Below, one piece after another: positions 1-64,000 of a stretch of 64,000 bases of DNA. Positions within the stretch are counted from its first letter, which is position 1. The number at the start of each line of letters is the position of its first letter. The notes under the pieces are model-generated. The model saw only the letters and a list, made by a program, of their open reading frames with translations. It searched no databases and was not told where the DNA came from. Made by a program: the position numbers and the translations under genes. The DNA is from Phaeosaccion multiseriatum (lineage: Eukaryota > Protista > Ochrophyta, other classes): assembly GCA_965112735.1 (NCBI GenBank), contig OZ218954.1:2294001-2358000 (forward strand), in the 5' to 3' direction.

Positions 1-832
1 GGAGGGACATCGCAACACGACAATTGTCGCGAACATCTTCACAGCTAGCTGGTTCCGCAATTTAATTGTTCAGCGGCAGAAAACGAAGTGAGTGTAAATC
101 AACAGGAGACGTAGTGCTGTCTTGCGGTACCCATGCCTGGGGGGCATGCTAGCGGGACAGAGCAGGACGGGGATGGGGACGATGCGTTCCCTGATATCTC
201 TAGTCCAGGAGTAGGTGGAGGGGATCCACCTTCTCAACAAGACATGTTTATGCTAATGCAGCAGCAGCAGCAGCAGATAGCAAACCTGACCAACTTATTG
301 GCCAAATTAGACACAGGATCAGCAGCGGGAAGCTCTGTTGTGTCAGGGGCAGGAGGCCCCGGAGGTGCGTCAAGCAGTGGCGGCACCATAGCGGGAGGGG
401 GAGGCAGCACGGGGGGCAGCAGCGGTAGCAGCAGCTCTCTGATTTGTTTGAGCTACAAGTCAAAGGTGCAAACCTTCTCTTCCGAGCTGAAAGAAGGAAC
501 AGTTGTAGAGACAGCCGTTCCTGACAGGACAGCCGTTCCTGACAATGAAAGCGAATCGGAGCGGCAGTTAGCTGCTTACGCGAAAGAACTATTGATGACC
601 GGTTTTGGTGGGGCGAGATGCCCCACTCGGTGAAAGTGGGTATTTTTAGTACCCAATTTTTTTAAAAGTGGGTATTTTTAGTACAGTACCCAATATGGAC
701 CAGTAGCGCCCCTCCCCCCCCCCCTCCTTTTTGGTGTATCTCTCCCCTCCTCCTCCAAAATATACTACGCTATGATATGACGATTTAATGGTATTACCAC
801 GATAACAATGGTATTCATATTTACAGACACAC

Positions 833-1021
833 TTAGTGTCCGTCCTCAATCATGCATGGCATACAGTAGTAGTCAAAATCGCCTTCCGCAAAACCCTTGC
901 TGTCGCAAAACTCGACGGTGCACATGTGGTGCACGAGGTTTCCACACGCTCTTTCGGATGGGCAGAGGAACAGCTTGACTTGCGAGGGCTTAGTACAGCC
1001 ATACGAGCATGTGAAGGCCAT
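833..1021 (-). CDS. PHD/RING-like Cys/His zinc finger, probably the true C-terminus of the Crypton protein
   Basis: C-x3-C...C-x5-C-x4-H-x2-C...C-x2-C (CSYGC..LCPSERAC..HHMC..YYCMPC). This frame is open back to the G6/C3/A7 run at 1151-1166. Confidence 0.7.
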   Translation of the reverse strand: MAFTCSYGCTKPSQVKLFLCPSERACGNLVHHMCTVEFCDSKGFAEGDFDYYCMPCMIEDGH

Positions 1022-1032
1022 GTCTCCCTCTC

Positions 1033-1216
1033 TCAAGCCGCCCAACGACGGCGCTGCTGACGCGGCAGCAGCGGCAGTAGCGGCCGCAGCGGCCGCATCA
1101 GAGGCAGCAGCAGAAGCAGCATCAGAAGCAGTACCAGTACCAGTACGCTGTTTTTTTGGGCCCCCCTTCCCCCACCCCTTCCTCCTCGTCCTCCTCCGGC
1201 TCCGCCTCCTCCTGTT

Positions 1217-1250
<34 letters not shown>

Positions 1251-3892
1251 TGCTGCTGCCACCTCCCTCCTCGTCGTCCTCTGCACCGCTATCACCTCCA
1301 TCCCCCTCCTTCGACTCGTCTGCACCAGTGCCACTTTCCTTCGCCCTCGCCCGCTTCGCCCGTTTTTTCGCGTCCGCCTGCTGCGCGCTCCATAAATTAT
1401 ACACGGTGGTCCACACCAGCTGATTGAAGCGGCGCTTGTGAGAATCAGAACGAGACTTGATGTCAAAGGCGTCTTTGACTGCGTCAAACATGCTTCGCGC
1501 TTCTTCAAGCGTCGGCTTGTCCTTCCAGAGCCCCTTTTCTTTCGCCGCGGATTCAATCGCACCCATCAAACAGCAAAATTTTGACATCCTTCGCTTCTCC
1601 GCCCTCCCCTGCACGTCTGCTGTCGTGAATTCTCGAAGGCGAGGAGTGCCTGTCATCCAAGCATCCCAAGCAGCGCGCACAGTGAAGCTAGGGACCTCAA
1701 AGTGCTCGGGAAGGGTATGCCACCGGCCGTTGTAGAGATACAGAGGTGGCTGATCTGCACCTGCACAAGAAGAAGAAGAGGGCGGGGCGCTGCTCGAACC
1801 CTCACCAAGGCCCAGAGTGCCTGCCTGGTGAGCCGCGAGAAGGTCGCTGAGCCCACTCTTAGAAAAGGCTGCGTCGAGGGTCGTCTGCAGGGCCCTGCTC
1901 ACACCCAGACTGGTGACAGTGCCAGAGGCCTGTGCATTCTCCTCCAGAACGTCACGGATCAGCGTCTCCAAGTCGACCTTGATCGTCTGGCCCAACACCT
2001 CAAGCTTGCCGCCTAGAGAGGCCACGCTGTCCGCCACGACTTGGAATTGCCTCAGCTGCACGACGTGGGGAGGAATCCCGGTTGCAGAAATCTCGTCCGT
2101 CTCGTCCGGATACTTCAGCACGACATGCTCTGAAAGGTCCGCCAGCAACCTTTGATCTCGGAAGAGCTGTGTCGTGAAAAGAGGGTGATTCTCCTGAAGA
2201 GTGCTGCGCAGAAAGCCGGCGTGGTACACCACACTGGCAAGACAGAATTCAGCCACCTTCCTCAATCTCAGCGGCACGTCCCTGAAGCAGCTCACAATGG
2301 CTCCCGCGAGCACGTCTTCAATGCCCTCCTTCGCTGTGCCGTCCACCTTGAGGCGCTGAAAAAAGGGAGGAAGCAATGCAAACTCCTTCGCTGAGATGTT
2401 CGCCCCGGAGGCAGCCCGGCCCACATACTGATCTGCTGCATTGATGGGGTTGAAGTAGATGCCCTGGACGCCGGGAAGAGACCATCCCATTCGAAGTTGC
2501 ACAGCAATTGGGTTGGGAGCAGCGGACGAGCCGCTTGTGACGTGCGAGGCAGCGCCCTTGCGCCCAGAATGAGTGCCGAGGTCCTCTGGAGTCAGCCCCA
2601 TGCCTTCCAAAATGGACGAGTTCGCCGCCGCCGTACGTCTGAGGAAGCCGCAATACCTATCGTACTGATTGTTGCCAGCGAACAGCGCGTTCTTCTCAAA
2701 ACCAAAGCTCAGGAGGTAAACACCAAGCGCGAGGACGGGGCAGATCTCCGGCATGATTGGATTCGCGTAGACGTGGCGAGGATGTCGGGCCTTCTCTCCC
2801 AGCTGGTCGCCCTTTTGCTTCCCAAAATAGACGCAGAGCGCGTCCCCCTTCCACTCGAGATGATCGAGACAAATCTCCACACAGTTGGTGGCGCGGCACA
2901 TCAGATTCCAGGAGAGAACGAGGAAGGGGTGGCCAAAGGCGCCCTGTCTGTGCCCGTTCTCACAGACTGCCGAGCTCAGCATTGCTGCGATGTACACAAG
3001 CGAAGGAAACAGTGGCAACCAAAGACGGCGTCAGGGCTAGGAAGTGAGTGGGGGGCAGTCAATGCATCAGCCACTTGTCTCCACCCACTCCACTAGTTTC
3101 CACTGTCCACTGACTCCACACAGCTGGGAATTTACCTTTGGCAAGAGCGCGGTAGAGAGCGAACGGCATGGGAGCCTTCCCTTCTCTGACTTCGACATTT
3201 CCCTCCTGCTTCTCTCCTGCGATCGTCCTCTTCAGCCCCTTGGTGAGCGTCGCAAGGTCGCTTTGCAATTTGCGGTGCTGCTCCTCCTGATGGTAGTCTC
3301 TGTACAGATTGAAGAGTGCAGAGCGTTTCGACTGTGCACCGGCCTTGGATAAGCCCTTCGGCCCCTTCTTGACTTCAAGCAGCCACCCGAAGAACGCGTC
3401 GGCTGTCAGCAGATGGAACAGCAAAGGGTGCGGCGCCCGAGGTGCTTGGATCAAGTGTGCCTTCACCCGCTTCGTCCACTGCGCCTCAGCCTTCTTCTTG
3501 GCCTTTGCTTGGGCTTTCGCTGCTCTCGACACCTCAGCCGGCGTCTGCTGTGCCGCTGCAGTGGCACCACCCGCTCCGCCAGGTGCGGCGGCTGCTGCGG
3601 CTGCTCCTGCTCTCCTCTGTGCTTCCTCCTCTTCCCCATCTTCCCCGTCTTCCTCCTCTTCCCCCTCCGGTGGAGCAAATGCTGTCCTGAAGTCAGGGTC
3701 CAGAAGCTCCGGGTGCTTGCGGAAGAGGTATCGGATCAGCATCGTGGAGGCGCATGCATATCCACTTCTCGAGCGTGGGGCGATGGTGTTGTTTCGGGGG
3801 TTCTGAATCTGCTGCTGCTCTGCAGTAAGCGGTGCTTCTTCCCCCTCTGCTGCTGGTGCTTCCGGAACCGTAGCAACAGCGACGTCAGCCAT
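1033..3892 (-). CDS. Crypton tyrosine recombinase with GCR1_C-like C-terminal domain (exons 3892-3136, 2984-1033; ~902 aa, or ~969 aa ending at 833 if the -1 frame at ~1151-1157 is used)
   Basis: GT-AG intron 3135-2985 joins ORFs 3059..3892 and 1033..3018 in frame. Catalytic motifs are present: WNLMCRA (R), KQKGDQ (K), GTHSGRKG (HxxR), MGW, QGIY (Y). PEHFEVPSFTVRAAWDAWMTG resembles the GCR1_C domain of CryptonS/F proteins. Confidence 0.9.
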
Positions 3893-4759
3893 GGTATACT
3901 CTGTTCTCCTGCAAATTCACGTGGGAGATGCCCCTCCCACCACTGGCATCAGCTGTTACAGCCGGGTATCGTCCGCGCAGCCGCTGCTCCTCTTACATAG
4001 CTGCACTGTGCAAATATGCTGATGCTGTGAATGAAATAAACTCCACGTGGGGAGGGGGGGGAGAATGCCCCACAACCAAAAAATATTGGATAAAAAACTT
4101 GAAAAACGAGCATTTATGGCCCATAAAATATCCAAAACAATTATTTCGTGGGGCAGGTGCCCCACTTCACGGTACTATTAGACATACGGACTACAGAGAA
4201 CTGGAGCTATTGACAGAGGAATTGGCAGCCTGGACAGAGTTGGAGAAGGCACAATCTCTCATGAAGAAAGTGAGGGAGCGCTATATAGAAGTAGAGAACT
4301 ATGGAAACGTCGAAGACTGTAGTGAAATAGCGGCCTACTGCAGTGAAATAGCGGCCTTTGGAAAGAAGGTAGCGGCTTGGGAGGACTTCGCGAGGCGGAG
4401 GTCTGAGAAGGCTTCATGGGCGGTCGAGGCCGGAGCGAGAAGCTCGAAGGAAGCGCAGATAGCAAATACTAGTGACCCTGGTAGAACCAAGATGTCTGAC
4501 AGGCAATATGGTAGGGTACTGGGGGCGGATGGTGGAACGGATGTGTTTGCTGACACACGTAATACCTGTCCCGGTGATGAGGGTGCATCCCACATCGAAG
4601 GCTGCGTTAGTAGTCTTAGGCTGGGCATACGGAAAAATGGTATGCCGGAGCCAGAAGAAGATAGGACGGATGGTGGAACGGAAGTGTCGGTCGATATTCG
4701 TAGAATCAGTCCTGATAGTGAGGGAGGGCCCCTTACTAATGAAGAGAGAGGGTTGCGTA

Positions 4760-5030
4760 CAGAGCCGGAAGAGGCAAAGCAGCAACTAGCGTGTGCAGAG
4801 CCGGAGGAGGCAGAGCAGCAACTAGAGCGTGCAGAGCCGGAGGAGGCAGAGCAGCAACTAGAGCGTGCAGAGCCGGAGGAGGCAAAGCAGCAACTAGCGT
4901 GTGCAGAGCCGGAGGAGGCAGAGCAGCAACTAGAGCGTGCAGAGCCGGAGGAGGCAAAGCAGCAACTAGCGTGTGCAGAGCCGGAGGAGGCAGAGCAGCA
5001 ATCAGTGCGTGCAGAGTCTGAGCAGACAGA
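4760..5030 (+). repeat. 42-bp coding tandem repeat (~6 copies; AEPEEAEQQLERAE-type)
   Basis: Repeated GCAGAGCCGGAGGAGGCAGAGCAGCAACTAGAGCGT units. Confidence 0.9.
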
Positions 5031-5399
5031 GCCGCAACTGTCTGAGGAGCAACACGTAGAGCCACGGCAGCGAGAGCCGGGGCAAACAGAGTCGATGGCA
5101 GCAGAGGCCGTCCAGACATACCCAGGAGTAGAAAACTCGGTAGGGGTAGGAGAAAGCCGTGGGCTTGTGGGGACTGACCTGAGTCCCACGGAGAGAGAGA
5201 GAATTGGGGAAAGCACGGAGCAGCTGGCGCAGAAGCAGACAGAAGTAGTGCAAGCAGACCGGCACGTAGAGGCAGTGGCACCGACGAGAAAATCTACCGT
5301 GGCTCAGCAGGTAGCATTGGACACTCCGCTGCCGGGCGGGAGAGTATGTGCAGCGTCGTGCAGGGACGGACCCACTCCCGAGAGGGGCAAAGACAGCAG

Positions 5400-5700
5400 A
5401 CAGGCAGAGCCAGCCGCACAGCGGGAGCGGCAGCAGGCAGAGCCAGCAGAGACACAGAGGTGTCCGACAACAGAGCAGCGGCAGGAAGAGCCGGCAGCTC
5501 AGAGAGAGACGAGGCAGGCAGAGCCAGCCGCACAGCGGGAGCGGCAGCAGGCAGAGCCAGCAGAGACACAGAGGTGTCCGACAACAGAGCAGCGGCAGGA
5601 AGAGCCGGCAGCTCAGAGAGAGACGAGGCAGGCAGAGCCAGCCGCACAGCGGGAGCGACAGCAGGCAGAGCCAGCAGAGACACAGATGTGTCCAACAGCA
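5400..5700 (+). repeat. 120-bp coding tandem repeat (~2.5 copies)
   Basis: RQAEPAAQRERQQAEPAETQRCPTTEQRQEEPAAQRET repeated. Confidence 0.9.
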
Positions 5701-6467
5701 GCACAGCAGCAGCAGAGGGCAGAGCCACAGCCGGCAGAGCCACAGCCGGCAGAGCCCCAGCAGGCAGTGTGTCGGACAGAGCGGCAGACAGCGCCGCAAG
5801 AGCGCTGCAGAGAGTGCAGCGAAGGCAGCGTACAGCACAACAGAGAGCAGAGCAGCCAGATCAGGGCAGAGCAGAGCAAGGCAGAGCAGAGCAAGGCAGA
5901 GCAGAACCTGGAACCTATGCAGGCCAGTCGTTATTGGATGTATGAGACAGCCAGGGAGGGCGACAGAGGCGCCCAGGAGACGGACTGGGATGCGGTACCT
6001 ACAGGGAAGTATGGGAGAGGTCAGCGTGGTACGAGGGTTCGGTGCGAGCAAGATCTGTATGGGAGAGGTCAACGCGGAAGCAGGACCAAGGGTGAGCAAG
6101 TTGTGCACACAAGAGGGGGACTGGATTTTGAGTCTTCCTGTAGAGGGGTATATGGGTGCTACGTTGGAGTGGCATGAAGTCTTGGGTGGACATGTGTATG
6201 GGTCACCAGCTAAGACTTGTGAGCAATTGTGGAAGCGCCTAGAGGCAAGTGGCATTGAAGACGAACAGGCTGACTGTGTGATAGCCGGGTGGGTTCGTGG
6301 GTGATGGCCGCTAGCATGGTTGTGAGCGACATAGCATTTGCAAGGAGGAATTGACTCGGCTTATGAAGAAGCCGGGCGGGGCCTGAGCATGGCGAAGCAT
6401 AGAAGCGCTTGTGTGAGTACCCGGGGGTACATTTGGAGAAGCGTTTGAAGGAAAGGGGGGACTCAAT

Positions 6468-6795
6468 TTGGAGGCGTTAGCCGAAGTGAAATGGGCTGCT
6501 GACCTGGACAGTCGGAGCAGTGTTGAGGGACTTGACATTTGCTGGAGGGACGTGTAGTCCAAGCAGCGTGGCAGCAGACTGAGTGAAGGAGTTTCCATTG
6601 TGAAGGACATGAGTTTCTGTGTTCGGAGGCTGATGGGACAGGCACTGTTTTGTATGAAGACGATGAAGGGTGCATTCAGCTGGTCAAGGGGAACGAGAGC
6701 AGTATCTGAACACGGAGGAGCAGCTTGGGGACATCATGACCAAGGCTTTGACTCCACAGGTGCACAAGTACCTGGTTTCGAAGATGTTGAAATAG
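6468..6795 (+). pseudogene. Copia-type RNase H remnant
   Basis: Matches to copia motifs xDWAGDLDxRxS, TVxYEDNxGxI and TEEQLADIxTKAL, in broken frames, ending in TAG at 6793-6795 before the PPT and LTR. Confidence 0.8.
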
Positions 6796-6948
6796 TTTGG
6801 GTTTTAGTTTAGCTTGGGTTAGTCTTGGGATAGCTTGGGTTAGTGATTAGTGATTAGGTACTGAGGTAGCGAGGTTTTACATGCGTTTTACTTGCTATCT
6901 TAGATGTGTTGACTGTTTAGGAGAGAGTGAGTTTCGATCCAAGGGGGG

Positions 6949-7131
6949 TGTTGTGATATGATCATTATTGGGGTCTGTGGGATGCCCAATATTGATAACG
7001 TCCACACTTGGGATCTTCAACTCTGAGGCTCTGGGCCTCGTACTACGTTTATGGTTCTGTTAAAGGGCAATATATATTAGTTGACACACACAACAGCTTA
7101 CGTATCATAGTGCGGGAGGGACATCGCAACA
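6949..7131 (+). repeat. 3' LTR (183 bp) of the copia-like element
   Basis: TG...CA termini with imperfect inverted ends (TGTTGTGAT / ATCGCAACA), PPT immediately upstream, last 17 nt identical to window positions 1-17. Confidence 0.85.
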
Positions 7132-7470
7132 AGGGGTGGGGGAGGGGGGGAGCGAGGGAGGGAGCGAGGGAGGGAGCGAGGGAGCGAGGGAGGGAGAGAG
7201 AGAGGGAGAGAGAGAGGGAGAGAGGGAGGGAGGGAGGGAGGGAGGGAGGGAGAGAGGGAGGAAGAGAGGGAGGGAGGGAGGGAGGGAGGGAGGGAGGGAG
7301 AGAGGGAGGAAGAGAGGGAGGGAGCGAGGGAGGGAGGGAGCGAGGGAGCGAGGGAGCGAGGGAGCGAGGGAGCGAGGGAGCGAGGGAGGGAGGGGGCGAG
7401 GGAGCGAGGGAGGGAGGGAGGGAGGGAGCGAGGGAGGGAGGGGGCGAGGGAGCGAGGGAGGGAGGGAGGA
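7132..7470 (+). repeat. Purine-rich (GGAG/GAGCGAGG)n simple repeat
   Basis: Directly visible G/A-rich tract abutting the 3' LTR. Confidence 0.95.
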
Positions 7471-7492
7471 AGGGGCTGACGACGCGGGCCGG

Positions 7493-7579
7493 ATGGAGGA
7501 GTTGGTAGAGTTGCGTTATAGAGCCAAGCTACTTCGTCGAGACCTGCAGCAACTCGGGGTAAGTACTCTTAAGAGTAGC

Positions 7580-7617
<38 letters not shown>

Positions 7618-8519
7618 CAGGAATAGCTGCAGAGCAGCAACAGTAGTAGCAGCAGTAGTAGCAGCAGCAGGAGCAGCAGCAGCAGTAGTACCTTGACACC
7701 TTGTCATCTCAAAGAACTCCTTTGGCTTGTGGCTTGTTTCCCCTCTTGGCCGACATCAGGTCAAGGAATGGCGGAGCCGCCGCAAGAAGAAGAAGGAGCT
7801 GTCGGACGTGGACGCCAAGATCAGGAAGCTGGACCGAGCCATGGCAGGAGAGCATGGCCAGGACAGAAAGTGGCGCGGTCTCCGTGTGGAGGACCTTCCT
7901 CAGCGCTCTGGCCTCCACGCCAACACCAAGTACGTGGATGTGCTGAATCCCCTGGAGGGGCAGACGGCAGAGTTCCGGCGCGAGGTCAGGGAGTATCTTG
8001 GAAAGCTAACCCCCGAGCAAAGATGGGGAGGGGCCGACCCCGGAGTGCGGACGTTCCTGTCCATCTGGTGTGCCCACACTGGGCGCTTCTTCAGGGTGGG
8101 TCACGGCTTCTCCGCCTCCATGCGGCCGCTGCAGAGGAGGATAGCGAAGCTGGAGAGCCAGGTGTGGCAGGCAGCGCAGGTGAGGAGGATGCGTGCCTCG
8201 CCCAAGTCTCTTGTCGTGGCTGATGTCACTTTCTAATCCCTCCCTCCCTCCCTCCGCCCGCGCACAGAGTGGACAGGACACGCGGGCTCTTCGCCTGGAG
8301 GCGGCCAAGATGCGGGCGCTCTTGCACCACAAGACGCTCGTCCTCCACACGATAGCCATACGGCTCATCGTGGCGAACTTCACGCACTTTGTGTTGCCTC
8401 CTGTCCGAGCCCAGGCATGGTCCAGCCGGCGGGGCCGCCAGATCTCGGGGCTGCCGAGGGATATGGGGAGGGACATGGACGCCCTCTCCATGGGTCTATT
8501 CCGCCAACGGCTCAAGACG
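7493..8519 (+). pseudogene. Fanzor / IS607-TnpB-like RNA-guided nuclease gene, spliced and truncated (exons 7493-7558, 7760-8179, 8268-8519)
   Basis: Phase-0 GT-AG introns join three ORFs. RuvC-I motif GADPGVRTFLSIW, bridge-helix-like LQRRIAKLESQ, then LHTIAIRLIVANFTHFVLPP...MDALSMGLFRQRLK, matching the Fanzor pattern DPGVRTF...LH...L..NF..I.LP...M...S...F.QRL. No convincing RuvC-II Glu, Zn finger or RuvC-III exon was found. Confidence 0.75.
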
Positions 8520-10295
8520 GTGCGTGTGTGCGTCTGTTGCTTGTTGTTGGCTTGGTGTTGGGCTGGCTGGCTGGCTGGTGTTGACTTAATGTATAACGTA
8601 TACGTTGATCGGCATTCTCCCCTCCCTACAGTTGTACTCCCTCCCAACCCCCCCCCAAGTTGTCCTTGCACTCCTCCTCCGTCCTTGTGCAGAGTATGTA
8701 CACATAAATCCCGTACGTACTCCTCCTGCGGCCGAGTCGAGCGAAGTGAGTGAGTCCTCCGCCTCTCCCCCTCGAGGACCGGGGCACCCAGCCACTGCAG
8801 TCATCAGTCATCAGCCTCCGCGATCATCTCGTCAGTGATGGCCTTCACCGACTTACCGCACAGCACGTGACTGTGGGAAACAGAAACGCAACAACACTTG
8901 TGGGTTAGTCTTGTATCAGCCATGAACTCGTTGCTGTACCTTCGATACGTACGTAACTTTCGAGATGGCTGACCAGGCGCTCAACGCACACCCCCACACA
9001 TAGCACACATAGTCATGATCATCGAGCGGGAAACGTCCCTGACAAGCCACGCACGCACTTCTTGGTTCTTGACGACGACACCCGGGGGGTGGGTGTCGAC
9101 GATGCCGACGACGGCTCCTTTCGCCGCGGCGAGCCTGCAGCAGACGAGCAGCACGAGCGGGTGGGAGGCAGGCACACACAGCAGCAGCAGACAAGATGCG
9201 TGTGCAGTGTAGCTAAAAGGAAGCCCCAGCCAGAGGTTTCTGGAGCTCCAGCACAAGTAAGATCCAAAGGGGGGGTGGGGGTTTGCAGGGTGGTGCTCAG
9301 GCTGTGTGATGCTTGACACGACCTGCGGAAAGCGCTGAACACCAACACCTGTCTCCCTCCTCGAGGGCGCTGGACTGCCCCCCAGCAGACGGGAGAGAGG
9401 GGTTGAGGCAAGGGATGCTCGACCTGCGCGAACGACACAGAGCAGGTCAGGAATGAGTGAGCAGCATGGACAATCGAGGACTATGAACTCGTCCCATGTG
9501 TGATTGCTTGCCTTCACCTTCACAGGAGCGTCAAGCCGTTGAGCACTCCGGCGTCTCGCTGCTGCGGCGAGAGGATACCCGCCGAAAGAACCTCTCCTGT
9601 TGAGAGGGACACGGTGGCGGCCTCACCTGCAAGGGCTGCAGGCCAATAAGCTTTTTAGATAAGAGTTTCGGCACATGGCAAAACAACACAGAACCGAAAG
9701 TGAGAGTTCACTTTGGAAAAAGGACCCAGCCACACCTGGACACATCGCCCCGATCAGTCCATCGGCGGTCAGAACGAAGCCGTTGAGTTGATGCATGGAG
9801 GGCTGCGAGGCTGTGTGTGAGGAGGGCGGGGAGGGCACACATTCATATTCCTCCTCCGTCTCTAAACTGTGCGAGTACAACTCAATCTCCTCGCGCAGCC
9901 CTCACCTCCCGCCGCGCCCGATGAAAAGCGCACCATACTGTCCCGCACTCTCTCCACGCCGGGACCGCTCTTCCGAGAGCCGCAGCGGTGCCTCTCCCCC
10001 CCAGCCCCGGAGTCGGATCCGCCTCGGATGCCACTGTTGGCAACAACTTTGCCCACGATGGAGCGCGTGGTGAAGGCGGCGCTTAAGCGGGAGAACGACG
10101 AATGGACACCGTGTCGTAGCAGGCTTCCGGCTGAAAGCATGGTTCCGCTTGTATGTAGTCTTGTTCATCGTGAGGGGAGAGGGGGGTCCGATTTCCCCGC
10201 GCAAAGATCAAAAGTAAAGATGCACAAGAAGTGGAAACTGAAACTAGACCCTACATAGATCCCCACCCCGCGCTGTGATCGCGTACTGTGGCCTC

Positions 10296-13200
10296 ATGGC
10301 CTGCTCCACGCATCATCCCTATGGTGGTAAGGCGTGTGCTCACTCTTGGCGCCTCTTTCGTGCCGCCTCCCTCCCCCACTCATCCTTATGCCCATTCTTT
10401 TCTTCTCCCCTTCTTCATTCTCTCTCCCTCTCCTCTCTCTCTCCCTCTTTCCTATCCCTCTCTCCCTCCGTCCTTATGCCCACTCTTTGCATCTTCCCTT
10501 CTTCGTACCCCCTTCTCGCTGCCTCCTTTCTCTCCCTCTCCCTCTCCCTCTCTCCGGCCATTCTCTCTCTCCCTCTCTCTCTGTCTCTGTCTGTCTGTCT
10601 CTGTCTCTGTCGTGTGCAGTGGAGCCGCAGGGCAACTCGTGGATGGTGCAGGCTACCCCCAGCTGCCGCCCCTCCGGCCTCGGCCTGCTCCACTCGCACA
10701 TGTCCGACGCCCTCATGCTCGAGTTGTTGGCGCACTTCCCAGGCCCCGATCTCGCGCGTCTTGCGGCTGTGAGTAAAGGTGAGTCTTTGATTGATGCTGA
10801 TTTTACAGGCGCGTACTGTGGGGGGCGTAGGAAGGCCGTGAAAAGGGGGAGCTAACGTTCTCCTCTGTTCTTTGTGTGCACTCTCCTTCCGCGACCCGCC
10901 GTCTCGTGTTCCCGTCAGCGTTCTACGTCTTCTCAAATTTTGACGATCTGTGGAAGAACCTGGCCCTTCTCGAGCTGCAGCTTCAGGTCAGTGGGATGTG
11001 AGGGCCGCAACATTTGAGAAACAAGGAGAATTTTTCCCCTGTTGCTCACAAGGAGGGCTGTATCTGATCGCTCGCCCTTGCCCGCATCTCAACCAAACCG
11101 CTTTGCGTAGATGGACCAGCGCAACTGCTCCAGCTCCTCTGGCGACCCTGACACAGCCCCTCCAGTGCCCCTGACTCTGCGCACTGCCGCAACCCCATGG
11201 ATGGGCACGAGCTGGAAGGAGACCTACAGGCTATACGTGCGCCACGCAGGAGCCGGCAGAACCTGTCCAGAGAGAGAGACGGGAGACGGCGAGGCCCGGG
11301 CTGCTGCTGACGCTGAAGGGACAGGGGCTGAGCCGCGCTCCCGCCCCCCCATCGCTGTGCGGGGCTTTTACTCCGACTTGCTGTATCAACCCTTCCTGTG
11401 CTCCACCTACGGCATCCAGGAGGAGTGGCTGACGCGGCGGAATGTTGACATCCGAGGCGGGATCGATGCCGAGACGTTCAGGTGAGTGAGAGGGGACACG
11501 ACCTGCGACGGTTGGTTCTCCATACAGCTAACTAACCTGGAATTTGTATCCATCATGCCATGGGGAGAGTCGCCTCTCGCCTACACACGGGTCGAACTCG
11601 TAAGCACCTGCCTGCCCGAGCACCAGGCCTTGATCAATCATTCGTTGGCATGTGTGCTGCCCTTCGCTTTCCCTCGATGATCATCCACCCTTTGACGGCA
11701 GGCGGGAGTACGAGGTGCCCAACACGCCCGTGGTGCTCACTGACTTGGTGACGCGATGGCCAGCCTTTGGAAAGTGGTCCAAGCAGCACTTCAGAGACGA
11801 GTACGGGGAGGTTCCCTTCCACGCCAACGGGTAAGGCAGGAAAGAAACATGCGCCGCACAAGGAAGGGAGGGTTGGTCGACGAAATGGGTGTGTGGTACG
11901 AAGTGACGGCTGTGTGCAGAGGGGCGGAGGGGTTTTGTTCCTTTGCGTCTAGGGAGGTGGAGGTGTTGGTCTTTCATTCTGTCACTTTATGCTCAACTCC
12001 TCCGTAAACCCATGCCACTTCCACGTATAGTCTCTCACCCTCCCTCCCCTCGCACCACTCTCCTGTTGGCCCCTTGCTCTCTCACCCTTCCTTTCACCGC
12101 CCCTGTTGGCCCCTTGCTCCTGCCGCCACTGCGCTTTTTGCTGCACAGAGTGGACTTCCTCATGAAGGACTACATTCGATACGCGGAGGAGACGAGGGAG
12201 GAACAACCCCTCTACATCTTCGACAAAAAGTTCGCCGACAAGGTGCGTAAGTAAGAAAGAGCGGCACGAAGGAAGGAAGGAAGGAAGGACGGGCGGCTGA
12301 CGTGGATCCGATCCGACGATTTATTGTATTGTGTGCGGTGGGGAGCCACTGGACTGAGACTTAAAGGAGGAAGGAAGAAAATGGGGGGCAGGGCGGTGTC
12401 TGTTTTGCTCAAAAAGTACGAGCCACGGCGCCCTCACGCAATCAATCCCTTTGAGCAAACACTTGCTCCTACCCTCCTACCCTCTTATCCCCCTCTGCCT
12501 GCTGTTGCTGCTGCTGCTGCCGCTCCTCCCTCCCTATCTATTCTCGTTAAGGCCCCCGGCCTGGCCCGAGACTACTCCGTCCCCGAGCACTTTTCTGATG
12601 ACTTGTTCAGCCAGCTGGGCCAGAGCCGCCCCGACCATCGCTGGCTCATCGTCGGCCCGACTCTGTCCGGATCCTCCTTCCACATCGACCCCAACTCAAC
12701 GGTGCGTCTTGCCTGCCCCTCTGCCCCTCTGCCCCTCTCTGCCCTGTGTCTGCCCCCCTCCACCCCCCACCTCGCGTCCTCATCTGATCTCTTGTGTCCT
12801 GTCCTCTCCTCATCTGATCTCTTGTGTCTTGTCCTCTCCTCGCCTGATCTCTTGTGTCCTGTCCTCTCCTCATCTGATCTCTTGTGTCCTGTCCTCTCCT
12901 CACCTGATCTCTTGTGTCCTGTCCTCTCCTCATCTGATCTCTTGTGTCTTGTCCTCTCCTCGCCTGATCTCTTGTGTCCTGTCCTCTCCTCATCTGATCT
13001 CTTGTGTCCTGTCCTCTCCTCACCTGATCTCTTGTGTCCTGTCCTCTCCTCACCTGATCTCTTGTGTCCTGTCCTCTCCTCATCTGATCTCTTGTTCCTC
13101 ATCTGATCTCTTGTGTCCTGTCCTCTCCTCACCTGATCTCTTGTGTCCTGTCCTCTCCTCATCTGATCTCTTCTGTCTTGTCCTGTCCTCATCTGATCTC

Positions 13201-14509
13201 TTCTGTCCTGTCCTGTCCTCATCTGATCTCTTCTCTTCTCTTCTGTCCTGTCCTGTCCTGGCTGGTGTCTTCCCCACATGACACTTCCCTCCTCTCACCA
13301 ACACCCCCTCGCACTTCACATACACATATATATATATTGTACATGCACACCCCGGGGGGGCTGTTGGTGGTGCAGTCCGCTTGGAACGCCGTCCTACAGG
13401 GCTCTAAGAAGTGGATCCTCTTCCCCCCCGGGGTCACCCCCCCGGGAGTGCACCCCTCGGCCGACGGGCTGGATCTGGCCACCCCCGTGAGCTGCATGGA
13501 GTGGTTTATGAACTTCTACGACGAGTGCCACCGTAGGCCCGCCAAGCAGAGGCCGCTGGAAGTGGTGGTGCAGGCGGGAGAGATCATCTTCGTACCCAGG
13601 GGATGGTGGCATTGTGTGCTCAACCTGTCATGGTGCGTGTGTGTGTGTGTGTGTGTGTGCGTGTGTGTGTGTGCGTGCGTGTTTGTGTGTGTGTGTGTGT
13701 GTGGGCAGATGGCGACAGCAGGGGCGTGTGGCGTGTGGCGCTTTTCGGTTTTGGGTGGCTCTGATCTCCCCCCGCTCTCTCTACATTGTACATTGTACAT
13801 TGTACATTGTACCCGAAGCTTTTGTTTCGGAGCTGGCCGAGTGGCCCACCCCTGGCGTCCCAGTCTCTTCTCTGAGGATCGGTTTCATCGGTTTCATTCT
13901 CTGGCCCTGCCTTCCCCACTCTTCTCTTACTCCTTGCTTCTTTCCAACACACCCTTTCTCTCTCTCTGTCTATCTATATATGTCTCTCTCTCTGTGTCTG
14001 TGTTTGTTTGTTATCCCTCCCCCTCTCATCGTGTGCTGCGCACCCCCTCTCTTGTGCCCGGGCTGTGCAGGACTGTGGCCATCACGCAGAACTACGTAAG
14101 TCGCGTGAATCTGCTGCCCGTACTGCGCTTCGTGCATGAGAGGAAACACCTTCTGTCCGGCCTACCCGTTGAGGAACGTTCTTCGCTGGGAACTCGCTTC
14201 GTCGAGGCGCTAAAGGCAGGCACGAGGGACGGCAAGGAGGGGAAGGGGGGGAAGGCAGCAGATGGCCATGTTGTTCACTTGGAGCCTGACGTCCGGAGGG
14301 GAGTCGAGGCAGAGCTGGACAAGTGGGAGGAGGAGGAGGGGGAGGAGGAGGAGAAGAAGAGGAAAGGCGGGGAGGCGGAGGGGAGAGGACTTTGGGCCAA
14401 GGCTAAGCGAGCGCTTGATCAAGACGAGGGCCACGAGCACATGGAAAGTAGCGAGGCCGAGGGGGGGGGGGGAGGAGGAGGCTTCAGTTTTGGCTTCGAC
14501 CTCTCCTAA
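10296..14509 (+). CDS. F-box + JmjC domain protein (JMJD6 family, Arabidopsis JMJ22-like), multi-exon
   Basis: MACSTHHPYG|VEPQGN..., F-box-like MSDALMLELLAHF..DLARLAAVSK, GFYSDLLYQPFLC, YEVPNTPVVLTD, EEQPLYIFDKKF, DHRWLIVGP..SGSSFHIDPNST|SAWNAV..GSKKW, GEIIFVPRGWWHCVLNL, AITQNYVS, C-terminal FSFGF. Fe-binding H-x-D...H is intact. Confidence 0.9.
12777..13260 (+). repeat. Intronic 30-bp minisatellite (~16 copies)
   Basis: Unit TCCTCATCTGATCTCTTGTGTCCTGTCCTC with minor variants. Confidence 0.95.
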
Positions 14510-14637
14510 CCTAATAACCCAGCCGCAAAAAACAAAGTTCATTTTTTTCTTTTCTTTCTTTTGATGTTTTCTCCTCCTGGTAAAAAATAGAAGTCGCGGG
14601 GGCAGCGGTGCTCGCGGGCAGCAGTGCTACGTGATTA

Positions 14638-15533
14638 CTAAACGATTGTATCAGCACAGAAGTCCGTAATTTGGGCTGGAGTGACCCCAACCACGCCAGC
14701 CACGATGCTGTCAAGAGGTCAGAGGAGAGGAAGGGGGGAGGGGAAGACAAGTCAGGAAAGGGGGGGGGGAGGGTCAGGTGCTGGGGGGCTGCTGCTGCGT
14801 CGCTGGGACCGTGAAAGAGAGAGGATGAGCGCCCCCCACTAAGATGCAGCAGTGGTGAACAATGACATCACTAAGATGCAGCAGTGGTGAACAATGACAT
14901 CACTAAGATGCAGCAGTGGTGAACAATGACATCACTAAGATGCAGCAGTGGTGAACAATGACAACACTAAGATGCAGCAGTGGTGAACAATGACATCACT
15001 AAGATGCAGCAGTGGTGAACAATGACATCACTAAGATGCAGCAGTGGTGAACAATGACAACACTAAGATGCAGCAGTGGTGAACAATGACATCACTAAGA
15101 TGCAGCAGTGGTGAACAATGACATCACTAAGATGCAGCAGTGGTGAACAATGACATCACTAAGATGCAGCAGTGGTGAACAATGACATCACTAAGATGCA
15201 GCAGTGGTGAACAATGACATCACTAAGATGCAGCAGTGGTGAACAATGACATCACTAAGATGCAGCAGTGGTGAACAATGACAACGAACGAGCGCACTCA
15301 CGCAACGTGAGTCCCCGCCCCCAAGGGTCGGCCCTTCCCCCTCCTCGCGGCAGGGCACGCACATACATGCTCGTTCTCACCTGGCAAGTTGGGTGGCGAA
15401 GTAGAGACTCCCAAGGGTGACCACGAGGAAGCTGAGTTTCATGCTCAGCCACGAGTTCTGGCTGCCTGCCTTGAGCACAGGCACGTTGGGGCCTCGGACA
15501 AGCAGCAAGTAGAGGAGCACCTGCGTGTGTGCG

Positions 15534-15602
<69 letters not shown>

Positions 15603-16087
15603 GTGTGTGTGTGCGTGTGCACGTGGGCGGGTTAGGTTAGGGTGTGGGTTGTTGTGGCGGGGTGAGGAAACGTCGGTGGTGTCATCACAGGGGTGAGCAG
15701 CAGCGCGTTCACGCAAGCACTCACGCAAGCACTCACGCAAGCACGCACTTACTTCATAACCCGCTTCTATCAAGAGCAGGGTGAGGCAGTGAACAACGAA
15801 GGTTGAGAGGCCGTCCTTCACACTCGTGTTGTTGTACAGCCACTGCACCATGGCCGCGTAGCCGTTGGAGGTGATGACTGCCGCGCACTCCAGCTAGTGG
15901 GCCATGCGTTGCAAGTGAGAAGAAGCGACCGACGCCCCGAGGTAGGGGGGATTGGCACGGGCAGGGGGGAGGGAATGACCGAATCAGGAAAGCAGAGGGG
16001 AAGGAATGACCCAATCAGGAAGGCAGAGCCTCGCAGGAATGCCTGCTGTGTGCTTGCTGGGGCTTGACGAGGGGAAGAAAGCGCGTA

Positions 16088-16127
<40 letters not shown>

Positions 16128-18907
16128 CGTACGCACGTACGCACCCACACACGCGATGGCTGAGGACGGACACTGCAGTGGAAGCCCTCACCGGCCGTCT
16201 CCCTCGCTGCTTTTCTCTCTCTGTGTGTGTGTGACTTGTCCTTCTGACCTTCTCCCTAGTCTGACTCTCTTTCGCCCTCCTTTCCGTCCCTCCTCTCCCG
16301 CCTCTTGGCAGTCCCACCTTGTTCGCCATAATGACAATATCTGCGAAGACTCGCTTCCTCCGCGGCACCATCTTGAACGAGGTCGGCAGCTTGCGATGGA
16401 GCAGCACGTAGTTCACACCGTCCATGTAGGGAATGATCATGGGTCCCCAGAACTCCATGAAGCCCACCATGAGCGCGTTGAGAACCTTCTCAGCACGCGC
16501 CGACCCCACCGTCGACCACAAGGAGTTCGGTGGGCATGAGTGATACACGGCAAGAAGCAAGGATAGAGAGAGAGAAAGAGGGCGAAGAGGGGGGCAGGAG
16601 GATAGAAGGACACAACAGGATGCGGAGTAGAGATGAGCAGCAGCCCTCCTCCTTACGTATCATCCCTCCTCCTTACCTATCATCCCTCCTCATTGCTCAC
16701 CTTCGCTTGAATGGAGAACAGCCCCGCCTGCAATGTGCGCAGGAGAACAGAGTTGAGGCCGATGATGTTGACCATTAACGCCACGCCGCGCGTTGGGTTG
16801 ATGAAGAGATTGAACTGCACGAGGACCCCACACAGGGCCCGCAGGAGAGCGAGCACAAAGACACTGCCGTATATGATGACCTGACGCTCAAAGTCATCCG
16901 CCCCGGCAAAGGTGGGCAGGAGGATCTCCGAAGACAGGATACCTAGTCCCGCAGGGATGAGCACGGGGCCCGACAGCTGTAGCGCAATCCGTACGGCATG
17001 ATTGGGTGCGATGCCCAAGCCCCCCTTCCTGCAGTTGGCCGCTACGGTGGCAATCAGCAGCACCAACAGGGGAGCCCCCCAGCGTGTCCCGCCGGGCGGG
17101 GGCCGTCCCGCCAAGAACAGAATGCAACGGTAGCACGGGTCCAGTAGCGCCAGCGTCACGGATACTCTCCCTCGTAGTACATGACGCCTCTCCAGCACGC
17201 CGACAAGCGTGAGCCATGGCCAGAGCTGCATAAAGAAGCCCCGCAGCGACCCCCAACACACGGCCCAGATGCGCAGTCTCCAGCCGATGGAGTCCCACGA
17301 GTCCACGTAGCATGTCTCTCGATTGAAGACGAGCATGAGGGCGAGCAGAACGCCCCACACGCCCACGAGAATCCCCGCGATGGAGTCGATAGCCACGCAC
17401 CACGCGGACCTGTACAGCGTCACCCACACGGACTCTCTCCTGCCTTTCTTCGGCCTCAAGGAGCCCGACCCTCCTGCCGGGCTGCCGCCTCCCCCGTGCT
17501 TGCCCCCTCCTCCGCTCGCATCCCCCGACCCACCGCTCATAGCGCCCCCAACCCCTTCGAGGGCTCTGAAAGACATTCCCATGTCCTCTTCGTCCAGGAA
17601 TTCGTGCAAGTTTCTCGGGTGCGCCACGGCTCCTCCACTCCGAGCAATCACACTGTCTCTCCTCGAGCCAAAGAGCGCGCTGTCCTTCTCCATCTTCCCG
17701 CTTCGAATCGTGGCGTCGGACTCTGCTGTTGATGCATTTGCCTTTGCTGCGGCAACTACTCCGCTCCCCGATAGGTTCTCGTTGAAGCGTGGGAGCGGAT
17801 TCCCGCTGTCCACGCTCATAGCACGGCTTTTGACTCGCACGAGCACCACCGGCTCCGCTGCTTCATCTCCTTCCTTTTGTGGCAAATTCTGTAACGTCGA
17901 GTCGGAAGTTGGCACAGGATCAAGCCCCGCCCTCGGCTCTGGCACCTGTTCGTGTTGGCCGCGCCCGTCTCCTCTAGGGACCAGCGCCGGCAGATGGACC
18001 GCTTCCAGCGGACCCACGCGACCTTCTTGTGCTTCCCCAACACGCCCACACCCCTCTCTCTGTCCCGCGCTGGCGTTCCCCTCTAGCTCGCTTCTCATCG
18101 ACGTTTCCGAAGCTTTTGTCGCTGGTGGTACGTTGTGCTTCTCTCGAATAGAGTCCGTACCCCTTGGGCATAGCTCTTGCTCTAAAACAGGGTCTTCTCG
18201 TCCGCCTGCGCCCCCCCCCACACTCCCCCCCTCTTGGTCCGAGGCGCAACCATCCGCTTTGTTCGACCTCGCGGAAGTGTTCCCACCGGTGGACTGCAAT
18301 AAGGAGGGGCTGACCTGAGCAATCCCCCCTCTGCGCTCCTCATCCTCACATGTTCGCGCGGAGGCTGGCCCCCCACGCCTTCTCGTCGGAGCCCACGTAT
18401 GAACAGGGGGCAGCGACCCAATGGAGTGCCTCCGCCCTGAGTCCCTGCGGGTCCCATGCCCACGAGAATCTCGACCAGAAGTTTGCAAAGACCGTTTTCT
18501 GCTTGCCGTTCGACGACTGACTCGTGGAGAGTCCTCTAGTCTTCTCGCCGAGCCCATCCCCGGTGGAGCTGCCCGAAGGTTGTCCATCTCGATGACAAGA
18601 TCAGCTGCCATTCCTCGAAGCAAGTCGCCGACTTCTCCCACTTTGAGGGTTATTCGCCGTGTACGCCTCCTTTTTGGCTCTACGTTTTCGTTCCGTCTCT
18701 TCCCATCCTCTCTCTGGCTCGGGGGGCCATCCTTGAACGATAAGGCCCTCCATAAGGTTTTAGCTCCATCGCGGAGAGACCCTTGCTGCGTAGGTATCAT
18801 GTCCCCCTCATCTTCCCCCCCTGCTGGTTTTGGGACCAATTCCCGGCGACCTCCTGCTCCTCCTACTGCTGCTGCTGCGGCTCCTTCTACTGGTGTTGCT
18901 GCTGGTG

Positions 18908-18956
<49 letters not shown>

Positions 18957-19370
18957 TGTTGCTGCTTCTACTGCCGCGGCTGCAGTTTCCCCTTCTGGCT
19001 TATGCTCACCTCCTTCGCCTCTCTCGACTTCTCCCCAAGACACCCACTTGCCGCTAAGGTTGGAAGGGTCTGCCGAGGCGGAAACTTGATCGGAAAGAGG
19101 GGCAAGGGCAATCCTGTTGCTGCTGGTCGCGGCAGCATTCTCAGTGGCGCATCTCGTGACGGAGGCACCAACTAAAAGTCCCGCTTCTTCAGCATTCCCG
19201 TGTCCCGACTCCAGGACAGAGAGGTCGTTGGAAGAGCTTCGCATGCCTGGCGGGAGCAGCAGGTCGGCACCGTCATCTACAGAGTGTTCTCCCCCCCCCG
19301 CCTCCTCCACTGCCGAGGAAGGTACAACCCGCCTCTCTGAGCGGCCCACCTTGCTCAGAAGAAAAGGCAT
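14638..19370 (-). CDS. Multi-pass membrane protein of unknown function with a long disordered N-terminus
   Basis: 896-codon first exon (16680..19370 ORF) ending in several hydrophobic helices. Further hydrophobic exons at ~16317-16530, ~15752-15900, 15381-15520 and a last exon [22 protein letters not shown] (stop at 14638). Confidence 0.7.
14837..15284 (+). repeat. Intronic 32-bp minisatellite, 14 near-perfect copies
   Basis: Unit CACTAAGATGCAGCAGTGGTGAACAATGACAT, head-to-tail with no spacers. Confidence 0.97.
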
Positions 19371-19562
19371 ACTCCCCGTGGATGGGGGGGAAAGTGGGAG
19401 GGAAAAAGAAGGAGATGGAGAGGGAGAGAAAGACGTTGCAGAAATTACTTACGTACCCTTACGTGTGTGAATCAGCTTTCGTTCGCTGTGCTGTCGGCGC
19501 TCTGGCCCATTCTCCCTCTCTCTCTCTCTCCTTATCTCCCTTCAACTACATTGAGGCTTACC
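19371..19562. promoter_or_regulatory. Putative bidirectional promoter (membrane protein / SDHA)
   Basis: Divergent start codons are 192 bp apart; inferred from geometry only. Confidence 0.55.
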
Positions 19563-22532
19563 ATGCTGCGCTCCGCTGTAGGCACGGCCATTCGGAGGAG
19601 ATGTGCTCCCGGAAGGGCAGCAGTAGGCAGTTCCTCATCCTCTGGAAAACCAGTAGCTGCGGCGACCCGGCGGCGTCTGAGTTCAGCGAGCAGCAAGTAT
19701 GAGATTGTGGACCACGAGTATGATGCCGTGGTGGTGGGCGCAGGGGGCGCTGGGCTGAGAGCGGCCATGGGTTGCGCAGAGGCGGGCCTGAAGACTGCCT
19801 GTATCACCAAGCTCTTTCCCACCAGATCCCACACCGTAGCAGCACAAGGCGGTATCAACGCAGGTGAGCGACGGGCTGGGACCGTTGTTATTGCTCAGAG
19901 CTGCCGAGGGTCACGAGTGCTTACAAAGCGGGAGAATGCGAAAAGGGGGGGTGTTTGTTCCCAAGGCCGGGGCAGAGGTCTTTTCTTTCTTTTCAGGAGA
20001 CGGAATTGCTTGTCCTCCCTGGCGGTCAGCTGGCCATCTCACCAGGATCGAGTGGTCATAATCTCCACCCCTGCCTCGAATAGCAAGGTTGCTCCAGCTC
20101 CATTTTGCGAGCAGAGTACTTTATTTAATGCTTTCAGCCCCACCCCCACCCGACCCCACACACCACTCCTCGCCTCTTCACCGACACCGACACGCCTGCC
20201 ACTCTCCCCCCGCGCCTGCGCAGCGCTGGGCAACATGTCGGAAGACGACTGGCGCTGGCACATGTACGACACCGTCAAGGGCAGTGACTGGCTGGGAGAC
20301 CAGGATGCCATCCACTACATGTGCAAGGAGGCGCCAAGGGCGGTACTCGAGCTGGAGAGCTACGGCCTGCCCTTCTCGCGCACGGAAGACGGGCGCATAT
20401 ATCAACGCGCCTTTGGAGGACAGTCGCTGGAATTTGGAAAGGGGGGACAGGTGCGTGAGTGTGTGGGGAGGGAAGGGTCGCCCGGCTCACAGGTGTTACT
20501 GCTCTGCTCGGTGGTCACTCTTCCCCCTTGTACCAGGGGAGAGCTTCGCTTGTGGACGTGCGTCTCATCCGATACAACTCGCCTGCCGCCCTCTCTTCGT
20601 CCCCTACCCATACCCACCTTTTCTTTTGTCCTGCAGGCATACCGCTGCGCCGCCGCTGCCGACCGAACGGGACACGCCATGCTCCACACGCTGTACGGCC
20701 GATCGCTAGCCTTTGACACCTCCTACTTTGTGGAGTACTTCGCCTTGGACCTGCTCATGCACGAAGGCGTATGTGTTGGGGTGGTAGCCATGTGCATGGA
20801 GGACGGGAGCATTCACAGATTCAAGGTGAGGAGGGGCGAACACGAGCTTGAGGGAGTTGATTTGGTCATATGGCAAGGAAGGCAAGGAAGGGGACGGACT
20901 GGCTTCCCCACGGAAACCGGTCCGACCCAAGAAAGGAAAGAAAATGAAAGACTTGGGGCCCAAATAACTCTCTTCTTGCTGACGCTGAGGAACCCAAAAA
21001 CCCATTGTCGCACACACGCGTGCACCAGGCCGCCAACACTGTTCTGGCGACGGGCGGCTACGGCCGGACGTACTTTTCGTGTACGTCAGCGCACACATGC
21101 ACCGGAGACGGAAACGCAATGGCCATGCGGGCAGGATTACCGGTGGAGGACCCGGAGTTCGTTCAGTTCCACCCCACGGGCATCTACGGGGCTGGATGCC
21201 TCATCACGGAGGGGTGCAGAGGGGAGGGTGGCATCTTGCGGAACGGAGAGGGCGAGAGGTTCATGGAGAGGTGAGCAGGGGGGCTCTGGAGGTTGGAGTG
21301 GTATAGGATATAGAGGATATAGAATCCAACCGAGTAGGTGCTGACACTACTTCTCCGGCTTGTCGAGGGCTGGAGGTCGGAGTGGTATAGGATATAGAGG
21401 ATATAGGAATCCAACCGAGTAGGTGCTGACCACTACTTGTCCGGCTTGTCGACCCTCTAGTTCCTGGTCTCATCTCTCTCTGTCTCTCGTCCAACTCATC
21501 ACCATATGCCTCCATCCATGCATCCATCCACTTCCCCGTATGAATACACACAACAGATACGCTCCCAGTGCCAAGGACCTCGCATCCCGCGATGTGGTAT
21601 CTCGCGCCATGACCATGGAGATCTCCGAGGGACGCGGCTGCGGCGAGGCGAAGGACCACTGCTTCCTTCACCTTGACCACCTCCCACCGGATCTGTTGGC
21701 CGAGCGTCTGCCTGGCATTTCGGAGACGGCCTCCATCTTCGCGGGGGTGGACGTGACGAAGCAGCCCATTCCGGTGCTGCCCACCGTACACTACAACATG
21801 GGAGGTGTCCCTACCAACTACTTGGGCGAAGTTATCTGTCCCAAGAAACAAGCGGACGGGTCCGTCGATCACGATGCCATCGTGCCGGGCCTGTTTGCGG
21901 CGGGAGAGGCGGCGTGTGCGTCCGTGCATGGGGCGAACCGATTGGGCGCCAACTCTCTGCTCGACATTGTGGTGTTTGGAAGGGCGTGCGCTCTGCGCAT
22001 TGCGGAGATTAGTAAGCCCGGGCAGAAGGTGCCCGATGCTCCCCAGAGCGAGTTAGAGAGAGCCGTGGCTCCGTTGGACAAGCTCCGGTACGCCGACGGA
22101 AACACGTCTACCGCTGACCTCCGTCTCCATCTGCAGAAGGTGATGCAGGAGCACGCGGCCGTGTACCGCACAGATGATCTGCTGGCGGAGGGTTGCAAGA
22201 AGGTGGACAAGGTGCTGCAGCAGTCGGATGACATTAAGGTGACGGACAGGTCACTGATTTGGAACACCGACCTCATTGAGACGCTGGAGCTGCGCAACCT
22301 GCTGGCCAATGCTTCCGTCACCATGGAGGCGGCCGATAAGCGCAAGGAGTCGCGTGGGGCGCACGCACATGAAAACTACCCGGACCGGGATGACAAGGAA
22401 TGGATGAAGCACACCATGGCCTACCACGACGAAGGCAAGAAGAAGACCACCATCGACTACCGGCCCGTTCACTACGACACCTTGGACAAGAGCGAGATGG
22501 AGAGCGTCGCGCCAGTCAAGCGGGTCTATTGA
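19563..22532 (+). CDS. SDHA: Succinate dehydrogenase flavoprotein subunit, mitochondrial
   Basis: Arg/Ser/Ala-rich transit peptide, [30 protein letters not shown]|[84 protein letters not shown]-terminal RVY*. Confidence 0.99.
21286..21453 (+). repeat. ~83-bp direct duplication in an SDHA intron
   Basis: CTGGAGGT(T/C)GGAGTGGTATAGGATATAGAGGATATAG...CCAACCGAGTAGGTGCTGAC...CCGGCTTGTCGA occurs twice. Confidence 0.9.
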
Positions 22533-23805
22533 GTGAGAGGAGAGGAGTATCATCTAGCGAGTGTCTTGTGAGTCAGACCGGAGGAGGCGGAGGCGGCGAT
22601 GCGCTAGCTCCGCAGTGGCCACAGCTGCTGACCGCGTGCTTGCACGGCAGAGTGGAGAGGCGCTCAGTCAGAGCCTTGCAGGCTTGTTGTTCCTTGCAGG
22701 CTTGTTGTTCCCTGCAGGCTTGTTGTTCCTTGCAGGCTTGTTGTTCCCTGTGCCCCTCTCCTGCTGCTTGGACGAGAGCACGCAGCGCCCCCCTCACCTC
22801 TCGCACTTCGCACCATGTATATTTGGGCTATTTGGGGTTTTGACAAAAGTGGTAGGGGAGCGAGCGTGCGTGCGTGCGTGTGTATGCCCAAATCTCCGAG
22901 CTCGGCCACGACCCCGCCCCTCCCGTTATGTGGCGGAGAGTCAAATAGAAACAGTTTTGTGCCTGAGAGCCTCATGGCCTGTATACTCTCTTATCGTACG
23001 TCGGTGAAGGAGCCGAGTACCCCCACCCCCCAGGGGCAGTCACCCACATCACCCACATCACCCACATCATGCACAGGGGTCACCCACAGGGCTCATGGCA
23101 GGCGAGCCGCCGCACGCCCAAGTTGTGCAGTGTCTAATGTAGCATCAGCACGCATAGAGAGGGGTCATTGTGCAGTGTCTATTGTAGCATCAGCACGCAT
23201 GTTTTCCCCGCCGCTTGCCTCTTCTCTCCCGTCCGTCCGTCCCGTCTGGGCCGCCCCTCCGCCCCTCCGCCCTACCCCCCTCTATGGTTCTTCTTTCTTT
23301 CTTCATTTCTTCCTTTCTTCCTTTCTCCCTTGATTAGGGCGCGTGTCTTGACCACCTGCTGCTGCTCCTGCTGCTGCTCCTGCTGCTGCTCCTGCTGCTG
23401 CTGCTGGGGACGTCCACCGAATCAAGGGCATCAACAACTTGTCTTTCTGACCACCACCCTCGATGCCCTCTTGATGCATCCCTTCGCCACGAATGACAGA
23501 CATGACGCGTTTTTGCACAACTTGACTCTGCAAATTCATCGTTCAAAGAGGCCTTGTCTCTCCGAACACGGCCGGAGCTCAACGGCCCTCCTCCCCTCGC
23601 AAAAGGGCGTGAATGAAATGAAAAGCGGAGGAAGAGACGCGGCAGGGACTTACAACAAGAGCAAGAGCACAACGCTTCGCTTCTCGCCAACATCCTCTCA
23701 CTGTCCGGGGGGGGACGGTACTTCGGTGGGTACACACACACTTCGGGGGGGGGGGGGGGCGTGGTTTACGTCCGAAGCGTTCTCCGGGCTAAGAAGGCGC
23801 ATTTC

Positions 23806-25552
23806 CTATCCATGCCCACCAAACTCGTTTATCCGCTTCTTGTCCACCTGATGTTGGGGTATACAGGAGGGCGGTCATGAAATCAGCATTGCGCGATGAA
23901 GAAGCGTTTCGCTTAGCATCCACGAACGACAGGGGGATGTGCTTTGACGCACACGCGAGGCGGTCAAAGGTCCGCGCTTCGAGTGAAGATGGAGCATTGC
24001 ATTGATGAATTGACGGAACGAACAAGTTGGGTGTATGCTGGACGACAACAAGTTTGGTGCGTGGTGTTGAGCCCTTGCACTCCTCGACTTACCGGGTACT
24101 TGAAACGTTGGTACACAAAGATGAAGAAAACAATGTCGTCTCGGAGGCAGCTGATGCGGTGCATCATTGGCCTGCGAACAGAGGTGCGCCAATGGTCAGT
24201 GAGCGAGAGGGGAGAGCAAGCCGCTTGCTTCAGAGGCAGCTTCAGAGTCAGGCCCGAGGCAGGTGAGCGGAGAGAACGCGACTTGCTTCCACTTGCTTCC
24301 ACTTGCTTCCCGTCGGAAGGCACTCAAACACTACCCACCCCGGCCCCCAAGGCGAGCGGTCGGTGATGACCATCGGCAGAGAGCCGAGGCAATGGGGAGA
24401 TGCTCCCAAGGGGAGTACGGTAAGGACAAGGGGCAGGTAAGGACGACTACTCACATTTTGATGATGAAGGCGAAGAGATCGTCGATAAACGTGTTGAGGA
24501 AGCGGTAGCACAGAAACTTCCACGGTAAATGCGCCACGGACTTGAGCTTGTGGTTGATGTAGAGCTGCGGGGTCATGAGAATGAAGCCCACTGGAGGGTT
24601 CGGGAGGGGAAGTGGGGGGGGGGGGGGGCAGCGAGAGAGCAAGGTGCGGGCGGGGCGGGGAGATGCCAGAGGGGCTCGGTTAGATGGCAGCAGACGACGG
24701 TGGAGGACAGGGAGGGAGGGGGGGAGGAAGTGGTTCCTGTGGGCACGTCTCGGCTGTCGCAGGCTCTGCCGCGCGTCTCTTTCTGTCGGCCTTCATTTGC
24801 CCTCTGCCTTCACCGACCGCACTCTGCACCTGTGTACACGAAGGACGTTGTCGCGCCAAGGGCCCAGCTGTACCACCCCACGTGCTCGTCCGTCAGAAGC
24901 GATTTGAGGGCAAAGCCCACCACGATGGGCATGAGCACCAAGCCCAAGTTGTTCATGGCTATCCGGTCCGCCTCCAGTGTTTGCGCTATGACCGTTTCCT
25001 CCTCCTTCTCCTTCTCGCGGCTGCCCTCGGCCTCGGTAGTCTCCGCGCCATCTTTGCCTTCTGTATTGTGGTCCACGTCCGTCACCTTCGTCGTCGCCTG
25101 CTCTTCCCTCTTCGCTGCCTTCTCTGCCCTATTCCGCCGAATGCGCATAGCTTTCACCGTCTTCCACGCCTGCGAAGGGGAGGAGCAGGGTGCAAGACAT
25201 GCGGGAGGGGGGCGTGCTTGTTTAGCGAAAGGGAGGAATGAATCATCAAGGCCGACGAGCTTGTTCTTTGGTGCCACAAACCCAAGTGCTGCGCGTGTAC
25301 GCATGAGCATCGTGTGTGCGTGTGTGCACGCAGGTGCTTCGGTTGCCGTTTCAGCCCCCTCTGCCCCCTCGGGCCTAACACATGGTGGCGTACCTGAATG
25401 ATGAGGCCGATGCCTGCGGGCACGCTGATGAGGAGGGAAGAGCCCTCGTCGATTAGGTACAGCAGAATCACGGCCTGTCGTGTGCAAGTGTGTGTGTGCG
25501 TGTGTGTGTATGTGTGTGTGTGTGTATGTGTGTGTGTGCGTGTGTATGTGTG

Positions 25553-25591
<39 letters not shown>

Positions 25592-28569
25592 TGTGTACGT
25601 GTGTGTGTGTGTGTGTGAGTGAGTGTGTGTGAGTATGTGTGTATGAGTGAGTGTGCGTGTGTGGAGGCGAGCGGGCAAAGGGTCAGGGAAGGCACTATGT
25701 GGCTGCAGGTAAGCACAGAGACGGCTCGGCTCCCCCCCATGATCACTAAAGACGCATTCGATAACCTCCGTCCTTGGCCGTTGGCTTTCAAAGCCGACTT
25801 TCTCACCCGTCCCCATCCACATCAATCATTGACCAGTGCCATCATCACAACAATCGAGTGCTGTCTGTCGAGTGCCATGGATTGCCATCGAGCGCCTCAC
25901 CTGAAACACCAGATCCAACGCGATGGCCCGAAAGGACAAGCCAGCCATGGTCTTCTCCTTCCTCCAGAAGCTCACATCGGCCCGGAAGGCGAGGAACTCA
26001 AACAGCAAGTGCAGCAGAGAGGCCAGCAGCGTCACGAACAGCAGAGTCACGTTGGTCTCCTGTACAAGGCAAAGCAATTGGGGTGCCGTTTTGGGGGCAT
26101 CAACAGCAGAACGGGCGCGTGGGTTTAGGTGGCGGAAGGGAGCGGGGAGCGGGGCGGGGATAACACACTGCAGTTGGTTCAGCAGTTGGTACAGCAGTTG
26201 GCAGTTGTGACCCTCCACAGTCCGCCATTTCCGCTGAAGAGGAAAGACACTCTCCCAAACATCTTGCCACCCGAACCTGCCCGGCCTTGGCCTACCCTCC
26301 ACTCCTTCGCCGGGCATGGGGGAGAAGTGGAATACCTAGAAAGGCAGCGGCCAGCAGTGGCCAGCAGCGGCCAGCAGCGGCCAGCAGCGGCCAACAGCGG
26401 CCAGCGACACACATGCCCACCCCACAGTGCTCTGCGCTACCTTCCTCGTATCCCCACACCTCCTCACCCTCGACCGCCGCACCCTCAAATGAAGGACACC
26501 GCCCTTTCCCGCCCAACCCCTCTCACCGTGAAGAGTTGGCGCAGCTCCTCCAGGTCCTTGTCCTCCAGGCCGAGCTTCTCCTTGTTGGAGGAGAGCACAT
26601 ACATAAAGTGCAGGGACAGTTGCCAGCGCGGTAGAGACAAGGCCTCCAGCGTGATGCTTAGAGGGAGCTCTGTGAGTGTGGAGTTGACGGGCATGAGGGT
26701 GTCTTTGGCCGCCTCCCCCAGGTACAGCGGCGGCATATAGGCCATGCGCTCGTAGCTGCAGGCGGGGAGAGGACGACGGACGGACGGACGGACGGACGGA
26801 CGAACAGAGGTGTATTGCATGAGGTAGGGGCAGGGGCAGTGGGCGGGGGCATATGGGGGGGGGGAGGGCACGGCCAGCCAGAGCCACTCACGGGGGGTGA
26901 GCGGCAGTGCGGTGGGAGGGAGGGAACAAGTCCGGCTATTGAAGGCGGGACACGCACGCGATGGGATATGCACGTCCACCACGCAAGACAGACAGTCACA
27001 GAGGCTCAACCAAGCAAACAGCCCTGACACTCACTCGCCCCTGTGCCTGGCGTTGTACACGGGGCCCCCCTCGCTGTCCAGCCCGCGGATGTCCATCTGG
27101 GAGCGCACAGTGACAGGCACGAGGTTTTCGGGGTATTCCGTCCAGTCCGCGACGAGCTTGAGGCTGACGTCACTGCCCCAGTAGGTAATGTCCACGTCCG
27201 CTGGGGTGGCCTTGAGCTGCTGGCGATAGGCATCCTCGCCCTCTGTCGCGCTTTGGCTGAGCAGTTTGCGCTTTGGTTTGAGCTTAGGGGGTGGAGCCTT
27301 GATGGTTAGGGGTACGGTTTGGGTCATGACCTTTTTGAGTCCGTGTTCAAGGCGGGGCGATGGGAGTCAGATACAGGGGGGGATTGGGGAGGGCAAAGGG
27401 GGCGAAATACCGTCAGTGGCAGAGCCCATATGCGGTTAGGTGCTCTCTCTGGAGCAGCAACATGTGGTGCGGGGTAGGGTCCTGCATTCACGTGAGATGG
27501 CAGACAGGAGAGGAGGCTGCACAAGAAAACTGAGGCAGCCGCAGAGAGTTGTCTTTCAAGATAAGCGGGAGAAACGAGCCCACGATGTTCGAGCTTTCCC
27601 CCCTCGCTCTCTCCTTGAGAGTGGGGGAGGGTCCCTCTCCTGCTCACCATAAGGTCGTCGAACACTCGATGGTCGCCGATCCCTCCGGTGTCCTCCTTTC
27701 CACCCGTGACCCACACGTGCAGGAACAAAGGCCGACCTTTCAACAGGTAGTCGTCCCAAATCACCTGCTCGGATGGGGGGGGGGGCACGGACACAAGGGA
27801 CTGGCTTACTGAGTCGACGCGACGGTGTTTGCCTCAAACCTGCTCATAGCTTTCTCTAGGATCTTTCGTACAGGAGTTCGTTCCCGGGCTCTCTTTCCGT
27901 TTAGGGGAGCACGGCACCTCGAGGACGGGCCCTCTCGAAGGAGAGGTGCCTCGGTCCCCGGCCCGCCTCCTTCCCTTTGCTCCCTTCGTTGGGAGACGCA
28001 CCTGGGGCAGAATGACCCTCTCTCGCTCGCCGCCTTGCTTCTTCTTCCTCCTTCTCTTCTTCGTCCCTTTCCCTGTCCTTTCCTCTTCCTCCTCCGCCCG
28101 CCGTTCCTTCTCCAACAACCGCTCTGTAGTGATGTCCACCTCAAGTTTCTTTGATGGCATCCCTGGGGAGTAGGTAGTGTTTAAAGCCCGATTGCCCACT
28201 AGCGGCGAGTAGACAGCTTCCGCGCTGCTCGCGTTTAGAAACTCTAAATTGAACTTGGCGTTTGGAGACACAAAGCACTTCACAAAGACACGCGTGTCCT
28301 TGGGCCACAAGGGCTGAAGGAGAGGAGCGGAGCGGTCGATCTGGAAGGGAAGAGGAGGGGGAGTGTCGGGGTGAGGGGGGCTGCAAGTGGCGAGGGAGAA
28401 GGACCGAGAGATGGAGGGACAGCGTAAATCCTCCCCCACTCCTCACCTCCACTCCACGCATTGGAAACATTATCGTTAAGAAACTTCGTATGGTCACCGC
28501 GAGGTACGCTGTGAACACCAGTATAGACACGCTGCCGCAGCCACATGAAGGGAGAAAAGAGCGCGCCAT
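23806..28569 (-). CDS. CLPTM1: CLPTM1-family membrane protein (3' end approximate)
   Basis: LLHLLFEFLAFRADVSFW, GWYSWAL..TSFVYT|GFILMTPQLYINHKLKSVAHLPWKFLCYRFLNTFIDDLFAFIIK|MPMMHRISCLRDDIVFFIFVYQR..YP|VDKKRINEFG. Confidence 0.95.
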
Positions 28570-28714
28570 GCTCTTGTGCGAAGCTGTTTTAATATAGGGC
28601 CTTTCGTGCATTGGCATTCCAGCTGTGACTCAGGGGGTAGTATCACCAACTATCTAAGGATTTCCTTCGATCTCCCCTTCCTTTACTTTTTGTGGCGCAC
28701 CTACCGGCTAGCGC
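28570..28714. promoter_or_regulatory. Putative bidirectional promoter (CLPTM1 / PQ-loop gene)
   Basis: Divergent start codons are 145 bp apart. Confidence 0.55.
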
Positions 28715-29942
28715 ATGATGGTTAGAGTTCTGATTCTGCTCGGGTGCATGAGTGTAGGCTCAGCGTTCGTGCAGCACAGCAGTAGGGGAATCTTGCACGG
28801 GGCGCTAACGCCTCCTTTCGGAAGAAATCAGCAAGGTGGGCAGATCCAGACACCAATACAAGGAAGAAGAGCCAAGGCCTGGAACCCTCCTTCGAGGGCT
28901 CAAACGCCTACGATGTTAGCTGCAAGTGGCAGTAAAGCACTTGCCACAGGACTGGGATGGCTGGTGGGAGGCGGCTCGCTACTGCTCTACACCCCAACCA
29001 TCACGAGGGTAACCCGGGATCCGGATAGCGCGGAAGGACTCGCCCTCACGACCTGGCTATTCAAATTGTTTGCATACTCGGCGTCGACCTTGTACCACGT
29101 GGTGAACGGCTTCCCACTGAGCAGCTTCATCGACACGGCGTGTGTGATGTGCCAGACCGGCGTGATTGTTTTTCTTGTGGCTCGCTTGAAGAAGAAGATC
29201 TCTAAAGCCTTGGTTCTAGGGGTGAGTGGAGATTCGTGGAGCATTCATATGTCGACTTTTGTCTAACAGCTGTACTCAAACTGTGGTTTACAGATGGCTG
29301 CCTATGCTGGCTTCGCTGCGTACACCCTTACGGGAGGGCTACCTCACTGGGCTTTACTATCACTGCAGGGATGCGCGGCTGCCGCGAGCCAGTATGCTCT
29401 CATCCCGCAGGTAAGGACTTTTGCCGATGCCGACCTTCGCGTCAGCTGCGTACTGCTGCTTGACACACGCATTGCTGCCCTCTTCTCCCTCCCCGACAAT
29501 CCTTAAAGCTGTGGCAGAACCAGCGTCGAGGCAGCAGCGGCTCGTACTCTGCCATCACGGCCATGCTCGCAACCGGGGGCTGCGCCATTCGGATATTTAC
29601 CACCATCCAGGTGCGAAGATGGAAGCGAAGAGACGGAGCTATATTCTCCGCGCCAGCCGCCCCTTGGTGGCGTTGTTTTAGCTGCTGGAGAGGAACCACC
29701 TTAACTCTTCTAAACACCCTCACACGCCCACCCCCCCTTGTTTTTGCTGCTGCCGCTCCCGATCCACCTGCCAATCCCTACAGCTCACCGGGGATCCCCT
29801 CCTTCTGGCAGGCTTTTGCGTGGGTCTGTTTCTCAATTTCTCTTTGCTGTCTCAAATCGTGTACTTCAGCGTCGCTAAGGAGGGCAAATCGCTTAGGGAG
29901 GTCATGCTCGCGGACTACAAGCCCAAGAAAGCACCAAATTGA
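28715..29942 (+). CDS. PQ-loop repeat protein, MPDU1-like, with predicted bipartite (plastid-type) presequence
   Basis: Signal peptide MMVRVLILLGCMSVGSA|FVQ, LLYTPTITRV..SAEGLALTTW, ALIPQ|LWQNQRRGSSG..SAITA..GCAIRIFTTIQ|LTGDPLLL. Confidence 0.8.
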
Positions 29943-30190
29943 AGTGTTGCTTTTAATTTTAATTAATAATTAAATTAAAGAAAGCAATTGAAGTGGAAGT
30001 GGAGTGAAAAAGGGGGGGGGGGAAGGGGGAGATGATCAAAGACACGTATGTCAACGATCCGATCCGCTCCTTCTCCTTCCAGCCGGAGCGAAAGCGCCTG
30101 TCTGACAGCCCTGCGGAAGAGTTCGTGGGAGAAAGATAGAAAGTCGAGCAGTATCGGCTACTCCTTACGAAGACTTTCTTGCAAAGGCGG

Positions 30191-32782
30191 ATGAGGGCAC
30201 GCCATCTCCGCTACTCAAGCAGATTTGCGGCAGTCCCCTTCCTCCTCCTCCGAGCTTCGCATTCCTTCAAAAGCAGTAGCAGCACTATCCTCATTAGCGG
30301 AAGGGCACCTGCTTGGAGTGGTGGAGCCTCTGGTATTGGAGGAGGCTCTAGGGGTGGTCAAGAGATCAGGCACAGGAGGCGCCCTTTTTCTGTTGCCATG
30401 TCATCGTCCTCCGTACAAGCTCCCTCGGGGAGTGAAGCTCCTGAACCACCGACAGTTTTCCCACCCTTTTTCACAGGTGAGAGGTCGCCCAACTATTGTA
30501 CACCGTACAGCGCCCTTGCCCTTCTCATCTCATCTCCTCTTTGCGCGTTTCCCTCTACTCACATTCAGACGGGGTGGTGTCCCATGTAGATATGCTCCCC
30601 TTTAGAGAGGACCGGTACGAAGGAGTAATAGTGGATCATACGCAGCTGCCAGCGGACCCTGGAGACTTCCAGAGGGTGGTGCAGCTGTCGCTGGACGCTT
30701 GGATCAGCAGCGGCAAGAGGGGCGTCTGGATGAAAGTACCGTACGAGAAGGCTACGCTCATCCCCGTGGCGAAAGACCTGGGCTTTGAGTTCCATCACGC
30801 TGAGGTAATAGGAGACGGCGTAGGGCCAGCAGAGGGAGGGGGGAGAGACTTCAGACAGACTTTTTCTCTCTAATCGCTGCACTCACACCCACGCACACGC
30901 ACACGCTTCTCTCTCCTCTTGCCTCGTTCTCCTTCACTTCACGTCCCCCTCTTTGGCTGTGCAGAAAGAGTACCTCATGATGACCTTTTGGATCCCCGAC
31001 AATGAGAATACCCTTCCACCCAACGCAAGCCATCAGGTACCCACGGGAGCATGGGAGGGCACTTGACGGGACTTGAGGACGGTGGATACTACGAAGCTGG
31101 ATATCAGTCTGGTCAAGTCACAAATGCCCTAGAGGAGGGAGGACTGGGGAGCTGCAGGAACTGCAGGAGCTGCAGGAACTGCAGGAGCTGCAGGAACTCC
31201 CTTCTGCCTAGCCGTAGTACAGCTGCATACACTCACTCATCTGGCGTGGATGTCACAGAGGGCGATCCAACATACCCCCCTCGTGTACTTAGCCATGACA
31301 CAGCTTCAAACACTCTCTCAGCTCGTATTCTGTACACCTTCCGCCCCCACCCCCCCCTCGCCACGGAGCAGGTTGGAGTCGGAGCTCTGGTGGTCAACAA
31401 TGCGGGAGACATGCTCGTGGTGAGAGAGAGGCACGGCATCTTGCGAGGGACAGGCATCTGGAAGGTGCCGACGGGCCTCCTAAATGTGGGGGAAGACATA
31501 CCCCTGGCAGCGTGCAGAGAGGTGGGTGGAGGGTCGGCCAGTGGACTCGGTACGAAGGTGTTGCAGTCCAAGCGCAAGCAGCACTTACCCCTTTGCTGAA
31601 AGGGTCCTTTTTCGGGCTTGGACAGCCCGTCCAGTCCGTGCACAACGATGCCCCCCCCCCCCCCTTTCGCCTGTCACACTTTGGAAGTCGCTCTGCTGTG
31701 TGTCGTGCATGGCCTCTGATGGCCTCTGCCGTCCTCAGGTCTTCGAAGAGACAGGCGTCAGCACCGAGTTTGAGAGCTTGCTTACAATGAGACATTCCCA
31801 CAACCACCTCTTCGGCAAGAGCGACCTCTTCCTCCTGGTCAAGGTCAGCCCGACGGGAATGCAGGAAGGAAAAAACGGCTTGGCCTGTATGGACGGGAGA
31901 GGGCTACAGGGCGCTCGCTCACTCTCCCCTTTCTTTTTCGCCTTCGTCTTTCGCTTCTCTGACTATACTTTACTACACGTGTCAACTTTCCAAAGCATTG
32001 GAGGACCGTTCCGGCTGCATCATCGTATTGTGGTGACTCTCTCACCGCAGCCGCTGTCTCTCCTATCTCCCTCTCTCTCATCTCCTCTTCCTCTCCTCGC
32101 CCTCGGACCGCAGCTCAAGCTCACATCAGACCCTGCCGCCATGACGCCACAAGCCTCCGAGATCGAAGCGTGCAGCTGGATGCCCGTGGACGAGTTTTTA
32201 TCCCAAGAGGTAGGGGCGCGAAAGGTAGGCAGAGGGGGCAGAGGGGGCAGAGGGGGCAGAGGAGGCAAAGGAGGCAGGAATCAATGGCTGACGGGCGGAC
32301 GTATGCATCCCTCGGCTTGCTCGGCGGGGGGGGGGCTTTTCCAGGGTGCCTCATCGCAGTCTCCACGATGTTACACGATGCTGTTTCCTTATATCCATTA
32401 GGCCACGAGTCGAGCGGCTCCACTCGAAATCTCCTCCCAACGTGTAGCTGAATTATTGCGAATTTGTCTGTTGTTTTCATCTGGCGCTGCCGACCCCTTG
32501 TTTGTTTCACCCCCTGCCCCGTGGCTGCAGCACTTCCACGCATACCCTCTGTACCGTAAGATGAACTCCATCATCAAGGCGCATGTGCTGCAGGCCAAGG
32601 CCATCAACAGCGGCCAAGGACAGCAGCAGCAGCAGCAGGAGGAGGAGGAGGAGGAGGAGGAGGAGGAGGGAGCCGATCGAGGCCGCCCTCTACCCGAGCT
32701 TGTGGGGAGCTTACTTGAGACCGGCCATGGCAAGGAGTGCATGCTGTACCACGCGAGGCATGCATGTGGAGAGGAAGAGTAG
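30191..32782 (+). CDS. Nudix hydrolase (NUDT6 / AtNUDX2-8 type with pre-Nudix domain)
   Basis: DRYEGVIVD, KRGVWMKVP, GFEFHHAE, LPPNASHQ|VGVGALV, WKVPTGLLNVGEDIPLAACRE|VFEETGV (Nudix box), LFGKSDLF, SEIEACSWMP. Confidence 0.93.
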
Positions 32783-33097
32783 GAGAAGGTGTGGAGAGGA
32801 AGAGTAGGAGAAGGTCCGCCCCGCAGCTGCTTCAAGCCGTTTTCATTGAGGAAAGGCGTCGGAGCTGTGGTGAGCGCACGAAGGTTACTTAAGGTTACTT
32901 GAGGATCGAGGACGAGCACGAAGATTACTTGAGGGTCAGGATCGCTTCTCTTTTCCCACTGTAAGTACTATTAATTTGAAGAGGCCTTACTTTGTAAGAG
33001 CCACACATACAGAGAATGGAGACGAGCGGTTATTGAGCAGCTGCCGTCCCCCATTCACGGGGGTTGCCACGTTGGTGGTACACGGAAGTGTGTGTTC

Positions 33098-39829
<6,732 letters not shown>

Positions 39830-40260
39830 CGTGAGTGAGCGTTTGCTTGGCGCTCCACTTTACTTAGAAGCAAGGGGAAGCTTAAGCTACTTTAATCAGA
39901 GGCAAGGGGGGGGGTCGAGCATTATTGAGCGAGAGAGTACAGAAATAAAGAGGCGTTCCGGGAAGGTGCTCGAGAGGGCTGCCTGGCGTGTTGGTGATCT
40001 TCACAGATGGCCGCGAAGGCTCAGATGGCACTTAAACGGGGCTTTTTCCCGAAAGCAAAAAAATAGCAAATCAATATGAAGTCCATCCAACACTCGTGAA
40101 TAATCTGTCTGAACCCAACGCCCCATGTTCTAAACTCCCTGAGAATCCTGCGTGTTGGATGGGACTTAGAAGCGCTAATTTTTAAACACACGTGTTAGTG
40201 GGTAGCCGGCAAGCACAAGGCAAGCACCTCGAACGAGGGCACCGCGGGGGACCAAGGCTG

Positions 40261-40862
40261 ATGACCTCCACCGCGTTCCTGCCTGACAACCTCGGCAATG
40301 GCGTCATTCTCCACATCAGCAACTTTGGAGAGTGCCACTTCTCTTCCCATAGTACGTGACGGGAAGGGAGCGCAGCGGAGGCGGTTGATGTTGGCACATT
40401 GTGGTGGAGGCGGACATCTGACTGCGTTTTCCGCCCACGTCTCTCTTCCACCACGTATTGACGAGTGTTGGACATCTGACTGCTGTTTTCGCCCACGCCT
40501 CTCTCTCGCCACACCTGTATCTTTCTGCAGGCACAGTTCTCTTCAGACACCTCTTCGACCTCGCGGACACAGACGCCGACGGCTTCATTTCGCAACGGGA
40601 AGGCCTCTGCTTTCTCCGGAGGTCGCAGCTGGATGAAGACACGCTTAGAAAGATCTGGAGACTTGCCACAACAGGAGCCTACCAACCAGCAGGGGCAACA
40701 GGGGCCGCTGGGGGAGAGGGCGTCATGGGGGCAGAGGTGGCGGCGGCAGTGGCGGCAGTGGCCGCCGATGCCTTAACCTTGGAGCAGTGGTTCGTGGCAT
40801 GCAAGCTGGTGGCTCTGCAGCAGCATAGCGCCGCAGAAAGAGCCACTGCTGCTGCCGCTGCC

Positions 40863-40894
<32 letters not shown>

Positions 40895-43800
40895 CAATGG
40901 GTCCGAGCCCCCGCTCCCCTCGCTTCCCGAAGACTGCTGCTCCATAGAGGCTATCTGTGCTCGTCCCGACGGTGATCGACTCAGCGAGGGCTTTCTCCTG
41001 CCGGAACTGCCTTGCCCGGACTTTGGTCTGGACATGCCTGGCCTCATGCACAGCAGGGTGGCGGATGGGAGCAGCAGCATCAACCCAGGCACTGCCCTAA
41101 CCACAAGCAATCACGAAAATAGCAACGGGACGAGCACCGGCTACGGCTCCCAGTCTCCTTCTCAGCAGCAGCAGCAGCAGCAGCAGAAGAAGAAGAAGAG
41201 ACAGCACGAGCAGCAGCTGCAGCGGCAAAGGCAGCTCCAGCAGCAGGACACGCTCAAAGTGAACATCTTCACGTACCAGAAGATACCTGCAGCCTCGGTA
41301 GGGTCCCACGTGGCCTACATTGTTGTAACGGTGACCACCATGCCCATGTACAGCAAACCGAGCCTGGAGGTGCGTGCGTGTGCTTGTACTTTCTTTGTAG
41401 CGACCGCTCCACTGCTGCAAGCACGAAAGGGGACATGGGAGGGTAACGGTGCCTGCTCCTTGTTGATGTGTCATGATTGAGTCAGTCACTCATTCGAGAT
41501 GTGAATGGGTGTGTGGTGTGCGTGTCCGTCCATCTATCCCGCAGGTGTCACGTCGTTTCTCCGACTTTGAATGGCTGCACGACTGCTTTGCAAGGATACC
41601 CGGAGTGTTGCTTCCTCCCTTACCGCCCAAGAGCAGGTAGGCAATCAATCCATCATTCATCAGGAGCCCAAGAAGGCCACTACGCCAACTTTTCCAGCTT
41701 ACCCATGTGCATCGAATTTTTTTTCATTCTCTTTCTTTCTCCCTCTGTAGGGCCAACCTCGTCGGGCTCAACACGGCGAAGGACTTTGTAGCGGAAAGAA
41801 TGAAATGGCTGCAGCGCTGGCTCTCCAGAGTATCGAGGTTGGTTCCGTACCACCTTTCTCCACCGTCTATGGGAGACGGTGCCGTTGCCTCCCGTGGTAC
41901 CTGAGCGGTGCCTTCCTGCCGCTTACACCCACGCCGCCCGCGCACCTGGCTGGCTTTCCCCTGTCTTTTCCCTCTGCCCTCGCCTACCCAACCATCGCCC
42001 ACGCCGTGTGACCACGCGGCCCACCATTGCATCCCCCCGTCTCTCTCTCATTCTCTGTCTCACTCTCACGCTCTCTCCCTCTTCCTCTCTCTCTCCTTCT
42101 CTCTCTCTCACGCCCTCTCCCTCTTCCTCTCTCTCTCTCTCCCTCTCTTTCTCTCCCTCTCCCTCTCCCTCCCTCTTCTCTCTCTCTTACCTCTCACGCT
42201 CTCTCCCTCTCCCTCTCCCTCTCCCGCCCTCTTCCTCTCTCTCCCTCCCTCTCTCTCTCTTTCTCTCCCTCTCCCTCTCTCTCCCTCTTCTCTCCAGACA
42301 CCCCCAGCTCCGAAGGACGTACGAGCTGCAGGTGTTCCTGGAGGGCAGCCCTCGCGCTCTCGAGGCGGCCAAGGCGCTACTGCCCTGGTACAGCAGAGGA
42401 GCCACCAAGTTCTCCACTGTCAGCACTGTCAGCGCCCCTTCCCGCCTCGCCCCGTCGTCGCAGCCGTCCACACCCCCTCTTCATCACTCTTCGCACTCCC
42501 CAGGGGCAGCAGCAGCGGCAGCTACATCGGCGCCTCTGTCCTCCTCTCCACCCTCCACGTGGAGGAATCCCCCTACCAGTGGGAATTCGTCTCCTTCGTC
42601 TCTGCCGAGTGACTCGGAAGACTCCAGCTCCTCTGCCCCACCCTCCTCTGCAGGTGTGTGAGTGTCAATTCTGCCCCACCCCCACCCAGCTACCCTCCAC
42701 ATGAATGACTGGAGCTCAACAACCCCCTTTGCACGGATGATTGCACTGATGTTGTCATTGTCATTGCCGTCGCTGCTGCTGCTGGCGCTCACTCCATCAG
42801 GCAAGGCGCTGGCCTCGGCTGCAGCTGCTCGGAGCGAACGTCTTGTGCCAGTGAGCACGTGGGGCAGCTTGGCGAGGGGGTACGCTAGCTCCACCTGGGG
42901 CAGCGTCAAGAGTGCCATAGGCGTGACCAAACCCACGGCACACTACCTGGTGGAGGCCGACGAGGAGGTGCGGCGGCGGTAGGCGGCGGCTGACATGGGT
43001 TAGAAAATACGACACATGGCTCTGTGCTCACTTTCTCTCGCCTGTGATGACGTGCTCACGTGCTGGAATGTGTCTTGGTCAAATTAATCTCTCGACCTCC
43101 GTTCTCCTTCGCACTCGTCTCCGCCTGCCTCATCCTCGCCAACCCCCCCCCCCCCTCCCGCCGCTGCCGCCTCTCCTCTTGCTATCGCAGTTCGACGCGG
43201 CTGTGAGTCGCTTCAGGCTCTTCGACCCCCCGCTGAAGGCGGCTTCTCTCGCCGTGGAGGCTCTTGCCTCCCTCAAGCGAAGCCAGGTACTGCTTGGTGT
43301 CTCTTGCATAGATGACCAGAAACGCCATGACTTCTGACACTGATGCATGTGCACTGATGCATGTGGTGTGAACGCCCCCCCTCCGGCCCTGTCCGCCCTT
43401 CTCCGGCGGTGCCGCGCTCCGCATGTCACAGGCGTACGAAACATCGCGTCTGGGGCATTACTTCCTGTGCTGGGGCCGCACTCCAGGTGGCAGCGTGCAT
43501 GAGTCGCAGCTCCTCACCATGGTGAGTCACACAGAGCGAGCGTCAAGACTCCACCACTGGCGATCATCCTCCTTGCCTTGCCTCCTAGACCAGACTGAGC
43601 AGACCTGCCGCCAGAGGGCCTGGGAGGGAGGGGATAGCCGCTCTGCTCGATGCAAAGCTCCACCGACCCCCTTGCTCTATCGCCAGGCAGGGTGTGCCTC
43701 GTTCTGAGGCTCGGTGTAGGCCTGTGTCCGGAAGGAAGCAAACAAAGTACCATTGCTCCCCCTTCCGCCCTCTCTAACAAACCTCGTCCTAAGGTCGACC

Positions 43801-43895
43801 CTCCTCCCCCCTCCTCCTCCCTCCTTGCCCCGCCCCGCCGCTCTCTGATCTCTGCTATCTTTCTGCTGCCTACCTCGCTTCTCTACTCCCTGCTG

Positions 43896-43927
<32 letters not shown>

Positions 43928-45210
43928 AAGACCGGTTCCCACCTGGAACGAGTTGGAATGGCGGGGCTGGATTCTGCGGACTGCGAGGTTACAGAAACTC
44001 TGGAACTTCTCGAGGAGCACGTCATGGTGGGAGGAGCAGTGGCGGCGGTGGAGAGTCAGCGCGCGGCGGCCGAACAGGCGCTACAGGACGCCAACGGCTC
44101 TCTGCACAGGAACAAGCAGCGCCTACAGGTACGTGTGGCCTTGAGTGGAGGCGGGGGAACAGGGGCAGGGCGAGGTTTAAGTGCGAGAGGGTGCTTTGAG
44201 CATGGTCCTTGCCTGGTGGACACATGCCGCACATGTGTGCCCTTCGCTGGAGCTAGCCTGAAACCTAAGGCCTGAGTACCGCACTTCCTTGAGGCCGGAG
44301 GGTGTGAGGTTCCGTCTCCCCGAGACGTGGGTTCGACTCCTTCCTGTCTCTTTCTTACACACCTATACCTATGGCTTGTACACCTCAGGCGGCCCGGGCA
44401 AACGGCTCTCAGCTCATGGCCAACACCGCCGGAGAGAAGATGGCGGCCGCGAGCGAGGGGATGGAGCGGGCTCAGCGCAGCATTCGGGACATAGCATCCA
44501 ACTTTAAGCTGGAAGCAGGCATGTGAGTGTACTGTTGTAAGTAAGTAGGGTGGAAGCAGGCATGTGAGTGTGCTGTGAGTAAGTAAGCAAGCTGGAAGCA
44601 GGCATGTGAGTGTACTGTAAGTAAGCAAGTAAGCTGGAAGCAGGCATGTGAGTGTACTGTAAGCAAGCTGGAAGCAGGCATGTGAGTGTAGTGTTGAGTA
44701 GGGTGGAAGCAGGCATGTGAGTGTAGTGTAAGTAGGGTGGAAGCAGGCATGTGAGTGTAGTGTTAAGTAGGGTGGAAGCAGGCATGTGGATGTACTGGCT
44801 GGAAGCAGGCATGTGAGTGTAGTGTAAGTAGGGTGGAAGCAGGCATGTGAGTGTACTGTAAGCAAGCTGGAAGCAGGCATGTGAGTGTCTGTCTCCGGTC
44901 ACTGTCCCCTCCATCGCACCTTGACGCGTGCGCTCTCCTTCGTGCAGAAGTCAGGTTACTTCCTTCCAATGTATGGGTGGGAGGCACAAGTAGGCACGTG
45001 ATGGGCACGCACTTCGCTCACGCTGAGCTATCTTGTCTTGCATTTTGCTTCCTCCATCTTCTGACTGTTGTCTGTTTCTGCCGCTCCTTGTTTCTCTTGT
45101 CCCCACACCAAGCTATCAAGTGGAGCGACGAGAGGAGCTTCGGGGAGGTCTGCTGGAGTACGCCAAAATTCAAGTAAGGGAAGGACGGCTTGTTTTGGTG
45201 CTGGGCCTTG

Positions 45211-45249
<39 letters not shown>

Positions 45250-45954
45250 CCCTGACCCCTTTTGCTCTCCTGTCCCGTCCCCTCTGCTTTCCTTGGAAAT
45301 GGTTGCCAGGCGAGCTATGCCCGACAAACCGCCAATGCTTGGCGGGGCCTACTGGGAGAGATGAATGTTACTGACGCAGAAGAAGCCGAGAGTATACAGA
45401 GGATCTTTCCAGAGCGCAGGGCGGCAGCCTTAGCAGCAGCTGCGCAACGGCGCCGAGGGGGGTCGGCGGGCGAGGCGAGAGGAGTCGACACGCGAAGGAG
45501 GAGAGGGTCATCCGCTGGCAGTCGAGATGATGGCATTAGGGGCGTCCGGGGTAACGGGAGACAGGGCCCACCAAGTGCTCCAGCCCGAGAGGGGGAGGAC
45601 GCAGGGACAGGAGAGCGAGGAGGAGGAGGAGGAGGAGGAGGAGGAGGAGGAGGAGGAGGAGGAGGGGTCAGCCTTGAAGGAAACCGGGGGGGGGGCATGG
45701 CTCCAAAAGGGAGAAGACGGGAATCAGGAGGGGCGGAGGGGCACGAGAGTGAGTGTGGGGAGGGGACGGTACTGACAGGTGACGACGGACAAGGCGGGGC
45801 GGGGGGACACGGCGGGTACGGGCTCGCCGCAGAGGGCGGCGGTTCTTTGATTGTGGAAGAGCTGGGAGGGAGTAATAGCAGTGGGTTTGGGGGAGATCTA
45901 TCAACCATGATCAATCAGGTGAGGGCACAACGGCTTGAGGGGGAGAGCTTGTAG
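40261..45954 (+). CDS. Sorting nexin-like protein with EH + PX + BAR (Vps5-like) domains
   Basis: EH: LFDLADTDADGFIS..FLRRSQLDEDTLRKIWRLA..LTLEQWFVACKLVA. PX: HVAYIV..|VSRRFSDFEWLH..PGVLLPSLPPK..FVAERMKWLQRWL..HPQL..LQVFLE. BAR-like helices ending YQVERREELRGGLLEYAKIQ. Start codon inferred from splice phase. Confidence 0.82.
44506..44888 (+). repeat. 11-unit imperfect tandem array that copies an exon/intron junction
   Basis: Core TGGAAGCAGGCAT|GTGAGTGT with variable short linkers. The first copy spans the real donor at 44522/44523. Confidence 0.9.
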
Positions 45955-47231
45955 CTAGTTACCCCGCTTCGTCACTACTGGGACTGAGGGCAGCGGCCTT
46001 TCGTCTTGCTTGTTGTGAAGCCTAGCTCGTCGTAGTAGGCGAGGGTAGAGGCGGCTAACCCTCTAGGAGGAAGTGGAGGACCCCTCTTCTCACCCCGCTC
46101 TTTGGCGCCCCTCCCTTCCTTCCTTCTTCCACAGGACTACTACGGAGCAACGTCGGGGCTGAGTGTGGGCCTCTCGTCCGAAGAAGACGAAGATGTGGAC
46201 ACCGTGGTCGATGAGGAGTTCCGCTTGGTGAACCCTGCTGAGGCGGTGGCAAGTTCCAGTTAGGCTGTTAGGGCCGGTTCCGAGCTGTGGTGGAGCGGGG
46301 GCACGAGTGGGGCCACGGTACACGGCCTGTATGTATCCCTGCCTGCCAGGGTGTGGAGAAGATGCTCTCTCTGTGGACTTTGTGACTCTGCCAATTGTGA
46401 CTCTGCCTTGGGAGGGCCTTTGGGAGGGGGGCGGGTCTCCCCTCCGTTGGCGGGGACAGACACTGCAGCAGGCCATCGACAGGCCATCGACAGGCCGTCG
46501 ACAGGCCAGCGAAGACCAGCGGAGTGGAGAGGGGAACACTAAAGGTGCTCGCGTTTGTGATTGGACCCTTATTTGCCCGCCTATGTATGGAAGTACCAAC
46601 TACTGTATGGAGGGACTTGACTTAAAAAACTTGAGGAAGGGCAAGGGGGGTTCAAGGGATTACAAGCCCTCTAGGCGATACAGGAGGAGGATAGAAACGG
46701 GGTTGAATGACAGAGGTATCAGGATCGAACGGGTGGATATCCATTTGCAAGCATTACCGAAGCTATACCTACGCTCCGTTGCGCAAAACCCTGCTCGCTG
46801 GCCCTCCCTCCTTCCCGCGCGTACTCTCCATCCCCGCCCTCCCCCCGCTGCTTCTTCTTCCGTGGCTACTCGAATTTGAAAGGGTGCTTCTCGCTTTCGG
46901 AGGAGGCGCCCACATATAACTTCGACGCATTGTAAGCTCTGTAAAGGCAGAAAAGTTCTAGCTATTCCGCTCCCGGCCTCCACGCCTTCTTTCTCATTCG
47001 CCCAATAAAGGCCGGAGCTGAGAGGAGACCACCAGTCCACCAGTTACTTATGAGGGAGGTACATGTATGCGCTTGTCCGCTCGTTCTGAAACGCTTGCTC
47101 CAGGCCAATCGCGCTTTGCTCCCCTCCCCGCCCTTCCTTGTTCACCCTCCCACCACCTTCTATATTTGAGTGGGATCATAGTCGTCGTCGTGGCCTGCTC
47201 TCCACCCCCCGTCTGCTCCGCGCGTGTGCAG

Positions 47232-50200
47232 CTACGAGCTCCCCCCCACGCTCACCACGTCCGGAGTGATGGCGCTCTGACTCGCTCCGCCCATCTCCAC
47301 CCCGGTCTCCTGGACGGGTAGGTAGCTCGCGGGACTTGGCCCCCCCCCCTTGAAGTGCTTATACATGAGCATGCAGACACCCAGAGACACGCTGCCTCCG
47401 ACGAGAATCACCACCGCCCACAGCACATCCATAAACACCTCACCAGAGCCAGGATCGGGTCGCTGGGAAAACAGGCAAAGAAAAAAAGAAAAAAAGGGAA
47501 GGAGGGGGGGGGGGTGCGGGCCCGGGGGGGCACCAAGCGGCACCATACACAGAACGTCAATAAAATAAAGCAACGGATGAAGCCGAGGCTGACGGGTTTA
47601 TGATGACGTCACTCTGTCATCACTACTCACGTGGGTGATCTCGTGGTTCACAAACGTCCTCTTGAAAGGCGCCCTAGCGTTGTTGGACTGCCCCTCTTGC
47701 ACCCAATCGTCGTCCCATAAGAAGCTCGTATAGTCATCTGAGTACCACGACGAGGTTTGGTAGGCAGAGACAACCTGCGTAAAGTTGGAGTCCCCTACCG
47801 GGCCACAGTCCTGGCAATCCGTGCCCAAGGCACACACCCCAGAGGCCCGCTGGTCGTCGCAGTAGCCGTCCCGTGCCCACGCGCACGTGTTGTCGCAAGT
47901 CCCGTCCGACACCACCTGCACCCCGCAGTCGGAGCAGTCCGTGCCCACCTCACACGCTGCAATTGCCCCATAGCTCATGTCATCCGAGCCCACGCCATAC
48001 GTGGATCCGTAGTAGGAGGTGGAGTACCCTGCGTAGTTGTAGAAGCCGTCGTCCTCATAGTACCTGCCGGTAGGAGAGAGTGTGGAGGGAGGCCATTATC
48101 ACCCACAAAGCGTTTCCTCCCCGAGAAAACCCAACACACGCTTATCAAAACGTCTGCTGGTCACTTACATGTTGGCGTCGTCATCCATACTCCAGCCATA
48201 TCCTCCCCAGCCGTAGCCGCCCATCCCTCCCCAGCCGGGCTCATCGCACTGCCCATCCATGGCGTAGATGCAGCTGTCCTCGCACAATATCTCGTCGCTG
48301 TCTGCGTGCACAAGGGCCACCTCCACATCCATGCTGACGGGCCCTGCTCCCGTGTCCACCTGAATGACCTTCAGAGGCACAGTGTCATCCCCGGTGACGG
48401 TTGCCCAGCTACCCTGCTTTAGCACCAGGGTAACCTCGTGGTCCATCCACTCGTAATCATCCACCGCGTAGTCGCTGCTCAAGGTGGGGTCCAGCGTGAT
48501 CTGCGCAGGATGAGAGAGGGCGACGGAAGGTCACAGTCATGCACCGCCCACCGCCCGTGCCCTAACGCACGTAGGATGACGGCCAAAGGCCTCAGCGCTT
48601 CATGGAGACACAACTACGCTCCACCTTTGCACACATGTGTTGACTGCTAACAAGGCTCCAAACCAGCCCGACCAGGGGGCTCAGCCACACACTTAACACC
48701 CACCTCCGGCTGTCTGCTGGGGTTGGACGCACACAGGAAGCCGAAGCCCTGCACCGAGAAACGCTTTGTATGAGATGCGTATACGCGCAACTCAGTCTGG
48801 GTCACAGTTGGGTTCGTCAAAATTGTGGCCACCTGCACACAAGCACACAAAGGGTCACACCAACGGGTAGAAGAACGGTCACAGCAAGAAAGGGTCAGCT
48901 TGTGGACTTGCAAGTGGCATCGCATTCTGTAGGTGCTCATGGCAAAGCTCTAACATGTCATGATCTGAGCACATGAGCACGTGCGTGTGTGCGTGTGTTG
49001 TGTCGTGCGTAGAAGAAAGGTAGGTGTACGGGGGGAGGTAAAAGCAAAGTAAGTGGTGCTCACCCTGATGCCGTAACCGTCGGCGACCGAGATGGTTTCT
49101 TTGTCGGTCTTGATGGACACGAGCACCAGCGATCCCCCAAAGGGCGCCCACTCCGCGCCTTCCTTGAGAGACATTCGCACCCCATCGTCACCCTGCACGC
49201 CAACAAGCAGCACAGGAGGAGAGCATTGAGTGCAGGGCCATGACAGCAGCAGCAGGGGGGAGGGGGTGGGGTGACATGACACGGGTACAAGGAAGGGACC
49301 CGAGCTCTTCACCGCTTGGTCTTGCTTCTTGCTCACGGCTGCGAGTGTGCAGCACAGCCCATCACACACCGATCAACTCTCACTCACCTCCGCCGTCATG
49401 GTGTAGGAGCTCGAATCCAACGCCGGGTTGAACGTGTACTCGAAGGACGGCGACAAGCCTGAGCCAGTCATGACGAGGTCCCTCTTGATCGCGGACTGGT
49501 ACGCAAGCTGCTCCAAGAAAAAGAGGGGGCGCATCAATGGGGAGGAATAAGGCTCAGCCGCAATTCTCTACCCTCTTTCCCAACGGACCACAGGTGGTAG
49601 GTACTCACTTAGCCATTGCCAACACACCGTGTGCACACACACCCGCATACACACACATACACGCCATGTACCTGATTGTTGTTAGGGTTGACAGTTACGC
49701 CACTCTCGTGGACGGCGGCATCATCCTTCACGACGGCAACTTTCACGGGCTTCGGCAGAGCGACCATGCCTGCGCCAGTGTCCACTCCAGTGATCTGTCC
49801 AGTCCGGAGACGCAAGGGCAGGGGACGCACGCGTTGGCGGTAAGGTACAGCAAGTATTTCAAACGAGGTGCGATGAAGGAACAGGACGCGCCGGTGCTCA
49901 CAAGATGCCCCCCTCTCCCCCCCCCCCTCCCACCCTCTCGTCAGGACGTACCGTGAGCGGCCCGCTCTTCCCCTCGGGCATCCAGCTGGTCACCAGGGAC
50001 AGCTTGCAGGCCGTGCTGTTCTGAACTTGCACAATGAAATCGATATTTTGCTTGGGGCTGCCTCCCTCGAAGGAGAAGCTTGGAGTGGTGAGCTTGCTGA
50101 AGCCGGAACCGAAAATCTCAAGCTCGTGTGTGTGCGTACGGAACAACTGCGAGCGGCCAGGGGGGGGGGGGAGTCAGCAGCAGGGAGCAGTCCACAGCAG

Positions 50201-51838
50201 TCAGCAGAGGAAAGCACAGGTGCGACAAACACACAGTAGGGCAGGAAGACGAGAGCGAAAAGCTAAGCCGACATGGGCCATTTCATGTGAGGATCAGCAG
50301 GTGGCGATAAAGAGGTATCCATCCACTGCCATCCACTGCCAGAGTCTCGCACCTCCGTGTCCTTGGGCTTTACAGAGGGGTCCTCGTACACAGTCGCCAC
50401 CTTCCGCCCGGCCTTGGCAGCCGTGGGCCCCAGCGCCACGTAGCCAGCGCCCGCCTCGGCGGCGAGCAATACCAACGGGCCGGGCAGGGACTCTGCGTTT
50501 TGCCTCCACTTGCTGCCTTCCACCAAGTTGAGCACCATCTGGTCCCCGTTGATGGCTGCGGTGGTGTAGTTCGTCCCCGCGCCGCGCAGGTTGTTGCCGA
50601 AGCGCAAAGTGGTCCCTCCGTCTTCGATAGATCGGAATCCTGAGCCCGTGACGACCAGTGTCTTGGCGGACTGGTAGATCTTCAGGTCCACATTGGTGTC
50701 GACGGTGATACCGTGGCCCTCTAGATCAGCCTGCACCTCCGAAATCAGAATGCCCCCGCCCGTTTTCTGTATGGGCAGGAGCATCGAGAGCATTGATGGG
50801 ATTAGAACAAAGACAGAAAGGGAGAAGGAGGGCAAGGGTTTGGCCGATTCGCCACCACCCTCAATTGCTCACTCACCCCTTCTTCTGGGGGGTTGAGCGC
50901 GAGTCTCCCCCCTCCATTATTGATGGCGATGAGCTTGAGCGGGCCCGGATCCTGCCTCCACTTCATCTCGAACTTCTTGTCGAGCACGATTTGGGTGGTG
51001 CTCACCACAGCCATGGAAAAGTCGGTGCCCTCATTCAGGGGAGGGTCAAAGTACAGCTCCGTGCGCTTGGTGTTGAAGTTGGTCCCGTTGACCACAAGGC
51101 GAGGGGTGGCCGACATGTAAATCACCTTGTCCGAGCCAGCCTGCAGACCCCGAGAGAGGAGGCATATCACCGCATCAGCGTCGGGGCAACAAACACTCTC
51201 GTGCCCCTTTGCTTGATACGGTGCGCAAATATGACTCGAATGGGTACTGCAATCGGCGCTTACCTGCACTGTCGGAGTGGGAAGGACGTTGGCCACCGCC
51301 ACCGCCTCGTCGAGCTCATTGTTGTCACCCAGCTTCACAGAAGACACGTACAGCGTCTGAGAGGAGGAAATGCCCAAGGGAAAAGAGAGACGAACGTGGT
51401 GAGATTGTCATGCTCCGAGCCTATACTACAGCTCTAATATGGCCCGGCCTCCATGTGGATGATTTGGCCTGGCCACATTGGCCACATTAAGAGGGTGGCC
51501 ACACACCTTGGCCGCTCCGTCCGCCACGTCCGCCCAGCGCTTGCCCGGCAGAAGAGTGCAGACCATAGCTTGCTCTTGGACACTGACGGTAAAGTCCTTG
51601 CCAGACACGAGCTTGGGTAGGAAGGTCACCTCTATGCTTGCGGGGTCGATACCAGCCCACCCTTGATACGCCACGGGGGGGGGTAAGAGAAGAAGGATCA
51701 GAAAAAGAGGAAATAAGGCAAGCCAGGTTCTTGATGTGCGACACTTCTTACGCGTTGACACTGACCTGAGCCCTTGATGCGCAACTTGGGCTGAAGGTCA
51801 TTGATGCCTACAGGAGTCACGGTGTCCACCTTGATCAT
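47232..51838 (-). CDS. Large single-pass surface protein: repeated Ig-like (IPT/TIG-like) modules, Cys-rich repeats, C-terminal TM (5' end not resolved, probably upstream of 51838)
   Basis: Repeated 'L.I.GSGF / V.GTNF ... W...GPL' modules across many exons. CEDSCIYAMDGQCDEPG, CEVGTDCSDCG, CDNTCAWARDGYCDD..CALGTDCQDCGP. TM VLWAVVILVGGSVSLGVCMLMY followed by KHFK. Confidence 0.75.
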
Positions 51839-53423
51839 CTGAGAGAAGATAACCAGGAAAAGACCAAGAAAAAACAAGAACGGGGAAAAAGGGAACGGAA
51901 GATCGTCATCGTTACGCAGACTTGGGCCTGTTGTTAATAAGCTGACCGTGATTCGATCATTCAGTCTGCTGCCTGCTGACCGAGAGAGCCGGAGGGGGGG
52001 GGTCAGCTTTCTCGAGCAGAGTTGTGAGAACATCCTCTCCATCCTCTACTTCTCCTCTCCCGGGTACTCACCCCAGCCATGGTAGACATGACAGATGCAA
52101 GCCATGCTATCCCCACGAGGGATAGCCTCGTGATTGCGCTCATCTAGGCACTGTTTGTTTCCTTCTTTACGTACATAGTGCTCACCGAGCTGCCACGGCC
52201 CATACGCTGCCAACTCATTCCAACTGAAACTGCTGATCCTCCTCCCCCACTCTGACACAGTCGTGTTATGGACATCGTACGATGTGATCGACCCAACCCT
52301 GGTGCTACCGGCGCATTCTCGGCAGCATGCTACGGGCCATCGGCCGGTAGCAGGTAGCACGCCGGCGGGGGCACCGGCGGTAGTCCTTGCTATCGTTCTG
52401 CCGGCCTTGACCTGCTACCGAACGGCCTGCCCCCCCCCCCCCCCCCGACGGTCGACCCCTGACGCGCTATCGCCCACATTCGCGATAGCGCGCTATCGCC
52501 CGCCCCCCGCCCCCGACAAGGCGGGGCTGTCAGGGGTTGGCCGAGCAAGCCGACTGACGGCGCAGGCGCAGCGGCGCGGCCGGCTGATGCGGCGGTAGCA
52601 GGTAGCACGTCAGCACGTCAGGGGTCGAGTTTTGAAATTTAAAAAAAAAAAATAAAAAATGCTTAGCATCTACGAGTGGGCAGTGTGTCTGTCCTCTTAC
52701 GCTTGTCTTGGGCAAATGAGAGACGGCTTGCTTCATCATCACGGAGCCGCATCGGCGAGTCGGCGAGGCGGGCGCCAGAGGGCCAGTAGAGGGCCAGTCA
52801 GTCAGTCAGTCAGTCAGTCAGTCACTTCCAGCGCAAGTACATGTAGCGCGACGGCCCCCGGTCACGGCTGAAGGGCGCCGGTGTACACAGTACGCAGAGG
52901 ACCTGCCTAAGCGCGGCCTTGATGCGCTCTTGATGTATTCTTCGGCGGTGCCTCCATTCCTTCGGAGGTGGCAGACGTGTCGAGAGCAATCTCTCTCCAA
53001 AGCAATGCGGCGGCTCTCACTCACACCATCGGGGCCGTGGAAGGCAACGAGCTCCGCCCCCGCCACACCCTGGCGCCGTCTGTGTTGGTGGGTGGTGCGA
53101 AGGGGGGTGCCGCCCGTGACATGACACGATTGCTAGCAATCACGTCGGGAGCTGAGGGGCTGCCCTCACCCCGGAGAGGAGCGCAGCGCCTGAGTTGGTT
53201 CCACTTGCGCTCATTCTGAGCTCTGGGCTCTCGCTCTAAAGCTCAGCTCAGCAAACAGCCGAGAAGGGCCACCCACCCATAACGTGACGCCGTTCCATCC
53301 TCATGGGGAACCCTTCTCTTGTCCACCACATCCTGCCGTGCTTGACTGTGTTGCTTGTTCCCCCCTCAAATGCTCGCCAAGGTCAGAGACTGTCAAAAGG
53401 CAAGCTCGACGTGGCCAGCCTCC

Positions 53424-55482
53424 TCAATGCGCAATGGTTGCCGCCCCCCATGCCACAGTAATGTCGGGATCAATGTGGGTGTTGAGTTGCTTCGCCCCGA
53501 GGTGTGCTTTCAGCTGCTCCCGCACCCGAGGAACCCTCGTTGTGCCTCCCACACACACCACCTCGTCCACTTCGCTTGCGTCCATGTCCAGATTTCTGAG
53601 CAGACGATCCACAGGCACCAGGGCTCGAGTCCACAGGCTGTCACACCCCCCCTCGAACTCCGCCTTAGTCACTTGCTCCTGCACACTCACCCAGCTCCCA
53701 CACGACGAGGCTGATGTGACTGAAAGATAAGAGGACAACACAATACGTAAGAGTGCGGCTGGAGGCGTCAGCTGCGCATCATGGCGAGAAGGAGAGGCAG
53801 GAGGGAGCAAGTGCTGATTGATTGGGTGGAGAGGCAGGGACCCACACGGCGAACCAACTTACTGCCCTCACTCACCCTTGATCTTGTTTTCCGAGGGAGG
53901 GAGAGTCATGCACCTCAGCTCAGCTTGCGGTGCATCTGTGAGCGCCTTCTTGACACCTTCCGCCACGCTACCCATCATGTGCCCCACGCAAATGGCCTCC
54001 TCAAACACACATCCCGCGGTTTCCGCTGCTGCGGCATGCTCGGGGGCTACCTTCCTCTCCCCGAGCTTCTCCTCCAAGACTCTGGCGAGGCACTGGTCAA
54101 TGTCCGAGCCCCCAAGACTCTCGTCTCCCTCACTAGCCAGCACCTCGATGCTTCCCTCATTCATGAAAAGCATGCTGACGTCCAGCGTGCCCCCCCCAAA
54201 GTCGTACACCAGCACATGGTGCACGTCCGCCTGCTTGTGGAGCCTGCACACGTGCATACATACAAGAAAGCAGCGACAAGCGTGAGCACGAGGGCCACTC
54301 GACACAACCGAAGAGTGGAGTGAACTCGTGCCCCCCCCTCCCCTGCCCCCATTTCCCTCTAGTACAGTACAAAGAGGGTCGGCACAGGTTCCGATCACAA
54401 GCGACGGCTAGGAGAGCTAAGCGCACACTGTACACACAAGATTCGCGAGTGCCTACGTACCCATAGGCCATCGCTGCGGCGGTTGGCTCCTCGAGTACCC
54501 GTATAACCTTGAGCCCTGCCGCGGCGAAGGCCTGTACAGTGGCCTCCACCTGCCTGGGGCTGAACTTGGCGGGCACAGCAATGACAGCCTTGTCGACCAT
54601 CTCGTGTCCGAGGAAAGATGCTGCCATCTTCTTTAAGCTCTTGACCACCTACGCAAGCGGAGGCCCAAAAGGTGCGAGGCGAGAGAGAGAGAGAGAGAGG
54701 GAGAGAGGGAGGGTGTGGGTGTGTCTGTGTGAGAAACTAGAGAGACTGAAAGGCAAAGAGAAAGAGAGGATGCCGAGAAGGGGTGCGCCTTCAATGCCGC
54801 CACACAGCTGACACGTGCAAGTGCTGGCAGGAACACTCAGCTCACCTCGCTCCCCACAGCTTGGGGGGACACAGCCTCGGGATGCCCCTGGGCCTTGATG
54901 CTGAACCACGTGCTGGAAATGTCTCCATCCTTCTGTACCACGGTAAGATGGTCTAGACCAAGCGCAGAGTACTCCTCACCTCCGGCAACGCTATCCTTCC
55001 CAATGAAGCGCTTCGCTCCGTAAACCGTGTTGGAGGGGTTGCTTTGCAGATGACGAATGGCCTCGTGACCCACCGCCACTTGCCCTCCACTCAGGTACGA
55101 TACCACAGAGGGAAGAAGAGGGTCAGAGCTGTTAAGTCCAGGTATTACCTGCACCTTGCCATCACCGTGATTGACGGCGACCACGCTAAAGGTCGTGCCG
55201 AGGTCTACTCCCACGGCCGAGACTCGACCCCGGAACCCTGCGGATGCCGCGATGGCACATACCGCTGTAAGTGAGGAGCAGGAGGAAGAGGAGGCGAATG
55301 AGGAGGAGAAGGAAGACGCGTACGGAGAGCCACGTATGTGCATGGGGAGGAGGGGGCCTGGACGAAGCAGCCAATAGACAAGCACCAGACACCAGAAGCA
55401 GCATAAACCCCCCAGAATCACTTAGAGAGACATATATCGACGTACCGACAACACCGACGATCACCAGCGGCACGTAGCTCAT
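53424..55482 (-). CDS. Hsp70-family protein, ATPase domain only, with hydrophobic N-terminus (HSPA13/STCH-like architecture)
   Basis: VGVDLGTTFS, NTVYGAKRFIG, AVIAVPAKF..Q..AT..A...AGLKVIRVLEEPTAAAMAYG, VLVYDFGGGTLDVS, LGGSDID, VVCVGGTTRVP, DPDITVAWGAA then stop. No substrate-binding domain. Confidence 0.9.
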
Positions 55483-55644
55483 CGCTCCGGGCGCTGGTAT
55501 TGTTCGTGTGGGGGACAGAGCGGATTGTTAAAGGGCGTTTTTCAGTTTCAATTTCAAGCCTTGTGAGTTTCAGTGTCATGGTTCTTACCGGGTGTGGAAA
55601 GAACTTCCTGCCTATCATAAGCATCAATTCAGAGTATATTAGCG
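55483..55644. promoter_or_regulatory. Putative bidirectional promoter (Hsp70-like / CELF)
   Basis: Divergent start codons are 162 bp apart. Confidence 0.55.
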
Positions 55645-58186
55645 ATGGCGGACGCGGACCAGGCGGCTCCCACCGCCGCTAAGGAATCGTCGGATCCTCC
55701 GATCCATGCAGAGGACGCAGCAGCTGCAGAAAATGGAGGGGGGGACGGGGAGGGAGGAGACGGGGCCGTTTTCACGGCATCGGAAGAAGAGGGCGCAGCA
55801 ACAGCTGTATCAGCTGCAGGAGACGGCGGGGAAGGCTCATCACCAGCAGATGAAGCATCAGCAGCGGAGCAGGAAGAGCAGAAGGAAGATGAGAAGGAGC
55901 CGTCGGCCCTGGGGGGCGCCACTGCCCAGTCAGCAGAGAATGCGGAAGAGGAGGAGACTGTAGCGAGACCGCTTAAGCTTTTCATCGGCCAGGTGAGGAA
56001 GGGAACGCGGACGAATCATAACTTCAACACATGGATGCTGTTTGTTGCTTTGTGAGGTACACGAAGCCTTCCGCTCTCTGGGTATTATCGCCAAATGTTG
56101 TCACCAGTTGCGGCGAAGTAGGCCCGGTCAAAGTATATCGGAGTGCCACATTGGCATGCTGACCGGAAGACCTGGTACTCGTGCATTGTTCACTTCCCCC
56201 CTCTCCCTCCAATAGGTACCACAACACATGCAGGAGGATGACCTTCGGCCCCTACTGGAGCAGGCGGGCCCTATCAGCGACATCTCCATCATCAGAGACC
56301 GCACAAGCAAGGCTCACAGAGGTGCGCGTGTGCCACAAGCGTGGGGCAATGCTGCTGCAGGGCAAGGCTTAGGTTTCGTACTTACTCACCTCCAAACAGT
56401 GGCCAGGAAATGGGGCCGTACTCTCCGCACTGTGAGGAAGAATGGGCAGTGTGCTCAGTGCAGTAGTGTACGAGAGGGGAGATTCAGATTTCGCTCTCTC
56501 CGCTCTCTTTGTTCCCCGCAAAGCGTTTACCTTTTCTGCTCCCCCCCCCCACCCCACCTCCTCCCCCCCCTTGGCTCCTCCTAGGGTGTGCCTTTGCCAC
56601 GTACAGCCGGAGACAGGATGGCGAGAAGGCGATAGAAATGTTCCATGACAAGGTGAAGCTGCCCCAGGTGAGCTTGCGACGGGAGAGGCTGAGACGGAGA
56701 GGGGGAGGCTGCAGTGGGTTGGTGATCCACGGCTGCCTATGTTGCCCAAAGCCCGTCTCACTATGCACCATATGGGGTCTTTGCCTTGTAGGGATCAAAT
56801 TCTTTGCAGGTCCGGGCGGCTGATTCCCATGCAAACCGCGAGAACAAGCTCTTCATTGGCATGCTGCCCAACAGCGTTGATGACCAAGGTCTCAGAGAGT
56901 TGTTCGGAAAGTTTGGCGCCATCAGAGAGGTGAGTAACGACAGGAAAGGAAGCGGGGGGAAGAGGAGGAGGAGGAGGAGGAGGAGGAGGAGGAGGAGGAG
57001 GAGGAGGAGGGAGGAGGAGGAGGAGGAGGAGAGCCGGGAGGGATGATCGAGCCCGTATTAGCCGTCGGATAGGGGGAGAGGGGGACGCTGACGACAGACG
57101 ATGGGGGCTCGTTGGGAAGCAGAGCATCGCAACGAGAGCACGCGCGGAGAAAGCAGGTGGATGAGCGCATGACCGGAGGGGAGGAAAGGCCTCTGCTCGA
57201 CATTTCTTTTCTCTCGTGGCGGCACTTCGCACACATCCCCTTACCTGAATCTCCCCTGTTCTCCTTGCATGCCGGCTGTCTTTGTCTCACCGCCCAGATC
57301 CACATTATGCGGAGTATGGACGGAAGTCGCAAGTGCTGTGCCTTCCTCAAGTACGCGGAGCGCGCGCAGGCCCTGGCGGCCATCGACGGCCTCCACGACG
57401 TGTTCACCTTCGCTGGCTCCAGCAGTCCTCTCGTCGTCAAGTTCGCGGATGTCAACAAGAGAGCGCAGCAGATGCAGCAACATCAGCAGCAAAACCACCA
57501 CCAGCACGCACTAAAGTACGACAGCGGCCACCCCCATGGTCGGTCGGGATTCCACAACCCCAACAACATGTAAGCCCACGTGCAGGATAGACGGCCCCCA
57601 AGCGTCGTGGGTGGGCTGTCAATATATGGCCTCACAACTTGTGGTGCGGGGCAGGCTGTGGGACGTGCCACACGCACTCCCGAGTCGGCTCGTGAGCACC
57701 GTCAGGGCGGTTCCTGACCGCCGCTTTGCTCCCGTCCTCCCTCTCCTCCCCTGACTCTGGCTGTGCCCCATGGCCTCCTCCCTCCTCTCGATGCTCATTG
57801 CAGGGGCCGCGGGCACGGTGGGGCCATGAACGACGGCCAGGGAGGGGGCAACGCCGCGACCATGGCGAGCAACTATTGGCAGGCCTACAGCCAGATGCAG
57901 CAGCAGGCCAACCTCTACTTTCGGTACAACAATGGCTCGTACGGGTGAGCAGCACAGCAGGGAGGCCCACTACGGCGGTGCATACCATTGTCACCCATGT
58001 GGCACGTGTTTAATTTTTGTGTCGAATCGGTTGGTGCTTCTTGTCCCTCCCTCCCTCCCTCCCTCCCTCTCCCTTTGTGTCTGGTGCTGCAGGGGCATAC
58101 CTCCGTACCCCATGTTCCCCTTGCCGCCGCCGTACGCAGGCGCCGCAGGCGGCCCCATGCCCCCCAACTTCCCGTACTACCCCGAT

Positions 58187-58245
<59 letters not shown>

Positions 58246-59440
58246 TCAGCAGCACCCACAACAGCAACAGCATCACCACCACCACCACCAACAGCGGCAG
58301 CAGCCACATTTGCAGCATGCGCCGCCGCCCCAACAGCAGCATCCGTCGCAGCAGCAGCAACAACTGCAGCAACAGCAACTGCAACAGCAGCAGCAGCAGC
58401 CGCAGCCGCCGCACGAAGCGTTGGGGCGCATGAGCCTCATGAGTGCAGAGCCGTACTACGGGGGGGGGGAGAGCGCAGGGGCGGAAGATGGAAGTGGCTT
58501 CTCTGGAGGGGGTGGTCCTCTCATGTCACCCCCGATGGGGCAGCAGCAGCCGCAGCAGCAAATGAATGGGGCAATGGGAGGGGGAGGGGTCATGTCTCCA
58601 GGGGGGTTAAGTCCAAGTATGGGAGGGGGCATCAACGGACAGCACTTGCCGCCTACGAAAATGGGGGGCGCGTACGGAGCGGGGGCGGAGGGAGGAGGAG
58701 GAGCGGGGGCGCTGAGGGGAGGGGACGGGGAGAGATCTTCATCGAGGCCCTTGGAGGGTCCTCCGGGAGCCAATTTGTTTATATACCATCTCCCTCAAGA
58801 CCTCACAGACGCTGTGAGTATGAGTGGTCGGGGAAGAAGAGGAGAGACTGCTGCCAGCCTCTCTGGCCTACCCGCCTTCTCGCCTTTGCCTGCTGGTCTA
58901 CTGCGCTGTTTGATTTATCTCATGTACACCCTCCCCTCGCGCCTTTCCACTGCTCCTCCCACCTCCTCCTCACACGCTGTTGCGTCTTTCCCTTCCCCTG
59001 CTGCCTTGGTTTCTCAGGATTTGGCCACAGCCTTTGCCCCCTTCGGGAATGTGATAAGCGCCAAGGTGTTTGTGGACCTGCAGACCGGCCTGAGCAAAGG
59101 CTTCGGTTTCGTGTCGTACGACACTGCTCTGTCGGCAGACACGGCCATCCAATCGCTCAACGGCTTCCAGATCGGCGACAAGCGGCTCAAGGTCAGAGGG
59201 GGGGTGTGCAGGTGTAGCGGCTTCTTTGGTTCTGGGGTTTAATACCCGCCGCCACTCGGGGGGGGGGGGAGAGGCGGCGCCAAGCAGACCACTCGCTTGA
59301 GGCGATGGCAAGAAGGAAGAGGTTCCCCGCATCCCCCGCACCTCCTGACTTGCCTTGACGGTCTGCCTGCCTCGTCTCTTGTACAGGTGCAACACAAGCG
59401 CATAAAGAATAATAACGGAGGGGTGAAGGAGGGCTCGTGA
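55645..59440 (+). CDS. CELF/Bruno-like RNA-binding protein (3 RRMs, Q/H-rich linker)
   Basis: LKLFIGQ|VPQHMQEDDL..HRG|CAFAT, ENKLFIGMLP..KCCAFLKY..PLVVKFAD, EGPPGANLFIYHLPQDLTDA|DLATAFAPFGNVISAKVFVD..TGLSKGFGFVSYD..LNGFQIGDKRLK|VQHKR. Confidence 0.95.
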
Positions 59441-60310
59441 CGGGAGAGGCGAACCCAAACGCCCACGAGGAGCCGCCCCCCCCTCTGTGGGAAAACACGG
59501 GATGAGAACGGATCAAGAGGCCCAAATTCTGCACTCGGTGTGCGGGGTGCGTAGGGCGCTCACCCCTTCGGCGTTTCAGAAGTTTCGCTCCACTTTCCTG
59601 GTACCCTTCGCGTGTTGGGGGAATGTGGTGGGCATCTGCTATGCGCCCGTTTGGCACCGCTGGCTTGATGCTCGTGGCTACGATAAGAGGCCGGAGCAGC
59701 AACTCTTCTTTTTCTTTAACTCAATTATCTTATGTTTTTTATTATACAGCCTCCTTTTAGTTTGTTTTACACTTGTTCCTTCAAGCGAACAGTCAGGCTG
59801 CCATCACTCTACCTCACGCTCACTTGAGAGAGGGAGGTGAGAATAGGCTACAACTCGAGTGCAAGCAGCCACAAGGAATCCTCAATGGGGAGGAGCGACT
59901 GCTTTATCTTCAGTTTCCGCTTGGCATGCTTTAGATAGAATCGTTCCAAGTGGGGGGGCAGCCAGCGAGAGGTCTTCGGCTGTCAGAGGCTCAAGACCCA
60001 CATCCTGCTCCTCTACAAGTACAAGTAGTACTGCGGGAGGCCACGAGATGACGCCTACGCCTTCCATTTCAGGAAGGTGGACTCCGCGAGCAGCAGTTGG
60101 TGATACAGCTGCTCACAGTTTTCCCGCCCGAATAATGTGTCCTGTGAGGAGCCCCTCATTGCAAAGCAAAAGGAGTCAAGGAGGGCGCGAGAGGTCATAG
60201 CGTCTCCTGCTCAAGGTGGCAGTGGTGAAGCTCTAGCAGTCTCCTGCTGCCCATTCCGTCAGTCGACTCGGAGTCGACATCCTCAGCCTCCCCCCCCCCC
60301 CATCCAAACA

Positions 60311-63300
60311 TCACACACCCTCCCACACCCAGCGGTGTGCATCGGAAGAGTCGTGATTCTCGCCAAGCATCGGCTGCAGCGCGGTTGGTTGATCAGCCTG
60401 CAGCTCCGCTTCTGCTTCCCACAGAGCGAGCGTCGCCGCCGGGGGCCAAGGCGAGGCGCCCTCTGAAGGCCCTGACGGCGGCACCACCAAAGAGATTTTG
60501 TGCTCCATTGCGGCGGCAGCTCTGCTCATCGCCGGCGAGCCTAGGCTCGGAGTCATTCCTGGCTCGGAGGGTACGACGGCCTGGGAAGGGTGCTGGGGCG
60601 TAGATGAGTGGCCGCCGATCCCACTGCCCCACCAGACAGCAGCACTGCTATAGCTTGTTGGCTCGTCGGAGCAAGGAATGGCATGATCCGTTGCTGGCAG
60701 CTGAGGCTCCTCATCATGACAGAGCGGGAGCCCGGGCCAGAACCATGTTTGGTGGAGCAGCGGGGCGGCGTTCGGCGGCTGCTGCTCCTCTGCTTGCACG
60801 CCTTCAACTCTTGCTTGTGCTGCTCCTTCTTGGAGGTCCATCACGGCCCTGCCGTTCCCTCTGGCACACCACCAGCGGTCTTGGCGTGCCCCCCTTTGTC
60901 CCTCTCCCTCGGCGGTAGCTCCTGTCTCACTTTGCACGGAGGTTTGCCCACCGGAGTCTCCCCCTTGAACCTCGTCCCTCCAGCGACCGCGATTGGTAGT
61001 AGGAGTAGCAAGTGTACCTTTTTCGCGGTCCAAGACAAGGGAAGCAGCTCCTGAGAGTGTCGCAAGTCCCACTTTGTCTTGCTCCCCCCCCAGCTGGGGC
61101 GTGGCCATGCACGACAGCCCGGAAACTTCAGGCAGAGGGGCAAGACTGCAGGTGGCGGCGGCTGAAACTGCTGTCGCTGCTGGTGATGATGATGATGATG
61201 GTGGTGGTGCTGGTGCTGGTGATGATGATGATGGTGGTGGTGCTGGTGGTGGTGGTGATGCTGGTGTTGGTGCTGGTGCTGGTGCTACTGCTGGTGCTAC
61301 TGCTGGTGCTACTGCCAGTGCCGCTGCCGCTGCTGCCGCCGACAGTGCCGCTGCTTCAGACGCGGCCGTGGCCTGTGCGGGGGTCGGGTTTCTTCCCCTC
61401 GCCGGCTTCCAAATTCGCCCTCGTGCGTTGACGAACCAATTGTCAAGCTGAGGAGACAAATGGCATGAGCGTGACGAGCCAGGGAGAGCGATGAAGCAAG
61501 CAAGGCGAAGGCAAACAGGACGAGAGGCAAACAGGGCGGGGCGTGAGAGGTGTAGAGCCCAGAAGCGAGGGAGTTGGTCACCCCGGTGTTCAGAGTCGCA
61601 AAGGTGAGTCGGAGGCTGCGAAGCTGTGGGACCTCGAAGATGAGAAGTAAGCAAGAAGCAGTCGGGGGCTCTCCGTGACGCGGAGACTGAAGGCAAGGGC
61701 TATAGGCCGTTCGGAGACATCGTGGCGCTAGCTGCGCCCCCCCCCCCGGCTCCGTCCTATCCAGCCCACCACCGAGCGTGGCCGAGAGACACTTCATTCC
61801 CACCTGTTTCCTCGAAATATCGCACTCCCGCATGAGCTGCTTCTTCTCCTCCTCGCTGGGCAGGGGGTTGTTCCAGTGCTCCAGCAGCCAGGCTCGCAGA
61901 CGACGCACGCTCGCGGTGGGGAGCCGCTTGTAGCATCGTTTTGCCCCCTGTGTCGTCGCCCTTGCCTCCCCTCTCCCAGGCGGGCCTCCTCCTGAGCCTG
62001 CTTCTCGGATGCCCTCCTGCTCTCTCGGCTGGGCCTGGCAGTGATGAGCATTTCGCAGGCCGTGGGGTGGATCGCCCCGACCCCCTCCTCGCTGCGACGG
62101 TAGACGGTCTTCTTGCACTTGGCTTGCTTTGTCTGTCCCCGTCTCCTCTCTGCCGTCTGCGGCGCCCTTCGAGGCTCGCTGCTCGAGCCCTCCCCTCAGG
62201 TGAGAGTGGCAGGCCGACTGGCTGTGCTGCCTTGGCTGCGGGCAGCGGAGCTCGGCGGACAACGACGGAGGCAGGGGTGAAATAGAGCCCCCCCCTCCGC
62301 TCGCGACGGGCAGGAGGCGCTGCTTGCCCCCGCTGCCGCTGCTGCTGCCCGCCCCTCTTTTAGTCTCGCTAGGACGCCCATGACTGTCGCTTCCTCCCGT
62401 GCGACACTCTTTACCGTCGCAGCCAGCACGAGACGGTGCAATGAGACAGCACAGAGGGGTTTCAACGGTGGTTAGTGGGTGTGAGTGCCAAGTCATTGGA
62501 GTGAAGACAGTCGACGATATAGCGAAGTGGGGAAAGACAATCCCCGGGTAGCTAGGTAGGCTTACCGACGCTTCTGAGGACGAAGGGAGTGGATGGAGGT
62601 GCGACGATGCCAGGCGACTGCGGACCTTGCTGCTCCCTTCCTGCTTCCACCTCTGTTGGGAGACCTCCTGCTCGGGGTGGGGCTACGAGAACACGGGGTG
62701 CTGGGACTGTGGCACCGTCTGTCAGTGAGTCAGAATCCAGTGCAGCGGTGCCAGTGGTGCCCTTTGGCCGCAGGAGAGGGTCCGACACTGCAAGTAGCAG
62801 CTTTTCACACGCGCAGATGGTTCGCTGCAAGACCTGCGGGAGGGATCAGAGTAGCAAGAGCCGCCGTCAGACAGAAGAGACGGCGGACCACGTCAAAGTA
62901 TATCCCGAAGCTAGTTGCACTGCAGACATGGCGAGCCAGGGCCACGTCTCTGTGCAGCAGGGCATCTTCGAGCAAGACAAAGGTAAGCACACCGGCGCTA
63001 CCACCGCGTGTCTTTCCGAGGAGCTGCTGCATCACCTGCTTGTAGGCCATTGCGACCTTGTATTGAGTCGCTGTGGTGAGGAGCACGTGGTCGCTCGCGT
63101 CCGTAGACGACAGACCCATGCATCGCTGCAGATCAACAAGCGCACAGGTTCAGTGTTAGCCATCCTTAGAGGACAAGACATGGGGGCTGGCTTGAGGCCC
63201 TGATAGACACTGATCACGCAGATAGCCTCTAATGATTAGACCAAGAGAGCATTGCTTCTCTTCCACGCCCCAGTCACTCTTGTCGATCAGCCGCTCCAAC

Positions 63301-64000
63301 CACAATAGAGGAAGGTCTCTCCTCTCACCTTGGCAGCGTCCATGGCGCTCAGTCGGGCATAGTGGAAAGAGTAGAGGTTATTTGCAAACGCCCTGGAGCC
63401 AGGAAGGCGCGCAGCGACCACGGCACGCACCGCCACCAGTCACAGAGCAAGAGAGAGATTCGGCGTGAGAGGTCCCCTCCAGCCATTGATGGGAGTCTCT
63501 TGCCTTCAGCAAGTATCTCTACAATACCACCAAAGAGCATACAGTACAAGCAGTCGATACCACGCACACAAGGTACCACCGCTCCCTGCTCTCGCTCGAC
63601 TCGACTCGTCGAGAAACCGCCATCGCTCCGCACGCACCTCATTTGAAGCCTTGCGGTGGCGCACAGGGCGTCCGCCTGCCTCGCGAGCGCGGGCTTTGAA
63701 GCGGAGGAGGTGCGCGTGAAGCACTCCATGACGGACTGCAGCCGCTCGGCCAGCTCCGTGTTCTGTGAGGTCTGGCGGAAGAGCTTGTCTCGCGCGAGAT
63801 CAATGCGATTCTGAATGACACTGACGTCTTCTGTGCAAGGCTCGGCGGAGGGATGAGGTCCTGTCGGAGCTCGGGCCGCTGCTGCAGCGGCTCCTAAGCG
63901 AGCGCCGCGGTGTGGCGGGGACGTGCTCCTCGACGCGGGAGATGTGTCCGCTGCCGTCTTCTCGGTCCCGACAGTGGGCAGCGCTGTCCGAGGTACCGCT
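60311..64000 (-). CDS. TALE-class homeobox transcription factor (5' end outside window; exon structure and 3' end approximate)
   Basis: KRLPTASVRRLRAWLLEHWNNPLPSEEEKKQLMRECDISRKQ|LDNWFVNARGRIWKP, joined across GT-AG intron 61803-61448. Confidence 0.88.

Follow-up and report, generated by a model that had tools for sequence, protein, structure and literature searches.

The window, i.e. the whole 64,000-nucleotide stretch analysed here, begins within a non-autonomous LTR-like repeat of an ochrophyte alga, into which a Crypton-type element of 3612 bp is inserted (Table 1). The Crypton copy lies antisense within an 810-codon ORF of this repeat, its gene being encoded on the minus strand. The LTRs of the host repeat are about 99% identical (98.95% over a 191-bp BLAST alignment). 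The 3' part of the host ORF is rich in Q/E/A repeats, and no Pfam domain was found in the ORF, the sole match, a sub-threshold hit to ATP_sub_h, being rejected as chance. The sequence-only reading of this DNA had recognised a young Crypton-type tyrosine-recombinase transposon within an ORF of an LTR-like repeat, and in this it was right: the catalytic R, K, HxxR, W, and Y are all there, and the 29 compared copies are 98.8–100% alike.

Table 1. Features of the Crypton element and of the LTR-like repeat that carries it.
Feature	Position	Strand	Basis or remark
Host element left LTR, last 17 bases	1..17	+	LTR start 165 bases before the window
Host ORF, 5' part	133..590	+	Paralogues 86–96% identical
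Left-junction CT, the target's copy	589..590		Only dinucleotide common to both junctions in all copies
Crypton element	591..4202	-	Flank divergence in 29 copies; 7 paralogous empty sites; 3612-base contig joint
Left CGGT	600..603		Internal; ATGACC to the left and the sequence to the right identical in 32/32 left ends
Left subterminal palindrome GTGGGGC-N5-GCCCCAC	608..626		Direct reading; identical in 32/32 left ends
Two exact 20-nt direct repeats AAAGTGGGTATTTTTAGTAC, 32 nt apart	633..684		Repeat family D18
Cys/His finger and stop codon	833..1024	-	Frame 2; L002 reads through into the finger
Recombinase exon 2, as in the window copy	1033..2984	-	Alignment with 35 homologues; structure model
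T7 run (A7 on the coding strand)	1151..1157	-	Alignment column 3080; 28/29 copies have 8
Intron, 151 nt, GT..AG on the minus strand	2985..3135	-	Joint 2984->3136 in contigs
Recombinase exon 1	3136..3892	-	ATG at 3892; 252 codons + 1 base; end set by spliced contigs
Right subterminal palindrome GTGGGGC-N4-GCCCCAC	4148..4165		Direct reading; present in all copies printed
Right CGGT	4170..4173		Internal; 29 bases to the right identical in 32/32 right ends, missing from empty sites
Right-end CT of the Crypton element	4201..4202		End pattern, 32/32 right ends
Host ORF, 3' part	4203..6177	+	In frame with the 5' part; a single ORF spans the junction in uninterrupted paralogues
Polypurine tract AAGGGGGG	6941-6948	+	Directly before the right LTR
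Host element right LTR, 183 bp, TGTT...AACA	6949..7131	+	Comparison with the left LTR

Ends of the element and its empty sites

The ends of the Crypton are fixed to the base by 32 near-identical copies and seven empty sites. Similarity among the 29 aligned copies extends leftwards as far as CT/ATTGATGACC and rightwards as far as ...CGGTACTATTAGACATACGGACTACAGAGAACT/ (the slash marking the junction), and directly beyond CT/ATTGATG... and ...GAGAACT/ the flanks of all copies are unrelated; the similar flanks of L002, L003, L009, and L057 represent one larger repeat carrying a copy. A pattern search of the whole genome (67 Mb) returned precisely 32 left ends and as many right ends, with no mismatches over 33 nt. 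All 32 right ends close with ...ACAGAGAACT, again with zero mismatches, and CT stands before ATTGATG at 32/32 left junctions, L021 reading TTTTATG instead. The termini carry neither terminal inverted nor long direct repeats, as judged by comparing the left end with the reverse complement of the right end and from the repeat listing, and a search for inverted repeats around the crossover gave nothing convincing.

In seven paralogues the host ORF is uninterrupted and reads ...GCGAAAGAACT/GGAGCTATTG..., i.e. with window position 590 joined to 4203, and their junction, GAAAGAACT/GGAGCTATTG, holds a single CT and differs from the empty site that had been predicted, GATGACCGGTACTATT. A joint leaping exactly 3612 bases is also found in public (Logan) contigs. 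Such contigs were considered as possible products of excision at the window locus and discounted, the C9 paralogue being identical around the junction; since they are fully accounted for by paralogues, they provide no evidence of excision at the window locus itself.

The short direct repeat typical of Cryptons is thus CT, found at 32/32 junction pairs and once in the empty sites; CT being repeated, 589-4200 is an equivalent notation for the element. At the window copy the repeat is by chance extended to 6 bp (AGAACT, 585-590 and 4197-4202). The targets of the 29 tabulated copies show a weak preference beside CT, for A in position -4 and for A or T in position -3. In three copies the two junctions also agree in the four bases following CT (TTTT in L021, ATTG in L024 and L027), which gives a 6-bp repeat in 3/29 copies with both junctions tabulated, CTTTTT once and CTATTG twice. 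Inside the ends, the right subterminal palindrome is oriented like the left one, and the 20-nt direct repeats hold a further GTGGG motif. The GTGGGGC/GCCCCAC palindromes are putative protein-binding sites.

The recombinase gene and its product

The element contains one gene only, coding for a tyrosine recombinase in two exons; neither a reverse transcriptase nor another transposase was found in it, nor any RT- or DDE-type Pfam domain. The intron joint was seen in runs X1 and X5, in which 151 bases with CT..AC ends on the plus strand are skipped, and splicing preserves the frame (G + CA = Ala). Exon 1 encodes an N-terminal region, partly of low complexity, while exon 2 comprises, in this order, the tyrosine-recombinase catalytic domain, a C-terminal region conserved among the homologues, and, in the window copy, a premature stop codon (1035-1033). 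The catalytic residues are encoded on the minus strand at 2895-2893 (R), 2814-2812 (K), 2571-2569 (H), 2562-2560 (R), 2484-2482 (W), and 2457-2455 (Y), and these residues, R35, K62, H143, R146, W172, and Y181, are kept in at least 90% of the 36 aligned sequences.

Searches with Pfam, run on each exon separately rather than on one spliced protein, as well as on the C-terminal region alone and on the finger alone, gave no match, the GCR1_C domain was not matched even at E up to 10, and a PDB sequence search returned low-complexity noise only; it is therefore the motifs, the homologues, and the predicted fold that identify the protein as a recombinase. The structure model has a pLDDT of 90.4, and the best structural alignment (VIA-align) is with Flp (Z 15.8, rmsd 3.6 Å over 221 residues), followed by Ndc10 (Z 14.3), XerA (12.9), and Cre (12.6), with the Tn1549 integrase also among the fold matches (Z about 11). 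Foldseek alone gave a best E-value no better than 5e-3, the clear Z-scores coming only from VIA-align; all the named recombinase matches in the top Foldseek list belong to the tyrosine-recombinase family. Homologues were found in Phytophthora, Aphanomyces, Chaetoceros, and Epithemia. No database protein exceeds 48% identity in local alignments, and for homologues covering most of the query the identity is about 27–41%. Several bear the name integrase or core-binding domain protein, and one carries a C48 peptidase, the presence of which in stramenopile Cryptons was previously reported (PMC3212892). The consensus of the oomycete and diatom homologues reaches through the C-terminal W..W..G...RR..Q..W.T region.

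By sequence, the protein of an intact copy is predicted to have about 969 residues and to consist of the N-terminal region, the catalytic domain, the shared C-terminal region, and a Cys/His finger. The spacing in the finger is PHD-like (C-x3-C...C-x5-C-x4-HH-x-C...C-x2-C) and resembles C4HC3, although no Pfam model matches it. It is in frame in most copies and out of frame in the window copy, owing to a private 1-bp deletion, one of only two private changes of this copy, which leaves an ORF of 665 codons versus 728–737 in 21 copies. The description of the element as complete thus holds for its ends and its catalytic domain, both whole, and fails for the protein, truncated before the finger. 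The shortened T7 run may be a homopolymer assembly error; positions 1095-1278 were left out of the contig layout as repeats. A programmed -1 frameshift at the A-run was considered and rejected, 28 of the 29 copies, with one more A, reading straight through. The window copy would probably need the recombinase supplied in trans by the 21 open copies.

Mobility of the family

Similarity search identified 31 full-length copies, one 5'-truncated, and one partial, with 98–100% identity, and the median pairwise identity of the 29 compared copies is 99.4%. Both exons are open in 21 of them, while frame-breaking changes are present in eight, the window copy included. The intron is kept by all 29 genomic copies, although the message loses it, which indicates that the copies were made from DNA and not from mRNA. 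The full spliced message was assembled in two studies represented among the public contigs, and such splicing suggests transcription; the runs with spliced contigs are recorded as of kind '?' or 'DNA?' rather than as RNA.

Taken together, it is very probable that 591-4202 is one copy, frameshifted, of a very young 32-copy Crypton-type family in an ochrophyte alga, and the most likely mode of movement is of the Goodwin type. According to the Goodwin model, the recombinase would join both ends into a circle with the junction ...AGAGAACT-ATTGATGACC..., also written ...ACAGAGAACTATTGATGACC... or ...GGACTACAGAGAACT/ATTGATGACCGG...; the junction predicted by the sequence-only reading has to be given up, since the ends differ. 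The circle would then recombine with a genomic site sharing CT, with A favoured at -4 and A/T at -3, and the reverse reaction would remove the element without a scar.

In tyrosine recombinases the overlap is usually 6–8 bp. The two-base identity, shorter both than this and than the 4–6 bp of Crypton repeats, counts against the scheme.

The family is possibly still active, and the suspicion of activity expressed earlier is upheld for the family by the 21 open copies and the spliced contigs, but not for the window copy, because of its frameshift. It is possible, if on balance improbable, that the family is no longer mobile, a recent burst having come to its end, with the spliced contigs due to read-through or residual transcription. 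The frame-breaking changes already accumulated in 8/29 copies agree with this, as does the circle junction, unseen in the assembly and the contigs: a pattern search of the assembly revealed no circle or head-to-tail junction (...GAGAACTATTGATG...), and neither this junction nor any backward joint is present in the Logan contigs of four runs, an absence of little weight, since contigs drop rare forms. A finished burst is harder to reconcile with 64/64 ends perfect over 33 nt, with the number of open copies, the high median identity, and a full spliced message in two studies.

A more specific proposal, that the family is active today and needs identity of CT only, the exchange spanning CT and the next four bases with mismatches tolerated in those four, is put forward tentatively and is rather unlikely to hold as a whole. 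Such an exchange is hinted at by L021, in which TTTT replaces the element's own ATTG at both junctions, and by the two copies with ATTG at both. If true, it would mean a near-sequence-independent tyrosine-recombinase integrase of a eukaryote, possibly steered by the finger, unlike the described Cryptons specific for 5–6 bp.

That the CT arose as a 2-bp target-site duplication through a cut-and-paste (DDE-type) transposase encoded elsewhere, the tyrosine recombinase being cargo or serving resolution only, is very unlikely. A fixed dinucleotide at both ends does resemble the TA of Tc1/mariner, and one CT in the empty site fits duplication as well as crossover, but the element has no terminal inverted repeats, its only gene is a recombinase with all the catalytic residues, and the identity over CT and four further bases in L021, L024, and L027 fits strand exchange better than a fixed 2-bp duplication. 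Still less probable is a shorter element integrating always into a dispersed specific target sequence, to which the same 10 + 29 bases found outside the CGGTs in all copies would belong: the empty paralogous sites hold none of these bases, and the outer flanks are unrelated, with only CT and the weak A/W preference in common. Moreover, the genome end-pattern searches detected no Crypton-free sites with ATTGATGACC...ACTATTAGACATACGG... beyond the 32 copies.

The sequence-only reading had placed the element at 600/604-4173, with CGGT as the recombination core and as base-precise boundaries, and had assigned the outer bases, ATTGATGAC on the left and ACTATTAGACATACGGACTACAGAGAACT on the right, to the host ORF. 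This is practically untenable: CGGT does occur at both places and the 3570-base deletion keeps the frame, but the bases assigned to the host accompany the element at 31 unrelated loci and are missing from the seven uninterrupted paralogues, and the public contigs leap 3612 bases, not 3570. As similarity continues past the CGGTs in all 29 aligned copies, both lie inside the element, whose true ends are displaced outwards by 10 bases on the left and by 29 on the right; CT represents the only invariant shared bases, and a 4-mer shared by two chosen places in 3.6 kb is a chance expectation. The searches for other copies and for uninterrupted host copies had been set beforehand as the test of the CGGT boundaries, and both contradict them. 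The ORFs 133..633 and 3928..6177 on the plus strand are indeed in the same frame and would be fused by the deletion as claimed; the restored host ORF would, however, have 810 and not 824 codons. Scarless removal leaving the host ORF in frame survives the correction: 3612 is a multiple of 3, so that precise excision would keep the frame, and the paralogues that are naturally uninterrupted show the same. The restoration carries little biological weight, the ORF being part of a multi-copy, non-autonomous LTR-like repeat.

Relation to known elements

Flp and Ndc10 are the best structural matches of the catalytic domain, each over about 220 residues, and Flp has R, K, H-x-x-R, W, and Y in common with it, including Trp at the same position. 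Sequence identity is about 10%; the substrate of Flp, from the yeast 2-micron plasmid, is a fixed FRT site of 34 bp whose spacer is 8 bp long, and Ndc10 is a non-catalytic kinetochore protein. Tn916/Tn1549 and CTnDOT, bacterial tyrosine-recombinase transposons with heterologous coupling sequences, form a circular intermediate and use many sites, with little or no identity required in the overlap, but are prokaryotic, conjugative, and much larger. Unlike in these elements, at the left junction the four bases following CT almost always belong to the Crypton itself, and there is thus no evident travelling coupling sequence.

A close resemblance is to CryptonS, described from oomycetes and a diatom (Kojima & Jurka 2011, PMC3212892), with which the element has in common a stramenopile host, one gene only, for a tyrosine recombinase, the lack of inverted and of long terminal repeats, and a short direct repeat at the ends; sequence comparison further reveals no GCR1_C and a C-terminal region shared with the Phytophthora, Aphanomyces, and diatom proteins. 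The terminal direct repeats of CryptonS are of 5 or 6 bp, TATGG in most members (PMC3212892), while here only CT is invariant and the termini, CT/ATTGATG... and ...AGAGAACT/, contain no TATGG. Low copy numbers are the rule for CryptonS, in contrast to the 32 near-identical copies found here, and the Cys/His finger fused at the C-terminus is a further difference.

Another active-looking Crypton of an alga is CryptonF-1_cRei of Chlamydomonas reinhardtii, a member of the GCR1_C-bearing F group, whose end, as here, matches a short target motif, in that case of 5 bp (end/target CACCG / CAYCG) (PMC9977147). Its excision is clean, leaving only the target, yet its copy number rises (Lopez-Cortegano et al. 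2023, PMC9977147). That activity was seen directly in mutation-accumulation lines, while for the family described here it is only inferred.

The shared core CT is much shorter than the 4–6 bp reported for Crypton terminal repeats (PMC3212892, PMC13465315), and a recombinase–finger fusion is found in an ochrophyte alga. The family is also a good candidate for a direct study of transposition, given its majority of open copies and an apparently spliced message. To our knowledge, few Cryptons have been described in ochrophytes, the ends of very few families have been established from empty sites, Crypton boundaries being hard to set, and transposition of a Crypton has so far been seen directly only in Chlamydomonas.

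Ends of the Crypton family

The element in the window belongs to a real, well-defined family of Cryptons, whose ends are corrected here. A search of the 67-Mb assembly with positions 560-4215 yielded 31 full-length copies, one 5'-truncated and one partial, 98-100% identical. The letters CGGT do occur at 600-603 and 4170-4173, where the sequence-only reading had set the bounds, but the matches start ~10 bases before the former and stop ~29 bases past the latter. Both junctions were printed for 29 copies and then for the remaining ones; in every copy (a slash marks the junction) the left one reads CT/ATTGATGACCGGTTTTGG... and the right one ...CGGTACTATTAGACATACGGACTACAGAGAACT/, while the flanks beyond them are unrelated. 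The left end varies in the copy at locus L021 (TTTT in place of ATTG), at locus L005 (a 4-base duplication) and on contig C4 (an internal deletion). Pattern searches of the assembly found exactly 32 left and 32 right ends, with 0 mismatches over 33 nt. The window copy happens to have a longer junction repeat of six bases, AGAACT.

The host sequence gives an independent proof: paralogues exist for each of its halves (100-590 and 4203-4760), and their paired matches meet exactly, to the base, at several loci. Seven empty paralogous sites read ...GCGAAAGAACT/GGAG..., and public contigs carry the identical joint, with 3612 bases skipped and 6 ambiguous letters. The copy junctions together with the abutting paralogues therefore define the insert. 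The empty site predicted earlier, GATGACCGGTACTATT, is not the one found, and the predicted circle junction is wrong as well; both the boundaries of other copies and the uninterrupted host copies contradict that proposal. Its general idea stands, its base-level claims do not.

Coordinates of the Crypton, its gene and its host repeat (window positions unless a contig is named)
Feature	Position	Strand	Remarks
Crypton insert	591-4202		3612 bp; from copy junctions and empty paralogous sites
CT at both junctions	589-590 and 4201-4202
Exon 1	3892->3136	-
Intron	2985-3135	-	151 nt, GT..AG
Exon 2	2984->1033	-	as read in the window copy
Catalytic codons	R 2895-2893, K 2814-2812, H 2571-2569, R 2562-2560, W 2484-2482, Y 2457-2455	-
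GTGGGGC-N4/5-GCCCCAC palindromes	608-626 and 4148-4165		same orientation at both ends
Further GTGGG motifs	633-684
Terminal repeats of host repeat	-165..17 and 6949-7131		183 bp, direct, TGTT...AACA, ~99% identical; left one is L031:1237-1418 (printed region)
Polypurine tract AAGGGGGG	from 6941		directly before right LTR
Loci with abutting host halves (include)	C9:1328784/5, C4:485669/70, C14:2361799/800, C14:2692537/8, C12:1079016/7, C14:1515070/1

Recombinase gene and state of the window copy

The element comprises a single recombinase gene, whose long product, with recombinase-like motifs, is split over two stretches of the minus strand between ORFs 133..633 and 3928..6177. The intron, whose splicing preserves the frame, is absent from contigs of sequencing runs X1 and X5 (two studies), the kind of run not being recorded as RNA. 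With the exons searched separately and unjoined, Pfam gave no match for the recombinase protein, and a word search returned 157 homologues, with local identity reaching 48% (~27-41% where most of the query was covered). They come from Phytophthora, Aphanomyces, Chaetoceros, Epithemia and a chytrid; a handful bear the name integrase or core-binding-domain protein, and in one a C48 peptidase is present. The catalytic residues R35, K62, H143-x-x-R146, W172 and Y181 are intact, as had been read from the sequence, and conserved in ≥90% of an alignment with 35 homologues. The AlphaFold model of the recombinase domain (pLDDT 90.4) matches Flp with Z 15.8 (rmsd 3.6 Å, 221 residues), Ndc10 with Z 14.3, an archaeal Xer with Z 12.9 and Cre with Z 12.6, and nearly all matches listed by Foldseek are tyrosine recombinases.

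Pairwise identity among 29 copies is 98.8-100% (median 99.4%). Exon 2 has 728-737 codons in 21 of them and reaches a C-terminal Cys/His finger with PHD-like spacing. Two changes are private to the window copy, a substitution at 3606 and a one-base loss in a homopolymer, with seven T at 1151-1157 against eight in the other 28 of the 29. The frame shifts there, and ~38 wrong residues lead to a stop at 1035-1033, leaving the finger (1024-836, region 833-1024) out of frame. A programmed -1 frameshift joining recombinase to finger is argued against by those 28 copies, which have one more A and a single frame throughout; for the same reason the window copy would appear to have either lost a base or been mis-assembled in the homopolymer.

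Linked right-end differences (4105-4166) distinguish two subfamilies, AAACAATTATTTCG...CACTTCA and AAACCATAATTTCG...CACATCA, both including open copies. Four copies, L002, L003, L009 and L057 (C1:3120474, C1:3108963, C1:4962367 and C1:4957769), share the flanks ...TTATTGACTTAATAGGAATCACC.AAGAAACT/ and /GAAAGTG... and are parts of a larger duplicated unit, not independent insertions; two lie 11.5 kb apart and the other two 1.6 kb apart, one of the latter being truncated at ~2.9 kb. Next to the L056 copy (C14:2682350-2682450), only a few bases away, is the interstitial telomere-like repeat TTAGGGTTAGGG.

The interrupted host repeat

ORFs 133..633 and 3928..6177 share one plus-strand frame, as previously noted. 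Both host halves (133..590 and 4203..6177) are in frame 1 and 3612 = 3 x 1204, so exact loss of the element would leave one frame, though of 810 codons by frame arithmetic rather than the 824 proposed. The uninterrupted paralogue on C9 is a single ORF through the junction (747 residues, same MPGGHASG start), and that on C4 has at least 799 open codons through it. The filled site is itself open: ORF 3928..6177 starts at an ATG within the Crypton right end (3928-4202), predicting a chimeric frame of 92 Crypton-derived and 657 host codons.

A Pfam search found no domain in the host ORF. The name "LTR element" is reasonable given the terminal repeats and polypurine tract, but the repeat is non-autonomous and multi-copy, with neither reverse transcriptase nor integrase found in it, and hence switching the ORF back on matters little. 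The unit is embedded in GA-rich (GAGGGAGC)n simple sequence, and its two flanks, GAGGA and AGGGG, give no clear target duplication. A ~335-bp unit after the right LTR (7132-7531) recurs just upstream of the left one (-820..-445, -425..-168); it looks like a satellite, since it forms tandem arrays at many loci (C2, C5, C9, C11, C12, C13 and others; 83-91% identity). Downstream in the window lie a JmjC/cupin-domain protein gene (13178-14509) and two-exon SDHA (succinate dehydrogenase flavoprotein; 19467-22532), which is closest to its counterparts in ochrophyte algae (Chrysoparadoxa, diatoms, Tribonema, Ectocarpus) among the named matches, though identity is no more than 70-77%; the host is therefore an ochrophyte with few close relatives in the databases.

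Target site and mobility

Neither inverted nor long terminal repeats were found at the Crypton termini. The intron is kept in all genomic copies though lost from the message, and therefore copies are made from DNA. The target logo (27-29 sites) has A at -4 (24/27), A/T at -3 (24/27), invariant C and T (27/27) and a weak T at +6, which fits Goodwin's model, in which the joined ends of a circle recombine with a target having the same short core (PMC3212892, PMC13465315). To judge from the junction letters, the exchange region may comprise CT plus four bases, as three copies hint: that at L021 has CTTTTT at both junctions, a hint that target sequence took the place of the element's ATTG, and those at loci L024 and L027 have CTATTG at both, with ~0.2 such cases expected by chance (a rough estimate). 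The palindromes and GTGGG motifs near the ends are plausible candidate protein-binding sites. No circle or head-to-tail junction turned up in the assembly or the public contigs, which does not show its absence. The host target in the window resembles both element ends: the insertion point is preceded by AGAACT and followed, after four bases, by a CTATTGA (4203-4214) that matches the element's start. Of 29 copies, 6 have an ATTG in the 12 bases of their right flank. These letters suggest that junction-like sequence is weakly recognised.

CryptonS elements, described from oomycetes and a diatom, have no GCR1_C; they share a conserved C-terminal region, are low in copy number and bear 5-6-bp terminal repeats, mostly TATGG (PMC3212892). 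The present family likewise lacks GCR1_C and has the conserved C-terminal region, but differs in its 2-bp invariant repeat, its termini, its copy number and its finger. The first active Cryptons, those of Chlamydomonas (ends CACCG, target CAYCG), excise cleanly while their number rises (PMC9977147), so that there is already a documented case of Crypton excision without a scar. The Phaeosaccion multiseriatum family is young and probably still mobile.

Follow-up and report, generated by a model that had tools for sequence, protein, structure and literature searches.

A Fanzor2-like gene copy of very recent origin, probably a relic, in Phaeosaccion multiseriatum

Positions 7493-8519 of a 64,000-nt stretch of DNA from Phaeosaccion multiseriatum (the window, part of C5) hold three fragments that can be spliced into one open frame, and the question is whether they form a hidden gene, a protein kept for another function or the remains of something larger. 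A sequence-only reading had seen in them a divergent, intron-containing gene of the Fanzor/TnpB kind, and had regarded it either as a relic whose 5' part had been cut off by an LTR insertion or as a nuclease-dead derivative that had kept its frame and splice sites. From a comparison with other copies in the same genome, window positions 7132-8581 very probably represent the penultimate 1.45 kb of one copy of a unit of about 21 kb, and a very recent, wrecked, non-functional relic of a Fanzor2-like gene.

Exons and splice sites of the window fragments

The coding part of the window and the introns that interrupt it are as follows.

7493-7558, plus strand: internal coding exon (MEELVELRYRAKLLRRDLQQLG), 22 codons, followed by GTAAGT
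7559-7759, plus strand: intron GTAAGT..AG with trinucleotide repeats, read from the sequence
7760-8179, plus strand: exon with basic linker and RuvC-I, 140 codons, followed by GTGAGG
8180-8267, plus strand: intron GTGAGG..AG, 88 nt, skipped exactly by a transcript contig (X5)
8268-8519, plus strand: exon with helix and RuvC-II strand HFVLPP, ending FRQRLKT, 84 codons, followed by GTGCGT
8520-8581, plus strand: first 62 nt of the last intron, donor GTGCGT; sister-copy homology ends after 8581

The exons, junctions and frame proposed earlier were reproduced: all junctions are in phase 0, giving 246 stop-free codons across the three window exons, and every motif quoted from them (GADPGVRTFLSIW, LQRRIAKLESQ, LHTIAIRLIVANFTHFVLPP and MDALSMGLFRQRLK) was found in the spliced product. 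The window exons have eight paralogous matches in their own genome (E=5e-92 to 3e-20). Exon 7493-7558 is 100% identical in the C1 and C7 copies, the protein encoded by exon 8268-8519 is 100% identical in three sister copies, and DPGVR and HFVLPP are invariant even in paralogues that are merely 43-47% identical. The first exon begins with an ATG at 7493, which is probably not the true start; this exon (MEELVELRY) resembles an internal part (MADELGKLRAQ) of the long N-terminal ORF of the C6 paralogue.

Reads and contigs were compared with the window from position 7700 on, where long simple repeats are avoided, and the comparison thus covered the second intron and the donor at 8520. One transcript contig (X5) joins the exons on either side of 8180-8267 (GT..AG), and a second, which runs from 8287 to 8520, is joined across a splice at 8519/8520 to the sister copies' last exon, so that the donor noted earlier after RLKT is a real one. 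These exon contigs carry variants of the sister copies (A at 7839, where the window copy has C, and GCCATC at the opening of the last exon); they therefore validate the splice sites and not expression of the window copy. Sister copies that are intact do exist elsewhere in the genome, and these are transcribed.

Relationship to Fanzor2 nucleases

Searched on their own, the window exons had no significant sequence match in Pfam, NCBIfam or the PDB, and profiles of exon 2, exon 3 and exons 2 and 3 together found nothing in the PDB. This would suit the view that the locus is not a Fanzor and that its DPG and helix motifs are a chance resemblance in an orphan repeat-encoded protein. We consider such a coincidence vanishingly improbable, since the near-identical sister copies go on, in collinear order, to an exon that scores above the cut-off of Pfam PF07282 (30.3 and 34.8 bits for the last exon of the paralogues, cut-off 26.3) and the family profile (A6, window exons included) matched the mimivirus Fanzor2 chain 9b0l_P in the PDB at E=3.7e-20 with the catalytic residues in register. 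Profile residues 86-281 align with residues 317-516 of this chain, from RuvC-I to RuvC-III, which places the family Asp on D324 and the Glu of the tail exon on E467; mutating either D324 or E467 abolishes activity of ApmFz2 (PMC10530073), the Fanzor2 of Acanthamoeba polyphaga mimivirus (protein L79, PDB 9B0L; PMC11832414, PMC10530073). The same structure still ranked first in the PDB (E=0.035) for a profile of the N-terminal half built with distant homologues. The Fanzor assignment of the window exons therefore comes from their collinear paralogues together with a profile in which the C-terminal exon is included as well; by themselves they have no significant match.

Other searches point the same way. 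Among NCBIfam models, IS607_TnpB fitted the last exon of the paralogues best, if weakly (about 20 bits, family cut-off 350), and a language-model search of the Atlas with window exon 2 returned OrfB_IS605 in 83 of the 100 nearest named clusters (top score 0.95). An exhaustive HMMER search found a collinear homologue of 317 aa (P0003) with PF07282 and two Chrysoparadoxa australica proteins; a protein homologue search from P0003 gave one further relative only, and one with residues 300-674 of the ORF of the C5:385k paralogue gave no match. An AlphaFold model of P0003 (19-row alignment, pLDDT 64) had 9B0L as its top Foldseek match, which was weak (E=0.011, TM 0.27) and which we count only as consistent with the assignment.

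In RuvC-I, the Asp of GADPGVRTF (codon GAC, 8036-8038) stands in the hydrophobic-G-x-D-x-G strand of the Fanzor/TnpB nuclease core, is invariant in all paralogues and falls on D324 of ApmFz2. At the canonical Glu position of TnpB in RuvC-II the window has Pro (HFVLPP, codon CCT, 8397-8399), as had been recognised before and as is described for Fanzors, in which, as in TnpB2, Pro or Gly replaces the canonical Glu and an alternative Glu lies tens of residues downstream (PMC10530073). The alternative Glu of this copy is found only in a detached tail exon (SEAFTTKTC), 56 residues on when the two parts are joined, and falls on E467; the RuvC-III motif LLRDPCAAR, which falls on the RD of 9B0L, occurs in the tail and sister copies but not in the window. 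Only the window exons and tail exon joined, and not the window alone, contain the signature of Bao & Jurka 2013, D-X(125,275)-[TS]-[TS]-X-X-[C4 zinc finger]-X(5,50)-RD (PMC3627910): from D to TT there are 149 residues, followed by TT-KT-C..C...C..C and 5 residues to RD.

The segment preceding RuvC-I, which had been singled out as unlike a WED domain, is a linker; the counterpart of the WED and REC domains, with which Fanzor and TnpB hold the guide RNA and read the TAM, would be encoded upstream of the LTR insert. RuvC-I is preceded by 470-520 residues in the paralogues, and the equivalent stretch of the window copy lies upstream of the insert; in the C5:385k paralogue, whose exon 2 is 47-48% identical, the N-terminal domain runs unbroken into RuvC-I. 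Neither Pfam nor the PDB gave a match for a profile of this N-terminal (presumed WED/REC) region.

Judged by these sequence relationships, the window exons derive from a divergent, intron-containing Fanzor that would belong on the Fanzor2/IS607-TnpB side, the branch to which they had been assigned at the outset and in which 9B0L is the best solved relative. By analogy with solved and assayed Fanzors, the intact protein would be an omega-RNA-guided RuvC DNA endonuclease. With ApmFz2 the family shares, besides the DPG Asp, a non-acidic residue at the canonical RuvC-II Glu site (Gly in ApmFz2, Pro here) and a relocated Glu right before [TS][TS]-x-x-Cys, followed by a C4 zinc finger and RD. It differs in being nuclear and spliced, whereas ApmFz2 is encoded by an intron-less viral gene (520 aa), in having at least 500 residues upstream of RuvC-I that show no detectable similarity to the NTD, REC or WED of ApmFz2, and in sitting at the end of a 21-kb inverted-repeat unit; the window copy, moreover, lacks everything past the RuvC-II strand. 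IS607 TnpB has the same relocated-Glu arrangement and a nuclease gene adjoining the right end of the element, and Fanzor2 clusters with IS607-type TnpB; however, IS607 elements carry a serine recombinase and no inverted repeats (PMC3627910), whereas the unit described here has 23-nt inverted repeats and no recombinase domain in its ten largest upstream frames. The Fanzor2 affinity indicated by the best PDB match and the best NCBIfam model thus stands beside terminal inverted repeats and the lack of such a domain in those frames. Fanzor1 (for example SpuFz1, PDB 8GKH, and the Chlamydomonas reinhardtii Fanzor in Helitron2) is likewise eukaryotic, multi-copy, intron-bearing and transposon-borne, with Pro or Gly at RuvC-II (PMC10530073, PMC3627910). 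No Fanzor1 chain was among the PDB matches at E<=1, which places the family nearer to Fanzor2, and, judged by its ends, the carrier is not a Helitron, unlike that of the Chlamydomonas reinhardtii Fanzor.

Displacement of both ends of the copy

A search of the genome for full-length copies found an intact reference unit at C1:4630979-4652018 (21,040 bp), delimited by 23-nt imperfect inverted repeats; C7 and C5 carry further copies, C1 has an older one at 4.34 Mb, and the flanks differ among copies. At the DNA level, only 7132-8581 of the window is homologous to the C1, C7 and second C1 copies. These three copies hold a downstream exon (EPSEAFTTKTCTACG...CPTC...LLRD) and upstream coding sequence, both of which are missing from the window. 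Immediately upstream of the fragments there is an LTR element, as had been reported.

1-17, plus strand: last 17 nt of the 5' LTR, a direct repeat; the LTR is C5:2293829-2294017 and starts about 171 nt before the window
18-6942, plus strand: interior of the LTR element, including a low-complexity ORF at 3928-6177 (from the ORF listing); other copies on C4, C9 and C14
6943-7131, plus strand: 3' LTR, the repeat of the 5' LTR
7132-7475, plus strand: (GGGAGGGAGCGAGG)n tract of the Fanzor-bearing unit (repeat family D1) and LTR insertion site; sister homology resumes at 7132

The two LTRs (189 nt, TG start, CA end) are 98.9% identical, differing at 2 positions, and the element, 7,303 nt in total, belongs to a multi-copy family. 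Its interior contains, at about 600-4173, what we take to be a nested Crypton-like element with recombinase frames on the minus strand. Contrary to what had been supposed, the insertion did not remove the 5' part of the gene. The (GGGAGGGAGCGAGG)n tract, which has no stop in the frame used by the next exon (ORF 7136-7696), has its other half in front of the insert at roughly C5:2293300-2293828, and the upstream part resumes beyond the 7.3-kb insert (C5:2272671-2293555, 98.5% identical to C1 with 38 substitutions in about 17.5 kb). A 1-nt deletion at C5:2292231 splits an upstream frame of 653 codons that is open in the sister copies; this frame is likely to be coding, so the frameshift is likely to be a lesion.

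On the other side, and in agreement with what had been noted before, a tblastn search of the whole 64-kb window brought up no exon encoding Glu, zinc finger or RuvC-III. Decay is not what removed this exon, which is found on the other strand at a distance of 545 kb, beginning with the exact base after the break.

8581/8582: rearrangement breakpoint; DNA homology to every sister copy stops after 8581
C5:1757495 down to 1756591, minus strand: continuation, 905 nt, 545,086 bp away, comprising the rest of the last intron, the exon with Glu, zinc finger and RuvC-III, and the right end of the unit

In an intact C5 copy, window position 8581 would stand directly before CGCTGAGACTGAG... and the last exon. 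The displaced segment matches the 905 nt after the break in C1 from base 1, with 3 substitutions in 905 nt, and stops at the same unit terminus as in C1 (...ATGCGCC). Its acceptor is in phase 0, and the joined reading is ...FRQRLKT / VIASPS...SEAFTTKTC. Since the tail starts at the exact base after window position 8581, a 545-kb inversion appears to have broken the last intron, and we infer a two-break, non-homologous mechanism. A repeat-mediated inversion was ruled out because both new flanks (8582-9800 and the one beside the tail) are unique sequence in the genome. When the outer flanks were joined in silico, no interrupted gene was found at the reciprocal 'ancestral' junction.

The same pattern could be produced if the C5 copy were really continuous through its last exon and the 545-kb block had been mis-oriented or mis-joined in assembly. 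The fit of the halves is exact to the base, as it might also be after a mis-join within a repeat; the break lies in sequence common to three near-identical copies, a frequent site of assembler errors, and the reads that were examined concern one of the two junctions (8581/8582). Against this, the sequence to the right of 8581 and the flank of the tail are unique, the unitigs of three DNA runs (X1-X3) start at 8552-8559, 23-30 nt left of the break, and continue to 10200, and an X5 contig of 1,159 nt from an independent study spans 8529-9687 and bridges the break. The junction 8581/8582 therefore exists in the raw data of two studies, DNA depth over the gene is about 2.9x that of the flank, which fits three near-identical copies, and we think an assembly artefact quite unlikely. 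It is also conceivable that the window fragment and the tail at C5:1.757 Mb are unrelated truncated copies with ends that coincide by chance, given that the family has left fragments elsewhere, for example a pseudogene with stops at C7:3650205 and about 17 loci with a solitary right end. However, the break points coincide exactly within a 21-kb unit, with neither overlap nor gap, the pieces lie on the same chromosome in opposite orientation, and both are 0.2-0.3% diverged from the C1 copy, all of which makes two independent truncations extremely unlikely and favours a single copy broken by an inversion.

State of the copy and its carrier unit

Of the nuclease, the window can encode only RuvC-I and the Pro-bearing RuvC-II strand; it is without two of the three catalytic residues, and no active site is therefore possible. 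Divergence of the C5 copy from the intact C1 sister is 0.2-0.3%, and over 1,089 non-repeat nt the window copy and C1 differ by 1 substitution, which lies outside the introns. At so low a divergence an intact frame carries no information on selection, and the intact frame and splice sites reflect youth, not selection. The proposal of a nuclease-dead derivative with frame and splice sites preserved fails for this reason, while that of a relic is borne out as far as the copy is broken and non-functional, though its front persists beyond the insert. A related possibility is a domesticated or regulatory truncated protein, RuvC-I-only and nuclease-dead, for which the 246-codon frame, possibly extended to the stop at 8751-8753, would be under selection. 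In its favour are the intact frame and splice sites, the ATG at 7493 and the RNA-like contigs over the exons and across the break. However, the near-identity with an intact sister makes selection unnecessary, the exon contigs carry sister-copy variants, and the break-crossing contig can represent the 3' end of a convergent gene on the minus strand, which stops near 8800. Furthermore, the same truncated form is present at no other locus of the genome, and the internal position of the MADELGKLRAQ counterpart and the continuity of the C5:385k N-terminal domain with RuvC-I also count against this reading. Domestication is thus highly unlikely. The locus holds no hidden complete gene, and no dead derivative has been conserved there; it is an ordinary, very recent relic.

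We infer the following order of events. The unit would originally have been uninterrupted on the minus strand at about 1.757 Mb, with ...TCCATCCTCCCA adjoining TGACTTAATG, the C5 copy having arisen very recently, 0.2-0.3% from the C1 copy. The 7,303-nt LTR retroelement would then have inserted in the G/A-rich tract just upstream of exon 7493, and a two-break, non-homologous inversion of about 545 kb would have cut the last intron after window position 8581, leaving the exon for the Glu, C4 zinc finger and RuvC-III Asp and the right end of the unit at C5:1756591-1757495 on the opposite strand. The 1-nt deletion in the 653-codon upstream frame would be a further lesion of the same copy.

The intron-containing Fanzor2-like module with its relocated catalytic Glu is encoded by the last 2.5 kb or so of the unit. 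In Fanzor and TnpB elements the guide (omega/f) RNA is encoded from the 3' end of the gene to the right end of the element. The right end of this unit is sharply defined: between three Fanzor lineages whose exon 2 is only 43-48% identical, the final ~80 nt still show 95-100% identity, and solitary copies of them are scattered over about 17 further loci. Folding of the last 300 nt was no better than that of shuffles (z=+0.53), and the aligned 3' regions of three lineages are, outside the last ~90 nt, too gappy for a covariation test. A Pfam search of the ten largest upstream frames found no domain, and neither a serine recombinase nor another transposase. It is possible, though we consider it rather doubtful, that the unit is a new kind of giant Fanzor2-bearing DNA transposon without recognisable transposase, the right end of which may be a shared guide-RNA or homing module; if so, the 0.2-0.3% divergence of the C5 copy would document current mobility.

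The locus itself, a dead and very young fragment, is of little weight, and its tidy frame should be taken as a sign neither of domestication nor of a nuclease-dead Fanzor. A 'hidden gene' in one window can be the middle of a larger unit with parts displaced by a retroelement and, as it appears here, a 545-kb inversion, such that a giant upstream frame, a window fragment and an orphan zinc-finger tail are one broken copy. What is probably a recent inversion in Phaeosaccion multiseriatum is thereby dated and precisely mapped. Tests of guide RNA, TAM and activity now have what they need, namely a sister copy that is intact and transcribed and a carrier unit with exactly known ends.

Window exons and their Fanzor affinity

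The sequence-only reading had spliced three fragments into a Fanzor/TnpB-like gene, and all of these fragments and the motifs quoted with them were found in the window as claimed, the joined exons (7493-8519) giving 246 stop-free codons with every junction in phase 0.

Exons and introns of the Fanzor piece in the window
7493-7558, + strand, exon 1, ATG at 7493
7559-7759, + strand, first intron, GTAAGT..AG
7760-8179, + strand, exon 2, coding, phase 0
8180-8267, + strand, second intron, GTGAGG..AG
8268-8519, + strand, exon 3, followed by the donor GTGCGT at 8520

Because exon 2 has eight more matches in the same 67-Mb genome (99, 95, 91, 80, 48, 48, 44 and 51% identity) and DPGVR and HFVLPP are unvarying across the exon 2/3 paralogues, the window exons are no chance pattern. 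DNA homology of the window to the four closest copies is confined to 7132-8581. About 100 nt past the end of this homology, three copies (contig C1 at 4.63 Mb, C7 at 3.65 Mb and C1 at 4.34 Mb) have an exon with the reading ..LLEPSEAFTTKTCTACG..CPTC..LLRDPCAAR, and the same three also have homologous upstream coding sequence; neither the zinc-finger/RuvC-III tail exon nor an upstream coding homologue was found anywhere in the 64-kb window. The remoter paralogue groups (C5:385k with C4:916k, and C6:1.52 Mb) have a layout like that of the sister copies: an N-terminal open frame of 470-690 codons, RuvC-I, an HFVLPP exon and a zinc-finger exon. The window fragment codes for no more than RuvC-I and the RuvC-II strand with its Pro, and an active site cannot be built from these.

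Searched alone, the window exons had no significant match in Pfam, in NCBIfam or among the PDB sequences; they are assigned to the Fanzors because of their collinear continuation in other copies and of profile, language-model and predicted-structure comparisons. In copies with 91-99% identity in exon 2, the gene runs on into a last exon of the type with which the C5:385k and C6 paralogues pass PF07282 (30.3 and 34.8 bits, cut-off 26.3) and for which IS607_TnpB was the best NCBIfam model. An exhaustive HMMER search of 1.84 billion proteins with an exon-2+3 profile gave five matches, two of which (2.6e-16 and 5.7e-9) belong to Chrysoparadoxa australica, a stramenopile alga. Since the closest database relatives of the window exons are two unnamed C. 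australica proteins (P0001, CAM9952658.1; P0002, CAM9771463.1), this lineage also exists in at least one further ochrophyte alga, which has no annotation for it; Fanzors as such had been recorded in stramenopiles before (PMC3627910). Another of the five matches, P0003, a metagenomic protein of 317 aa, carries all elements in one chain, in the order GAADPGVR, FFLPP, SEAYTT, C..C...C..C, RDVAAAR, and passes PF07282.

A family profile built from the HMMER-found proteins, the window exons and the detached tail exon described below was searched against the PDB and matched 9b0l_P, the Acanthamoeba polyphaga mimivirus Fanzor2 (ApmFz2; structure described in PMC11832414), with E=3.7e-20 over residues 317-516. 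In this alignment D324 and E467, the two residues whose mutation abolishes ApmFz2 cleavage (PMC10530073), are matched by the family Asp and by the Glu of the tail exon, respectively. The next matches were Cas12m, TranC and TnpB chains, and no Fanzor1 chain was present at E<=1. With a profile of the N-terminal RuvC half, homologous to the window exons, 9b0l again came first in the right register, at only E=0.035. In a language-model search, OrfB_IS605 accounted for 83 of the 100 named clusters nearest to window exon 2 (top score 0.95), and the exon-2+3 frame of the C6 paralogue also led to OrfB_IS605. The top Foldseek match of the P0003 AlphaFold model was 9B0L (E=0.011, probability 0.99, TM 0.27), although both the model (pLDDT 64) and the match are weak.

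As in Fanzors and 'TnpB2', for which this arrangement has been described (PMC10530073), the family has a Pro at canonical RuvC-II and a relocated Glu before TT-x-x-Cys. The joined window and tail reading also matches the Bao and Jurka signature, D-X(125,275)-[TS][TS]-X-X-C4-X(5,50)-RD (PMC3627910), with X=149 and X=5. These sequence comparisons place the family, a divergent Fanzor with introns, on the Fanzor2/IS607-TnpB side, the branch originally proposed, in line with the 9b0l_P match of the family profile and the IS607_TnpB model.

The detached last exon and a probable 545-kb inversion

The whole genome was searched with the 983 nt of the C1 copy that lie beyond the break. Besides the intact copies, one match was found, at C5:1756591-1757495 on the minus strand (query bases 1-905), which starts at precisely the base due next after window 8581 (window, ...GGCTGGTGT|TGACTT; sister copies, ...GGCTGGTGT|CGCTGAG; detached tail, |CGCTGAG). 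The tail ends like the other copies (...GGTATAAAAATGCGCC), its exon (VIASPSCSLVLLEPSEAFTTKTCTACGAFNECVGAKKVWTCPTCKATLLRDPCAARTITLFGL..) has a phase-0 acceptor, and the 905 nt of the tail contain 3 substitutions relative to C1, in line with the rest of the C5 copy (38 in ~17.5 kb). By sequence and position, this tail is the other half of the window's Fanzor copy; the exon with the Glu, zinc finger and RuvC-III, correctly reported as missing from the window, has thus been displaced rather than lost.

A distance of 545,086 bp on one chromosome separates the two pieces, which face opposite ways and neither overlap nor lack any base between them; the simplest account of the split would be a single inversion that cut the last intron. 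Both new flanks are unique sequence without microhomology, which rules out recombination between repeats and therefore points to a non-homologous two-break event. The reciprocal junction, joined in silico, is intergenic and uninformative on the inversion.

Junctions of the probable inversion, mapped to the base
window 8581/8582, supported by contigs from two studies
C5:1757495/1757496

Contigs from four public runs were aligned to window 7700-10200. Three runs of one sample (X1-X3), read as DNA since they are continuous through the second intron, gave unitigs that start at 8552-8559 and extend to 10200, spanning the break, while a second path branches at 8581 into CGCTGAGACTGAG, the sister-copy continuation; depth across the gene is ~2.9x the flank, which fits three near-identical copies. 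A 1,159-nt contig (8529-9687) from an independent study (X5) reaches 53 nt left of the break. The junction 8581/8582 is therefore present in the raw data of two studies. This X5 contig may represent the 3' end of a convergent gene. A convergent, spliced minus-strand gene was observed at window 8800-9700 (last exon ..SHVLCGKSVKAITDEMIAEADD, stop near 8800), and its 3' end now adjoins the Fanzor relic.

The displaced front and decay of the C5 copy

Inspection of the sequence upstream of the 5' LTR located the missing front: C5:2272671-2293555 is collinear with C1:4632935-4651327, and in the 10 kb before the window (L024) identity to the C1 copy is 98.4-98.5% up to C5:2293555. Between this front and window 7132 lies an LTR element whose insertion site is the (GGGAGGGAGCGAGG)n tract of the repeated unit, both halves of which remain.

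Features between the front and the window piece
C5:2293829 to window 7131, LTR element, 7,303 nt
C5:2293829-2294017 and window 6943-7131, LTRs of 189 nt each, TG..CA, 2 differing positions
window 600-4173, nested Crypton-like element inside the LTR element
L024:9300-9833 and window 7132-7475, halves of the (GGGAGGGAGCGAGG)n minisatellite

Other members of the LTR element's multi-copy family, whose size is roughly 4 kb, are at C4:482404-486458, C14:2358312-2362923 and C9:1325864-1329521. The minisatellite is very common in the genome (1,603 candidates in a first-look search). The LTR upstream of the relic is thus real, but its insertion did not remove the 5' part, which continues beyond the insert. 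The counterpart of the paralogues' N-terminal domain is at L024 8617-9048, beyond the insert, which would explain why no WED-like domain was seen before RuvC-I in the window.

Over 1,089 non-repeat bases the window piece has a single difference from C1, a substitution at 7839, and its introns have none. Because of this near-identity, an intact frame and splice sites are expected without selection; their intactness is uninformative, and a nuclease-dead derivative with a kept frame is unsupported. Relative to C1 and C7, in which a 653-codon frame is unbroken, a 1-nt deletion at L024:8231 (C5:2292231) splits this frame into two overlapping frames. The C5 copy is probably a recent insertion, later broken by the LTR insertion, the 545-kb inversion and the frameshift. 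Of the overall interpretation, a Fanzor-derived relic holds, but a truncated 5' part, an absent 3' exon and a conserved dead derivative do not.

The carrier unit and its intact copies

The genome search for full-length copies and element ends identified a unit bounded by imperfect inverted repeats, and since its copies are 97-99.8% alike, it has been mobile recently.

Unit copies and ends
C1:4630979-4652018 (loci L017, L027, L028), 21,040 bp, bounded by 23-nt inverted repeats (5' end GGCGCACTTTTATAGTGTCGACC; 3' end GGTCGACGGTATAAAAATGCGCC; consensus GGCGCAyTTTTATAnnGTCGACC)
C7:3652817-3672369, further copy
C5:2272671-2293555 plus window 7132-8581, broken copy, beginning 675 nt inside the unit's left end
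C5:1756593-1756672, L021:3841-3920, L022:4391-4469, L023:4193-4273 and L033:3102-3165, right-end ~80 nt (...TTCCAAATTTCTTTTTCTTCTCCCTTTTCCGGGCCGGCGGTCGACGGTATAAAAATGCGCC)
L017:3755-3790 (-), L021 about 3630-3650 and L023 about 4110-4130, stop codon abutting a consensus donor

As in TnpB/Fanzor elements, where the nuclease gene adjoins the right end, the final ~2.5 kb of the unit hold the Fanzor module. No transposase domain was recognisable in its ten largest upstream frames, no Pfam domain was found in its ten largest frames except at the Fanzor end, and no target-site duplication was seen at the unit ends. Directly upstream of the full C7 copy is a partial second copy in tandem (C7:3672401-3674599, L033), in which ~1.4 kb of the left end is joined to a solitary right end and which resembles a non-autonomous derivative that has lost its interior.

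At the right end, outside the window, the final ~80 nt show 95-100% identity between the three Fanzor lineages, against only 43-48% in exon 2; they always terminate ...ATGCGCC and also occur alone at ~17 further loci (24 matches in all). This conserved end may be a transposase-binding end, a guide-RNA scaffold/module, or both; the unit's last 300 nt folded no better than shuffles (z=+0.53). The stop that closes the long last open frame (..TGTAG) has GTGAG(T) immediately behind it in all three lineages, suggesting that a 3' intron is conserved there or that an alternative last exon exists.

Run X5, labelled 'DNA?', behaves as RNA: its contigs sum to 34 Mb (genome, 67 Mb) and exon depth is 15-20x the flank. 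One contig omits 8180-8267 (GT..AG), and another runs from 8287 to 8520 and then into CCATCGCCTCTCCC.., the last exon of the C1/C7 type, unlike the C5 tail exon, which starts GTTATC. The exon-2 contig has the C1 allele at 7839 (A; window, C). In the region aligned, from 7700, the splice sites including the donor at 8520 are thereby confirmed by contigs from sister copies. Intact sister copies, rather than the window copy, are what these data show to be transcribed and spliced.

The window locus itself is a broken Fanzor member, and further work is better placed on the family and its carrier. By analogy with solved and assayed relatives, an omega-RNA-guided RuvC endonuclease would be encoded by the intact sister copies and carried by a large inverted-repeat-bounded transposon.
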